Source: an uncultured Candidatus Peribacteria bacterium (GTDB taxonomy: Bacteria; Patescibacteriota; Gracilibacteria; UBA4473). From it: a stretch of 34,140 nucleotides of DNA. The notes under the pieces are model-generated. The model searched no databases and had not been told where the DNA came from. It saw nothing but the letters and a program-made list of their open reading frames with translations. The position numbers and the translations under genes are program-made. The stretch lies in contig CAZVBV010000002.1 in assembly GCA_964625805.1 (NCBI GenBank), positions 1 to 34,140 of the forward strand, written 5' to 3'. Of the stretch, positions 1 to 34,140 are shown one piece after another (within the stretch, counting starts at the first letter, position 1; each line of letters starts with the position of its first letter).

Positions 1-1613
1 AAACGCGTAGTGTGGGCTCTGATATGGAAGCTCTAATTTTGGAAAATAATCTCATTAAAGAATTCCAACCGCGGTTTAATGTTCGGCTCAAAGACGATAA
101 AAATTTCGTGTATTTACGAATAACGAATGAAGATTTTCCTAAGATGGAAGTCACTCGTCGCTTAGTTCGTGATGGAAGCACGTATATCGGGCCTAAAACT
201 TCAGCGAAAGAATTCCGAGAAACGGTTCGATTTTGTCAGAAGTTTTTCCGAATAAAACTGACCAAGGCCTCTCTCGATTATTATCCCCTTGTTATCACAG
301 GAGGACTGGAAAACGACCAAGAATCGTACAACAAAAACGTAAAAATGATGACTCAATTTCTTCGCGGACAAACGAGCGAAGTGTTGAAAATTTTAACGGA
401 AAAAATGAAGAAATTTGCTGTGGAAAAAAACTTTGAAGCGGCTGCAAAAACCCGTGATACTATTCAATCCATTGAAGCGTCCACACGGAAGCAAACGGTA
501 CAGTTTGATGACAATGTTAATCGTGATTTCGTACATTTCGTGAGACACGAGAACGCCGCCTATATCGTTCGTATCGCCTTCAGACAAGGGAAACTCTTGG
601 ATCAAAACGAGTTCAGTTTTCGCGCAGAAGAATTCCTCTCCGATCAAGAAATTTTGGAGTCTTTCCTCCTACAATTTTATGAAAAAGTACAAGAAATGCC
701 GTCTGAAATTTTTGTTCCCGTCCAATTGGACGACGCCGAGAAAACAGCTCAATTTTTATCTGAACATTTCGGAAATAATGAAAAAATGACCATTCTCATC
801 CCTCAACGTGGAGAGAAAAAAATCGTTCTCGATATGACCGGAAAAAATGCGAAACTTTTTACTGAACGAAAATTATTAGAAGAAGAATCCCATGCTCAGA
901 ATTTCGCAAAAGCCCTCCCTCGGCTCGCTGAAGCGTTGAATCTGAAAGAAGTTCCCCGTCGTATGGAATGTTTTGATATTTCACATTTAGGCGGAACTTC
1001 TACGGTCGCGAGCCAAGTAGTTTTCATCAGTGGAGAACCAAAGAAATCAGAATACCGACGATTCACCGTCAAAACATTACCCGATGGAAAAGTAGATGAT
1101 TTTGCCGCCATGAATGAGATTCTTGCTCGCCGATTCGCAAGAAAAGATGATAAAAAGTTCGCGGAAAAATTCCCTGATCTCATCGTGATTGATGGAGGAA
1201 AAGGACAACTCTCAAGCGTTATGAAGGCAGTAGCGAGGTTTTCGAAAGCGAAATCGTTCCCAAAAAACTTCCGACCGACCAAGCAAATTATTGCACTGGC
1301 AAAACGCGAAGAAGAGATTTTTCTGCCCAATAAAAAAGAACCGATCGAACTTCCTTTTGATGATCCAGCGTTGAAGTTGTTGCAACGAATTAGAGATGAA
1401 GCACATCGATTTGCAATTTCATTTCACAGGTCAGTGCGAGACAAGAAAGCCATTAAGTCTGTCCTTGACGACATTCCACTCATTGGAGGGCTAACAAAAA
1501 AGAAACTATTACAAGCGTTTGGTTCTGTGGGAGAAATCAAAAAAGCAGATAAAAAAGACCTCCTCAAAGTTCTCAGCCCAAAACAATTAGAGAGCTTGAA
1601 AAAGAATTTATGA
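1..1613 (+). CDS. uvrC: Excinuclease ABC subunit C (UvrC), 5'-truncated by the window edge
   Basis: The frame is open from nt 3, with no stop before the listed start at 12. N-terminal residues EALILENNLIKEFQPRFN match the end of the GIY-YIG domain. RMECFDISHLGGTSTVASQVVF matches the UvrC endonuclease core. A C-terminal helix-hairpin-helix region is present (IPLIGGLTKKKLLQAFGS). Confidence 0.9.
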   Translation, partial: TRSVGSDMEALILENNLIKEFQPRFNVRLKDDKNFVYLRITNEDFPKMEVTRRLVRDGSTYIGPKTSAKEFRETVRFCQKFFRIKLTKASLDYYPLVITGGLENDQESYNKNVKMMTQFLRGQTSEVLKILTEKMKKFAVEKNFEAAAKTRDTIQSIEASTRKQTVQFDDNVNRDFVHFVRHENAAYIVRIAFRQGKLLDQNEFSFRAEEFLSDQEILESFLLQFYEKVQEMPSEIFVPVQLDDAEKTAQFLSEHFGNNEKMTILIPQRGEKKIVLDMTGKNAKLFTERKLLEEESHAQNFAKALPRLAEALNLKEVPRRMECFDISHLGGTSTVASQVVFISGEPKKSEYRRFTVKTLPDGKVDDFAAMNEILARRFARKDDKKFAEKFPDLIVIDGGKGQLSSVMKAVARFSKAKSFPKNFRPTKQIIALAKREEEIFLPNKKEPIELPFDDPALKLLQRIRDEAHRFAISFHRSVRDKKAIKSVLDDIPLIGGLTKKKLLQAFGSVGEIKKADKKDLLKVLSPKQLESLKKNL

Positions 1614-2000
1614 TAACGACCCTGGGAAATCCTCCATCCCGATATCTTCAATGTGTTCGCAACGCTCTTCGCCTTTTTTTAGATGCACAATGACCGCATC
1701 CACACGGAAGAAAGGCAATTCTTCGAGATTTAATTCTTTTATGAAAAAGGCCTCGATAGCTGTTAGAATTTTTTCGAATTTCTGCTGTGTTATAGATTCT
1801 TCTCCGTGCCCGAAGGCTTCGTTCGTGCGTGTTTTTACTTCTACAAACACATATTCATCGTCCTGCTCATCCTTCATAATGAGATCAAGTTCTCCACCTT
1901 GCGCATGATAATTCTTTTGAAGGAATTCCAATCCTTTGCGTTCCAAAAACTCCCGGGCTATTTCTTCGCCGCGGTTTCCGATCTGTTTTTCCTTGGTCAT
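1608..2000 (-). CDS. yraN: YraN/UPF0102 family endonuclease-like protein
   Basis: 130 aa. GEEIAREFLERKGLEFLQKNYHAQGGELDLIMKD...VFVEVKTR is the typical UPF0102 pattern. Lies 11 nt downstream of gmk on the same strand. Confidence 0.8.
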   Translation of the reverse strand: MTKEKQIGNRGEEIAREFLERKGLEFLQKNYHAQGGELDLIMKDEQDDEYVFVEVKTRTNEAFGHGEESITQQKFEKILTAIEAFFIKELNLEELPFFRVDAVIVHLKKGEERCEHIEDIGMEDFPGSLS

Positions 2001-2011
2001 CGCAAGGGATG

Positions 2012-2596
2012 TTAAGAACCCGGAGCGGTTTGTGACAGAATAATTTCCTCTGTTTTCTGAGTCATTTCATCTATCTCACCATGCTCCGACACCACAGTAT
2101 AATCATAGTATTTTTCTTGTGCCAATTCTTTTTTCATCGATTCGATTCGTTTTGCTAATTCAATGTCTGCAATCGGGGCTCTGTCGCGTATTCGTTGGAT
2201 GAGTGTTTCAATTCCGTCCCCTGGTTTGAGGAATATGGAAATATACAGTTCTTTGGGCAAAGTCTCACGTGCTTGTGAAAATCCCTGCACATCAAATTCC
2301 CGTACTACAGTTTTTCCTTTCTCTACTCCATCGAGCAATGGTTGTCGCAGTGTTCCATAGGATTCTCCTCCGTGCACAATCGCATGTTCGAGGAATTCCC
2401 CTTCGCTTATTTTTTGTCGAAATTTCTCTTGAGAAATAAAGAAATACGTCTCCCCATCAATCTCTCCTGGACGCGGTGCACGCGTCGTACAACTGGGCGG
2501 AAAGGACCATTCAGGATGCTTATCACGCAACTGATCAATGAGCGTTCCTTTCCCTACGCCTGAGGGTCCTGATATAAAAACAATTTTTCCTGTCAT
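2012..2596 (-). CDS. gmk: Guanylate kinase
   Basis: P-loop GPSGVGKGT and the TTRAPRPGEIDGETYFF motif. I prefer the ATG at 2596 over the GTG at 2599 listed in the ORF track. Confidence 0.92.
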   Translation of the reverse strand: MTGKIVFISGPSGVGKGTLIDQLRDKHPEWSFPPSCTTRAPRPGEIDGETYFFISQEKFRQKISEGEFLEHAIVHGGESYGTLRQPLLDGVEKGKTVVREFDVQGFSQARETLPKELYISIFLKPGDGIETLIQRIRDRAPIADIELAKRIESMKKELAQEKYYDYTVVSEHGEIDEMTQKTEEIILSQTAPGS

Positions 2597-2603
2597 CACG
2601 AGA

Positions 2604-2613
2604 AGTGTACACT
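2604..2613. promoter_or_regulatory. Perfect 10-bp palindrome AGTGTACACT giving a TACACT -10-like hexamer on both strands
   Basis: It sits centrally in the 24-bp gap between the divergent gmk (ATG 2596) and folB-like (ATG 2621) genes. On each strand TACACT lies exactly 7 nt upstream of the ATG. Confidence 0.45.
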
Positions 2614-2620
2614 CAAAGCG

Positions 2621-2953
2621 ATGAAATTTAAAATTCGAGACATCGAAATTTTACTCTCTCTGGGGATAACTCCAGAAGAACGATCCCTGCCACAGAAAAT
2701 TCTTATTTCTCTCTTCTGGAACGCAGATACCGTGAAGGCAGAACAATCCGATAATCTCGCTGATACAACGGATTACTTCGTCGTCCGAGAGTTTGTAAAA
2801 ACCTTTTTACAAGATAAGTCCTTTTCGTTATTGGAAAAACTCCACCATGAATTATTTCAGGCCGTAGGAAATTACTTCCCTGAATTACAGGATCTCAAAA
2901 TCACCATCGAGAAGTTTCCTTTCGAAAGTGGAAGCATCGTGATTGAAAACTAA
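2621..2953 (+). CDS. folB: Dihydroneopterin aldolase-like protein (FolB family)
   Basis: 110 aa. The pattern IRDIEILLSLGITPEERSLPQKILISL...DNLADTTDYFVV...SLLEKL resembles FolB/FolX family proteins. Confidence 0.6.
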   Translation: MKFKIRDIEILLSLGITPEERSLPQKILISLFWNADTVKAEQSDNLADTTDYFVVREFVKTFLQDKSFSLLEKLHHELFQAVGNYFPELQDLKITIEKFPFESGSIVIEN

Positions 2954-3387
2954 ACCAGCAGATACACCCCGTACCCCAGAAATATCGCAACTCCATAAGG
3001 AATCGGTACTTTGAAAGGCTTTGGAACTTTTTTCCATTTGAAATACAAACCGCTCGTAAGGGCTTGGAGCCCCCCCATAATCGCAACAAAAAACAAGATT
3101 TGAGCAAATTCGGGAATGGAAGTTGATATCGCCATAACGAGAAGCATTTTTATATCGCCTCCTCCAAGGAGTTTAAGAAAGAACGATCCCCACAAAAGAA
3201 TACTCGCCAAGATTAGTGTCAGTACATACACTGTTCGTTCATCGTCCGTAAAGAAATATCCAAAGAATATCACCCCTAGCAGGGCCGACATGGTAAGCCA
3301 ATTTGGAATGGTGTATGTGCGCATATCCCATACGGCACCCACTCCTGCGACCAAGAGAATTGCCAGTTCCAGTCCATCAATATTCAT
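2950..3387 (-). CDS. A24-family prepilin peptidase (CpaA/TadV-like)
   Basis: 145 aa, polytopic. Has the D-containing N-terminal motif (AVWDMRTYTIPNWL) and the GGGDIKML motif typical of type IV/Flp prepilin peptidases. Divergent from the flp gene. Confidence 0.8.
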   Translation of the reverse strand: MNIDGLELAILLVAGVGAVWDMRTYTIPNWLTMSALLGVIFFGYFFTDDERTVYVLTLILASILLWGSFFLKLLGGGDIKMLLVMAISTSIPEFAQILFFVAIMGGLQALTSGLYFKWKKVPKPFKVPIPYGVAIFLGYGVYLLV

Positions 3388-3650
3388 ACTCTCAGTATCC
3401 CGAAATTTTAAAAATTGGGAAGTGTGGAAGGTTAAAAAGGGCTCATTTCTTCATATAAATTTCACAATTGAGAATGGCATCTTCTTTCCTACGAATAGGA
3501 TATCCGTAGTCATAGAGTTCGTTTTTCATATCTTTCAAGAAAAAAGAAGGAATTCAGAAAGGAGCAACACTCATCTTTCCATTTCATCAAAACATTGGCA
3601 TTGCCAAAAAAGCTATGCCATCTTCACTGTACTTCTTAACCCCCCTTCTC

Positions 3651-3812
3651 ATGAAAAAAGCTTTCATCAGAATGTTCACTAACAATTCCGGTCAAACAAT
3701 GACCGAATATGCCCTCATTTTGGCAGTTGTCGCCGTGGTCGTAGTTGGCACAGTTACACTCCTCGGAAATGATATCCAGGCCATATTCCAAAGTGTTGTT
3801 GATGCCGTCTAA
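3651..3812 (+). CDS. flp: Flp/Fap-family pilin
   Basis: MKKAFIRMFTNNSGQTMTEYALILAVVAVVVVG carries the Flp processing motif G/xTxxEY followed by a hydrophobic helix. I prefer the start at ATG 3651 to the upstream ATG 3615. Confidence 0.8.
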   Translation: MKKAFIRMFTNNSGQTMTEYALILAVVAVVVVGTVTLLGNDIQAIFQSVVDAV

Positions 3813-4128
3813 CCTGTATCATCATGTTCCGTGTTCGGTCGCAACCCATTGGATAGAGAGAGTATTGGGGCTTATGGGGAAAAAACCTCCCTTTCGTCCA
3901 CTATTTATCCCTCAGTGTTGGGGGGTTCATACCTATTTCCTCCGCGCCCCGATTTCTCTTATCTGGCTCGATCCTTTTTCTCAGATTGTTCGCATTGATC
4001 GTCATGTCCATCCGTGGAAAACAAGAACCTGCAAACAAGCGGTGAGTGTTTTGGAATTCCAAGATGATTGCTTTCCTGATGATATTCAACCGAAAGATAC
4101 TATTCATATTTTCCCTCTCAAAAAATGA
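3802..4128 (+). CDS. DUF192-like protein
   Basis: ERVLGLMGKK...PLFIPQCWGVHTYFLRAPISLIWLD...IVRIDRHVHPW...AVSVLEF resembles the DUF192 (COG1430) pattern. The start is uncertain (3745, 3769 or 3802). Its stop forms an ATGA overlap with the next gene. Confidence 0.5.
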   Translation: MPSNLYHHVPCSVATHWIERVLGLMGKKPPFRPLFIPQCWGVHTYFLRAPISLIWLDPFSQIVRIDRHVHPWKTRTCKQAVSVLEFQDDCFPDDIQPKDTIHIFPLKK

Positions 4129-4559
4129 AAAAACTCTGGCAGGACCAACACGGTCAAGCTTTGGGGGAAACAGCACTTCTGCTCCCCCTTCTTTTTCTTA
4201 TTGTTTTTGGGTTTTTACAATTGGGACTCGCTATTGCGGACAAACAAAAGCTTTTATATGTGACCAATTACGCCGTACAAGTCGGGTCTCTTTCTAATAA
4301 TGATTTAAAAATTAGTGGTGCTATTGAAGAATTTTATGATGGAAATGACATCACATTTCAAATTGAAAGTCATGATGGAGAAACGGGAAACGTTATTCTC
4401 AATACCAATCGAAAATACAAAGATATTCTGACAGTCTCCATGCAAAAACCGTTTTTTCTCACGATCCCATTTTTGGATGTGGCGGTAAATGACACTCAAA
4501 CCACAAGCTCTGCAAAAGTTCTCTGTACCAATCTCACCCCTCCCTACACATGCGAATAG
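4125..4559 (+). CDS. TadE-like pseudopilin/pilus assembly protein
   Basis: The N-terminus GQALGETALLLPLLFLIVFGFLQLG matches the TadE_N motif (G-x-x-x-E followed by a hydrophobic helix). Confidence 0.7.
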   Translation: MKKLWQDQHGQALGETALLLPLLFLIVFGFLQLGLAIADKQKLLYVTNYAVQVGSLSNNDLKISGAIEEFYDGNDITFQIESHDGETGNVILNTNRKYKDILTVSMQKPFFLTIPFLDVAVNDTQTTSSAKVLCTNLTPPYTCE

Positions 4560-5098
4560 TGCGAAATGAAGATGGATTCGTACTCCCATTTATAGCCATT
4601 CTTTTGATGGCTCTCTTTCTTGTGGGCGCGATTATTCTTGATGTTGGGAGTTTTTATCTTCGTCATGGAGAACTTCAGCCCTTGGCGAAACAAAGTGCAA
4701 ATGCGGGGATTCTGAAATTTGTAGACGCAATGGAAGGAAAGGCGGAGCAAAATAAATCTGCCTTCTGTAATGTCGAAGAACCCCCTGCCGTGTGTAGTTC
4801 CGAAGATATGTTTGATTTTCTTACGAGCGGAGAAATTGTTGACCTCGTCAGTTCCCCAACCGTTCAAGAGGCCGTTTCTGATGCAAGCATTGCCTTTTTA
4901 ACCATGTACGATCCCCAGTTAATCATTGGAAATGAAAATATACAGATAACCTTTCCCTATGAATACGAAGGCGTTTCCGAACTTCAAATACAAGTGATTA
5001 TAAGTGATGCTCCCCAGCGATTTCTCGAAGGAATTTTCCCTGTCACCGATGATGAAATTCAGGTGCATGCCATTTCATATATCGCGACTCCATTTTGA
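4550..5098 (+). CDS. TadG/Tad_N-like pilus assembly protein
   Basis: The N-terminus DGFVLPFIAILLMALFLVGAIILDVGSFYLRHGELQPLAKQSANAG matches the putative Flp pilus-assembly TadE/G-like N-terminal pattern. Overlaps the previous gene by 10 nt. Confidence 0.6.
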   Translation: MRIVRNEDGFVLPFIAILLMALFLVGAIILDVGSFYLRHGELQPLAKQSANAGILKFVDAMEGKAEQNKSAFCNVEEPPAVCSSEDMFDFLTSGEIVDLVSSPTVQEAVSDASIAFLTMYDPQLIIGNENIQITFPYEYEGVSELQIQVIISDAPQRFLEGIFPVTDDEIQVHAISYIATPF

Positions 5099-5131
5099 CA
5101 CCCTCCACCCCTTGCTATGAAAGGATTTCTA

Positions 5132-5166
5132 TGGTATACTTAAGAGAAAGGTTAACTTTCTCTTAA
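5132..5166 (+). promoter_or_regulatory. Extended -10 (TGgTATACT) followed by an 11-bp-arm inverted repeat that reaches the start codon
   Basis: TGGTATACT lies at 5132-5140. TTAAGAGAAAG (5140-5150), GTTAA, then CTTTCTCTTAA (5156-5166). The final A of the right arm is the A of ATG 5166. Confidence 0.4.
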
Positions 5167-5819
5167 TGAAAACAATGCTAAAAACCGTTACCGACATTCT
5201 TTCCCAACATAAGAAAGAACTTATCTTTTGGGGGACAATTACCCTCGTTATTCTTGCTGTTGCAAGCACGGCACTCTTTCTCTCGTCTCAGGTATTACCT
5301 GACTACGCAGAAGAAGAGGTGTTTCATTCCTCTGCTCCACGAATTGAAGTAGGCGAAAATTTGCCAACCGTACCCGTGCATTCTCCGGCTCAATATGTTG
5401 GAAAAGCAAATGATGCACTTGGAACGGTAAAATCATATTTCTCTGCATACAATAAACAGGATTTTACAAACGCTTGTCGTTTACTCGATCCAGCAAACTG
5501 TAATCCCGAAAGTCCATACGCTGTTAATCGTCTCTCTGACGAATACAACAAAATGTCGAACGGGTATGAAAACTGGAACTTTTGGATCCCAGAAGGAAAC
5601 GAGGATTTCCACAGTGATGTTGTGTGTGTGAAATATTCATACCACTACAACGATGACGTGAAGAACAAACGAGTGCATGAACGACTCAGTTTCTACGTAC
5701 GAAGAGATGAAAATGGAAATGACCGAATCTACAGTCGAGTTTGTGAAAAGAAATTCGCACAAGATTCTGGAGACATGCCCTGTCCAATTCTTTCACGAAG
5801 AGATTTTTGTTTGAACTAA
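5166..5819 (+). CDS. Membrane-anchored hypothetical protein (Cys-rich ectodomain)
   Basis: 217 aa with an N-terminal TM helix (LIFWGTITLVILAVASTALFL). No domain recognised with confidence. Followed by a strong terminator. Confidence 0.6.
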   Translation: MKTMLKTVTDILSQHKKELIFWGTITLVILAVASTALFLSSQVLPDYAEEEVFHSSAPRIEVGENLPTVPVHSPAQYVGKANDALGTVKSYFSAYNKQDFTNACRLLDPANCNPESPYAVNRLSDEYNKMSNGYENWNFWIPEGNEDFHSDVVCVKYSYHYNDDVKNKRVHERLSFYVRRDENGNDRIYSRVCEKKFAQDSGDMPCPILSRRDFCLN

Positions 5820-5844
5820 GGATTCAGTAAACCATTTAAGCGGA

Positions 5845-5877
5845 AAGGCCATCACAGTGTGATGGCCTTTTTTTTTA
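5845..5877 (+). terminator. Rho-independent terminator
   Basis: GGCCATCAC (5847-5855), AGT loop, GTGATGGCC (5859-5867), followed by a T9 run. Confidence 0.8.
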
Positions 5878-5910
5878 CTTGATTCAAAAACTTACTACAA
5901 TCATCGCACA

Positions 5911-6654
5911 ATGACTCTTACTTATATTTTACTGTTCACGTTCCTCGGAAGTATTGGATCAGTTCTAATCGCTTCGCTCTTTTTATTGTGCAAAGGAAAT
6001 ACACAAAAAAAACTTGTGCCAATCCTCATTACCTTCGCCACGGGGGCGTTGCTTGGAAGTGCCTTTTTGGGACTTATTCCCGAAAGTTTGGAACATTTAT
6101 CTGCAGATAAAGTACTCCCAACTGTGCTTGGAGGAATTCTCTTTTTCTTCTTTCTAGAAAAAATTATCCGTGTGCACCACTGTCATAATGTTGATTGTAA
6201 TTCCCATGATAAAAGTCTTGGAAAGATGATTTTTGTTGGCGACGCACTTCATAATTTCATTGATGGACTTATGATCGCTGGAGCATTTTTAGTATCGATC
6301 CCTGCCGGAATCATGGTGGCAGTTGCTGTTATTATTCATGAAATTCCTCAAGAACTTGGTGATTTTGGTATCTTTCTTCACAGTGGATATTCCAAACGAA
6401 AAGCGATGGTGATGAATCTTCTCTCAAGTGCTACCGCTTTTATAGGAGCTGGTGTTGGGTATATTGCTTTTCAAAAAGCGCATGAATTTGTTCCTTATGT
6501 AATGGCCTTTGCAGCTGCTAGTTTCATTTATATTGCACTTGCAGATCTCTCACCAGAACTCCATAAACAAACCAAACTTTCTCATTCACTTCAGCAAATA
6601 TTCCTCCTTCTTCTTGGAGTAGGAATCATCGCATTAGTAGGACATCTTCACTAA
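5911..6654 (+). CDS. ZIP family (ZupT-like) divalent metal transporter
   Basis: Multi-TM protein with the motifs HNFIDGLMIAGAF and HEIPQELGDFGI, plus a His-rich loop HHCHNVDCNSHD. Confidence 0.85.
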   Translation: MTLTYILLFTFLGSIGSVLIASLFLLCKGNTQKKLVPILITFATGALLGSAFLGLIPESLEHLSADKVLPTVLGGILFFFFLEKIIRVHHCHNVDCNSHDKSLGKMIFVGDALHNFIDGLMIAGAFLVSIPAGIMVAVAVIIHEIPQELGDFGIFLHSGYSKRKAMVMNLLSSATAFIGAGVGYIAFQKAHEFVPYVMAFAAASFIYIALADLSPELHKQTKLSHSLQQIFLLLLGVGIIALVGHLH

Positions 6655-6693
6655 CTTTCTTTTTTAAGAAAAATTGGTATCGTCGGGCTTCCA

Positions 6694-6702
6694 TGAGATA
6701 AT
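6694..6702 (+). promoter_or_regulatory. Extended -10-like element TGaGATAAT, 7 nt upstream of ATG 6710
   Basis: Read directly from the sequence. No Shine-Dalgarno sequence lies between it and the ATG. Confidence 0.4.
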
Positions 6703-6709
6703 ATTTTTG

Positions 6710-7999
6710 ATGTACGAACGATTTATTTTTGAAAGCTACGACTTCTCTCCTGAGGAAAAAAAGCTGACTTTAAACTATTCACTCGACGGAAAAGTGAATT
6801 TTTCGGAAACAGTTGTCTTTGATTTTGATTTCACTGATTACAATCCGAATGCACTTGATAAAGCACTCTTTGGAGTATTCGTGATGTGTGGGATTTCCTA
6901 TTTCAAAGCGTATCTCCCTGCGAAAATTGAATTTAAAAATGGTGGACTCACTGATAATCAGAAACTCTTCTTTGAAAAAATTTACACTTACGGACTGGGA
7001 GAATTTTTTTACAGAAATGAAATCGATCCAAATGGAAAAATAAATTTTGAACTGGATGAAAGCGTGGAAAGTCGACCTATTGATCTTCCAAACTCTACTG
7101 GTTCACTCGTCCCTATCGGAGGAGGAAAGGACTCGATCACGACCGCTGAAATTCTAAAGAAAAATAACGAAGATTTTGAAACATGGACGGTTGGTGATTA
7201 TCCATTTTTCGCTCCGATGCTTGAAAAAATTGGAAAACAGCATATGAAAGTCCGACGCACGATCGATCCAAAACTATTCGAGCTCAATAACGATGGCGCC
7301 CTTAATGGTCACGTTCCTATCTCTGCTATTTTGGCATTCTTGGGAGTGACAAGTGCGATTTTGAGAGGGAAACAGAATGTCATTCTTTCAAATGAAAATT
7401 CCGCCAATGAACCGACATTGGAATTTAATGGAGTACCGGTAAATCATCAGTATTCCAAAAGTTTGGAATTTGAAACTGATTTTCAGAGCTATGTGCACAC
7501 GCATATTTCTTCTGATGTAAATTATTTTTCTTTTCTTCGTCCGTTGTCTGAACTCAAGATTGCGGAACTGTTTTGTAAAAACTTTTTGGAAAAATATGAG
7601 AAAGATTTCTCAAGTTGTAATACAAATTTCCGTATCACCGATGGAACAAATGAGTGGCGATGGTGCAAAAAATGCCCGAAATGTGCTTTTGTGTTTATCC
7701 TCTTCGCTCCTTTTGTAGAAAGAGATAAACTTATTGAAATATTCGGAGGCAACCTTTTTACTGACGAATCACTCTATCCAACGTTTGCTCAACTACTCGG
7801 GCAAACCGAAAGCAAACCGTTTGAATGTGTTGGTGAAATTGAAGAAGTAAAACGAGCGCTCCAACTCGCAAAAGAAACGGGGCATTGGCCGGAATTAGAA
7901 AAATTCACCACTGAAATTTCGGATTACAACGAACACGAATGGCATGCGAATCTCATGCCTCAATATTTTGAATACATGCTCAAGGACTTCCGCCCATGA
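6710..7999 (+). CDS. PP-loop-like ATP-binding protein with a CxxCxxC motif, coupled to the MurD-like ligase (candidate MurL-type epimerase)
   Basis: Long clean ORF. VPIGGGKDSITTAE resembles the SGGxDS PP-loop, and WRWCKKCPKCAF is a Cys motif. Its stop forms an ATGA overlap with the MurD-like start at 7996-7999. I prefer ATG 6710 to the TTG at 6674. The gene call is confident; the function is an inference. Confidence 0.7.
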   Translation: MYERFIFESYDFSPEEKKLTLNYSLDGKVNFSETVVFDFDFTDYNPNALDKALFGVFVMCGISYFKAYLPAKIEFKNGGLTDNQKLFFEKIYTYGLGEFFYRNEIDPNGKINFELDESVESRPIDLPNSTGSLVPIGGGKDSITTAEILKKNNEDFETWTVGDYPFFAPMLEKIGKQHMKVRRTIDPKLFELNNDGALNGHVPISAILAFLGVTSAILRGKQNVILSNENSANEPTLEFNGVPVNHQYSKSLEFETDFQSYVHTHISSDVNYFSFLRPLSELKIAELFCKNFLEKYEKDFSSCNTNFRITDGTNEWRWCKKCPKCAFVFILFAPFVERDKLIEIFGGNLFTDESLYPTFAQLLGQTESKPFECVGEIEEVKRALQLAKETGHWPELEKFTTEISDYNEHEWHANLMPQYFEYMLKDFRP

Positions 8000-9244
8000 A
8001 ATTCAAAACACTCTCGAATGCGAAGAATATCCTCATCTACGGCTACGGCGTGGAAGGAAAGTCGACTGAAAATTTTCTTAAAGCTCGTTTCCCAGATAGC
8101 TCTATACGTTTACGTGATGATGCGTGGGAAACAAATCCCGAATTCGCAGAATTCGACGTCATCATCCGTAGTCCAGGGATTCCTCGAAGCAATATTACCG
8201 GAGTGGATGAAGAAAAAATAACGAGTCAGACGGAACTCTTTTTTGGAAATCTGACCGAAGAAGAACGAAGAAAAATCATTGGAATAACGGGAACAAAAGG
8301 AAAATCAACGACGACACAGTTTTGCAAAGATCTCCTCACAAATGCAGGGAAAAAGGTAAAGATTGCGGGGAACTTTGGAATCCCTCCATTGGGATTATTA
8401 GATGATCTACAAAGAGGAACTATGGATTTCATTGTGTTTGAAATTTCCAGTTTCCAACTCGAACACCTGCAAGAATCGCCTCACATTGCGATTTTTCTCA
8501 ATCTCTTTGGAGATCATTTAGAAAGACACGGAACTGTGGAAGAATATTTTCTCTCTAAATCTAATATCTTTCGGTATCAGAGAAATGAAGATTTCCTTGT
8601 CGTTCCTGAGGTATCAGGAAAATTACTCGAATTTTCTCGAGGAATTGGACGATTTATTCTCTCGAGAGAGTTGAGTGAAGAATTGTTTCATGAAGATTCC
8701 GTCTTCCGAGCATCACTTCCTACAGAACCTAGGAACGATGCGCACATTGTGTGATATTTTGAACATTCCTTTGGAAATGCTGGAAAAAACGGCAAAAGAA
8801 TTCCAGGGACTCGAACACCGAATGGAACTTTTTGTGGAAAGAAGTGGAATCCGATTCGTAAACGATTCGATTGCCAGCAATCCGACCGCCGCAATAGCAG
8901 CCGTACGATTCTTTAAGAACGATCTTGGAAGTATTATCCTTGGTGGAAGACCATCAGGAGACTCCTGGGAGGAGCTTCTGACACTCCTTCGGGATGAAAC
9001 CGAAGCTTCCATCCTTTTACCGAATGGAGAGAGCCTAGACGACATTCTGAAGGCTGCTGCAAATATTCAATTCCCTCCTGATCGAATCATACAAGCAGAG
9101 GCTTTGAAAGATATTGTTGTTCTCGCTAAAAAACAAACTCCACAAGGAAAAGTATGCCTTCTTTCTCCAGGGGCAAAAAGCTTTGATTGTTTCAAAAACT
9201 ACCGCGAAAAAGGCGAGGTGTTTAAACGATTGGTTATCGAATAA
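7996..9244 (+). pseudogene. murD: MurD-family UDP-MurNAc-L-Ala:glutamate ligase interrupted by a frameshift
   Basis: The N-terminal and central part is in frame 1 (7996-8754; P-loop GITGTKGKSTT). The C-terminal part is in frame 2 (from about 8699 to 9244; HHFLQNLG..., FQGLEHRMELF, NDSIASNPTAA). Homology switches frame around 8690-8715, and no homopolymer is present at that site. Confidence 0.8.
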
Positions 9245-9248
9245 AAAA

Positions 9249-9416
9249 CTAATCTTCCTTCAACAACTGAATCTTAATTGGTTCTTCTTGAATGACCTCG
9301 ATTTCCGCTCCACAAAGCACACATTCCAAAATATCACCTTCAATAATATCCGATGTTTCCACATCAAATCGTCCTCGACAATCTGGACAATGGATATAAA
9401 TTTCTTGTGTAATCAT
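9249..9416 (-). CDS. Small zinc-ribbon protein (LysW-like), absent from the ORF track (55 aa)
   Basis: My translation: MITQEIYIHCPDCRGRFDVETSDIIEGDILECVLCGAEIEVIQEEPIKIQLLKED. CPxC...CxxCG zinc-ribbon spacing and an acidic tail resemble LysW/ArgW-type carrier proteins. No obvious SD. Confidence 0.45.
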   Translation of the reverse strand: MITQEIYIHCPDCRGRFDVETSDIIEGDILECVLCGAEIEVIQEEPIKIQLLKED

Positions 9417-9470
9417 GGTGGGGTAAGTGGGTTTTCCTCCGAATGCTTTTTACCGATTTCTGGTGAAAAA

Positions 9471-12032
9471 TCAACCTTTCTTTCGAATTTCTTTAAGCTT
9501 ATAAATAAGTGCTAAAGCTTCACGCGGGGAGAGATCTTCGGGGGTAATTTCGTCAATAATTTTGTCTGCGGCTGACCGCGCAGAGGGGGTACTACTGGCT
9601 GTGCGGAAATTGGAAAATAGATTCTCTTTCCCTGACAGCAAATTTTCTGATTCCAGTCGTGCAAGAACATTTTTTGCGTCATCAATAACGCTCTTTGGAA
9701 CGCCAGCATTTTCTGCAACATCAATCCCGAATGAATCCGATACGCCCCCCTTCGCAATTCGATGAAGGAATGTAATTCCGTCTTCGTTTTGAGTGGCAGA
9801 GACATGGAAATTCGCAGCTGATGGCAGATCCTCAATAAGGTCTACCAGTTCGTGAAAATGTGTGGCGAATAAGGCTTTTGCTTTTGTCTTATTGTGGAGG
9901 AATTCGGTAATCGCCCATGCCAGTGATATCCCATCAAAGGTTGATGTTCCTCGTCCGATTTCATCCAAGATTACGAAGCTGTGCTCCGTAGCGCAACGCA
10001 GTATCCGAGCGGTCTCTGACATTTCTACAAAGAAAGTCGACTTCCCTCCTGCCAAGTTATCTGAGGCTCCAACTCTGGTAAAAATCCGATCAAAAATTCC
10101 CGTTTCCATTTTCTTTGCGGGTACAAATGATCCGATTTGAGCGAGGAGAATGAGAATTGCATTTTGCCTGAGGAACGTAGATTTTCCAGACATATTGGGT
10201 CCGGTGATCAGGTGAAATCGTGAACTTTCCGTATCCATTTCCAAATCGTTCGCGATGAATCGCTCTGTTGAAATTTTCTCTACGACTGGATGTCGTCCCT
10301 TTTCTATTGCAAGAACTGATGAGTTCTCGAGAATGATCGGTTTATTCCATCGCCATTTAGAAGCCGTTCTCGATAAGGTTAGAATGGCATCTACTTCAGC
10401 AATTGCTTTGGCAACATTCTGAATGTGTGGGGCAAACGTGAGCACTTCTTCTCTGAGTTTATGAAAGAGTGTGTGCTCCAACTCAAAGGCTTTTGATTCT
10501 GCTGATAATACTTTTTCTTCATATTCTGCGAGTTCAGGGGTTGTGAATCGTTCGGCATTGACCAGTGTCTGACGACGCACCCAAGTCTCTGGCACATTAT
10601 CTTTTTGCCCTTGTGATACTTCAAGACAGAACCCGAAGTTTTTTGAAAATTTTATACGGAGTGTTGAGATTCCTGATTCCCGTTTCTTTTCTGTCAGGAA
10701 ATTCTTCAACCATTCTTCCGCATTCTTTGCCATCTCACGGAGATCGTCGAGCTCTTCATTGTATCCTTGGGCAAACATACCTCCTGCGGTAATTTCGAGC
10801 GGTGGGGAGTCCACCAAGCTATCCTGCAGTGTTGGAATAAGATCGTTGAGATTTGAGAACGATTCTGATTTTTCTCTGATAAGTGGAGACGTTGCACTCG
10901 CACAAACATCTCTCATCACGGGAAACATCGAAAAAGAATCCCGCAAGAACGCGAGATCGCGCGCGTTCCCCCTTCCTGTCACCAAGCGTGCCAATATTCT
11001 TTCCAAATCTGCCACGGATTTAAACCCTTGTGTAAGTGTTCGTGACAAATCGTTATTGTTTTGAAGTTCTTCGACCGATTCCAATCGTTCATTTATTTTT
11101 TCAGCAGACAGCAATGGTGCCGCCAACCATCCATACAATTTTCGAGCTCCCATCGCCGTACAGCTTTTCTCAAAGACTGACCACAGTGTTGCTTGATTCT
11201 CATCGTTTTGGAATGGTTGAAACACTTCGAGATGTCGAAATGTCTGTGCATCCAGTTGCATTGTGTCATCTGTCGAGTAGCGAGTAAGTGTTGCTACGTG
11301 CGACAAATCCGCCTTTTGTGTTTCTTCTAAATAGAAAAGAATTGAGGCTGACACAGAGAGAAGAAGTTCTATTTTTTCAATACCAAACACCGATAAGTTT
11401 TTCACTCTAAAATGCGTCGTAAGAATATTTTTCGCGCTCTCTGTTTTCAGTTTTTTCCTCGGCGTGGTGTGTGTACGCGGAAGTTTCTTACAGAAGAGTT
11501 CGTCTTCAAATATATCACTGGGGATCAAAATCTCCCGTGGACTGAGTCGATACAATTCGTCGAAAAAAGAAATCTCATCTTCGAAGAGTGCCGTCCTAAA
11601 ATCCCCCGTTGAAATATCAGAATACGCGAGTGCATAATTTTTTTTATCTCTATCAATGGCAACCAGAAATGAGTTCTCTTCTGGTACCAAATTTCCTTTT
11701 TCGAGCGACGTCCCCGGTGTTACCACACGCATAACTTCTCGGGAAATCACTTTCGTTTCGGGATCTTCTTTTTGTTCAGCAATCGCTACTTTGTACCCCA
11801 AATCAACCAGTTTTTCTAGGTATTCTTCATGGGCATGATAGGGAAACCCACACATCGGCATTTCGTTCTCTGACCCCTTGTGACGGGCGGTAAGCACAAT
11901 CCCAAGAAGGCGAGAGCAAAGTTGTGCATCTTCAAAAAACATTTCATAAAAATCTCCAAGTCGAAAGAACAAAATCGCATCTGGATTTTGCTTTTTTAGT
12001 TCCCAGTATTGCCGTTGAACGGGGGTCGACAT
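9471..12032 (-). CDS. mutS: DNA mismatch repair protein MutS
   Basis: 853 aa. N-terminal TPVQRQYWELKKQNPDAILFFRLGDFYEMF, Walker A GPNMSGKSTFLRQ, and FATHFHEL. Confidence 0.95.
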   Translation of the reverse strand: MSTPVQRQYWELKKQNPDAILFFRLGDFYEMFFEDAQLCSRLLGIVLTARHKGSENEMPMCGFPYHAHEEYLEKLVDLGYKVAIAEQKEDPETKVISREVMRVVTPGTSLEKGNLVPEENSFLVAIDRDKKNYALAYSDISTGDFRTALFEDEISFFDELYRLSPREILIPSDIFEDELFCKKLPRTHTTPRKKLKTESAKNILTTHFRVKNLSVFGIEKIELLLSVSASILFYLEETQKADLSHVATLTRYSTDDTMQLDAQTFRHLEVFQPFQNDENQATLWSVFEKSCTAMGARKLYGWLAAPLLSAEKINERLESVEELQNNNDLSRTLTQGFKSVADLERILARLVTGRGNARDLAFLRDSFSMFPVMRDVCASATSPLIREKSESFSNLNDLIPTLQDSLVDSPPLEITAGGMFAQGYNEELDDLREMAKNAEEWLKNFLTEKKRESGISTLRIKFSKNFGFCLEVSQGQKDNVPETWVRRQTLVNAERFTTPELAEYEEKVLSAESKAFELEHTLFHKLREEVLTFAPHIQNVAKAIAEVDAILTLSRTASKWRWNKPIILENSSVLAIEKGRHPVVEKISTERFIANDLEMDTESSRFHLITGPNMSGKSTFLRQNAILILLAQIGSFVPAKKMETGIFDRIFTRVGASDNLAGGKSTFFVEMSETARILRCATEHSFVILDEIGRGTSTFDGISLAWAITEFLHNKTKAKALFATHFHELVDLIEDLPSAANFHVSATQNEDGITFLHRIAKGGVSDSFGIDVAENAGVPKSVIDDAKNVLARLESENLLSGKENLFSNFRTASSTPSARSAADKIIDEITPEDLSPREALALIYKLKEIRKKG

Positions 12033-12079
12033 TCGACACGCAAGGTAGCAATGTTTTTGTTAATTTTCAACTTGTTTTT

Positions 12080-12823
12080 CTACATCACCTTCTTGGCAAA
12101 CATCCAACTCATTTCAAAAATCTGTCGTTGCGTATCGGCAACGGCTTTTGACTGAATGAGAATCGCAAAAATTTGTGGCTCGAAAGAAGTGATCAATAAT
12201 TTGTCATCAAAAATATTAATTTCATTCTCCACCCAAAAGAGTTTTTGCGGGAGAAGTCGAATTTCTCGGAAGTATTTTTTGTCATCCGCTCGCACCATAC
12301 ATCCGGGTTCATCATCGGGCGCAAGCCCTCTGAGAAACTTTTTCTTTTTCGCTCGTTTGCTCACGTATTGCTGGTCATAGTCAGGCCAGTGCTCTCTCAA
12401 GTTTTTGGAATTCGCGTAGTTGAGAATTTCTGTTCGAGATTTCAAAGTTTCTTCGTACGCTTTTTTCACCCCCTCGAGTCCTTCAAAAAATTGCACTACT
12501 GGTCTTGATTCATTTCCTCCTGCAAGCGATTTGAGAAACGGTACATCTTGTTTCAAATCCTTTGCCCGCTGGGTTACGTCTTTTGCAAAAATCTCCGGTG
12601 CGATCGCCGTAAAATACTTCGTGTCTTTTTTATTTGTCTGCGTAACAAGTCCGCGGAGAAGAAGCTTCTCAAGGATCGTATAGGTCGTAATACGATTGTA
12701 TCCAGCTGTTTTTGCGATACTAGAAACCAATGCCGTTCCATTCTCAAGTACGGCTAAATACACCTGCGCCTCTTTCTCGGATAAGCCCACGTTCATTATA
12801 TTTTTTAAAACCTTTTTATTCAT
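12080..12823 (-). CDS. TrmB-family transcriptional regulator
   Basis: N-terminal winged-HTH LSEKEAQVYLAVLENGTALVSSIAKTAGYNRITTYTILEKLLLRGLV. Divergent from the glutamine synthetase gene. Confidence 0.75.
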   Translation of the reverse strand: MNKKVLKNIMNVGLSEKEAQVYLAVLENGTALVSSIAKTAGYNRITTYTILEKLLLRGLVTQTNKKDTKYFTAIAPEIFAKDVTQRAKDLKQDVPFLKSLAGGNESRPVVQFFEGLEGVKKAYEETLKSRTEILNYANSKNLREHWPDYDQQYVSKRAKKKKFLRGLAPDDEPGCMVRADDKKYFREIRLLPQKLFWVENEINIFDDKLLITSFEPQIFAILIQSKAVADTQRQIFEMSWMFAKKVM

Positions 12824-12997
12824 TGTTCAAGTTGTAATTTTTTTCGACAGCAAATCTATTTTCATTGTTTTCTTATGAATGAGCAAGCCTTTTTTTTGTT
12901 TGTAATTTTTTCTGACACCCTTTTTTTGAGCATGAGAAATAGTTGCTCGCAATGCTTCTAGACCCAAAAATAGAGCTCGTAATTCTTAATTCTTTTC

Positions 12998-14461
12998 ATG
13001 AATCCAACCGATCCCGATGACCTCCGAAACTTTTTAGAACTCCCCTATAGCGAACTTGAAAAACGAAATTTGGAAATGAAAAAATTAGCGGAAACTGGGA
13101 AACCTGACAGCTTCATTAAACAAAAAGTCATCAAATATCTCACCGATGAAATGCCCGTTAAGGCCGTAACAATCGCATTCTCGGATCTAGAAGGAAAAAT
13201 GCATATGCTCGATTATGACAAGAACTTCTTTCTTGGGGGATATGAAAATCTCACTTTTGATGGATCATCTGTCTGCGGACTCGCAGAATTAAAAATGTCA
13301 GATTTAAGACTCAAGCCCGATTGGAAATCGTTTCGAATTTTGCCGGCTGATATTTTTGGAGCGGGAAAAGTAATGATGTTTGGATTTGTTTGTAACCATG
13401 ATGGAAGTTATTTCCCAAGTGATTTTAGGGGACGGTTGCAAAACTATGTTGATAAGCTCGGTAAGTCTGGAACCAAAGTAAACATGGCTCCGGAGATTGA
13501 AGGGTTTTTATTGGAAGGAACAGATGTGGAACAAAAATATGACGAAGATGATGGATTTGTACTTGTAACTCCTGGAGGATATTTCAATGCTTTACCAAAG
13601 GACCGACTCCGTCAGTTCATGGATAAAGTGGCCGAAGTCCAACGTGCGCTCGGATTTGAAAATGAAAAAGATCATGGGGAAGTGGCCCCGTCATCGTTTG
13701 AGATCAACTACAAATATACCGAAGTCATGACCGCCTGCGATCAAGTTCTGATGTATAAACTCACTGCCCGACAAATTGCGAAACTTATGGGATTTACCGC
13801 TTGCTTCATGCCAAAGCCGATCATGGGTATCAATGGATCAGGAATGCATGTAAACATCAGCTTTGAGAAAGGTGGAAAAAATGTTTTCTTCGATGCAAAA
13901 GGTGAACACGGCGTTTCGAGTTTGGCGGAAAAATTCATCACGGGAATTTTATACTACGCACCAGAACTTTGTCTCACATTGTGTCCAAGTGTGAATTCGT
14001 ACCGACGACTCGACCCAAATTTCGAAGCGCCAAATGAGATTAAATGTTCAAACTGTGATCGAAGTTCAATGGTGAGAATTCCCCTTGGGAATGCGAAATC
14101 TGCACGAATTGAAATCCGTTCTGTCTCGCCTGATATCAATCCATATCTTGCGATGTTTGTCATGCTCAATGCCGGAATGTCTGCTGTTGATGCCAAACCA
14201 AAAGACTACAAAGAAATGATTGAAAAAATGAAAACACGAAGAACGAAAAAACTGTGGGCACATATTTACGATGCGATTTCATCATTCCGGAAATCAGAAT
14301 TTCTCATGGGAATTGTGGGCGAAAATGAAATGAAAAAATACATTGAACTCAAAGAAGCCGTTGCCAATCGAAGTCCTAAAGAATTGGGACATCGGATAAA
14401 ACGAAGCGAGATTGTTCATCACCATGAAATCACGAACCAGATTTTGTGGAATGATTTCTAG
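12998..14461 (+). CDS. glnA: Glutamine synthetase family protein
   Basis: 487 aa. GSGMHVNISF, NSYRRL and RIPLG...ARIEIRS motifs of the GS catalytic domain. Confidence 0.85.
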   Translation: MNPTDPDDLRNFLELPYSELEKRNLEMKKLAETGKPDSFIKQKVIKYLTDEMPVKAVTIAFSDLEGKMHMLDYDKNFFLGGYENLTFDGSSVCGLAELKMSDLRLKPDWKSFRILPADIFGAGKVMMFGFVCNHDGSYFPSDFRGRLQNYVDKLGKSGTKVNMAPEIEGFLLEGTDVEQKYDEDDGFVLVTPGGYFNALPKDRLRQFMDKVAEVQRALGFENEKDHGEVAPSSFEINYKYTEVMTACDQVLMYKLTARQIAKLMGFTACFMPKPIMGINGSGMHVNISFEKGGKNVFFDAKGEHGVSSLAEKFITGILYYAPELCLTLCPSVNSYRRLDPNFEAPNEIKCSNCDRSSMVRIPLGNAKSARIEIRSVSPDINPYLAMFVMLNAGMSAVDAKPKDYKEMIEKMKTRRTKKLWAHIYDAISSFRKSEFLMGIVGENEMKKYIELKEAVANRSPKELGHRIKRSEIVHHHEITNQILWNDF

Positions 14462-14478
14462 AACAGCTCGCCCCCTCA

Positions 14479-14507
14479 TTGACATCCTGGGTAAAAAGGC
14501 GTAAAAA
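14479..14507 (+). promoter_or_regulatory. Sigma-70-like promoter (TTGACA, 17 nt, TAAAAA)
   Basis: TTGACA at 14479-14484, a 17-nt spacer, TAAAAA at 14502-14507, then ATG 14521 lies 13 nt downstream. Confidence 0.4.
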
Positions 14508-14520
14508 GTGCCCACAAAGA

Positions 14521-15420
14521 ATGAATGAGAACATCGTCGTAACGAATTACGAAACAAAGGAGAAACATCTTTATGTTCCCCCGAAAGAGATTCGAATTCT
14601 TCTTCAAAAACATCCTGCACTACAAGCTATTGCAACAAAGATTGGAGCAAATCCTGTTCTTCAAAAACTTGTAGGAAATATTATCGGAACGGAATCTTTT
14701 TCCGTGAATCATAAACGAACACATCACGCTGATGGAATAAATACCCCTGTTCTTCCGAGTGATGGATACCTCACTCGATCAGAAATTTCAGACGAAGGAA
14801 TCAGTACTGTTCTCGGACATCTTGAAATTGATATCAAGAGAATGCTTGGACTCTCTCAGGATTCAGATTCTGTCTTTCATAAAGAAATAGGGAACAAGTT
14901 TAAAAATATCAAAGGAGGGCAGCACGATTTAGCGATTCTCAAACCTCAGCACAAACACTGTTGCAGTGTGCCTTTTCGAAGTACTGTTAAAAACATTTAC
15001 CGAGTGGGAAAAGATGGATCCATTCTTCCTGATAAAATTGCGAATAATAAAATTCACGAAAAAACGTACAGCACCGATCCAGAATTTGCACGAGTAAACG
15101 CTGATGATCTCAATATTTTTGATGGGAACCAGCGGATGGTTTTTGTTTTGGAAACTGAAATTGATGGCGAACCAATGGAATACATGATGGTGGCTCACGC
15201 GGCAGCATTTGTGAGTGGGATTGAGTCACTCATCAACAATGGGCAGGAAATATCCCCCGGAACGCCTTTGTTTAAATTCCATCAAGGATCATCGCTTTCT
15301 ACTCTTTGGCCAAAAGAGTTTTGTGAGAAGTTCCAAACACTTCCCGAAGTTGAAGCACTGACTACAAAAAACAAAGTCCTCGAAGTGTTGGAGGGGCAGG
15401 TGATTTATGAGCGAATCTAG
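14521..15420 (+). CDS. Hypothetical protein with a phosphatidylserine-decarboxylase-like C-terminal region (tentative)
   Basis: MMVAHAAAFVSGIE...NGQEISPGTPLFKFHQGSSLSTLWP resembles the PSD proenzyme pattern VGA..VGSI...G..v.kGeelG.F.fGST. I prefer ATG 14521. The gene call is fair; the function is weak. Confidence 0.55.
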   Translation: MNENIVVTNYETKEKHLYVPPKEIRILLQKHPALQAIATKIGANPVLQKLVGNIIGTESFSVNHKRTHHADGINTPVLPSDGYLTRSEISDEGISTVLGHLEIDIKRMLGLSQDSDSVFHKEIGNKFKNIKGGQHDLAILKPQHKHCCSVPFRSTVKNIYRVGKDGSILPDKIANNKIHEKTYSTDPEFARVNADDLNIFDGNQRMVFVLETEIDGEPMEYMMVAHAAAFVSGIESLINNGQEISPGTPLFKFHQGSSLSTLWPKEFCEKFQTLPEVEALTTKNKVLEVLEGQVIYERI

Positions 15421-15460
15421 GTTTTAATTGGATCCGGACCAAAAAAATAAAATAACTCTT

Positions 15461-15521
15461 AGATACGTATCCTTTGGGATACGTATCTTAATGGCTCCGG
15501 ACCGCTCTGGGGTCCGGAGCC
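15461..15521. repeat. Left compound hairpin terminal repeat (H1+H2)
   Basis: H1 is AGATACGTATCC-TTTG-GGATACGTATCT (15461-15488). H2 is GGCTCCGGACC-GCTCTGG-GGTCCGGAGCC (15493-15521). Both stems are perfect. Confidence 0.9.
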
Positions 15522-15526
15522 TAGTT

Positions 15527-15778
15527 TTATTTCTCCCACTCTATTTTCCAATCTTTTTCAGCAAAAAATTTAGGAATGTCTGATTCTTGTTCTACCCAAT
15601 TATTGAAAAGGTATTCATATTTCTCATCTTCCTTTAGTTCTTCAATATTTATATAAACACCTCCATCTGGTTCTTCATCTTTTATAAGAACCATTTTCCA
15701 TCCTGTTATATCACGTTGTACTCCATTTATGGTTTCCGTTCCTTTTTTAACGATGCCGGTATTAAGCGTGGAATACAT
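15527..15778 (-). CDS. Small acidic protein tightly coupled to the giant gene (immunity-like, inferred)
   Basis: 83 aa, rich in E and D, with no signal peptide or TM helix. Its ATG lies 2 nt after the giant gene's TAA (TAATCATG). Confidence 0.65.
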   Translation of the reverse strand: MYSTLNTGIVKKGTETINGVQRDITGWKMVLIKDEEPDGGVYINIEELKEDEKYEYLFNNWVEQESDIPKFFAEKDWKIEWEK

Positions 15779-15780
15779 GA

Positions 15781-18700
15781 TTATGGAATGAATTTTACAT
15801 GATTGATTATAGAAGAACTAGTTGCATTTGGGGAATCAAATAGCTCGAAATGAACATGTGGATTATCTCCATAAAGAGATTCTGGATCCATTCGAAACCG
15901 TCTTAAGCCATCTGCACTTCTGTAACCATGTGGTCCATTTTGTACATACCCTTTTCCCAAAAAACTCTCCGTTGCCTCTAGTACTTCATCTGTATTTAAC
16001 CAATGTTGACTTGTGCTCATTTGCCCTGGTTCCAACTTCAACGTTTCTGCAATAACATCATCTATTTTCCTATAATCAATAACCTTCCCACCCGCTCTCA
16101 CTACATCATCCATAATCATCGTCTTCCCTCCGATTGTCACCCCTGCCAACTTTGGTTGTGGAATAAATTTATGTAATGCGACTGCAATATCATCTACCCA
16201 TGCTGTAAGTTTTCCCGCCTTCCCAATCTTTCCTATTGGAATAAAACTTAATATCACCGCAGCAACAATCGCCCCTTTCTCTCTGTCGTCCGCGTTTGCA
16301 ATACTGGCTTGAATACTTTCCCATGCATTATCAATTGTTGTTTTTCCTTCGATAAGAACCTCTGGTACATTTTCCTTCAAATACTCTGTCATCCCTACGG
16401 GATCAGTAAGAAGTGAAAGCATGAGTTGCTTCTTCATTTGATCAAACTTCACAACTACTTTTGCAATTTCAATCCATGTGAGTGGATTGAGGAGACTTAA
16501 AATTCCTTCTACTTCTGATTTCACTCCATCAAGTACCCCTAGTCCAAATTTCAGTGGAGAACCTACTGAAAGTAATTTCTGAAGACTTATTTGTGTTTCT
16601 ATTTCAAATTCAGCCTCCCTTCCAATGTTCAATACTTCTGCTCTCTTCGCCTCCACAATCGCCTCGGCCTCGGCAATGATCTCTGGGGTCTCCGCAATTT
16701 CTTCTACCGTTGCCACAACCGAAATATGAACTGGCTCAGGAATTTCTACTTCTGGAACAGGTGAGACTGCCTCCACCTGCTGGCTCGCCAGAGACACTTT
16801 CACTTGACCAAGAACCGTCGCAGGTTGCGTTGTAATCGCCACTCCGTTGCTGTCGGTACGAATTGTTGTCTGAGCAATTCCTGCGTATTCTGCCCCCACC
16901 ACAGCACCTGTGTCACGATAGACGGCCGTGTAGGTTCCGTTGTCATTTCGTATGTACGTAACTGGATCCTTTGTGCTCAAGCTTCCATCTGAAACCCCCT
17001 TGGTAATGCCATCAAAATATTTTGTCTTTTGAGCGATTCCTTCTGGTGTCTCTGAGAAATACATGTGACGCACCATCGGTGCAACCATTATTGATTCATC
17101 AAATGCGAGTGGATTCTTTGCGGTGCGAACACTTGCCGCTAAATTGTTCTGTTGAATGATGATCTGACTGTCTCGCACATTTGAAAAGTGCGTTATGAGT
17201 TCTGTCGGATCGACTGCGGTAAGATCCTCTCCAAGAAAAGCCTTTATTTCCGTTTCGACGATCGTAGCTGTAAGTTTGTCTTTTTGTCGTTCTTCAACTG
17301 TTTTATTGAGCCATTGCGCAGAAATAAATGAGGAAGCTGTTTGCGTCGCCACTTCTTTTTCCAGTGTTTCAATTTGCTCTGTAATAACTTTTCTATATTC
17401 CTCATCTTCTTGTTGGAGACTTCCAAGTCTCGCTCCAAGAGCTTTCATATTTTCTCGGTGCAAAAGAGGATGTTGCCTATAAAATCCCTGCCATCCATTG
17501 TAAGCATTAATCGCCTCCTGGTGAGCATTTTTAGCAAGCCCACGAAGCGTGGAAATAATTCTTTCATCATACGGAACATAATCTCTCATGATATATTGCG
17601 CATATCGTGCATATTTTTGCCCCCAATAATCCCCACTCTGGCCAATTCTTTGTTTCGATCGACCCCAATCATCTTGTACGACCCAACTATTGTTTTGAAC
17701 TCCTGTACGTTCGAGATATTCCTCAAATGTATAAGCAATCGGCGTTTCTATTTTCTCTTTTGTTTGTTGTATTTCTGCATCGTACGGAGAAGGCTGTTCG
17801 AGCATTTCTTTCAAAGCTGATATCTCACTTTGAATCGTGTCTGCATTGAGAACTGTTGCTTTTTGTACTTCAAAAAACTTGCTCTTCGGTCCTGAATTTT
17901 CAAGTCCCATCAAATATTGAATCACTTGTTTTTTCGCCGGATCCTCTTTTCTTTTTTGTGCATAATTTATTCGATTCTGTTTTTGTTTATCATTAAAATT
18001 CTTTCTTTTTTCTTCTCTTATCTTTTTTGTACACGCTATTTTTTTAAAAATACTTCCGGTTCGATATGCTTTAATTTGTTTACGCGTTTCGTCATATTTT
18101 TTCTGGTAGTACGCAATGGATGCATCCATATTGTGTCGTGCTCGGATACTGAGCCAATAATCCCTTCCGTTCGCGTAAGGCGTCCAGTATTCTCGAATAC
18201 CCGTTATCATCTTTTGATGCTCTGCCGAAAGTTCATACAATTGTTTATCAAAAACACGTTCAATTTCTTCTGAATACACTTCCGCATGTGCAATGACTGC
18301 GTTTTTCGAAGGGTCCATTTTCTTTTCCAATTCCACGAGTTCATTCCCCACGTTTACAATTTTTGATTGAATTGTCGCAATTAATTTATCGCATTCTTTT
18401 TTTTGTGCTCCAATGGTGGCATCAAAAGTAAGTTTTGCTGCAACGAGTGCGGCATTGAGATAATTTATTTCTTCTTCTTTTTCAAATACTGGTTTGTAGA
18501 GTTCGTAGAATTCCTGGGTCACCGTCTCTACGGTCTCGGGAGATGGTGGTGTTAGTGGTTCTTCATAAGGAAAAATTTCGTGAATTGGGGTCACGTAATC
18601 AATCTCTTCAATAAATTCTTGGCGGTATGTAACTTGACGGACCGTTTCATCAATCATTTCTTTTTTCTCTTTAAAAGAGTTTGTGTATTTTTCAAAGACC

Positions 18701-20058
18701 GTCGTAAGTACTTTCTTTTGGGGGGCAAGAATCTGATCAAGTTCCTTTACTTTTCGAGCATAAAAATCACTTCGTGTTTTAGCGACATTTTGATATTGAT
18801 AATTGTAAACTGCGTAACGAACAAGATCGTTATAAAGTGCATCTGCAGCTCTCTTAATATTTTCTATTTCTACTTGGCGCTCTGCCTCGAATTTCACATT
18901 CCAATCTTCTCTCACCATGGCTAAAATTTCCTGTGTTTTTTCTGGATGATTCAACAATCTATCTTCAGCTGTCGGTAGTTGTTCATCAAAAAAACTGGTT
19001 AATCCTTTTTCTGTTAGAAGTTCTCCTGAAAACTGTTTCCATCCATTTTTAAGTCGAACCGTTTCTTCTGTCATAACCATCTCTATGACTTCTTTTTCCA
19101 AAAATTCCGGGAGATCTTCTGGGAAAAATTTCCCTTGTGACAATTCTTGAATTTCTTCTTTCGAAAGCTCTGCTAAAACGCTTTGAAATGTCGATTCGAA
19201 TTCCGCTTTTTGTTTCGCTTGGCGAATAGAAATATAACTTTGAACCTGTGAAAGAAGTTCCCGTGCTTTGTTTTTGAACGTATTTTCATTTTCCAATTTG
19301 CTACTCGCTTTCTGCCAAAATTTCCATGTCTTGGGATACCAATCTGGAAATTCATATACTCTTGAATCACTTCTTACGGCACCATAAAAGGAACTATAGT
19401 TCTCATTATTTGTTTCGAATTTCTCTTTATAAAAAATATCAAGCTCCACTTCCCATTCAAGCGGTTCCCCCTCTTCTCTTTTTTTCCACCACGCTTGATA
19501 CATCACAAGAAGAACTCCCGCTGCAATTGGCAAACCTCGTTCATAGGCAAATGTTGACCAACTTACATCTGTCCCCATCGCTCGCCCATCTGCCAACATA
19601 TTTTCTTCTGTGGAAGAAAAATGTTTTTCAAAAAAGGATTCCATTTGCTCCGCGTCACCGGTTAGAAGTTCTGACTGGTTTTGAATTTTTTCTCGATACC
19701 AAAAATCATACACCTTCTGAAATGTGGTGCCGCTCAATGCTAATTTTTTACTAAACTGATTCCAGTCTTCTGGCTTTTTTAAAATAAGCCCGGCCGATGT
19801 TTCTCCATACAATCCCAAAAGTTCAAAATTATTTCTCAATAATGATTGAACGTCACTCCTTTCGAGGATGGTTTGTATTGTCGCCTCATCGAGTTCTTCA
19901 AATTGTGTAGGCGTAATAGTTCCAATCTGAATAATGTCATTTAATCGCTCCTGAGGAAGAACGGGATCAAATGCATAAACAGAATATTCCGCCATCACGA
20001 GTAAATACGTGACAACGAGGATTGTGAGGAATTTTTTATTTTTCCGAGAAAGTCTCAT
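15781..20058 (-). CDS. Giant secreted coiled-coil-rich protein with a toxin-like C-terminal tail
   Basis: About 1425 aa from ATG 20058 (the ORF track starts at TTG 20070). Signal peptide MRLSRKNKKFLTILVVTYLLVMAEYSVYA/FD. Long K/E/Q-rich helical body. A P/E/V-rich linker (SPVPEVEIPEPV). The C-terminal roughly 110 aa end in GYRSADGLRRFRMDPESLYGDNPHVHFELFD. Confidence 0.85.
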   Translation of the reverse strand: MRLSRKNKKFLTILVVTYLLVMAEYSVYAFDPVLPQERLNDIIQIGTITPTQFEELDEATIQTILERSDVQSLLRNNFELLGLYGETSAGLILKKPEDWNQFSKKLALSGTTFQKVYDFWYREKIQNQSELLTGDAEQMESFFEKHFSSTEENMLADGRAMGTDVSWSTFAYERGLPIAAGVLLVMYQAWWKKREEGEPLEWEVELDIFYKEKFETNNENYSSFYGAVRSDSRVYEFPDWYPKTWKFWQKASSKLENENTFKNKARELLSQVQSYISIRQAKQKAEFESTFQSVLAELSKEEIQELSQGKFFPEDLPEFLEKEVIEMVMTEETVRLKNGWKQFSGELLTEKGLTSFFDEQLPTAEDRLLNHPEKTQEILAMVREDWNVKFEAERQVEIENIKRAADALYNDLVRYAVYNYQYQNVAKTRSDFYARKVKELDQILAPQKKVLTTVFEKYTNSFKEKKEMIDETVRQVTYRQEFIEEIDYVTPIHEIFPYEEPLTPPSPETVETVTQEFYELYKPVFEKEEEINYLNAALVAAKLTFDATIGAQKKECDKLIATIQSKIVNVGNELVELEKKMDPSKNAVIAHAEVYSEEIERVFDKQLYELSAEHQKMITGIREYWTPYANGRDYWLSIRARHNMDASIAYYQKKYDETRKQIKAYRTGSIFKKIACTKKIREEKRKNFNDKQKQNRINYAQKRKEDPAKKQVIQYLMGLENSGPKSKFFEVQKATVLNADTIQSEISALKEMLEQPSPYDAEIQQTKEKIETPIAYTFEEYLERTGVQNNSWVVQDDWGRSKQRIGQSGDYWGQKYARYAQYIMRDYVPYDERIISTLRGLAKNAHQEAINAYNGWQGFYRQHPLLHRENMKALGARLGSLQQEDEEYRKVITEQIETLEKEVATQTASSFISAQWLNKTVEERQKDKLTATIVETEIKAFLGEDLTAVDPTELITHFSNVRDSQIIIQQNNLAASVRTAKNPLAFDESIMVAPMVRHMYFSETPEGIAQKTKYFDGITKGVSDGSLSTKDPVTYIRNDNGTYTAVYRDTGAVVGAEYAGIAQTTIRTDSNGVAITTQPATVLGQVKVSLASQQVEAVSPVPEVEIPEPVHISVVATVEEIAETPEIIAEAEAIVEAKRAEVLNIGREAEFEIETQISLQKLLSVGSPLKFGLGVLDGVKSEVEGILSLLNPLTWIEIAKVVVKFDQMKKQLMLSLLTDPVGMTEYLKENVPEVLIEGKTTIDNAWESIQASIANADDREKGAIVAAVILSFIPIGKIGKAGKLTAWVDDIAVALHKFIPQPKLAGVTIGGKTMIMDDVVRAGGKVIDYRKIDDVIAETLKLEPGQMSTSQHWLNTDEVLEATESFLGKGYVQNGPHGYRSADGLRRFRMDPESLYGDNPHVHFELFDSPNATSSSIINHVKFIP

Positions 20059-20147
20059 CTGTGGGGTCAAAAAACAATTCTCATACTTATGATTCCTTGT
20101 TCAATGGGCAAGCAGCCCAACTCGTTCCTATTTTTAACGTTTTTGAG

Positions 20148-20156
20148 ACTATACCA
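20148..20156 (-). promoter_or_regulatory. Extended -10 (TGgTATAGT on the minus strand) for the giant gene
   Basis: Plus-strand ACTATACCA at 20148-20156. Lies inside the cassette, between the right repeat and the gene start, and would give a leader of about 90 nt. Confidence 0.4.
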
Positions 20157-20195
20157 ATCACCTTCCACTAAAATGTGAAGGAAAAGTGAAAACTT

Positions 20196-20265
20196 GGCTC
20201 CGGACCCCATAGCGGTCCGGAGCCTGGACTTTTAAAAAGATACGTATCCCTGAGGATACGTATCT
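20196..20265. repeat. Right compound hairpin terminal repeat (H2+H1), inverted relative to the left end
   Basis: GGCTCCGGACC-CCATAGC-GGTCCGGAGCC (20196-20224), a 13-nt spacer, then AGATACGTATCC-CTGA-GGATACGTATCT (20238-20265). Stems are identical to the left copies. The H2 loop is the reverse complement of the left H2 loop apart from 1 nt. Confidence 0.9.
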
Positions 20266-20279
20266 AACTCTGTTCTATT

Positions 20280-20593
20280 TGGTGGGTTGGGTGGGGATAC
20301 TTGTCCCGCTCTGCGGGACTGCGTGACGTCGTCGCTTCACTCCTTGTATCGAACCCAATCGCTTCGCGATTATCTGGGTTCTCGCTCCAATACAAAAGAC
20401 AAAAAACTGTAGAGGCAAGCTCTACACTTTTTTGTCTGGTGGGTTGGGTGGGGATACTTGTCCCGCTCTGCGGGACTGCGTGACGTCGTCGCTTCACTCC
20501 TTGTATCGAACCCAATCGCTTCGCGATTATCTGGGTTCTCGCTCCAATACAAAAGACAAAAAACTGTAGAGGCAAGCTCTACACTTTTTTGTC
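20280..20593 (-). repeat. Two tandem 157-bp units (identical by eye), each beginning on the plus strand with the 17-nt tRNA-Lys 3' end
   Basis: Units span 20280-20436 and 20437-20593. Each starts TGGTGGGTTGGGTGGGG, the same 17 nt that start the tRNA-Lys gene at 20594. Each unit also holds several hairpins, including GTCCCGC-TCT-GCGGGAC, and a terminator-like stem. Confidence 0.9.
20556..20590 (-). terminator. Bidirectional rho-independent terminator just downstream of tRNA-Lys (repeated in the second unit at about 20399-20433)
   Basis: A-run, TGTAGAG (20565-20571), GCAAG, CTCTACA (20577-20583), T-run. On the minus strand a U-run follows the stem. Confidence 0.6.
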
Positions 20594-20668
20594 TGGTGGG
20601 TTGGGTGGGGCTCGAACCCACGGCCAAAAGCTTAAAAGGCTTCTGCTCTACCACTGAGCTACCAACCC
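20594..20668 (-). tRNA. tRNA-Lys (anticodon UUU), CCA encoded
   Basis: Manual cloverleaf: GGGTTGG TA GCTC AGTGGTA GAGC A GAAGC CTTTTAA GCTTT TGGCC GTGGG TTCGAGC CCCAC CCAACCC A CCA (75 nt). Confidence 0.9.
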
Positions 20669-20692
20669 GGCGCTTATATTCCTTGTTTATAA

Positions 20693-20769
20693 TGGTGGAG
20701 CTACAGGGACTCGAACCCTGAACCCCCTGCTTGCAAAGCAGGTGCTCTAGCCAATTGAGCTATAGCCCC
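20693..20769 (-). tRNA. tRNA-Ala (anticodon UGC), CCA encoded
   Basis: Manual cloverleaf: GGGGCTA TA GCTC AATTGGCTA GAGC A CCTGC TTTGCAA GCAGG GGGTT CAGGG TTCGAGT CCCTG TAGCTCC A CCA (77 nt). The G3:U70 alanine identity pair is present. Confidence 0.92.
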
Positions 20770-20774
20770 GTTTG

Positions 20775-21008
20775 TTACAAACCAGGAATAAATTTTCCGA
20801 CGGTAGCATTGAGGAAATCCCCCAATCCGCCTGCAATCCACATGAATGAAAGTATCGTAATCGCTAATCCAAGCAGTTTAATAAATGTATATGTTCCCCC
20901 TCCGCCGAACCATTTTTCTGCGAATGGAACCTCGCCCGTGAAGTTAACCACACGGTCGGAATAAATTATCATTAAGATGCCAGATGGAATCAAAAGCCAA
21001 GCAATCAT
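20775..21008 (-). CDS. Small two-TM membrane protein (hypothetical)
   Basis: 77 aa from ATG 21008 (the track starts at TTG 21026). Two hydrophobic helices flank a GGGG-containing loop. Its stop lies 5 nt upstream of tRNA-Ala. Confidence 0.5.
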   Translation of the reverse strand: MIAWLLIPSGILMIIYSDRVVNFTGEVPFAEKWFGGGGTYTFIKLLGLAITILSFMWIAGGLGDFLNATVGKFIPGL

Positions 21009-21091
21009 GTGCAACGAAAAGAACAATAAGCGCGAAGATTCTATAAATCAAGAGTTTTTTGTCAAAAGGATTTGAGAAAAACCGCTTTTTC

Positions 21092-21100
21092 TGGTACAAT
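21092..21100 (+). promoter_or_regulatory. Extended -10 TGgTACAAT, 7 nt upstream of ATG 21108
   Basis: A possible -35, TTGAGA, lies 17 nt upstream (21072-21077). Confidence 0.45.
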
Positions 21101-21107
21101 ACAAGGA

Positions 21108-22088
21108 ATGAAAAAGATATTTCTATCGATTCTCTGTGGACTTTTCTTAACAACGGGTATGAGTGTTGTTTCTGCAACTGATAATCTATTGCCACTTGAT
21201 GGAACGAATTACGACAAGGTTATGACCGATGATAATATTCTTGGTAAGATTATCACTATTCAGGACAACGACAGTAAGACTAATGAGTCTTTATCTAAGA
21301 CTGACGATACTTTGAAAGCTATATTTAGAGGAAAGAAAGATGGCGGCAAAGGTCTTATCTTTAGAATAAATATGGTTTTAGGGGCTATTGCTATTCTTTT
21401 CTTGTCTATATTGGGACTCAAATTTGTCGTGTCCCAAGGAGATGAAGACCATATGACAAAATACAAAACACAGTTTGGATACATAATTATGGGCTTGGCT
21501 ATTATTTCTGCAGCTGAGTTTGTGGCTTTTGATTTTCTTGATCCTTCGGGGGGAAACGATATTTTACAAAGCTCGGACTTTACAGATGCATTTTATAAAA
21601 AAATAAATCAAATTAAACTTTTTATTGAAATCCTTGTGGTGGGAGTTGTTCTCGTAAAAATGCTTATGTCTGGATACGACCTTATTGTTCGAAGTGAACA
21701 AGATGAAGCGATTGCTAAAGAAAAAACCTTCTTTCAATCTTTTCTTTTTGGAACGATCCTTATCTTACTCGCAGAAGTTATTGCTCGCATTTTGAGTGGA
21801 AGTAAAACAAAGGGGAATGATGGGGCTGTCGATCTAGAAAGCATTGGTACAGAAGTTTCAGAAGGTGCTAAAGCTGGGATTTCTGAAATCGTTGGTCTTG
21901 TCGATTTCTCACTTTCGTTCCTCGCTGTTATGTCCGTTATTATGCTTATACTAGCAAGTACTTACTATGTAATGAGTTTTGGGAATGAAGAGCAAATGGG
22001 TCGTGCAAAACGAATTGTGGTTTCCTGTGTCATTGGTGCTATTGTGGCGGTATCCTCGTTTACTATTGCTCGTTTTGTTATTGGATGA
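21108..22088 (+). CDS. Secreted/membrane protein with three VirB2/T4SS-pilin-like hairpin modules
   Basis: Signal peptide MKKIFLSILCGLFLTTGMSVVSA/TD. Three repeats of hydrophobic helix, acidic loop ending in K/R, hydrophobic helix: ...KFVVSQGDEDHMTKYKTQF..., ...LIVRSEQDEAIAKEKTFF..., ...YVMSFGNEEQMGRAKRIV... I prefer ATG 21108. Confidence 0.8.
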   Translation: MKKIFLSILCGLFLTTGMSVVSATDNLLPLDGTNYDKVMTDDNILGKIITIQDNDSKTNESLSKTDDTLKAIFRGKKDGGKGLIFRINMVLGAIAILFLSILGLKFVVSQGDEDHMTKYKTQFGYIIMGLAIISAAEFVAFDFLDPSGGNDILQSSDFTDAFYKKINQIKLFIEILVVGVVLVKMLMSGYDLIVRSEQDEAIAKEKTFFQSFLFGTILILLAEVIARILSGSKTKGNDGAVDLESIGTEVSEGAKAGISEIVGLVDFSLSFLAVMSVIMLILASTYYVMSFGNEEQMGRAKRIVVSCVIGAIVAVSSFTIARFVIG

Positions 22089-23059
22089 AAAAATTTCTTT
22101 TAATCGGATTACTTTCTCTTTCGTTCCTCTTTATTGGAGGGAATACTTTGTACGCCGTAGATGCTCCTACAACAATCGATATTTTTGGGCGAGGGGTAGA
22201 AGATTTTGATCTGTCTAAACAAACGGATCTTTTTGACTACACAATTTATAAAAAACCTGATGGCACTGGTGAGAAGGAAGCCCTCACTGGAGAATACTCT
22301 TTTCGATTCATGGTCGAGAATGTAATTAATTACATTAAGAAACTTCTTGTCCCTATTACAATCCTTTTTATTGTGTGGGCAGGTACGACCCTTATTCTTT
22401 CCTCTGGGGAAGAAGAAGAATTTGATCGAAGAAAACGCATGGTATATGCCGCCTTTTTCGGGTGGATGATTTTACTGACAGCAGTTGTCTTGGTGGATTA
22501 TGTTTTCTTTGGGCAAACAGGGGAGATCTTCAGGGATACAACAACTGCAACTGTTGAGACGCTTGCTCAACGAGGAGTAACCGAACTCCAAGGACTCTTT
22601 AAATATTTAGTCACTTTTGCTGTAGCGGTCGGAGTCGCTTTTGTTGTCTTTTCTGCACTTAAATTAATCTTAGCTGGAGGAGAAGACGAAGCGCAGATTT
22701 CAAATATAAAGAAACGAATAGTTTATACCGCTGGAGGGATGGCGCTTTTGGTTTCTGCAGAAAAACTTGTTTCTTTTTTCTCAACAAAAGTTCGAAATGG
22801 AAGTGATGTCATGATGCTTTCAACTCCTGATATTCCCGACACAATCCGATTTATTGTAGATTGGGGAAATTTCCTCCTGGGACTCATTGGAACAATATCC
22901 GTGCTAATGCTTGTATGGGGAGGTGTTCGTCTTATCGCGAACTTCGGAGTCGATGAACAAGCTATCGATAACGCAAAAAAAACTATTATGGCTGCCGCCA
23001 TTGGTCTCGTTCTCGCCTTCTCGGCGTGGACTTTGATGTGGTTTTTCCTCGTTCACTAA
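22085..23059 (+). CDS. Second secreted/membrane protein with three VirB2/T4SS-pilin-like modules
   Basis: ATGA overlap with the previous gene. Signal peptide MKKFLLIGLLSLSFLFIGGNTLYA/VD. Module loops are LILSSGEEEEFDRRKRMV, LILAGGEDEAQISNIKKRIV and LIANFGVDEQAIDNAKKTIM, each flanked by hydrophobic helices. Confidence 0.8.
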   Translation: MKKFLLIGLLSLSFLFIGGNTLYAVDAPTTIDIFGRGVEDFDLSKQTDLFDYTIYKKPDGTGEKEALTGEYSFRFMVENVINYIKKLLVPITILFIVWAGTTLILSSGEEEEFDRRKRMVYAAFFGWMILLTAVVLVDYVFFGQTGEIFRDTTTATVETLAQRGVTELQGLFKYLVTFAVAVGVAFVVFSALKLILAGGEDEAQISNIKKRIVYTAGGMALLVSAEKLVSFFSTKVRNGSDVMMLSTPDIPDTIRFIVDWGNFLLGLIGTISVLMLVWGGVRLIANFGVDEQAIDNAKKTIMAAAIGLVLAFSAWTLMWFFLVH

Positions 23060-23359
23060 AAATAAGTCTACGAGACTACAAGATTACAATCTATTTTTTT
23101 GTAATCCAAATTTGCTATCTCTTGGGGGTTTGGGGACGAGAAGTGTTTGAGCGCCAACGGGACTCGGTAAAAATGTGCTATGCCAATGAGAGCGAGTTTT
23201 CTTGTCCCCAGAACTTTTTGGTTCTTTTTGGTTACAAAAAGAACATTCTCCTCGATATCTATCTTTAATAAAGGATCCCACATATCCCTTCGGGATTCTG
23301 TGATGACAGAGAGCGAATTGCATTTTTCCCCTTTTCGGGTACAAATTAATTCCCTGATA

Positions 23360-24406
23360 ATGAAAAACAAACAAACATTTACGCACTCTCTCCTCGATTG
23401 GTATAAAGTGAACCGTCGAGATTTACCATGGAGACACACAACCGATCCTTACGAAATTTGGATTTCTGAAATTATGCTCCAACAAACGCAGGTTTCTCGT
23501 GTGGAGAAAGATTTTTATTCTCAGTTTTTAACAGCCTTCCCCACCGTTGAAGATTTGGCGAATGCGACGTGGGAAGACGTGTATCCTGTCTGGAAAGGAC
23601 TCGGATACTATGTTCGTGGAAAGAACGTCTTGAAGGCGGCTCAGAAGATTGTGAAGGACTTTGGAGGGAAACTCCCTCGTGATAAACAGAAACTTGAATC
23701 GCTCCCAGGAATTGGCGAATACACCGCTCGTGCTATCTTGGCATTTGCGTGGGATGAACAAATTCCTGCCATTGATACGAATATTTCGAAAATAATTTCT
23801 GTTCTTTGGGTTGGGGAAAATATTGAATCGGTTGCAAAAGAACTCGTGTCCTATGCCACAAGCGGACGGGATTGGAATAATGCCATGATGGATCTGGCAA
23901 CGGTCTTACGAGCCGGAGGAACAATTGATGCGCCTCTTCATGCTTTCTTTCCGACAATTACACGTGATCTTTTTATTCCTGAACGGAATGCGAGAGGCGT
24001 TTCTAAGAAAAAAAAGTTTCGAATCGAAGTCGGTGCAGCCTGTATTTATCAGGATGGAAAATATTTAATTCAAACGCGGCCAGAAGGAAAAAGCTTTGTT
24101 GGGAAATGGGAATTCCCTGGCGGAAAAAGAGAAAAAGGAGAAAACTTTCGAACGTGCGTGAAACGGGAAATTAAAGAAGAACTCGATATTGAAGTTTCCG
24201 TTCGTCCTCATTTTTATGAAATAATTTTGCCGTTTAATAAGGTCGAACTCTTGCTTCGATTTCATCGATGTCAGATTCAAAAAGGTGAACCAAATCCCCT
24301 TGAAGGACAAAAACTTGATTGGGTAGCCCCTGTAGATTTCGACAAGGTTGAATTTCTTGATACAAACGGTGGAGCGTTGGAAAAATTAAAAACAATGCGA
24401 GTGTGA
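23360..24406 (+). CDS. mutY: MutY-like adenine DNA glycosylase fused to a MutT-like Nudix domain; no Fe-S cluster cysteines
   Basis: DLPWRHTTDPYEIWISEIMLQQTQV, GLGYYVRGKNVLKAAQ and GIGEYTARAILAFAW..IPAIDTN place it in the HhH-GPD/MutY family. The C-terminus carries GKWEFPGGKREKGENFRTCVKREIKEELDI, a near-canonical Nudix box. The start is uncertain (23360 preferred; 23303 or 23180 possible). Confidence 0.85.
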   Translation: MKNKQTFTHSLLDWYKVNRRDLPWRHTTDPYEIWISEIMLQQTQVSRVEKDFYSQFLTAFPTVEDLANATWEDVYPVWKGLGYYVRGKNVLKAAQKIVKDFGGKLPRDKQKLESLPGIGEYTARAILAFAWDEQIPAIDTNISKIISVLWVGENIESVAKELVSYATSGRDWNNAMMDLATVLRAGGTIDAPLHAFFPTITRDLFIPERNARGVSKKKKFRIEVGAACIYQDGKYLIQTRPEGKSFVGKWEFPGGKREKGENFRTCVKREIKEELDIEVSVRPHFYEIILPFNKVELLLRFHRCQIQKGEPNPLEGQKLDWVAPVDFDKVEFLDTNGGALEKLKTMRV

Positions 24407-24450
24407 AACCATTTACGATTTACGATTTCGGATTGCTGATTTTTCTTTCC

Positions 24451-24529
24451 CTGTCATTCCGGCTTGCCCGGAATCGGATAAGGATTCTTCACTTGCATGG
24501 AAGCGCTTAGCGCCACACCTGTTTTATTT
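24451..24529 (+). repeat. REP/MITE-like element, copy A
   Basis: CTGTCATTCCGG-CTTGC-CCGGAATCGGATA...GGAAGCGCTTAGCGCC...GTTTTATTT. The hairpin is ATTCCGG/CCGGAAT at 24456-24474. Confidence 0.7.
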
Positions 24530-24670
24530 CTAGAAATTATAAATTTTCTTCTCTCCTTTTTAACTCTTTAACTCTTTGTCTTTTTAACTTGTCCTATCCT
24601 TAAGCTTATTAACTTGTCGACTCGTGAGCTCGTTGACTTCAAAGCTTCTTTTGGGCTAAAATTGCGAACG

Positions 24671-26956
24671 ATGGCTAAACGACGAAAATCTCCGAGCGTA
24701 AAAATTCCTGCTGCTGTTCTTCGGCGAGAAGCTGAAAAAATGGCACGAAAAATGAAGATCGCTGAAAACAAAAAGGATAAACGCCGAGAGATGCGTGAAC
24801 GTGCGAAAGTGCGAGCCACAAGAAAAGTATCCAAACAAAAAGTACAAACGGAGCAATGGGAATCTTTTTTATCAGATTCGGTGATGCGAGAAATCATTGG
24901 CGGTGTTTGGATTGTGTGTGCCGTCCTTTTGTTTGTGCTGTTCTTTGGAGAAACTGATTTTTCGATCTCCATATTGGCATTTTTCAAAACCGTGTTTGGT
25001 ATCGGCGCATGGCTTGTTCCTCTTTGTATGGTAGGATTTGGAGTCTTTCTCTTTACCAATAGAGAGACCTTATTCCCTCCTGCGAGAATTTTGGCACTCC
25101 TGCTTTTCTTCTCTTCTGTCTTGGGATTAATAAATCTTTTCATACCGCATGTGGATTCGTTAGCCCTTTCTGGAAGTTATGGAGGAGCTCTTGGATTTGC
25201 AATTGATTTCTTCCCACGAGAATTTTTGGGGACGATCCCTACTATTATCATCTTGCTCGGAATCCTCTGGGTGTCCGGAGTACTGGGATTTGGGATTCGT
25301 GTTTCAGAACTTTTAAGAGGAAAACATTTAAAACAAATTGATATTGAAAAATCCGGAAAAGTTATTGAAACAAAGCCTGCGAAAATGACGAAAGAAGAAA
25401 AAGAGGAAATGAAATCAGGACGATTTAAAAACGAATTGGAGATTATCGATTCCTCAACCAAGGGGAAAAATGGGAAGGCCATTGTGAATCTCGACAAGAC
25501 GGACGAACTCACGGCTGCGAAGAATCGTGAACTCGGTGGGCAGTGGGAACCCCCAAACGTAGATCTGTTGAAAGATACAACATCAACTATTGTCGTTGAT
25601 GAGACGGATCTCCGGAGAAAGGCTGACATTATCCGTGAGAAACTCGAACAATTTGGAATTGAAGTAACTATGAAATCTGTGCACGTCGGACCGACGGTGA
25701 CACAGTTTACATTGGAACCTGCAGCCGGAGTGAAACTGACGAAGATTACCGCTCTCAAGCGTGATTTGGCTTTAGCATTGGCAGCTGAGAATTTGCGAAT
25801 CGAAGCCCCTATTCAAGGGAAAGCTTTGGTGGGAATTGAGATTCCAAATAAAGATCGATCGGTTGTTGGGATGCGAGAGATTTTGGAATCAGAAGCGTGG
25901 GCAAATGAAAAATCCGATTTGAAATTGGCTTTCGGACGAGATGTGGCGGGGAAACCAATCGTTGCCAACTTGGCAAAGATGCCCCACTTGATGATTGCCG
26001 GAAAAACAGGATCTGGAAAATCAGTCGCCATGAATGCGTTCCTGTGTTCGCTCTTGTGGCAAAACTCTCCAGAGAAATTGAAACTTATTTTGGTGGATCC
26101 GAAACGTGTAGAATTGACGCTCTACAACCATCTACCTCACCTTCTCACGCCCGTTATTGTGGAGCCTGAGAAATGCGTTTCGGCGCTGGCTTGGGCGGTA
26201 GCGGAGATGAACCGTCGATATAAAATGTTCTCTGAAGCACGATGTCGAGACATCACAGAATACAACGAGAAGTCTGATAAAAAAGAACCGTTCATTGTTA
26301 TCGTTATTGATGAGTTGGCAGACCTCATGATGGTAGCTGGAAAGGATGTAGAAGCCGCTATTTGTCGAATCGCTCAGATGGCTCGAGCTGTTGGAATGCA
26401 CTTGATTATTGCGACGCAAAGACCGTCTGTAGATGTGGTAACCGGACTCATTAAGGCCAACCTCGCATCGCGTATCGGATTTAAGGTTTCCTCTGGAATT
26501 GATTCGAGAACTATCCTCGATGGTGTCGGAGCCGAAGACTTGCTTGGATTTGGAGACATGCTGAGCTTAGACGGAAACACCGGAGCTATTACACGAATTC
26601 AGGGAATCTTTATTTCAAATGAAGAAGTGGAACGCATTACGAATCACATTAAATTACAGTTTCCTGAAATGGTGGCGAACGATGAAATCACATCTCAGTC
26701 CATCGAAGGAATGGCGAAGGGAGGGGTCCTCACTGCCGGAACAAAGGTCGAAGGTGGTGATGTTGATAAAATCTACGAAGACGCTGTAGACGTTGTTGAG
26801 GAAATGGGGAGAGCCTCTGCAAGTTTCTTGCAACGACGTATGGAGATTGGATACGCTCGTGCAGCTCGACTCCTCGATCAGATGGAAGCCCGTGGAGTTG
26901 TCGGTCCTTCCAAGGGAGCGAAACCAAGAGAGGTGTATGGGAGGCGGAAAGAATAA
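24671..26956 (+). CDS. ftsK: DNA translocase FtsK/SpoIIIE
   Basis: Basic N-terminal tail, then TM helices. Walker A IAGKTGSGKSV, Walker B IVIVIDELADL, and a C-terminal gamma winged helix SFLQRRMEIGYARAARLLDQMEARGVVGP. I prefer ATG 24671 to TTG 24614. Confidence 0.93.
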   Translation: MAKRRKSPSVKIPAAVLRREAEKMARKMKIAENKKDKRREMRERAKVRATRKVSKQKVQTEQWESFLSDSVMREIIGGVWIVCAVLLFVLFFGETDFSISILAFFKTVFGIGAWLVPLCMVGFGVFLFTNRETLFPPARILALLLFFSSVLGLINLFIPHVDSLALSGSYGGALGFAIDFFPREFLGTIPTIIILLGILWVSGVLGFGIRVSELLRGKHLKQIDIEKSGKVIETKPAKMTKEEKEEMKSGRFKNELEIIDSSTKGKNGKAIVNLDKTDELTAAKNRELGGQWEPPNVDLLKDTTSTIVVDETDLRRKADIIREKLEQFGIEVTMKSVHVGPTVTQFTLEPAAGVKLTKITALKRDLALALAAENLRIEAPIQGKALVGIEIPNKDRSVVGMREILESEAWANEKSDLKLAFGRDVAGKPIVANLAKMPHLMIAGKTGSGKSVAMNAFLCSLLWQNSPEKLKLILVDPKRVELTLYNHLPHLLTPVIVEPEKCVSALAWAVAEMNRRYKMFSEARCRDITEYNEKSDKKEPFIVIVIDELADLMMVAGKDVEAAICRIAQMARAVGMHLIIATQRPSVDVVTGLIKANLASRIGFKVSSGIDSRTILDGVGAEDLLGFGDMLSLDGNTGAITRIQGIFISNEEVERITNHIKLQFPEMVANDEITSQSIEGMAKGGVLTAGTKVEGGDVDKIYEDAVDVVEEMGRASASFLQRRMEIGYARAARLLDQMEARGVVGPSKGAKPREVYGRRKE

Positions 26957-26962
26957 AACTCT

Positions 26963-26991
26963 CCTTGTCATTCCGGATTTATTCCGGAATC
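26963..26991 (+). repeat. REP/MITE-like element, short copy C
   Basis: CCTTGTCATTCCGGA-TTTAT-TCCGGAATC lies immediately after the ftsK stop. It shares the same head motif as copy A. Confidence 0.6.
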
Positions 26992-27000
26992 TAACTGTAA

Positions 27001-27078
27001 AAATAAAACATATGTTGCGCGCTAGCGCTTTTGAATAAAAGCCCAACTCATCCGATCCTGGGCAAGCCAGGATGACTG
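27001..27078 (-). repeat. REP/MITE-like element, copy B (inverted relative to copy A)
   Basis: The reverse complement reads CAGTCATCCTGG-CTTGC-CCAGGATCGGATG...AAAGCGCTAGCGCGC...ATGTTTTATTT, which aligns with copy A along its whole length. Confidence 0.7.
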
Positions 27079-27116
27079 ATTACTTTTCTTTTTACATTTT
27101 ACCTTTAACCTTTTTC

Positions 27117-27163
27117 ATCGCTTGGTCGTTGTGTTTACGGCTTATTCATGGTATAATAAGGAG
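27117..27163 (+). promoter_or_regulatory. Promoter block, copy 1 (conserved ATCGCTTGGTC; -35 TTGTGT; 17 nt; TGgTATAAT; AAGGAG abutting the ATG)
   Basis: -35 at 27129-27134, -10 at 27152-27157, ATG at 27164. About 80% identical by eye to the block at 28670-28716. Confidence 0.55.
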
Positions 27164-27466
27164 ATGGGTATTAAAAAAATAGAACAACTCTTAAAAAAAC
27201 ATCCCGAGAACGATATTTTTCAGAAAATTTTAAAAGCTTTGCCTGGATTTGATGACCGAGAATTACGAATTTTGGGAAATTTATTAACAAAGGGGGCAAC
27301 CCTTAAGAATGTAAAAATGGTTGTTAATAATTTAGAACTCGCACTAAATAATTTCGCAAAACTCCCCCTGGATATGAAAAAATTTGAATTAAAGATTTTA
27401 GAACAACAGAGTCGGAAAAAGACAAATCCTGATGATATTTTAAAAGAACTTGATCAAAATGCTTGA
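27164..27466 (+). CDS. Hypothetical protein (100 aa, helical)
   Basis: ORF directly behind the promoter block. No recognisable domain. Overlaps the start of the next ORF. Confidence 0.55.
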   Translation: MGIKKIEQLLKKHPENDIFQKILKALPGFDDRELRILGNLLTKGATLKNVKMVVNNLELALNNFAKLPLDMKKFELKILEQQSRKKTNPDDILKELDQNA

Positions 27467-28562
27467 AAAAGAAAATATTCCTGTTTTTAAAATTGAAAAC
27501 AAAGTTGGCATCGATGAAATTAAAGAAATTCATGAGTATCTAGATGAAGCTGAAAAATTGGGTCAACAAACTGAAGCCCTTTTAGCTTTATTGGAACAAT
27601 GGGAATCCCATTACAAAATGAATGAACCGGGATCATTCGATGGTGAAATAACTCCAAACTTGAGTGAGGAAGAACTCACTCAACCATATCACCAATTGGA
27701 TGCCCATTACAAATGGGCAATTGAAACAAGGCAAAAAGCGTTTGTGAATGCCGTTTGTTTGGCAAAATTCGCAAGCAAAATTTCTACCTATAAAAAAAAC
27801 GAAAAAGAAAATCCGAACATTCTCTCGGGGGAGGAAAGTGGAAATAAAAAAATAGAGAACTTTCACTTTAATATGAATGATCAAATTCTTAATAATGATG
27901 GAAATGATTATATGAAACAAATAATGCAGAGAGTTACAAATGTTCATGAATTATTCGGATTATCTTCAATTCCAACTTCTGTTTGCATTTCATCCTCTTA
28001 TTTTTTACAAGCAACTTATGGGTATGAAGATAAAGATAAAAATGGAGAACCTATGAAACCGGGAGAAAGCTGGATTACACTTGGAGAAGCATATTTTTCT
28101 GGTAAACTTTCAAAATATGGCCCAAGTTTCATAGATCATGAGACTTTTCATCAGATTGATGATTATTTATTTAAAATAGAAGATAACGAGAACTTTGAAG
28201 CCATTTTTAAAAAGCATAAAAACGAAGGATATATGAATTTCTTAAGTGAAAGACTTGTATTTAAAAATGCAGCAGGCGGGCATCCCATGGACGACGAAAG
28301 AGAATTTTTTTGTTCTTTCTTACACAGTCTTCAAAATCCGAACATACTAGAAATACTCCTTCCCGAGGGAAATATTGAAGAGGGGATGTTGCTTTTGGTC
28401 GAAGATACTGCGGTTGTGCTACTTAAAATTTTAAAAAAAATAAAAAAAGAGCACAAAATAGAAAATATGCCGATTGAAAAACAACTACAAGCTGTTTTGA
28501 ATTATACGAATAATATCCCTCATTCTTATAATTTTTTCGAATCGAACGAACTGAAGAAGTAG
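27450..28562 (+). CDS. Hypothetical protein with an HExxH motif (possible zincin-like metallopeptidase)
   Basis: 370 aa with no signal peptide. SFIDHETFHQIDD contains HETFH. A later acidic segment is HPMDDEREFF. The DNA is visibly AT-rich. The start is either 27450 or 27459. Confidence 0.65.
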   Translation: MIKMLEKENIPVFKIENKVGIDEIKEIHEYLDEAEKLGQQTEALLALLEQWESHYKMNEPGSFDGEITPNLSEEELTQPYHQLDAHYKWAIETRQKAFVNAVCLAKFASKISTYKKNEKENPNILSGEESGNKKIENFHFNMNDQILNNDGNDYMKQIMQRVTNVHELFGLSSIPTSVCISSSYFLQATYGYEDKDKNGEPMKPGESWITLGEAYFSGKLSKYGPSFIDHETFHQIDDYLFKIEDNENFEAIFKKHKNEGYMNFLSERLVFKNAAGGHPMDDEREFFCSFLHSLQNPNILEILLPEGNIEEGMLLLVEDTAVVLLKILKKIKKEHKIENMPIEKQLQAVLNYTNNIPHSYNFFESNELKK

Positions 28563-28574
28563 AAATAGAAATTT

Positions 28575-28652
28575 CTCCCCCTTGCAGGGGGAGCGAGAGG
28601 GGGTATAGAAAACACCCCACCTAACCTCCCCTCAAAGGGGAGGAATTTTTTT
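28575..28652 (+). terminator. Cluster of G/C-tract hairpins ending in a rho-independent terminator
   Basis: CTCCCCCT-TGC-AGGGGGAG (28575-28593), then CCTCCCCT-CAA-AGGGGAGG (28625-28643), followed by AATTTTTTT. Confidence 0.65.
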
Positions 28653-28669
28653 AAGATTCTTGAGTTTTT

Positions 28670-28716
28670 ATCGCTTGGTCATTGTGTTTTCATCGTTTTT
28701 GTGGTACAATGAGGAG
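28670..28716 (+). promoter_or_regulatory. Promoter block, copy 2 (ATCGCTTGGTC; -35 TTGTGT; 17 nt; TGgTACAAT; GAGGAG abutting the ATG)
   Basis: -35 at 28682-28687, -10 at 28705-28710, ATG at 28717. Confidence 0.55.
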
Positions 28717-29754
28717 ATGAATAAGACTGTGAATACGTTTGATATTCTCACTTGTGGGTCAATCACCCTCGACACCTTTGTGGAACCAAACGAGATGGAT
28801 ATTGTGAAGCAAGAAGGCGAAGAAGATGCTATGGCGTTTGAAATTGGACAAAAAATACGAATGCGAACTGTCGCTCGTCACGTAGGAGGAGGAGCTGCCA
28901 ATACGGCGGTTGGTTTTTCAAAGATGGGATTTAAGACTGTTTGCCTGGGAACCATTGGGAAAGACGATCATGGAGCTTTTATTCAACATCAATTGAAGTC
29001 TGCGAAAGTGGAAACCAAGTTTCTCAATATACAGAAAGAGGCCCCATCAAGTGCTTCTATTATTTTTATGACCCCTGACGGTCGCAGAACGGTTTTTAAT
29101 GAACGAACGACGCATGGAAAGTTTGAGCATTTTCCACACGGAGTTCCTCACACCAGAGCCTTGTACATGGGACATCTAGACGAAATAGAAACGGAGATCT
29201 TTGATCACCTGCAAACCTGGAAAGAAAAGAATCCAAAAAGTGTTATTGCGTGGAATCCAGGAAAAACACAGTTCTCTCTTGGTCTCAATCACTTCAAAAG
29301 CATTCTTCATTTAATTGATCTTCTTATTTTGAATGTTGAGGAGGCGGAACTCTTTGTGCAGAAACAAGCAAAAGAAATGCCGACCTCGGATCTCAAAACA
29401 AAACCCCTCTTCCCTGCGAACCGCACAACAATTGCTGATGTACGAACACATGCACAAATGTTTTTGGAAGCGGGGGTGAAAAATGTATTTATTACTGACG
29501 GGATTGGTGGCGCACAATATTTTGGAGTCGATGGCATGCATCTTTATTTACCAGCATACAAAAACGTTCCCTCTGTCAGCACACTAGGGGCAGGCGACAG
29601 TTTCTCTGTGGGGGTGGTTTCCGCTTTTCTGCAAGGAGAAGATTCTGCCACGCAACTTCTCTGGGGAAGTGCGAATGCGAGTTCTGTCATACAACAATTT
29701 GGAGCACAAAAAGGCCAGCTCACGTGCGCTGACATGAAAAATATCAAGTACTAA
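28717..29754 (+). CDS. PfkB-family carbohydrate kinase
   Basis: GGGAANTAVGFSKMG (N-terminal signature) and TLGAGDSFSVG (C-terminal signature). I prefer ATG 28717. Confidence 0.85.
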   Translation: MNKTVNTFDILTCGSITLDTFVEPNEMDIVKQEGEEDAMAFEIGQKIRMRTVARHVGGGAANTAVGFSKMGFKTVCLGTIGKDDHGAFIQHQLKSAKVETKFLNIQKEAPSSASIIFMTPDGRRTVFNERTTHGKFEHFPHGVPHTRALYMGHLDEIETEIFDHLQTWKEKNPKSVIAWNPGKTQFSLGLNHFKSILHLIDLLILNVEEAELFVQKQAKEMPTSDLKTKPLFPANRTTIADVRTHAQMFLEAGVKNVFITDGIGGAQYFGVDGMHLYLPAYKNVPSVSTLGAGDSFSVGVVSAFLQGEDSATQLLWGSANASSVIQQFGAQKGQLTCADMKNIKY

Positions 29755-29758
29755 AAAA

Positions 29759-29781
29759 CCCCGCAGAGCGGGGCTTTTTTT
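29759..29781. terminator. Bidirectional rho-independent terminator
   Basis: AAAAAA, CCCCGC-AGA-GCGGGG, C, TTTTTTT. Lies between the convergent pfkB and pilin genes. Confidence 0.75.
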
Positions 29782-29813
29782 GATTTGTAATAAATCGTCG
29801 TCTCTCTTTCTTC

Positions 29814-30221
29814 TTAGGTCGTTGGTGCCTCCATGCTTCCGGCTCCAAGTATTGTATTTACCAATGCGTATGAGATGAGAATCACAACGATTCCAATCGC
29901 AGCGTAGAGAAGAATTTTCTTTCCTTTTTCTGCTCCTGCATCGTCTCCACCTGAAGTGATGTAGAGAAATCCTCCGTAAATCACCATGATAGTGGCAACA
30001 AGACCAAGGAAGTAAAGGAAGTAGTTAACGATCATTGTTAACGCTGAACGGAAAGATCCTTCATATCGACTTGTCGCAGCGGACAGTGTCTGTGGTCTAT
30101 CTGTATCGGTAATAAAACCACCTTGTGCGCCACCTTGTGCAAAACCAATATCAGCTGTAAGACCAGCTGCGAGACCGAGAGCAAGTAACATTCCGAGAAC
30201 GGGAGCGATGAATTTTTTCAT
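29814..30221 (-). CDS. VirB2/T4SS-pilin-like protein (single module), paralogue 1
   Basis: 135 aa. Signal peptide MKKFIAPVLGMLLALGLAAGLTADIGFAQ, then helix-loop-helix VATIMVIYGGFLYITSGGDDAGAEKGKKILLYAAIGIVVILISYALV. Confidence 0.8.
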   Translation of the reverse strand: MKKFIAPVLGMLLALGLAAGLTADIGFAQGGAQGGFITDTDRPQTLSAATSRYEGSFRSALTMIVNYFLYFLGLVATIMVIYGGFLYITSGGDDAGAEKGKKILLYAAIGIVVILISYALVNTILGAGSMEAPTT

Positions 30222-30390
30222 TCTTTGTGATTATAAAGGGTGAAAGAGATTTATTTTTCTTCTGCTCTAGAGTATAGAATAAGAGCGAGTAAAAACAAAA
30301 TTTTTAGAAACGTTTTTTATATTTTCCAATAAAGAATTCTTTTTTGCAAACTTTTTTTAAAAGATACTCTCTTCGGATGCCTTTTCTGCA

Positions 30391-30792
30391 CTAGGTTCCT
30401 GGCTGCTCTATACTTCCTGATGCCAAGATTGTATTTACGAGTGCGTATGAGATGAGCACCACAATAAGACCAACTGCTGCATACATGAGGATTTTCTTTC
30501 CTTTTTCTGCCCCTGCATCGTCTCCTCCTGAAGTGATGTAAAGAAATCCTCCGTAGATCACCATAATAGTGGCAATGAGTCCGAGGAAGAAAAGAAAGTA
30601 ATTTACAATCGTTGTAAGTGCTGTTCGGAAAGATCCAACATAATTCCCTGTTGCTGCTATCAATGTTGATGGTCGATCTGTATCAGAAATTAATCCTCCC
30701 TGTGCTTGGGCAAATCCAATATCGACTGTCAAAGCTGACATGAGACCGATTGCAAATAGAAGGCCGATGATGGGAGCAATGAACTTTTTCAT
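30391..30792 (-). CDS. VirB2/T4SS-pilin-like protein (single module), paralogue 2
   Basis: 133 aa, highly similar to paralogue 1 along its whole length. Same YGGFLYITSGGDDAGAEKGKKIL core. Confidence 0.8.
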   Translation of the reverse strand: MKKFIAPIIGLLFAIGLMSALTVDIGFAQAQGGLISDTDRPSTLIAATGNYVGSFRTALTTIVNYFLFFLGLIATIMVIYGGFLYITSGGDDAGAEKGKKILMYAAVGLIVVLISYALVNTILASGSIEQPGT

Positions 30793-30875
30793 AGAAATAT
30801 GTTAGGAGTCGAAAATTCGACTTCTTTAATTTTCAAACAAAAAAAGTGATTTGGCAAATTTTTTTTCTATTTTTT

Positions 30876-30884
30876 TGTTATACT
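30876..30884 (+). promoter_or_regulatory. Extended -10 TGtTATACT, 7 nt upstream of the recG ATG
   Basis: Read directly from the sequence. No SD lies between the element and ATG 30892. Confidence 0.45.
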
Positions 30885-30891
30885 CTTCCCG

Positions 30892-32913
30892 ATGAATCTT
30901 TCGTTTCTTTTGGAAAAGACCATTCGCACTACGCGCCCTCATCTCGCGAAACTCGCTAAAATGGAGGTGTTTACGGTAAAAGATCTTTTGGAATTTTTCC
31001 CGAGAGCCGTTGAGTCAGCAGAGATTACGTCAGGTTTTCAGAACATTCAGTTAGGTATTAAAAATACCGTATCGGGCGTCATGACCGATGTCCGAAGTGA
31101 GAAAACGGCACGAGGCAAGAAGATTGCGAAAGCAGCCCTCATTCTTGATGACAGCTCTGTGATTGATGTGATATGGTTTCAAGTTCCTTATATTTTGAAA
31201 AATATAAAAGATGAATCTCGTCTCTTTCTGGTGGGAAAAATTGATCGCAGTTATGGAAAGATCCAAATTCTGAACCCCGAGATTCACTTAAGTAAAAATA
31301 TGCATGTAGGTGGCGTACGCGCCATTTACCCAGAATCCCCTCCCATAACGAGTAAATGGTTGCGAGAAAAAATGGCAGGGCTTCTTCTTTTTGCAAAGGA
31401 TTTCCCTGAGATTCTTCCATCACCAATCCTTAAAGAGGAAAATTTTTTAGGAAAAGTGGAGGCAGTCAAAGCTATTCACGCTCCTAAAAGTGTTGAAGAG
31501 TGGGCGAGTGCCCGCACACGATTGGGATTTGAGGAGGTGTTTGAAATTCAAACAAGAGTGCTTCAAGAAAAATTTATCAGAGAAAAAGAAGCGATCAATC
31601 CTTACCAGGTAATGCTCGATGCCGAGCAAGTGAAGGTGGATCTAAAACGAGCCTCCTTTGAACTCACCCTAGCGCAAAAAAAATGTTTGTTTCAGGTTTT
31701 TAAGGATTTCGAGAAAGACCGCCCCGCTCATAGATTGATGCAGGGAGATGTGGGGTCGGGAAAGACAATTGTGGCATTTCTCGCGAGTCTGCCGATTTTG
31801 AGAATAGGAGCACAGGTCGCCTTCTTGGCCCCAACGGAAATTTTGGCAAAACAACATTTCGCAAATGCGTTGAAATTTTTCGGGTCAGAGTTTTCTGTGG
31901 AATTATTAACGGGATCGGTCACCGCTAGCAAGAAGAAAAACATAAAAGCGAAACTCAAAAATGGAGACATTAAAGTAATCATTGGAACGCACGCGATACT
32001 GACCGAAGACACCGTATTTAAAAATCTTGGGTTCGCTGTTATTGACGAACAGCATCGATTTGGAGTTATGCAGAGAGCGCTCTTAGCAAAGAATCACACT
32101 CACGTGCTGGCGATGACCGCGACACCGATACCACGAACGCTCGCATTAACAATATATGGAGATCAGGATTTATCGGTGATTGATGAAATGCCTCCAGGGC
32201 GAAAACCGATTATCACAAAAGTCATTTCTGACGAACGAACAATTACGAAATGTAATTATTTTATTGATGACCAGATTGGAAAAAAGAGACAAATCTTCTG
32301 GGTTTGTCCGCTCATAGACGAGTCTGACAAAATAGAGGCAAAGAACGTAAAAGAAGAATTTGATCGTATCGCGAATGAAGTATTCCCGAAGCGGCGGGTG
32401 GAATTTCTCCACGGAAAAATGAAACCAAAAGAGAAAGATGGTGTCATGCGACGGTTCAAGGATAAAGAATTTGATATTCTTGTTTCGACAAGCGTGATCG
32501 AAGTGGGCGTTGATATTCCCGATGCCACCGTGATGGTGATTGAGAATTCGGAACGATTTGGACTCGCTCAACTCCATCAATTCAGGGGACGAATCGGACG
32601 GAATGATATGCAGTCGTATTGTTTCCTCATGGTGGGACAGAAGGATGACGCACAGAAAGAGCGTTTAAAAGCCATGGAGAAATCCACCAACGGGCTCTAT
32701 TTATCCGAAATAGATTTAAAGATACGAGGGATGGGAGAGATTTACGGACTCAGGCAAGCGGGACTTCCAGACATGAAGTGTGCGGATCTCACGAATTTGG
32801 AATTGTTGCAAAAAGCTCGCGATTGGGCGATTACTATTTTGAAAGAAGATATTACGTTAAAAAAATACCCAGCGTTAAAACAGCGGGTTGAAGAGGGCGA
32901 TGTTTACTTTTAA
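30892..32913 (+). CDS. recG: ATP-dependent DNA helicase RecG
   Basis: 673 aa. Wedge/OB N-terminal region, Walker A GDVGSGKT, DEQHRFGV, MTATPIPRTLA and QLHQFRGRIGR. Confidence 0.93.
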   Translation: MNLSFLLEKTIRTTRPHLAKLAKMEVFTVKDLLEFFPRAVESAEITSGFQNIQLGIKNTVSGVMTDVRSEKTARGKKIAKAALILDDSSVIDVIWFQVPYILKNIKDESRLFLVGKIDRSYGKIQILNPEIHLSKNMHVGGVRAIYPESPPITSKWLREKMAGLLLFAKDFPEILPSPILKEENFLGKVEAVKAIHAPKSVEEWASARTRLGFEEVFEIQTRVLQEKFIREKEAINPYQVMLDAEQVKVDLKRASFELTLAQKKCLFQVFKDFEKDRPAHRLMQGDVGSGKTIVAFLASLPILRIGAQVAFLAPTEILAKQHFANALKFFGSEFSVELLTGSVTASKKKNIKAKLKNGDIKVIIGTHAILTEDTVFKNLGFAVIDEQHRFGVMQRALLAKNHTHVLAMTATPIPRTLALTIYGDQDLSVIDEMPPGRKPIITKVISDERTITKCNYFIDDQIGKKRQIFWVCPLIDESDKIEAKNVKEEFDRIANEVFPKRRVEFLHGKMKPKEKDGVMRRFKDKEFDILVSTSVIEVGVDIPDATVMVIENSERFGLAQLHQFRGRIGRNDMQSYCFLMVGQKDDAQKERLKAMEKSTNGLYLSEIDLKIRGMGEIYGLRQAGLPDMKCADLTNLELLQKARDWAITILKEDITLKKYPALKQRVEEGDVYF

Positions 32914-32927
32914 AAGTTCTCCACCCG

Positions 32928-33010
32928 CCTTGTCATCCCGACCAACGTGGAGGGATCCCTTTATTTTGCAAGCTTCGAAGCGATTTCTCCGCGGAGCCTG
33001 TCCTCGAGAA
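32928..33010 (+). repeat. Diverged REP/MITE-like element after recG
   Basis: It has the same head as the other copies (CCTTGTCATCCCG...GGGATCC) and 10-bp perfect palindromes GCTTCGAAGC and CTCCGCGGAG. The boundaries are approximate. Confidence 0.4.
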
Positions 33011-33141
33011 ATCGGGGAGTCGAAATGACAAATGAAAAAATCACAATCGAAAGCGACCTCTTCGGATCCCTCTCCGATAAAAAACAAGGACAAGCTCTCA
33101 GCGAGGATGACGAGATTGTTATGGACGAAAAAATTCAACAT

Positions 33142-33891
33142 TTACTTCTCCTCCACCAAGTTCTCCTCTGGTCCTTGGGTAATTGATAGTTCTTCTATAT
33201 CTCCAAGTTTTTGATTCCGAGCGAGTTGTGGATTGTAGACTTGATAGAAGAGTTCAATGATTTCCGCTGTCTTCAGCGGTTCTACTTTGAGTCCGCAGTT
33301 TCCAATCGCTGTCAAAACAACTTCGAGTCGAGTATCCAGCTGTTTCTTGAGTCCTTTGAATTCCCCACGTCGTTTAAGGATGTTCAGCACTGTGTCATCC
33401 GGATTCACATAGGACATGAATTTTGAAATCAATGTTTTCTTTTGTGCTCGTGGTGGATCAACAGGAACAACTATGAAAAATCGTTTTTCCATAATGTCAG
33501 AGTATTCCACAAGTTTTTGAACATACTCGATGTATTCTGCCATTTGGTCTTTGAGCAACTGGTTCTCAATATTCTTCATCCGCCCTCGCATGTCTGCCAA
33601 GTAGGTATCAATATCGAGCTTCCGAGATCGAACCAGGAGTTGAACGGGAAACGTTAATGCATTGAGAAACTGTTGGTAGGAACTAATAATCGCATTTTGC
33701 TCCTCTTCTGATTTTAAATTAAAGTTAATTGAAGATACCTCAAGAACGGCTCGAAGTCCCCCATCTTTGAGAATCAAAGTGTTGTCTCTGGCTCCGGCAA
33801 ATTGAAGATAACGCTGTGTTGACGCAGCTTTGTTCTGCATCAATTTTTTCTTTAATGATTCTTTGTTCGGTTTTGTTCCAAATAAATTCAT
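33142..33891 (-). CDS. VirB4/TrbE N-terminal-domain-like protein without an ATPase domain
   Basis: 249 aa. TQRYLQFAGARDNTLILKDGGLRAVLEVSSINFNLKSEEEQNAIISSYQQFLNALTFPVQLLVRSRKLDIDTYL matches my memory of N-termini of Gram-positive/CPR VirB4-like ATPases. No Walker A is present. ATGA overlap with the upstream ORF. Confidence 0.6.
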   Translation of the reverse strand: MNLFGTKPNKESLKKKLMQNKAASTQRYLQFAGARDNTLILKDGGLRAVLEVSSINFNLKSEEEQNAIISSYQQFLNALTFPVQLLVRSRKLDIDTYLADMRGRMKNIENQLLKDQMAEYIEYVQKLVEYSDIMEKRFFIVVPVDPPRAQKKTLISKFMSYVNPDDTVLNILKRRGEFKGLKKQLDTRLEVVLTAIGNCGLKVEPLKTAEIIELFYQVYNPQLARNQKLGDIEELSITQGPEENLVEEK

Positions 33892-34140
33892 AGTGTTTGG
33901 GGTTTTGATTTTATAACATCCGACTTCTGTCCGTCTAGGAATTTCGCGAGATCTCGCGCTTTTTTCTTACTAAATACTTTTGTCTCTGGATCTTCTTTTT
34001 TCTTTTTGGTAAGCGAAGATATACGTGTTGTAAGAGACACAAACGGCTCTCCTCCCTGTTGAATCCAATATCGTTTTGGAAATCTAAAAAAGAAATGTTC
34101 GATCAGCAAGAAAATAAACTGCACAAGCGGAATTCCTTTT
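33888..34140 (-). CDS. Partial ORF (C-terminal end; the frame is open to the window edge), hypothetical, probably a membrane protein
   Basis: No in-frame stop lies between 34124 and the window end. A hydrophobic stretch (FIFLLIEHFFF) is followed by a Lys-rich tail. Translationally coupled to the VirB4-N-like gene. Confidence 0.45.
   Translation of the reverse strand, partial: KGIPLVQFIFLLIEHFFFRFPKRYWIQQGGEPFVSLTTRISSLTKKKKEDPETKVFSKKKARDLAKFLDGQKSDVIKSKPQTL

Follow-up and report, generated by a model that had tools for sequence, protein, structure and literature searches.

A class of Sec-dependent polymorphic toxins whose N-terminal domains are lineage-specific has been described, and includes MafB of Neisseria (Zhang et al. 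2012, Biol Direct 7:18; Jamet & Nassif 2015). The UmbC umbrella toxins of Streptomyces have a TAT signal, eight ALF repeats arranged as a ring and the partners UmbA and UmbB (Zhao et al. 2024, Nature 629:165), and CdiA-CT/CdiI of Escherichia coli A0 34/86 (PDB 5T86) has been described in a preprint as a contact-dependent toxin with its cognate immunity protein. In this study, we analyzed a 34,140-nucleotide stretch of DNA from an uncultured Candidatus Peribacteria bacterium (the window), and found two adjacent genes that very probably constitute a polymorphic toxin-immunity system on a lineage-specific carrier, acting in the manner proposed below. Four characters of polymorphic toxins in the sense of Zhang et al. 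(2012) were observed here: a predicted trafficking signal on a large multidomain protein, a variable C-terminus behind a sharp junction, a shared toxin domain and an adjacent, co-varying immunity gene. As in the MafB class, the window protein combines a signal peptide, a lineage-restricted conserved N-terminal region and a variable C-terminal toxin, with the immunity gene directly 3'. However, it has no MAFB-N/DUF1020 or other Pfam domain, is far larger, carries a helical stalk of ~800 residues and was seen only once per genome, whereas MafB occurs in multi-copy islands with orphan cassettes. It also resembles UmbC in its predicted export, long helical stalk, C-terminal polymorphic toxin domain and immunity gene, but differs in having a Sec-type signal, no detectable repeats, no Foldseek match and housekeeping neighbours.

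Both genes lie on the minus strand. The large ORF (15781-20058) encodes 1425 aa counted from its ATG; a start at the TTG that lies four codons further 5' would lengthen it to 1429 aa, but all six scaffold homologues use the position equivalent to MRLSRK. The small ORF (15527-15778) encodes 83 aa and begins two bases past the large-ORF stop (TAA-TC-ATG), in agreement with the original prediction of a 1425-aa protein followed two nucleotides later by an acidic 83-aa one. Both are real genes, because dN/dS against close relatives was low in the tail (0.07-0.13) as well as in the small ORF (0.08-0.10), which indicates purifying selection. The features of the locus are:

19972..20058, minus strand: predicted Sec-type signal peptide (residues 1-29; cleavage VYA/FD; heuristic call)
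19459..19971, minus strand: lineage-specific conserved N-terminal region (residues 30-200), including helix 175-194 (GLPIAAGVLLVMYQAWWKK)
16999..19458, minus strand: long K/E/Q-rich alpha-helical body (residues 201-1020; AlphaFold2)
16687..16998, minus strand: small beta-hairpin (1033-1047), then a T/V/A-rich and P/E/V-rich stretch to ~1124
16078..16686, minus strand: pre-toxin region (residues 1125-1327), helical and hydrophobic/Gly-rich
15781..16077, minus strand: predicted C-terminal toxin domain and stop codon (residues 1328-1425; profile search, conservation)
15527..15778, minus strand: putative cognate immunity gene (83 aa, pI 4.5, without signal peptide)
15493..15521, no strand assigned: GC-rich hairpin, possible terminator (11-bp stem, 9 G-C pairs)

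Landmark motifs in the large protein are SPVPEVEIPEPV at residue 1099, GLGVLDGVKSE at 1172, SFIPIGKIGKAGK at 1271, GYRSADGL at 1378 and PHVHFELFD at 1400. The hairpin sits between the immunity gene and a convergent phosphatidylserine-decarboxylase-like gene, has a T-run beyond it on the plus strand only, and is a possible terminator by consensus match. The neighbours are mainly housekeeping genes (GlnA, the phosphatidylserine-decarboxylase-like gene, tRNA and pilin genes), and in the genomes examined the system was found once per genome, at a conserved chromosomal position.

The carrier protein is uncatalogued and has no recognisable domain: the full-length sequence gave no match above noise in Pfam and NCBIfam, RHS/YD repeats, TPS-FHA repeats, and LXG or MAFB-N domains were absent according to the same databases, and only six scaffold relatives were present among 5.8 billion clusters. 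At its N-terminus, the basic MRLSRKNKK is followed by FLTILVVTYLLVMA and then EYSVYA/FD. This basic n-region, the hydrophobic core that peaks at 1.76 on the Kyte-Doolittle scale and the V-x-A motif at the cleavage position bear out, by a rule of thumb based on charge, hydropathy and V-x-A, the Sec signal peptide that had been proposed; it is kept in all six scaffold homologues, and MRLSRKNKK contains no twin-arginine motif. Residues 30-200, which matched nothing in Pfam or NCBIfam, are the best-conserved part (62-74% identity in distant homologues versus 35-50% in the body) and include a conserved, moderately hydrophobic helix at 175-194 (Kyte-Doolittle peak only 1.12). AlphaFold2 predicted a nearly unbroken helix up to about residue 1020, with low confidence (mean pLDDT 49.8); single helices of the body reached 59 residues, and pLDDT rose to 75-88 only in patches. 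The coiled-coil body suggested beforehand therefore stood as a low-confidence helix but only partly as a coiled coil: a crude heptad test gave a modest excess (51% versus 34 +/- 6% in shuffles), and a search for internal repeats in the large protein found none. Comparison of the scaffold model with the PDB using Foldseek returned nothing under E = 0.5. The linker to ~1124 was predicted to be non-regular, again with low confidence (AlphaFold2), and homologues P0004-P0006 carry deletions in the hairpin/linker region (1033-1124).

Comparison of the scaffold homologues shows, at the level of sequence, a C-terminus that is modularly swapped on one scaffold. The pre-toxin region (1125-1327; Kyte-Doolittle peaks 1.46 and 1.77) closes with DDVVRAGGKVI, so that a local junction motif, RAGGK(I/V), precedes the tail; a Pfam search of residues 1167-1425, even at E <= 10, detected none of the known pre-toxin or processing domains (PT-TG, PT-HINT, VENN or DPxGL), and neither a site of processing nor a partner for secretion was found. 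In P0029, identity to the window protein is 83% before RAGGKIV and 17.6% beyond it, and DNA similarity likewise ends at the junction; its 98-aa tail is unrelated to that of the window, and a 63-aa ORF and other small ORFs lie downstream. P0005, with a different pre-toxin region and only 18-25% identity in the C-terminal region, ends in a barnase-type RNase (PF00545, 28.2 bits, cutoff 24). The ORF after it overlaps its stop (ATGA) and starts with MNKYIFNFQDIKNVEDFYNLLE, which is suggestive of a barstar-like protein; the 22 residues available up to the contig end had no Pfam match. The likeness to barnase-barstar thus lies in this scaffold relative, not in the window protein. Finally, P0006 ends ahead of the tail and has neither tail nor small ORF. 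The search for alternative C-termini that had been suggested hence yielded barnase-type, unrelated and tail-less forms, giving three types and one truncation in total, with two of the three alternative C-termini lying on contigs of only 1.7 and 4.6 kb. The small ORFs that follow the other two tails (P0005 and P0029) also differ, i.e., they co-vary with toxin type. Against P0002, dN was ~0.05 in the tail and immunity gene versus 0.40 in the pre-toxin region, which indicates exchange of the cassette.

An exhaustive profile search with the last ~100 aa matched 662 representative proteins at E <= 1e-3 and 195 at E <= 1e-10. Among the 150 matches listed, which span 95-4670 aa, the domain lies at or no more than ~27 aa from the C-terminus, nearly always within a few residues. 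The long carriers that were scanned had RHS repeats, PAAR, SpvB/TcdB, DUF637, DUF6443, PT-HINT or PT-TG, and included CdiA-like proteins. These comparisons show the tail to be a mobile module, putatively a toxin, shared with many known toxin carriers; a structural or adhesin domain, named earlier as the finding that would count against a toxin, was not what emerged, as the domain ends RHS/PAAR, TcdB/SpvB, DUF637, PT-HINT and PT-TG proteins. The window protein has a homologous toxin domain, the same immunity family and the same gene placement as Rhs/YD-repeat, CdiA and Tc-type toxins, but its all-helical carrier contains no RHS repeats, PAAR, TPS/FHA, SpvB/TcdB or PT-HINT. Both the toxin-domain family and the 83-aa family are absent from Pfam-A and NCBIfam, and neither matched a solved structure by sequence.

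The 83-aa protein is acidic (pI 4.5), has no signal peptide, and is encoded at all five tail-bearing scaffold loci and not at the tail-less one. Of 80 unrelated genomes, spread over Proteobacteria, Actinobacteria, Planctomycetes, Chlamydiae, Bacteroidetes, Peregrinibacteria and further phyla, 76 had an ORF directly 3' of the toxin domain that matched the profile of the 83-aa protein. The linked ORFs start about -23 to +161 nt from the toxin stop, mostly within 50 nt, with medians of 75.5 aa for length and 4.3 for pI; none of 1,687 control ORFs gave an independent match to the profile. Gene order across these genomes shows a near-obligate linkage of the 83-aa family to the toxin domain. The predicted pairing of the two proteins was thereby strengthened, and with it, through the swapped C-termini and the known toxin carriers, the polymorphic toxin/immunity layout as a whole. 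We infer from these patterns that the tail would be toxic and that the 83-aa protein would neutralize it.

With regard to the possible activity, the conserved toxin residues are E1338, S1350, R1389, D1391, S1394, H1401, H1403, E1405, N1419 and H1420, of which E1338, R1389, D1391, H1401, H1403, E1405 and H1420 are conserved at 93-100%. The original prediction had placed the end of the protein at ELFD; this was incorrect, and the protein goes on for 17 aa that include the family-wide conserved N1419 and H1420. The tail was modelled confidently (AlphaFold2, pLDDT ~90) as helix-strand-helix followed by four strands. Its best PDB match in Foldseek was the CDI toxin 5t86_A (probability 0.91, 95 aligned columns), a weak one (E = 0.027, TM 0.34/0.43, 14% identity). 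Because this toxin has been described as a BECR fold (preprint), an RNase is our leading guess for the window toxin, and because the match is weak, the assignment is only a lead. In addition, the 5T86 toxin has no sequence relationship to the window tail, and immunity proteins of its type are larger than the ~75 aa found here (residue numbers of SciX reach at least 138, and it has six strands plus four helices, according to our reading of the preprint).

The same weakness of the sole fold match, together with the lack of a sequence match to any solved structure, leaves some room for a different chemistry, in which the toxin-immunity pair stands and its toxin works as a metal-dependent hydrolase (DNase, peptidase or other) instead of a BECR-type RNase. 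Four near-invariant His residues with Glu and Asp (G-x-H, H-x-H-x-E, N-N-H and R-x-D) would suit a metal site. On the other hand, the top structural match is a BECR-fold CDI toxin, the order of secondary structures is, on our own reading of the model, unlike the HNH, JAB and M23 folds, and the immunity protein has the acidic, cytoplasmic character that is common among those directed against nucleases. We therefore regard a metal-dependent hydrolase as unlikely, though still to be taken seriously.

A second question concerns the window copy itself. It has Asn1399 in place of a His found in 99% of 145 members, and its clade has two small deletions (3 and 4 residues), changes that may have altered the activity of the toxin. 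Such changes, and the complete loss of the tail in a related lineage, are what might be expected if this copy were a decaying or repurposed toxin, inactivated by loss of the His, with the immunity gene kept only against the toxins of relatives. However, the domain is still constrained, since dN/dS within the Asn-carrying clade was 0.07-0.13; every other conserved residue is retained, the ORF is uninterrupted, and three members of the clade keep the two genes coupled. Decay of the toxin thus appears improbable.

Display outside the cell could also be questioned. The first hydrophobic segment and helix 175-194 might form a membrane hairpin that leaves the 1230-residue C-terminal part in the cytoplasm, to be released by another route, for example through the pilin-type machinery encoded nearby or by lysis, or to act inside the cell. 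The helix GLPIAAGVLLVMYQAWW is near-invariant and flanked by ER and KKREE, in accordance with the positive-inside rule, and two T4SS_pilin genes adjoin the locus in an arrangement that is syntenic in relatives. Nevertheless, the hydropathy of this helix (1.12) is below the usual threshold and compares with 1.76 for the signal peptide, Pro, Gly, Gln and Tyr occur within the helix, the pilin genes run divergently to the large gene with tRNA genes in between, and Sec-dependent toxins with lineage-specific N-terminal domains are already described (Zhang et al. 2012). Even taken jointly, these cytoplasmic variants have slim prospects. Finally, an ordinary surface or adhesin protein beside an unrelated small gene, to which a long helical body typical of surface fibrils and the lack of Pfam or NCBIfam matches to any part might point, is hardly credible and is contradicted by the occurrence of the tail on RHS/PAAR, Tc and CdiA-type toxins, its replacement by barnase on a scaffold homologue and the linkage of the small-ORF family in 76 of 80 genomes.

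Under the polymorphic toxin-immunity reading that we prefer, the 1425-aa protein would be made with a Sec signal peptide, and its conserved N-terminal region may serve as a surface anchor or assembly part. The ~800-residue helical stalk and the flexible linker would carry a replaceable cassette, composed of the hydrophobic pre-toxin segment and the ~100-aa toxin domain. Upon cell contact, this C-terminal cassette would enter the cytoplasm of another cell, where the toxin would most likely cut RNA through the conserved Arg/Asp, His-x-His-x-Glu and Asn-His residues, a metal-independent, BECR-like chemistry being a guess. The small acidic cytoplasmic protein would bind and block the toxin, which would protect the producer and its kin. 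In this scheme we infer export, surface display, target entry, RNase chemistry and 1:1 neutralization. The layout would then be that of an already-known bacterial weapon, built from an uncatalogued carrier and two uncatalogued gene families.

The locus lies on the minus strand and consists of a giant gene and a small ORF directly downstream, with the following features in the window:

15493-15521: perfect 11-bp GC-rich hairpin between the putative immunity gene and the convergent phosphatidylserine-decarboxylase-like gene, with a T-run on the plus strand only
15527-15778, minus strand: small ORF (83 aa, pI 4.5, no signal peptide), starting two bases past the stop of the giant ORF (TAA-TC-ATG)
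15781-20058, minus strand: giant ORF (the scaffold), 1425 aa counted from the ATG common to all homologues
20267-20610: 157-nt unit in tandem, present as two complete copies (97% identity) plus the first part of a third; the opening 30 nt of each copy duplicate the tRNA-Lys 3' end
20594-20668, minus strand: tRNA-Lys
21072-23059: two adjoining multi-pass membrane protein genes with Pfam T4SS_pilin (PF18895) and TrbC domains, transcribed divergently from the toxin gene, next to which they also lie in relatives

All sequence landmarks quoted in the original prediction, which had proposed a polymorphic toxin/immunity-like pair, were present at their positions. Two word-indexed searches (5.8 billion protein clusters), the second of which used the scaffold alignment as query, returned an identical set of six scaffold relatives with 45-88% identity, located on contigs of up to 743 kb. 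The relatives shared one chromosomal position, in the order FtsK, MutY, two pilin genes, giant gene, 83-aa ORF, decarboxylase, GlnA, TrmB and MutS, and the neighbours in the window were likewise chromosomal housekeeping genes (MutS, a TrmB-type regulator, GlnA, the phosphatidylserine-decarboxylase-like gene, tRNA-Lys, tRNA-Ala, two T4SS_pilin genes, MutY and FtsK). Because the relatives are few and all found at the same position, the giant gene is a stable resident of a small clade. The 157-nt repeats between tRNA-Lys and the giant gene resemble att-type partial copies of a tRNA gene, such as an integrating element leaves behind. Mobile-element-like genes also adjoin the locus in relatives: in locus L005 (9240-10930), a Y1_Tnp-type gene lies next to recF after a truncated scaffold, and in L092/L093 (about 3700-6000 in L092), the immunity gene is followed by ORFs whose translations, inspected by eye, resemble IS200/Y1-type and IS1595-type transposases.

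We found that the scaffold homologues carry different C-termini accompanied by different downstream ORFs, as is expected of polymorphic toxins. The tail of the window was common to homologues P0001-P0004, and three further forms exist, two of the alternative tails being known from short contigs:

P0005: C-terminal ~290 residues diverge (18-25% identity in pre-toxin region and tail); the end matches the barnase-type ribonuclease family PF00545 of Pfam (28.2 bits, cutoff 24); the next ORF overlaps the stop (ATGA), starts MNKYIFNFQDIKNVEDFYNLLE and is barstar-like, cut by the contig end after 22 aa and too short to score
P0029: 83% identity to the window up to RAGGKIV; the 98-aa tail that follows is unrelated (17.6%), and DNA similarity (566 nt at 84.6%) stops at this junction too; different downstream ORFs of 63 and 132 aa
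P0006 (18 contigs): ends just before the tail; small ORF absent, with recF and a Y1-transposase-like gene in its place

A metagenome scan with the pre-toxin region (residues 1125-1327) yielded five loci and no new C-terminal type. When the window was compared with P0002 (locus L009) over 15527-16686, the tail and small ORF showed a dN of ~0.05 (88-94% identity), whereas dN reached 0.40 in the adjoining pre-toxin region (46-55% identity). This mosaic suggests cassette exchange between lineages, of which such a pattern would be expected.

The tail itself belongs to a large family. A profile of the last 143 residues, searched against 1.84 billion representative proteins, matched 662 representatives (clusters at 50% identity) at E <= 1e-3, including 195 at E <= 1e-10. 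Among the 150 matches listed, profile positions of about 45-142 were covered in proteins of 95-4670 aa, and the domain ended 1-5 residues from the C-terminus in most and at most 27 residues from it in all. Each of the long carriers that were scanned contained RHS repeats with PAAR and DUF6531, SpvB/TcdB with FG-GAP, DUF637 (CdiA-type), DUF6443, PT-HINT or PT-TG. The family occurs in Pseudomonas, Streptomyces, Chlamydiae and Planctomycetes, among others. In addition, the domain boundary deduced from the family matches (approximately residue 1327) coincides with the recombination junction of P0029. Judging from these comparisons, the tail is a mobile toxin module. The family consensus was DDVIxETL..GNxTS...L..DEALEAGE.FLG.GY.EIG..GSGVFRS.DGLRQFRxD..SL.G.H.P..PHVHxE...NNHxP, and ten positions (E1338, S1350, R1389, D1391, S1394, H1401, H1403, E1405, N1419 and H1420 in the numbering of the window) were 93-100% conserved in 145 sequences. 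Family members had no match in Pfam-A or NCBIfam, scans of Pfam, NCBIfam and PADLOC with the tail or the small ORF yielded nothing above noise, and sequence and profile searches of the PDB with the tail and the immunity alignment produced no real match to any solved structure; in the one RefSeq plasmid record checked, the domain was annotated as 'hypothetical protein'. The HxHxE/NNH motif had no match in Zhang et al. (2012), although the domain may still be among the families described there that did not reach Pfam. A published name for the toxin family may already exist.

Analysis of the downstream genes supported the second half of the pair. An 83-aa ORF occurred at every tail-bearing scaffold locus (the window, L002, L008, L009 and L092/L093), with identity between clades down to 29-30% and invariant G-W, G-G and three Trp. 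Scanning one genome per species with eight closer toxin-domain sequences as query revealed 80 loci from many phyla, nearly all of which had an ORF of 65-93 aa starting at most 50 nt from the toxin stop. In 76 of the 80, the next ORF matched a profile built from four 83-aa sequences (scores up to 43 bits), with medians of 75.5 aa in length and 4.3 in pI among the matching ORFs. As a control, the remaining 1,687 ORFs of 55-110 aa at these loci gave only 6 matches, four of them longer start variants of the same ORFs and two extra family copies. The proposal that the small ORF is the immunity partner of the tail is thus borne out by a family that follows the toxin domain in nearly all of the scanned loci, and we regard the 83-aa protein, on this genomic association, as the cognate immunity protein. 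Since the family members that were read lacked an N-terminal hydrophobic leader, a cytoplasmic target of the toxin is indicated by the reasoning of Zhang et al. (2012). Number and form of the immunity genes differ between genomes, with two tandem copies in a Nostoc genome (L059 4313-4774), an extra copy 2.4 kb downstream in a Waddliaceae genome (L068 6567-6800) and a 190-aa version with a C-terminal extension in a Peregrinibacteria genome (L089 784-1356).

With regard to activity, the AlphaFold2 model of the tail was confident (pLDDT ~90), with the order helix, strand, helix and four strands. Its best PDB match, a weak one, was the toxin chain of 5T86, the E. coli A0 34/86 CDI complex (Foldseek probability 0.91, E = 0.027, TM 0.34/0.43), which is treated as having the BECR fold, an RNase-type toxin fold, in a 2026 preprint; a Foldseek search against viral structures was uninformative. 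Based on this match and the conserved Arg, Asp, Glu and His residues, our leading guess, held with less than even confidence, is that the toxin may be a metal-independent RNase. The 5T86 match is too weak to settle the RNase reading, and the histidine-rich conserved set could equally bind a metal. It is also possible that the toxin of the window has an altered or reduced activity, because Asn1399 (15862-15864) in its clade replaces a His found in 99% of the 145 members (G-x-H motif) and segments of 3 and 4 residues are deleted relative to the family; this His is kept in P0003 and P0004. Comparison with close relatives shows purifying selection on both genes (dN/dS of 0.07-0.13 in the tail, 0.08-0.10 in the small ORF), and the low value for the tail argues that the domain still works. 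An M23/LAS peptidase, suggested by the resemblance of PHLHFE to PHVHFE, as well as JAB and HNH enzymes, were dismissed by reasoning alone, as neither the arrangement of conserved residues along the chain nor the predicted secondary structure fits.

The giant protein begins with a basic n-region that is followed by a hydrophobic core (Kyte-Doolittle 1.76) and the cleavage motif V-Y-A|F, and its N-terminal ~200 residues are the best-conserved section. An AlphaFold2 model of residues 1-1200 was of low confidence (mean pLDDT 49.8), and only its secondary structure was taken as informative: near-unbroken helix up to ~residue 1020 (individual helices of 45-59 residues), a small hairpin (1033-1047), a T/V/A-rich and P/E/V-rich stretch without regular structure (1048-1124), and helices again in the pre-toxin region. 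The long helical coiled coil of the original prediction therefore holds as a long helical stalk, but as a coiled coil only in part, because heptad periodicity was only modestly above that of shuffled sequences (51% vs 34 +/- 6%) and the protein contains no internal repeats. No part of it matched Pfam, NCBIfam or PADLOC beyond noise, and Foldseek with the 1200-residue model found no structural relative, only generic long-helix proteins at E > 0.5. In P0004 and P0006, ~165 residues of the helical body are missing (alignment columns ~320-480; window residues ~318-480), so stalk length differs between lineages. Helix 175-194 is nearly invariant, moderately hydrophobic and followed by KKREE; its hydropathy (1.12) is under the usual membrane-span threshold and too low to call a second transmembrane helix, which leaves a membrane-hairpin topology as a minor alternative.

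Beyond the modular genetics, which can be read from the genomes themselves, we infer the following course of action. The giant protein would leave the producer via Sec, its conserved N-terminal region may anchor or assemble it at the surface, and the helical stalk would present the C-terminal cassette. The pre-toxin region, which is hydrophobic and Gly-rich (Kyte-Doolittle peaks of 1.46 and 1.77), might then, like CdiA-CT entry domains and PT-TG regions, aid passage of the toxin across the target membrane. The toxin would work in the target cytoplasm, and the acidic small protein would neutralise it inside producers.

Taken as a gene arrangement, the locus follows the logic of polymorphic toxin systems. 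Among described classes, the closest is that of Sec-dependent toxins whose N-terminal domains are lineage-specific, for example MafB, and UmbC umbrella toxins are functional analogues with a helical stalk, although their defining features are absent here. RHS-type polymorphic toxins have been mentioned briefly for a Saccharibacteria genome, so polymorphic toxins in small-genome bacteria are not new as such. What is new is a carrier forming an orphan family of six clusters, together with widespread toxin and immunity families that are absent from the curated libraries searched. We hold with slightly less than even confidence that the helical scaffold represents an undescribed class of vehicle for polymorphic toxins, limited to a small clade of bacteria with reduced genomes and a possibly episymbiotic lifestyle, that payload and antidote form a large cross-phylum family without a curated entry, and that the chemistry (four His, Glu, Arg and Asp) may fit no characterised toxin mechanism.

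To our knowledge, the ways in which bacteria with small genomes, which are probably cell-attached, fight hosts or rivals are poorly known. In this little-understood group, the locus provides a testable candidate weapon paired with a clear antidote, and the carrier may be a new mode of cell-surface toxin presentation, since its detectable relatives are confined to the six clusters. Defining the toxin/immunity pair would also allow better annotation of Rhs, CDI and Tc effectors across many genomes.

Follow-up and report, generated by a model that had tools for sequence, protein, structure and literature searches.

The window analysed here, a stretch of 34,140 nt from an uncultured Candidatus Peribacteria bacterium, carries the genes for tRNA-Ala(UGC) and tRNA-Lys(UUU) in a common transcription unit on the minus strand, and tRNA-Lys is followed directly by a short tandem repeat. 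Tandem Repeats Finder (TRF) places this repeat at 20280-20610 with a period of 157, 2.1 copies, 100% matches and zero indels. Each 157-bp repeat consists of a 140-nt insert and the final 17 nt of tRNA-Lys(UUU). A search of the entire 957-kb genome for the 17-mer, TGGTGGGTTGGGTGGGG, gave three occurrences and no more, all on this contig (20280, 20437 and 20594), and that at 20594 is the 3' end of the tRNA itself (C60, the 3' strand of the T-stem, the 3' strand of the acceptor, A73 and CCA). The inserted sequence extends exactly from T-loop position 59/60 to the base after CCA and leaves tRNA-Lys intact. The features of the locus are as follows.

21065-21038, minus strand: promoter-like site of the tRNA-Ala/tRNA-Lys transcription unit
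20693..20769, minus strand: upstream tRNA-Ala(UGC), in one transcription unit with tRNA-Lys (ARAGORN; Rfam tRNA)
20594..20668, minus strand: intact tRNA-Lys(UUU) (ARAGORN; Rfam tRNA, 76 bits), whose final 17 nt (20594-20610) form copy 1 of the 17-mer
20454..20593, minus strand: unit 1, the 140-nt insert adjacent to the tRNA (TRF 100% identity; covariance model R1 27 bits, R2 42.9 bits at 20459-20546)
20555..20593, minus strand: P1 of unit 1, a predicted bidirectional intrinsic terminator directly 3' of CCA (A-run, GTGTAGAG-CTTG-CCTCTACA, T-run)
20531..20547, minus strand: asT of unit 1, TTGGAGCGAGAACCCAG, read from the sequence and the family-wide cognate test as the tRNA-Lys T-arm in antisense (65' to 49') with mismatches at 57'-58'
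20505..20530, minus strand: P2 extension hairpin (AATCGC-GAA-GCGATT), followed by sT5' (GGGTTCGAT), which pairs with asT
20454..20504, minus strand: core X of unit 1, with the GGAGTGAAGCGA motif, a short GACGTC hairpin, the GC hairpin P4 (20460-20476) and a GTAT end
20437..20453, minus strand: copy 2 of the 17-mer, T-loop C60 to CCA
20297..20436, minus strand: unit 2, identical to unit 1 (P1 20398-20436, asT 20374-20390, sT5' 20348-20356, P4 20303-20319)
20280..20296, minus strand: copy 3 of the 17-mer, the displaced original 3' end of the tRNA, with native flank from 20279 (empty-site joint 20279|20594 in run X6)
20236..20266, no strand assigned: native hairpin, a GATACGTATCC palindrome pair with a T-run after it (tRNA-sense strand); a dispersed REP-like repeat outside the unit

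These features bear out the initial annotation, which had described two identical tandem 157-bp units, a 17-mer in three copies at 157-bp spacing with the third inside the intact tRNA-Lys, and, in each 140-bp segment, a bidirectional terminator, a long hairpin and a 7-bp GC hairpin. All three were found: bidirectional terminator-like hairpins at 20408-20426 and 20565-20583, the long hairpin GAGAACCCAG..GCGAAGCGATTGGGTTC and the GC hairpin GTCCCGC-AGA-GCGGGAC. Its reading of the direct repeats as copies of a tRNA 3' end in the geometry of tRNA integration also holds, given the T-loop boundary, the CCA end, the stacked units and a precise empty site. The hairpin-bounded cassette that it noted next door is a separate matter, as its hairpins belong to dispersed REP-like palindromes (GATACGTATC, 54 occurrences in comparison to about one expected). 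The 140-nt insert contains no ORF and no promoter-like site, and each unit opens with the terminator P1. The sT5' segment corresponds to the sense 5' half of the T-stem and the start of the T-loop. A small ORF suggested by AAGGAG followed by GTG in the unit was rejected, as SD-like motif and start codon overlap and other units do not conserve it.

Evidence from natural populations comes from Logan contigs (k=31) of independent salt-lake metagenomes (runs X1-X6), and not from raw or long reads. The junction between the two units (20424-20466) is present on contigs of X2, X3, X4, X5 and X6. In X2, depths of 41.5 for the unit, 23.8 for the junction and 13-17 for the flanks correspond to about 2.6-2.8 units. 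Run X1 contains exactly one unit on a 4352-nt contig (joint 20279|20437), while a 615-nt contig of X6 joins 20279 directly to 20594 and holds the 17-mer once, representing an empty site; its flank differs by 6 mismatches in 49 and hence stems from a related strain. In this empty-site allele the native hairpin directly follows the tRNA and P1 is missing, so that P1 was rejected as the native terminator of the tRNA at this locus. Because the junction recurs in several samples and a one-unit allele, a depth of about three units and an empty site were all found, the array is real and variable in copy number, with 0, 1, 2 or about 3 units in natural populations. The window itself shows two copies, a number that contigs alone do not fix for its source organism.

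An assembler that expanded one unit into two might still be suspected, as the copies are perfectly identical, a single unit was assembled in X1, and other arrays of the MAG fall on contig ends or N-runs. However, the junction, which is impossible with only one unit, occurs on contigs of at least five independent runs, and the unit and junction depths in X2 exceed that of the flanks, so that such an artefact is almost certainly not the explanation. The junction contigs rule out that the tandem junction arose by collapse or expansion during assembly, as had been proposed earlier, even though samples do differ in copy number.

Units of this kind lie behind 18 of the genome's 37 tRNA genes and leave the tRNAs unbroken. 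Eleven of these 18 genes (Lys, Gly-UCC, Gly-GCC, His, Gln, Asp, Pro, Val, Ser-CGA, Leu-UAG and Tyr) are followed, 140-166 nt downstream, by 17-20 nt identical to their own 3' end, and decayed copies are found at the seven others. The structured units at the 18 genes are 45-170 nt in size and share one architecture: the P1 terminator, the antisense T-arm, the sense 5' half of the T-stem, a covarying hairpin core and the copy running from T-loop to CCA. A second identical tandem pair (176 nt x2) lies at tRNA-Leu(UAG). A covariance model built from five units gave 14 hits in this genome and, counted at E<=0.001, 63 matches in 15 of the 37 genomes of the family; with the R2 model and strict filters, the core was not found outside this family in 301 genomes of the phylum. 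In relatives, 24 of 30 hits lie behind a same-strand tRNA, mostly at 43-65 nt, with a copy of the same tRNA's 3' end after most hits, and 14 tRNA species carry units. Units are always on the tRNA-sense strand. Rfam covariance models (Rfam 15; 19000-22000, E<=1) recovered only the two tRNAs and nothing on the units, an exact 32-nt piece of the window's core had no match among JGI metagenome contigs, and a published description of such units was not found in the full-text literature searched, the coverage of which is incomplete. The unit family is apparently undescribed.

Orthologous tRNA-Lys sites differ in what they contain. At the tRNA-Lys(UUU) site of G002, a genome of the same genus with the same downstream genes, a single unit of another subtype is present that is 84% like the tRNA-Asp unit of the genome studied here. 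The corresponding sites in G015 and G021 are empty, and that in G035 holds two units that are about 97% alike. Related cores are found at different tRNAs, each with flanking segments that match the respective tRNA; the X cores at tRNA-His and tRNA-Leu(CAA), for instance, are 90% alike. P1 differs between units whose cores are nearly identical. In heterogeneous arrays (tRNA-Gly-UCC and tRNA-Val), a block of 82-85 nt made up of the 3' copy, P1, asT and sT5' is identical in neighbouring units while the cores differ, which is not predicted by a simple model in which the whole unit integrates. The units of the tRNA-Arg(UCU) array have one diverged 3' copy in common, and therefore at least some arrays grow by internal duplication and not by re-insertion. 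Many distal 3' copies are degenerate, and a gradient from intact proximal to decayed distal copies in arrays is no more than a weak trend.

Folding is a second property common to the family. Three helices covary strongly among 47 distinct copies, in which the unpaired motifs GAGYGAARCGA and CCTCGAG are conserved. Paired bases occupy 95.2% of cells compared to 77.6% in shuffles and 31-59% in slid controls, double changes occur in 17 of 20 pairs, and P2 is 98.6% paired across the 47 distinct units. The helices are 93% Watson-Crick, with 18 G-T and 10 A-C cells among 846, i.e. about 2% wobble without strand bias. Folded as single-stranded DNA, the unit reaches z = -8.1 for the tRNA-sense strand and z = -7.6 for the opposite strand (200 shuffles). 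The scarcity of wobble pairs and the equal folding of both strands fit a structure formed at the DNA level. Conservation of the unpaired loop motif GAGYGAARCGA would fit a function at the protein or RNA level as well. A hammerhead-like reading of the P3 loop (CUGA..GAAA) was discarded, as the helix topology does not fit. The antisense segment is complementary to the cognate T-arm on either side of positions 57-58, and it agrees with its cognate tRNA at 4.75 of 7 positions in comparison to 3.57 of 7 for non-cognate tRNAs, a value reached by none of 5000 permutations.

The 140-nt unit has no integrase gene in cis, and no integrase-bearing element with the 17-mer was found in the genome. A single gene with a Phage_integrase domain, of the Xer type and located on another contig, represents the tyrosine recombinases of this genome; this conserved gene (G000 C8:15227-15703 region) occurs once in G000 and once in G001, as the only recombinase gene of its kind. 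A scan of IMG/VR for the P2/P3 core motif yielded a single match by chance, inside coding sequence without a tRNA, and hence no viral carrier. This genome has RAYT-like genes, of which one lies 190 nt behind a tRNA-Ser unit. Y1/RAYT proteins were nevertheless rejected as mobilisers, as two phyletic tests showed no association: Y1_Tnp occurs in 12 of 15 genomes with the core vs 13 of 22 without, and the RAYT subfamily of C85 in 8 of 15 genomes with the element vs 9 of 22 without. Units are also present in G015 and G020, which have no Y1 match. One unclassified RT is encoded at C30:8194-8865, and RVT_1 matches are limited to G000 and G003. It was rejected as a mobiliser as well, being missing from the unit-bearing congeners G001 and G002.

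Taken as a whole, the repeat is probably an array of gene-less folded units that belong to a family of mobile DNA mini-elements, non-autonomous and site-specific, which in Candidatus Peribacteria settle at the 3' ends of tRNA genes. The initial annotation had considered remnants of repeated integration and excision. Such remnants are not supported where a larger element is meant, as the 140-nt unit is itself the inserted entity and belongs to a family at 18 of 37 tRNA genes. Several facts speak against the mini-element reading. The lone Xer-type protein, the only tyrosine recombinase, is without any link to T-arms, and the unit has no ORF. No classical integrase mechanism accounts for the way in which one backbone could take up 3' end, sense T-stem and antisense T-arm from many different tRNAs, and neither a free or circular form of the unit nor a fresh insertion was observed.

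Other explanations account for parts of these observations. The repeats could be scars of integrase-bearing islands or prophages in tRNA-Lys that lost their interior (attL-attR, CIME-like) and were then duplicated. Integration into tRNA genes does classically show itself in direct repeats from T-loop to CCA, an unbroken tRNA and a precise empty site, yet independent deletions cannot yield units at 18 tRNA genes here and at 14 tRNA species in relatives, the 17-mer is nowhere else in the genome, the lone tyrosine recombinase is a conserved Xer-type gene, and viral contigs are without the core motif except for one chance coding match. This explanation is largely refuted and we regard it as highly improbable. 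Alternatively, an RT could copy the core RNA and either switch templates to a mature tRNA or use it as primer, reading from CCA to a block in the T-loop near 58, with the cDNA then recombining into the tRNA gene. RTs are known to copy this very span of tRNA, as in the retroviral PBS and in stops at m1A58. The copied span in the units runs from CCA to T-loop 58-60 (17-20 nt) for every tRNA, copying from the tRNA would automatically match the copy to any tRNA, and the genome does encode the unclassified RT mentioned above. Nevertheless, G001 and G002, two genomes of the same genus with a completeness of 97% and 96%, show 8 and 4 core hits and no RT match. The antisense T-arm and the sense 5' half of the T-stem are left unexplained, P1 was inserted together with the core at the tRNA-Lys locus, and the unit has no poly-A or other hallmarks of retro-insertion. 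A retro-element is thus quite unlikely.

The structured RNA gene array linked to tRNA genes, also suggested initially, would be a host-serving RNA or RNA module transcribed by read-through from the tRNA, with tandem copies arising as gene duplications. By mimicking the T-arm and acceptor, such an RNA could take part in 3'-end processing or quality control of tRNAs, divert tRNA-targeting enzymes as a decoy, or provide a primer or template. The covarying structure that this idea requires was found, in the form of three helices and conserved unpaired motifs; in addition, the 3'-end copy always stops at CCA, which is the end of a mature RNA, units are always tRNA-sense, and about half of the tRNA genes bear one. 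On the other hand, the bidirectional intrinsic terminator comes first and separates the tRNA from the folded core in nearly every unit, with no internal promoter-like site, and the helices are mostly Watson-Crick with rare wobble pairs and no strand bias. Presence varies among close relatives, in which orthologous sites lack units, swap their subtype or let them decay, and an empty allele exists. Furthermore, many distal 3' copies are degenerate, the core is confined to 15 of 37 family genomes within the phylum sample, and there is no Rfam match. The only matching RNA run contained tRNA pieces of other organisms and carries no information on the unit. An RNA gene array is therefore disfavoured, and we consider it unlikely.

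Resemblances to known systems help to place the units. With tRNA-integrated islands, prophages, ICEs and CIMEs they have in common the direct repeats from T-loop to CCA that flank the insert, the precise empty site and tandem accretion at a single tRNA; as in islands and CIMEs, a 3' end and a terminator borne by the element keep the tRNA intact. In contrast to islands, the unit is 140 nt and not kilobases long, comes without an integrase in cis or a cognate one in the genome, and contains an antisense T-arm and a split sense copy that would fold into a mimic of the target, while the family as a whole places one backbone at no fewer than 18 tRNAs, each with its own matching core. Compared to elements of T-loop-class tyrosine integrases, direct repeats and empty sites (X6; G015, G021) are present but an integrase is not, and an autonomous element with the same att or arm sequences, as expected for a CIME, was not found: the 17-mer is absent from the rest of the genome, IMG/VR lacks the core motif apart from the chance hit, and the Xer-type gene is the only recombinase gene in G000 and G001. 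The paired inverted segments, which may imitate a duplex target with central mismatches, would resemble the folded single-stranded attP of the CTX phage, an IMEX that uses host XerCD, and the attC sites of integrons. IMEX also have no recombinase of their own and typically form tandem arrays, and the only tyrosine recombinase here is of the Xer type. That the units, too, use Xer and a single-stranded intermediate is conjecture. The unit differs from both in that its target is the tRNA T-loop and not dif or attI, and it has neither phage genes nor a cassette ORF.

Short, gene-less, hairpin-rich sequences with many intergenic copies are also known as REP/BIME with RAYT and as MITEs. These differ from the units, which have a tRNA-specific target duplication of 17-20 nt and a strict association and orientation with respect to the tRNA 3' end. 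Unit ends (GACAAAAAAGTG... and ...GGGACAAGTAT) are not inverted repeats as in MITEs, and the distribution of units is independent of RAYT/Y1 genes. SINEs and the retroviral PBS share tRNA-derived sequence with the units, the span from CCA to T-loop being equal to an 18-nt PBS, and the tRNA-cDNA hybrids of Neurospora retroplasmids resemble the copying that an RT would have to perform. The units, however, are bacterial, occur only at the cognate tRNA gene, carry no more of the tRNA than its 3' third plus an antisense T-arm, and are found in congeners from which the RT is missing.

If the units are indeed mobile mini-elements, they would enter by strand exchange in the T-loop, around 58|59-60. 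The entering unit would supply a fresh tRNA 3' end and a terminator, so that the gene still works, while the old 3' end would be pushed downstream and decay there. The antisense segment and the two sense pieces could form a three-way junction in which the target T-arm is mimicked as a duplex, and this mimic may serve as the substrate for an enzyme acting in trans, with the Xer-type protein as a candidate. Arrays would lengthen when a further unit inserts beside the restored tRNA end or, alternatively, when the 17-nt repeats and, once two exist, whole units undergo unequal recombination or slippage. A bolder and more tentative possibility is that the units represent a new class of protein-less, retargetable mobile element in which core X is a scaffold (about 50-110 nt) and the three tRNA-derived segments act as a T-loop mimic or guide. 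Strand exchange would then be performed by the lone Xer-type recombinase or by template-switching during replication, the segments would be re-templated for each target, and the tRNA-Lys array would be currently active. Such re-templating of the tRNA-matched segments would explain why one family is found at half of all tRNA genes.

Large mobile elements classically land in tRNA genes. Here, the same tRNA geometry is used by gene-less inserts of about 140 nt, which occur at half of the tRNA genes of a reduced genome of about 1 Mb and vary in copy number across natural samples. The units break assemblies at tRNA loci, with several arrays located at contig ends or enclosing N-runs, and the pseudo-tRNA 3' ends that they generate could be misread as island att sites. 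The units also supply terminators for many tRNA transcription units in these organisms. If the T-arm segments truly form a mimic of the target, the units would constitute a minimal and naturally retargeted system for site-specific insertion.

The initial annotation was correct in describing a tandem repeat behind tRNA-Lys: Tandem Repeats Finder reported a 157-bp period across 20280-20610 (2.1 copies, 100% matches, zero indels), and the 17-mer TGGTGGGTTGGGTGGGG has just three occurrences across the 956,735-bp genome, at 20280, 20437 and 20594, all on the window contig. The window is an entire 34-kb contig of this genome, which comprises 122 contigs and is 97% complete; its close relatives carry the label Candidatus Peribacteria, within CPR/Patescibacteria. 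In tRNA-Lys the 17-mer runs from C60, the last T-loop base, through the 3' strands of the T-stem and acceptor to the discriminator and the encoded CCA. The locus contains the following features:

20594-20668, minus strand: tRNA-Lys(UUU), whose 3' end is the 17-mer copy at 20594
Immediately upstream of tRNA-Lys(UUU): tRNA-Ala(UGC)
15781-20070, minus strand: 1429-aa ORF directly downstream of the array, with no Pfam match

The reading of these repeats as stacked att-like sites holds for the geometry and fails for the scale: each stacked object is a whole member of a family of mini-elements riding on tRNA genes.

Tandem copies were checked in Logan contigs (k=31) of six salt-lake metagenome runs (X1-X6), where a 31-mer spanning the 17-mer with a unit end on one side and a unit start on the other requires adjacent units or a circular unit. 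The unit-to-unit junction (20424-20466) was present on contigs of X2-X6. In X2, depth was 41.5 for a 174-nt unit contig, 23.8 for the junction contig and 13-17 for the flanks, which fits ~2.6-2.8 units per genome. A single 4352-nt contig of X1 carries the flank, one unit and the tRNA (joint 20279|20437), and a 615-nt contig of X6 joins 20279 straight to 20594 with the 17-mer present once. As the X6 flank differs at 6 of 49 positions, this empty site belongs to a related strain. Based on the junction contigs, the X2 depths and the one-unit and empty alleles, the array is genuine, with anywhere from 0 to ~3 units in natural populations. Insert length is an exact multiple of 157 bp (n x 157), and at this locus the insert includes a terminator hairpin (P1).

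Searching the genome with the unit by BLAST and nhmmer revealed homologous sequence immediately behind tRNA-Leu(CAA) and tRNA-His, the cores of which match at 81 of 90 positions. All 37 tRNA genes were then scanned systematically for downstream copies of their own 3' ends. Exact copies of 17-20 nt lie at 140-166 nt behind Lys-UUU, Gly-UCC, Gly-GCC, His, Gln-UUG, Asp, Pro and Val-GAC, while Ser-CGA has a short version with its exact copy already at 49 nt; decayed copies of 11-13 nt follow the Met, Ser-GCU, Glu, Ser-GGA and Arg-UCU tRNAs. A core covariance model added tRNA-Leu(UAG), tRNA-Tyr and an array on contig C92 whose tRNA is off the contig. Altogether, at least one unit occurs at 18 of the 37 tRNA genes, and an exact copy of at least 17 nt is kept at 11. 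Three loci of this genome are specified here:

C32:9264-9620, minus strand: two identical 176-nt units at tRNA-Leu(UAG) (L067), a second perfect tandem pair in the genome
C92:2700-3320, minus strand: array of at least four different units running off the contig end (L068)
C16:838-950: orphan unit (L004) ending with an exact tRNA-Trp 3'-end copy, ATTCCTACCGCGCCTGCCA

At L067 the tRNA-Leu(UAG) gene is truncated by the contig end, and a REP-like CCGGACC hairpin follows the units. Each C92 unit ends in ATCCTATCGCGTGTACC, which corresponds to the 3' end of a gene of the tRNA-Arg(UCG) type; no unit accompanies the tRNA-Arg(UCG) gene located on C66. The tRNA-Trp gene sits on C26 rather than C16, and the 170 nt downstream of it hold no unit.

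The units share a common anatomy and encode nothing. On the tRNA-sense strand, P1 lies directly 3' of CCA as an A-run/GC-stem/T-run hairpin that scores as a terminator on both strands. Next come asT, an antisense copy of the T-arm of the cognate tRNA, then a short loop, sT5' and the core X, and finally the end of the T-loop, the 3' strand of the T-stem, the acceptor strand and CCA. In three genera, the loop between asT and sT5' of the Lys units is an additional hairpin of the GTCGCGAAGCGAC type. The sT5' segment, (G)GGTTCG(A), comprises the sense T-stem 5' half and the start of the T-loop, and pairs with asT to form P2. Since asT and sT5' precede X and the T-loop end to CCA follows it, X is embedded in the T-loop of a folded-back copy of part of the neighbouring tRNA. 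The sense pieces on either side of X can both pair with asT, which leaves positions 57-58 unmatched. The commonest core subtype consists of P3 (loop with GAGYGAARCGA), CCTCGAG, a GC-rich hairpin P4 and then ..GAGAGTAT; in the window unit, P3 is shrunk to a short GACGTC hairpin. Against the family covariance model R1 the window unit reached 27 bits, and against the rebuilt model R2 it reached 42.9 bits at E about 1e-5.

The covariance analysis across relatives that the initial annotation had proposed showed that the helices covary. In a model-based alignment of 50 units (47 distinct), whose fitting favours structure, standard pairs made up 95.2% of cells compared to 77.6% after column shuffles, and changes on both sides occurred at 17 of 20 pairs (152 cells). 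When the partner was shifted by 1-3 columns, pairing fell to 31-59%, and P3 and P4 covary massively despite the model fitting (e.g. CG/UA/GC/AU at single pairs). Watson-Crick pairs account for 93%, with G-T (18 cells) and A-C (10 cells) both rare, and the DNA fold of the unit has z values of -8.1 on the sense and -7.6 on the antisense strand; nothing in pair types or fold scores singles out an RNA strand. Over tRNA positions 59-65, the asT segment agreed with its own tRNA at 4.75 of 7 and with other tRNAs at 3.57 of 7, and none of 5000 permutations reached the own-tRNA value.

Among the relatives, the core model (E<=0.001) gave 63 matches in 15 of 37 family genomes, the window's own counted, and zero in 24 genomes of other families in the class; R2 gave zero matches outside the family in a 301-genome phylum sample under strict filters. 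A same-strand tRNA stands in front of 24 of 30 examined matches, mostly with its end 43-65 nt away (Lys, Val, Glu, Gln, Tyr, Ser, Met, Asp, Trp, Leu, Arg, Thr, Pro and Gly). Behind most matches, 5-19 nt further on, the 3' end of that tRNA recurs as a copy of 13-18 nt or in part. The orthologous tRNA-Ala/tRNA-Lys(UUU) locus is empty in the relatives G015 and G021, holds two ~97% alike units in G035, and in the congener G002, with the same downstream gene, holds one unit of a different subtype, whose core shares 84% identity with the tRNA-Asp unit in the window's genome. G020 has two diverged units at tRNA-Lys(CUU). Such varying tRNA-Lys sites, together with related cores at different tRNAs, mark the DNA as mobile and turning over. 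In the congener G001, ARAGORN called no tRNA at the orthologous locus (L011, C1:480-700), where only the 3' part of tRNA-Lys remains with CCCCGCTGTATAGCGGAG in place of the anticodon arm, and behind it come a decayed unit and the downstream gene, which is conserved. Nor was a tRNA called at its C26:1-600 (L073), with three tandem units of ~182 nt whose spacers hold an apparent tRNA 5' half on the opposite strand (GGGGCGTCGCCAAGTGGTAAGGCTCTGG...).

Arrays could have grown in more than one way. The identical pairs (Lys, Leu-UAG) could result from re-insertion beside the restored tRNA end, or from unequal exchange or slippage over the 17-nt repeats. The three units behind tRNA-Arg(UCU) (L059, C15:11700-12450, with an N-run within the array) all have the same diverged 3' copy, TCCGAACGGGGATA, and this array therefore grew by internal duplication. 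Neighbours in the Gly-UCC and Val-GAC arrays differ in X only, with an identical 82-85-nt block (3' copy, P1, asT and sT5'), and the C92 and Gly-GCC arrays are likewise heterogeneous. A shared block with differing X points to recombination between alleles or exchange of X alone.

Candidate enzymes and repeats in the window's genome include:

C30:8194-8865: single RT gene, unclassified (~386 aa), scoring under the group II, retron and DRT model cut-offs
C85:1640-2224: RAYT-like Y1 transposase, 195 aa, Pfam Y1_Tnp E=2e-4, with HUH-like HFH and YY motifs
Window 20236-20266 and 15462-15490, C16:968-1000 and others: palindrome GATACGTATC

No element with an integrase gene was found to carry the 17-mer, the 17-mer being confined to its three window sites genome-wide. 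The single tyrosine recombinase gene is XerC/XerD/XerA-like by score and conserved in all four congeners. Y1/RAYT genes are common in the class, but neither the Y1 genes (12 of 15 genomes with the element vs 13 of 22 without) nor the RAYT subfamily beside tRNA-Ser (8 of 15 vs 9 of 22) track the element, and the unit carriers G015 and G020 have no Y1 match. Y1/RAYT was rejected as mobiliser. The C85 gene begins ~190 nt downstream of tRNA-Ser(CGA) and the minimal unit there. No viral contigs carry the core motif. The palindrome, with 54 occurrences in the genome vs ~1 expected, mostly in hairpin-forming pairs, is a REP-like family scattered through the genome; it is separate from the tRNA units and adjoins several tRNA arrays.

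The unit geometry matches integration into a tRNA gene with T-loop crossover: the boundary lies at T-loop positions 58-60, identity ends at CCA, the tRNA is intact, the terminator is element-borne and the empty site is precise. A retro-origin, in which the tRNA was copied from CCA to the T-loop, is possible, and the RT is present in the window's genome and in G003; it fits fewer of the observations, and the RT is absent from G001 and G002 despite their 8 and 4 core matches. A host RNA function of the folded unit is also possible but likewise fits fewer observations.

Compared to known tRNA-integrating elements, the insert is ~100 times smaller, lacks the integrase that defines them and belongs to a single family serving many tRNAs; the unit is therefore not filed as an island, CIME, MITE, REP or IMEX, and full-text literature searches found no published description of it. 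The closest working likeness to the unit is an IMEX or attC-type folded recombination site, where inverted segments recreate the target duplex, its centre disturbed, for an enzyme supplied from outside the element. By this analogy, we infer that the unit may work in a similar manner and that Xer might take part. The tRNA-Lys locus varies in copy number and is probably a recently active example of the family.
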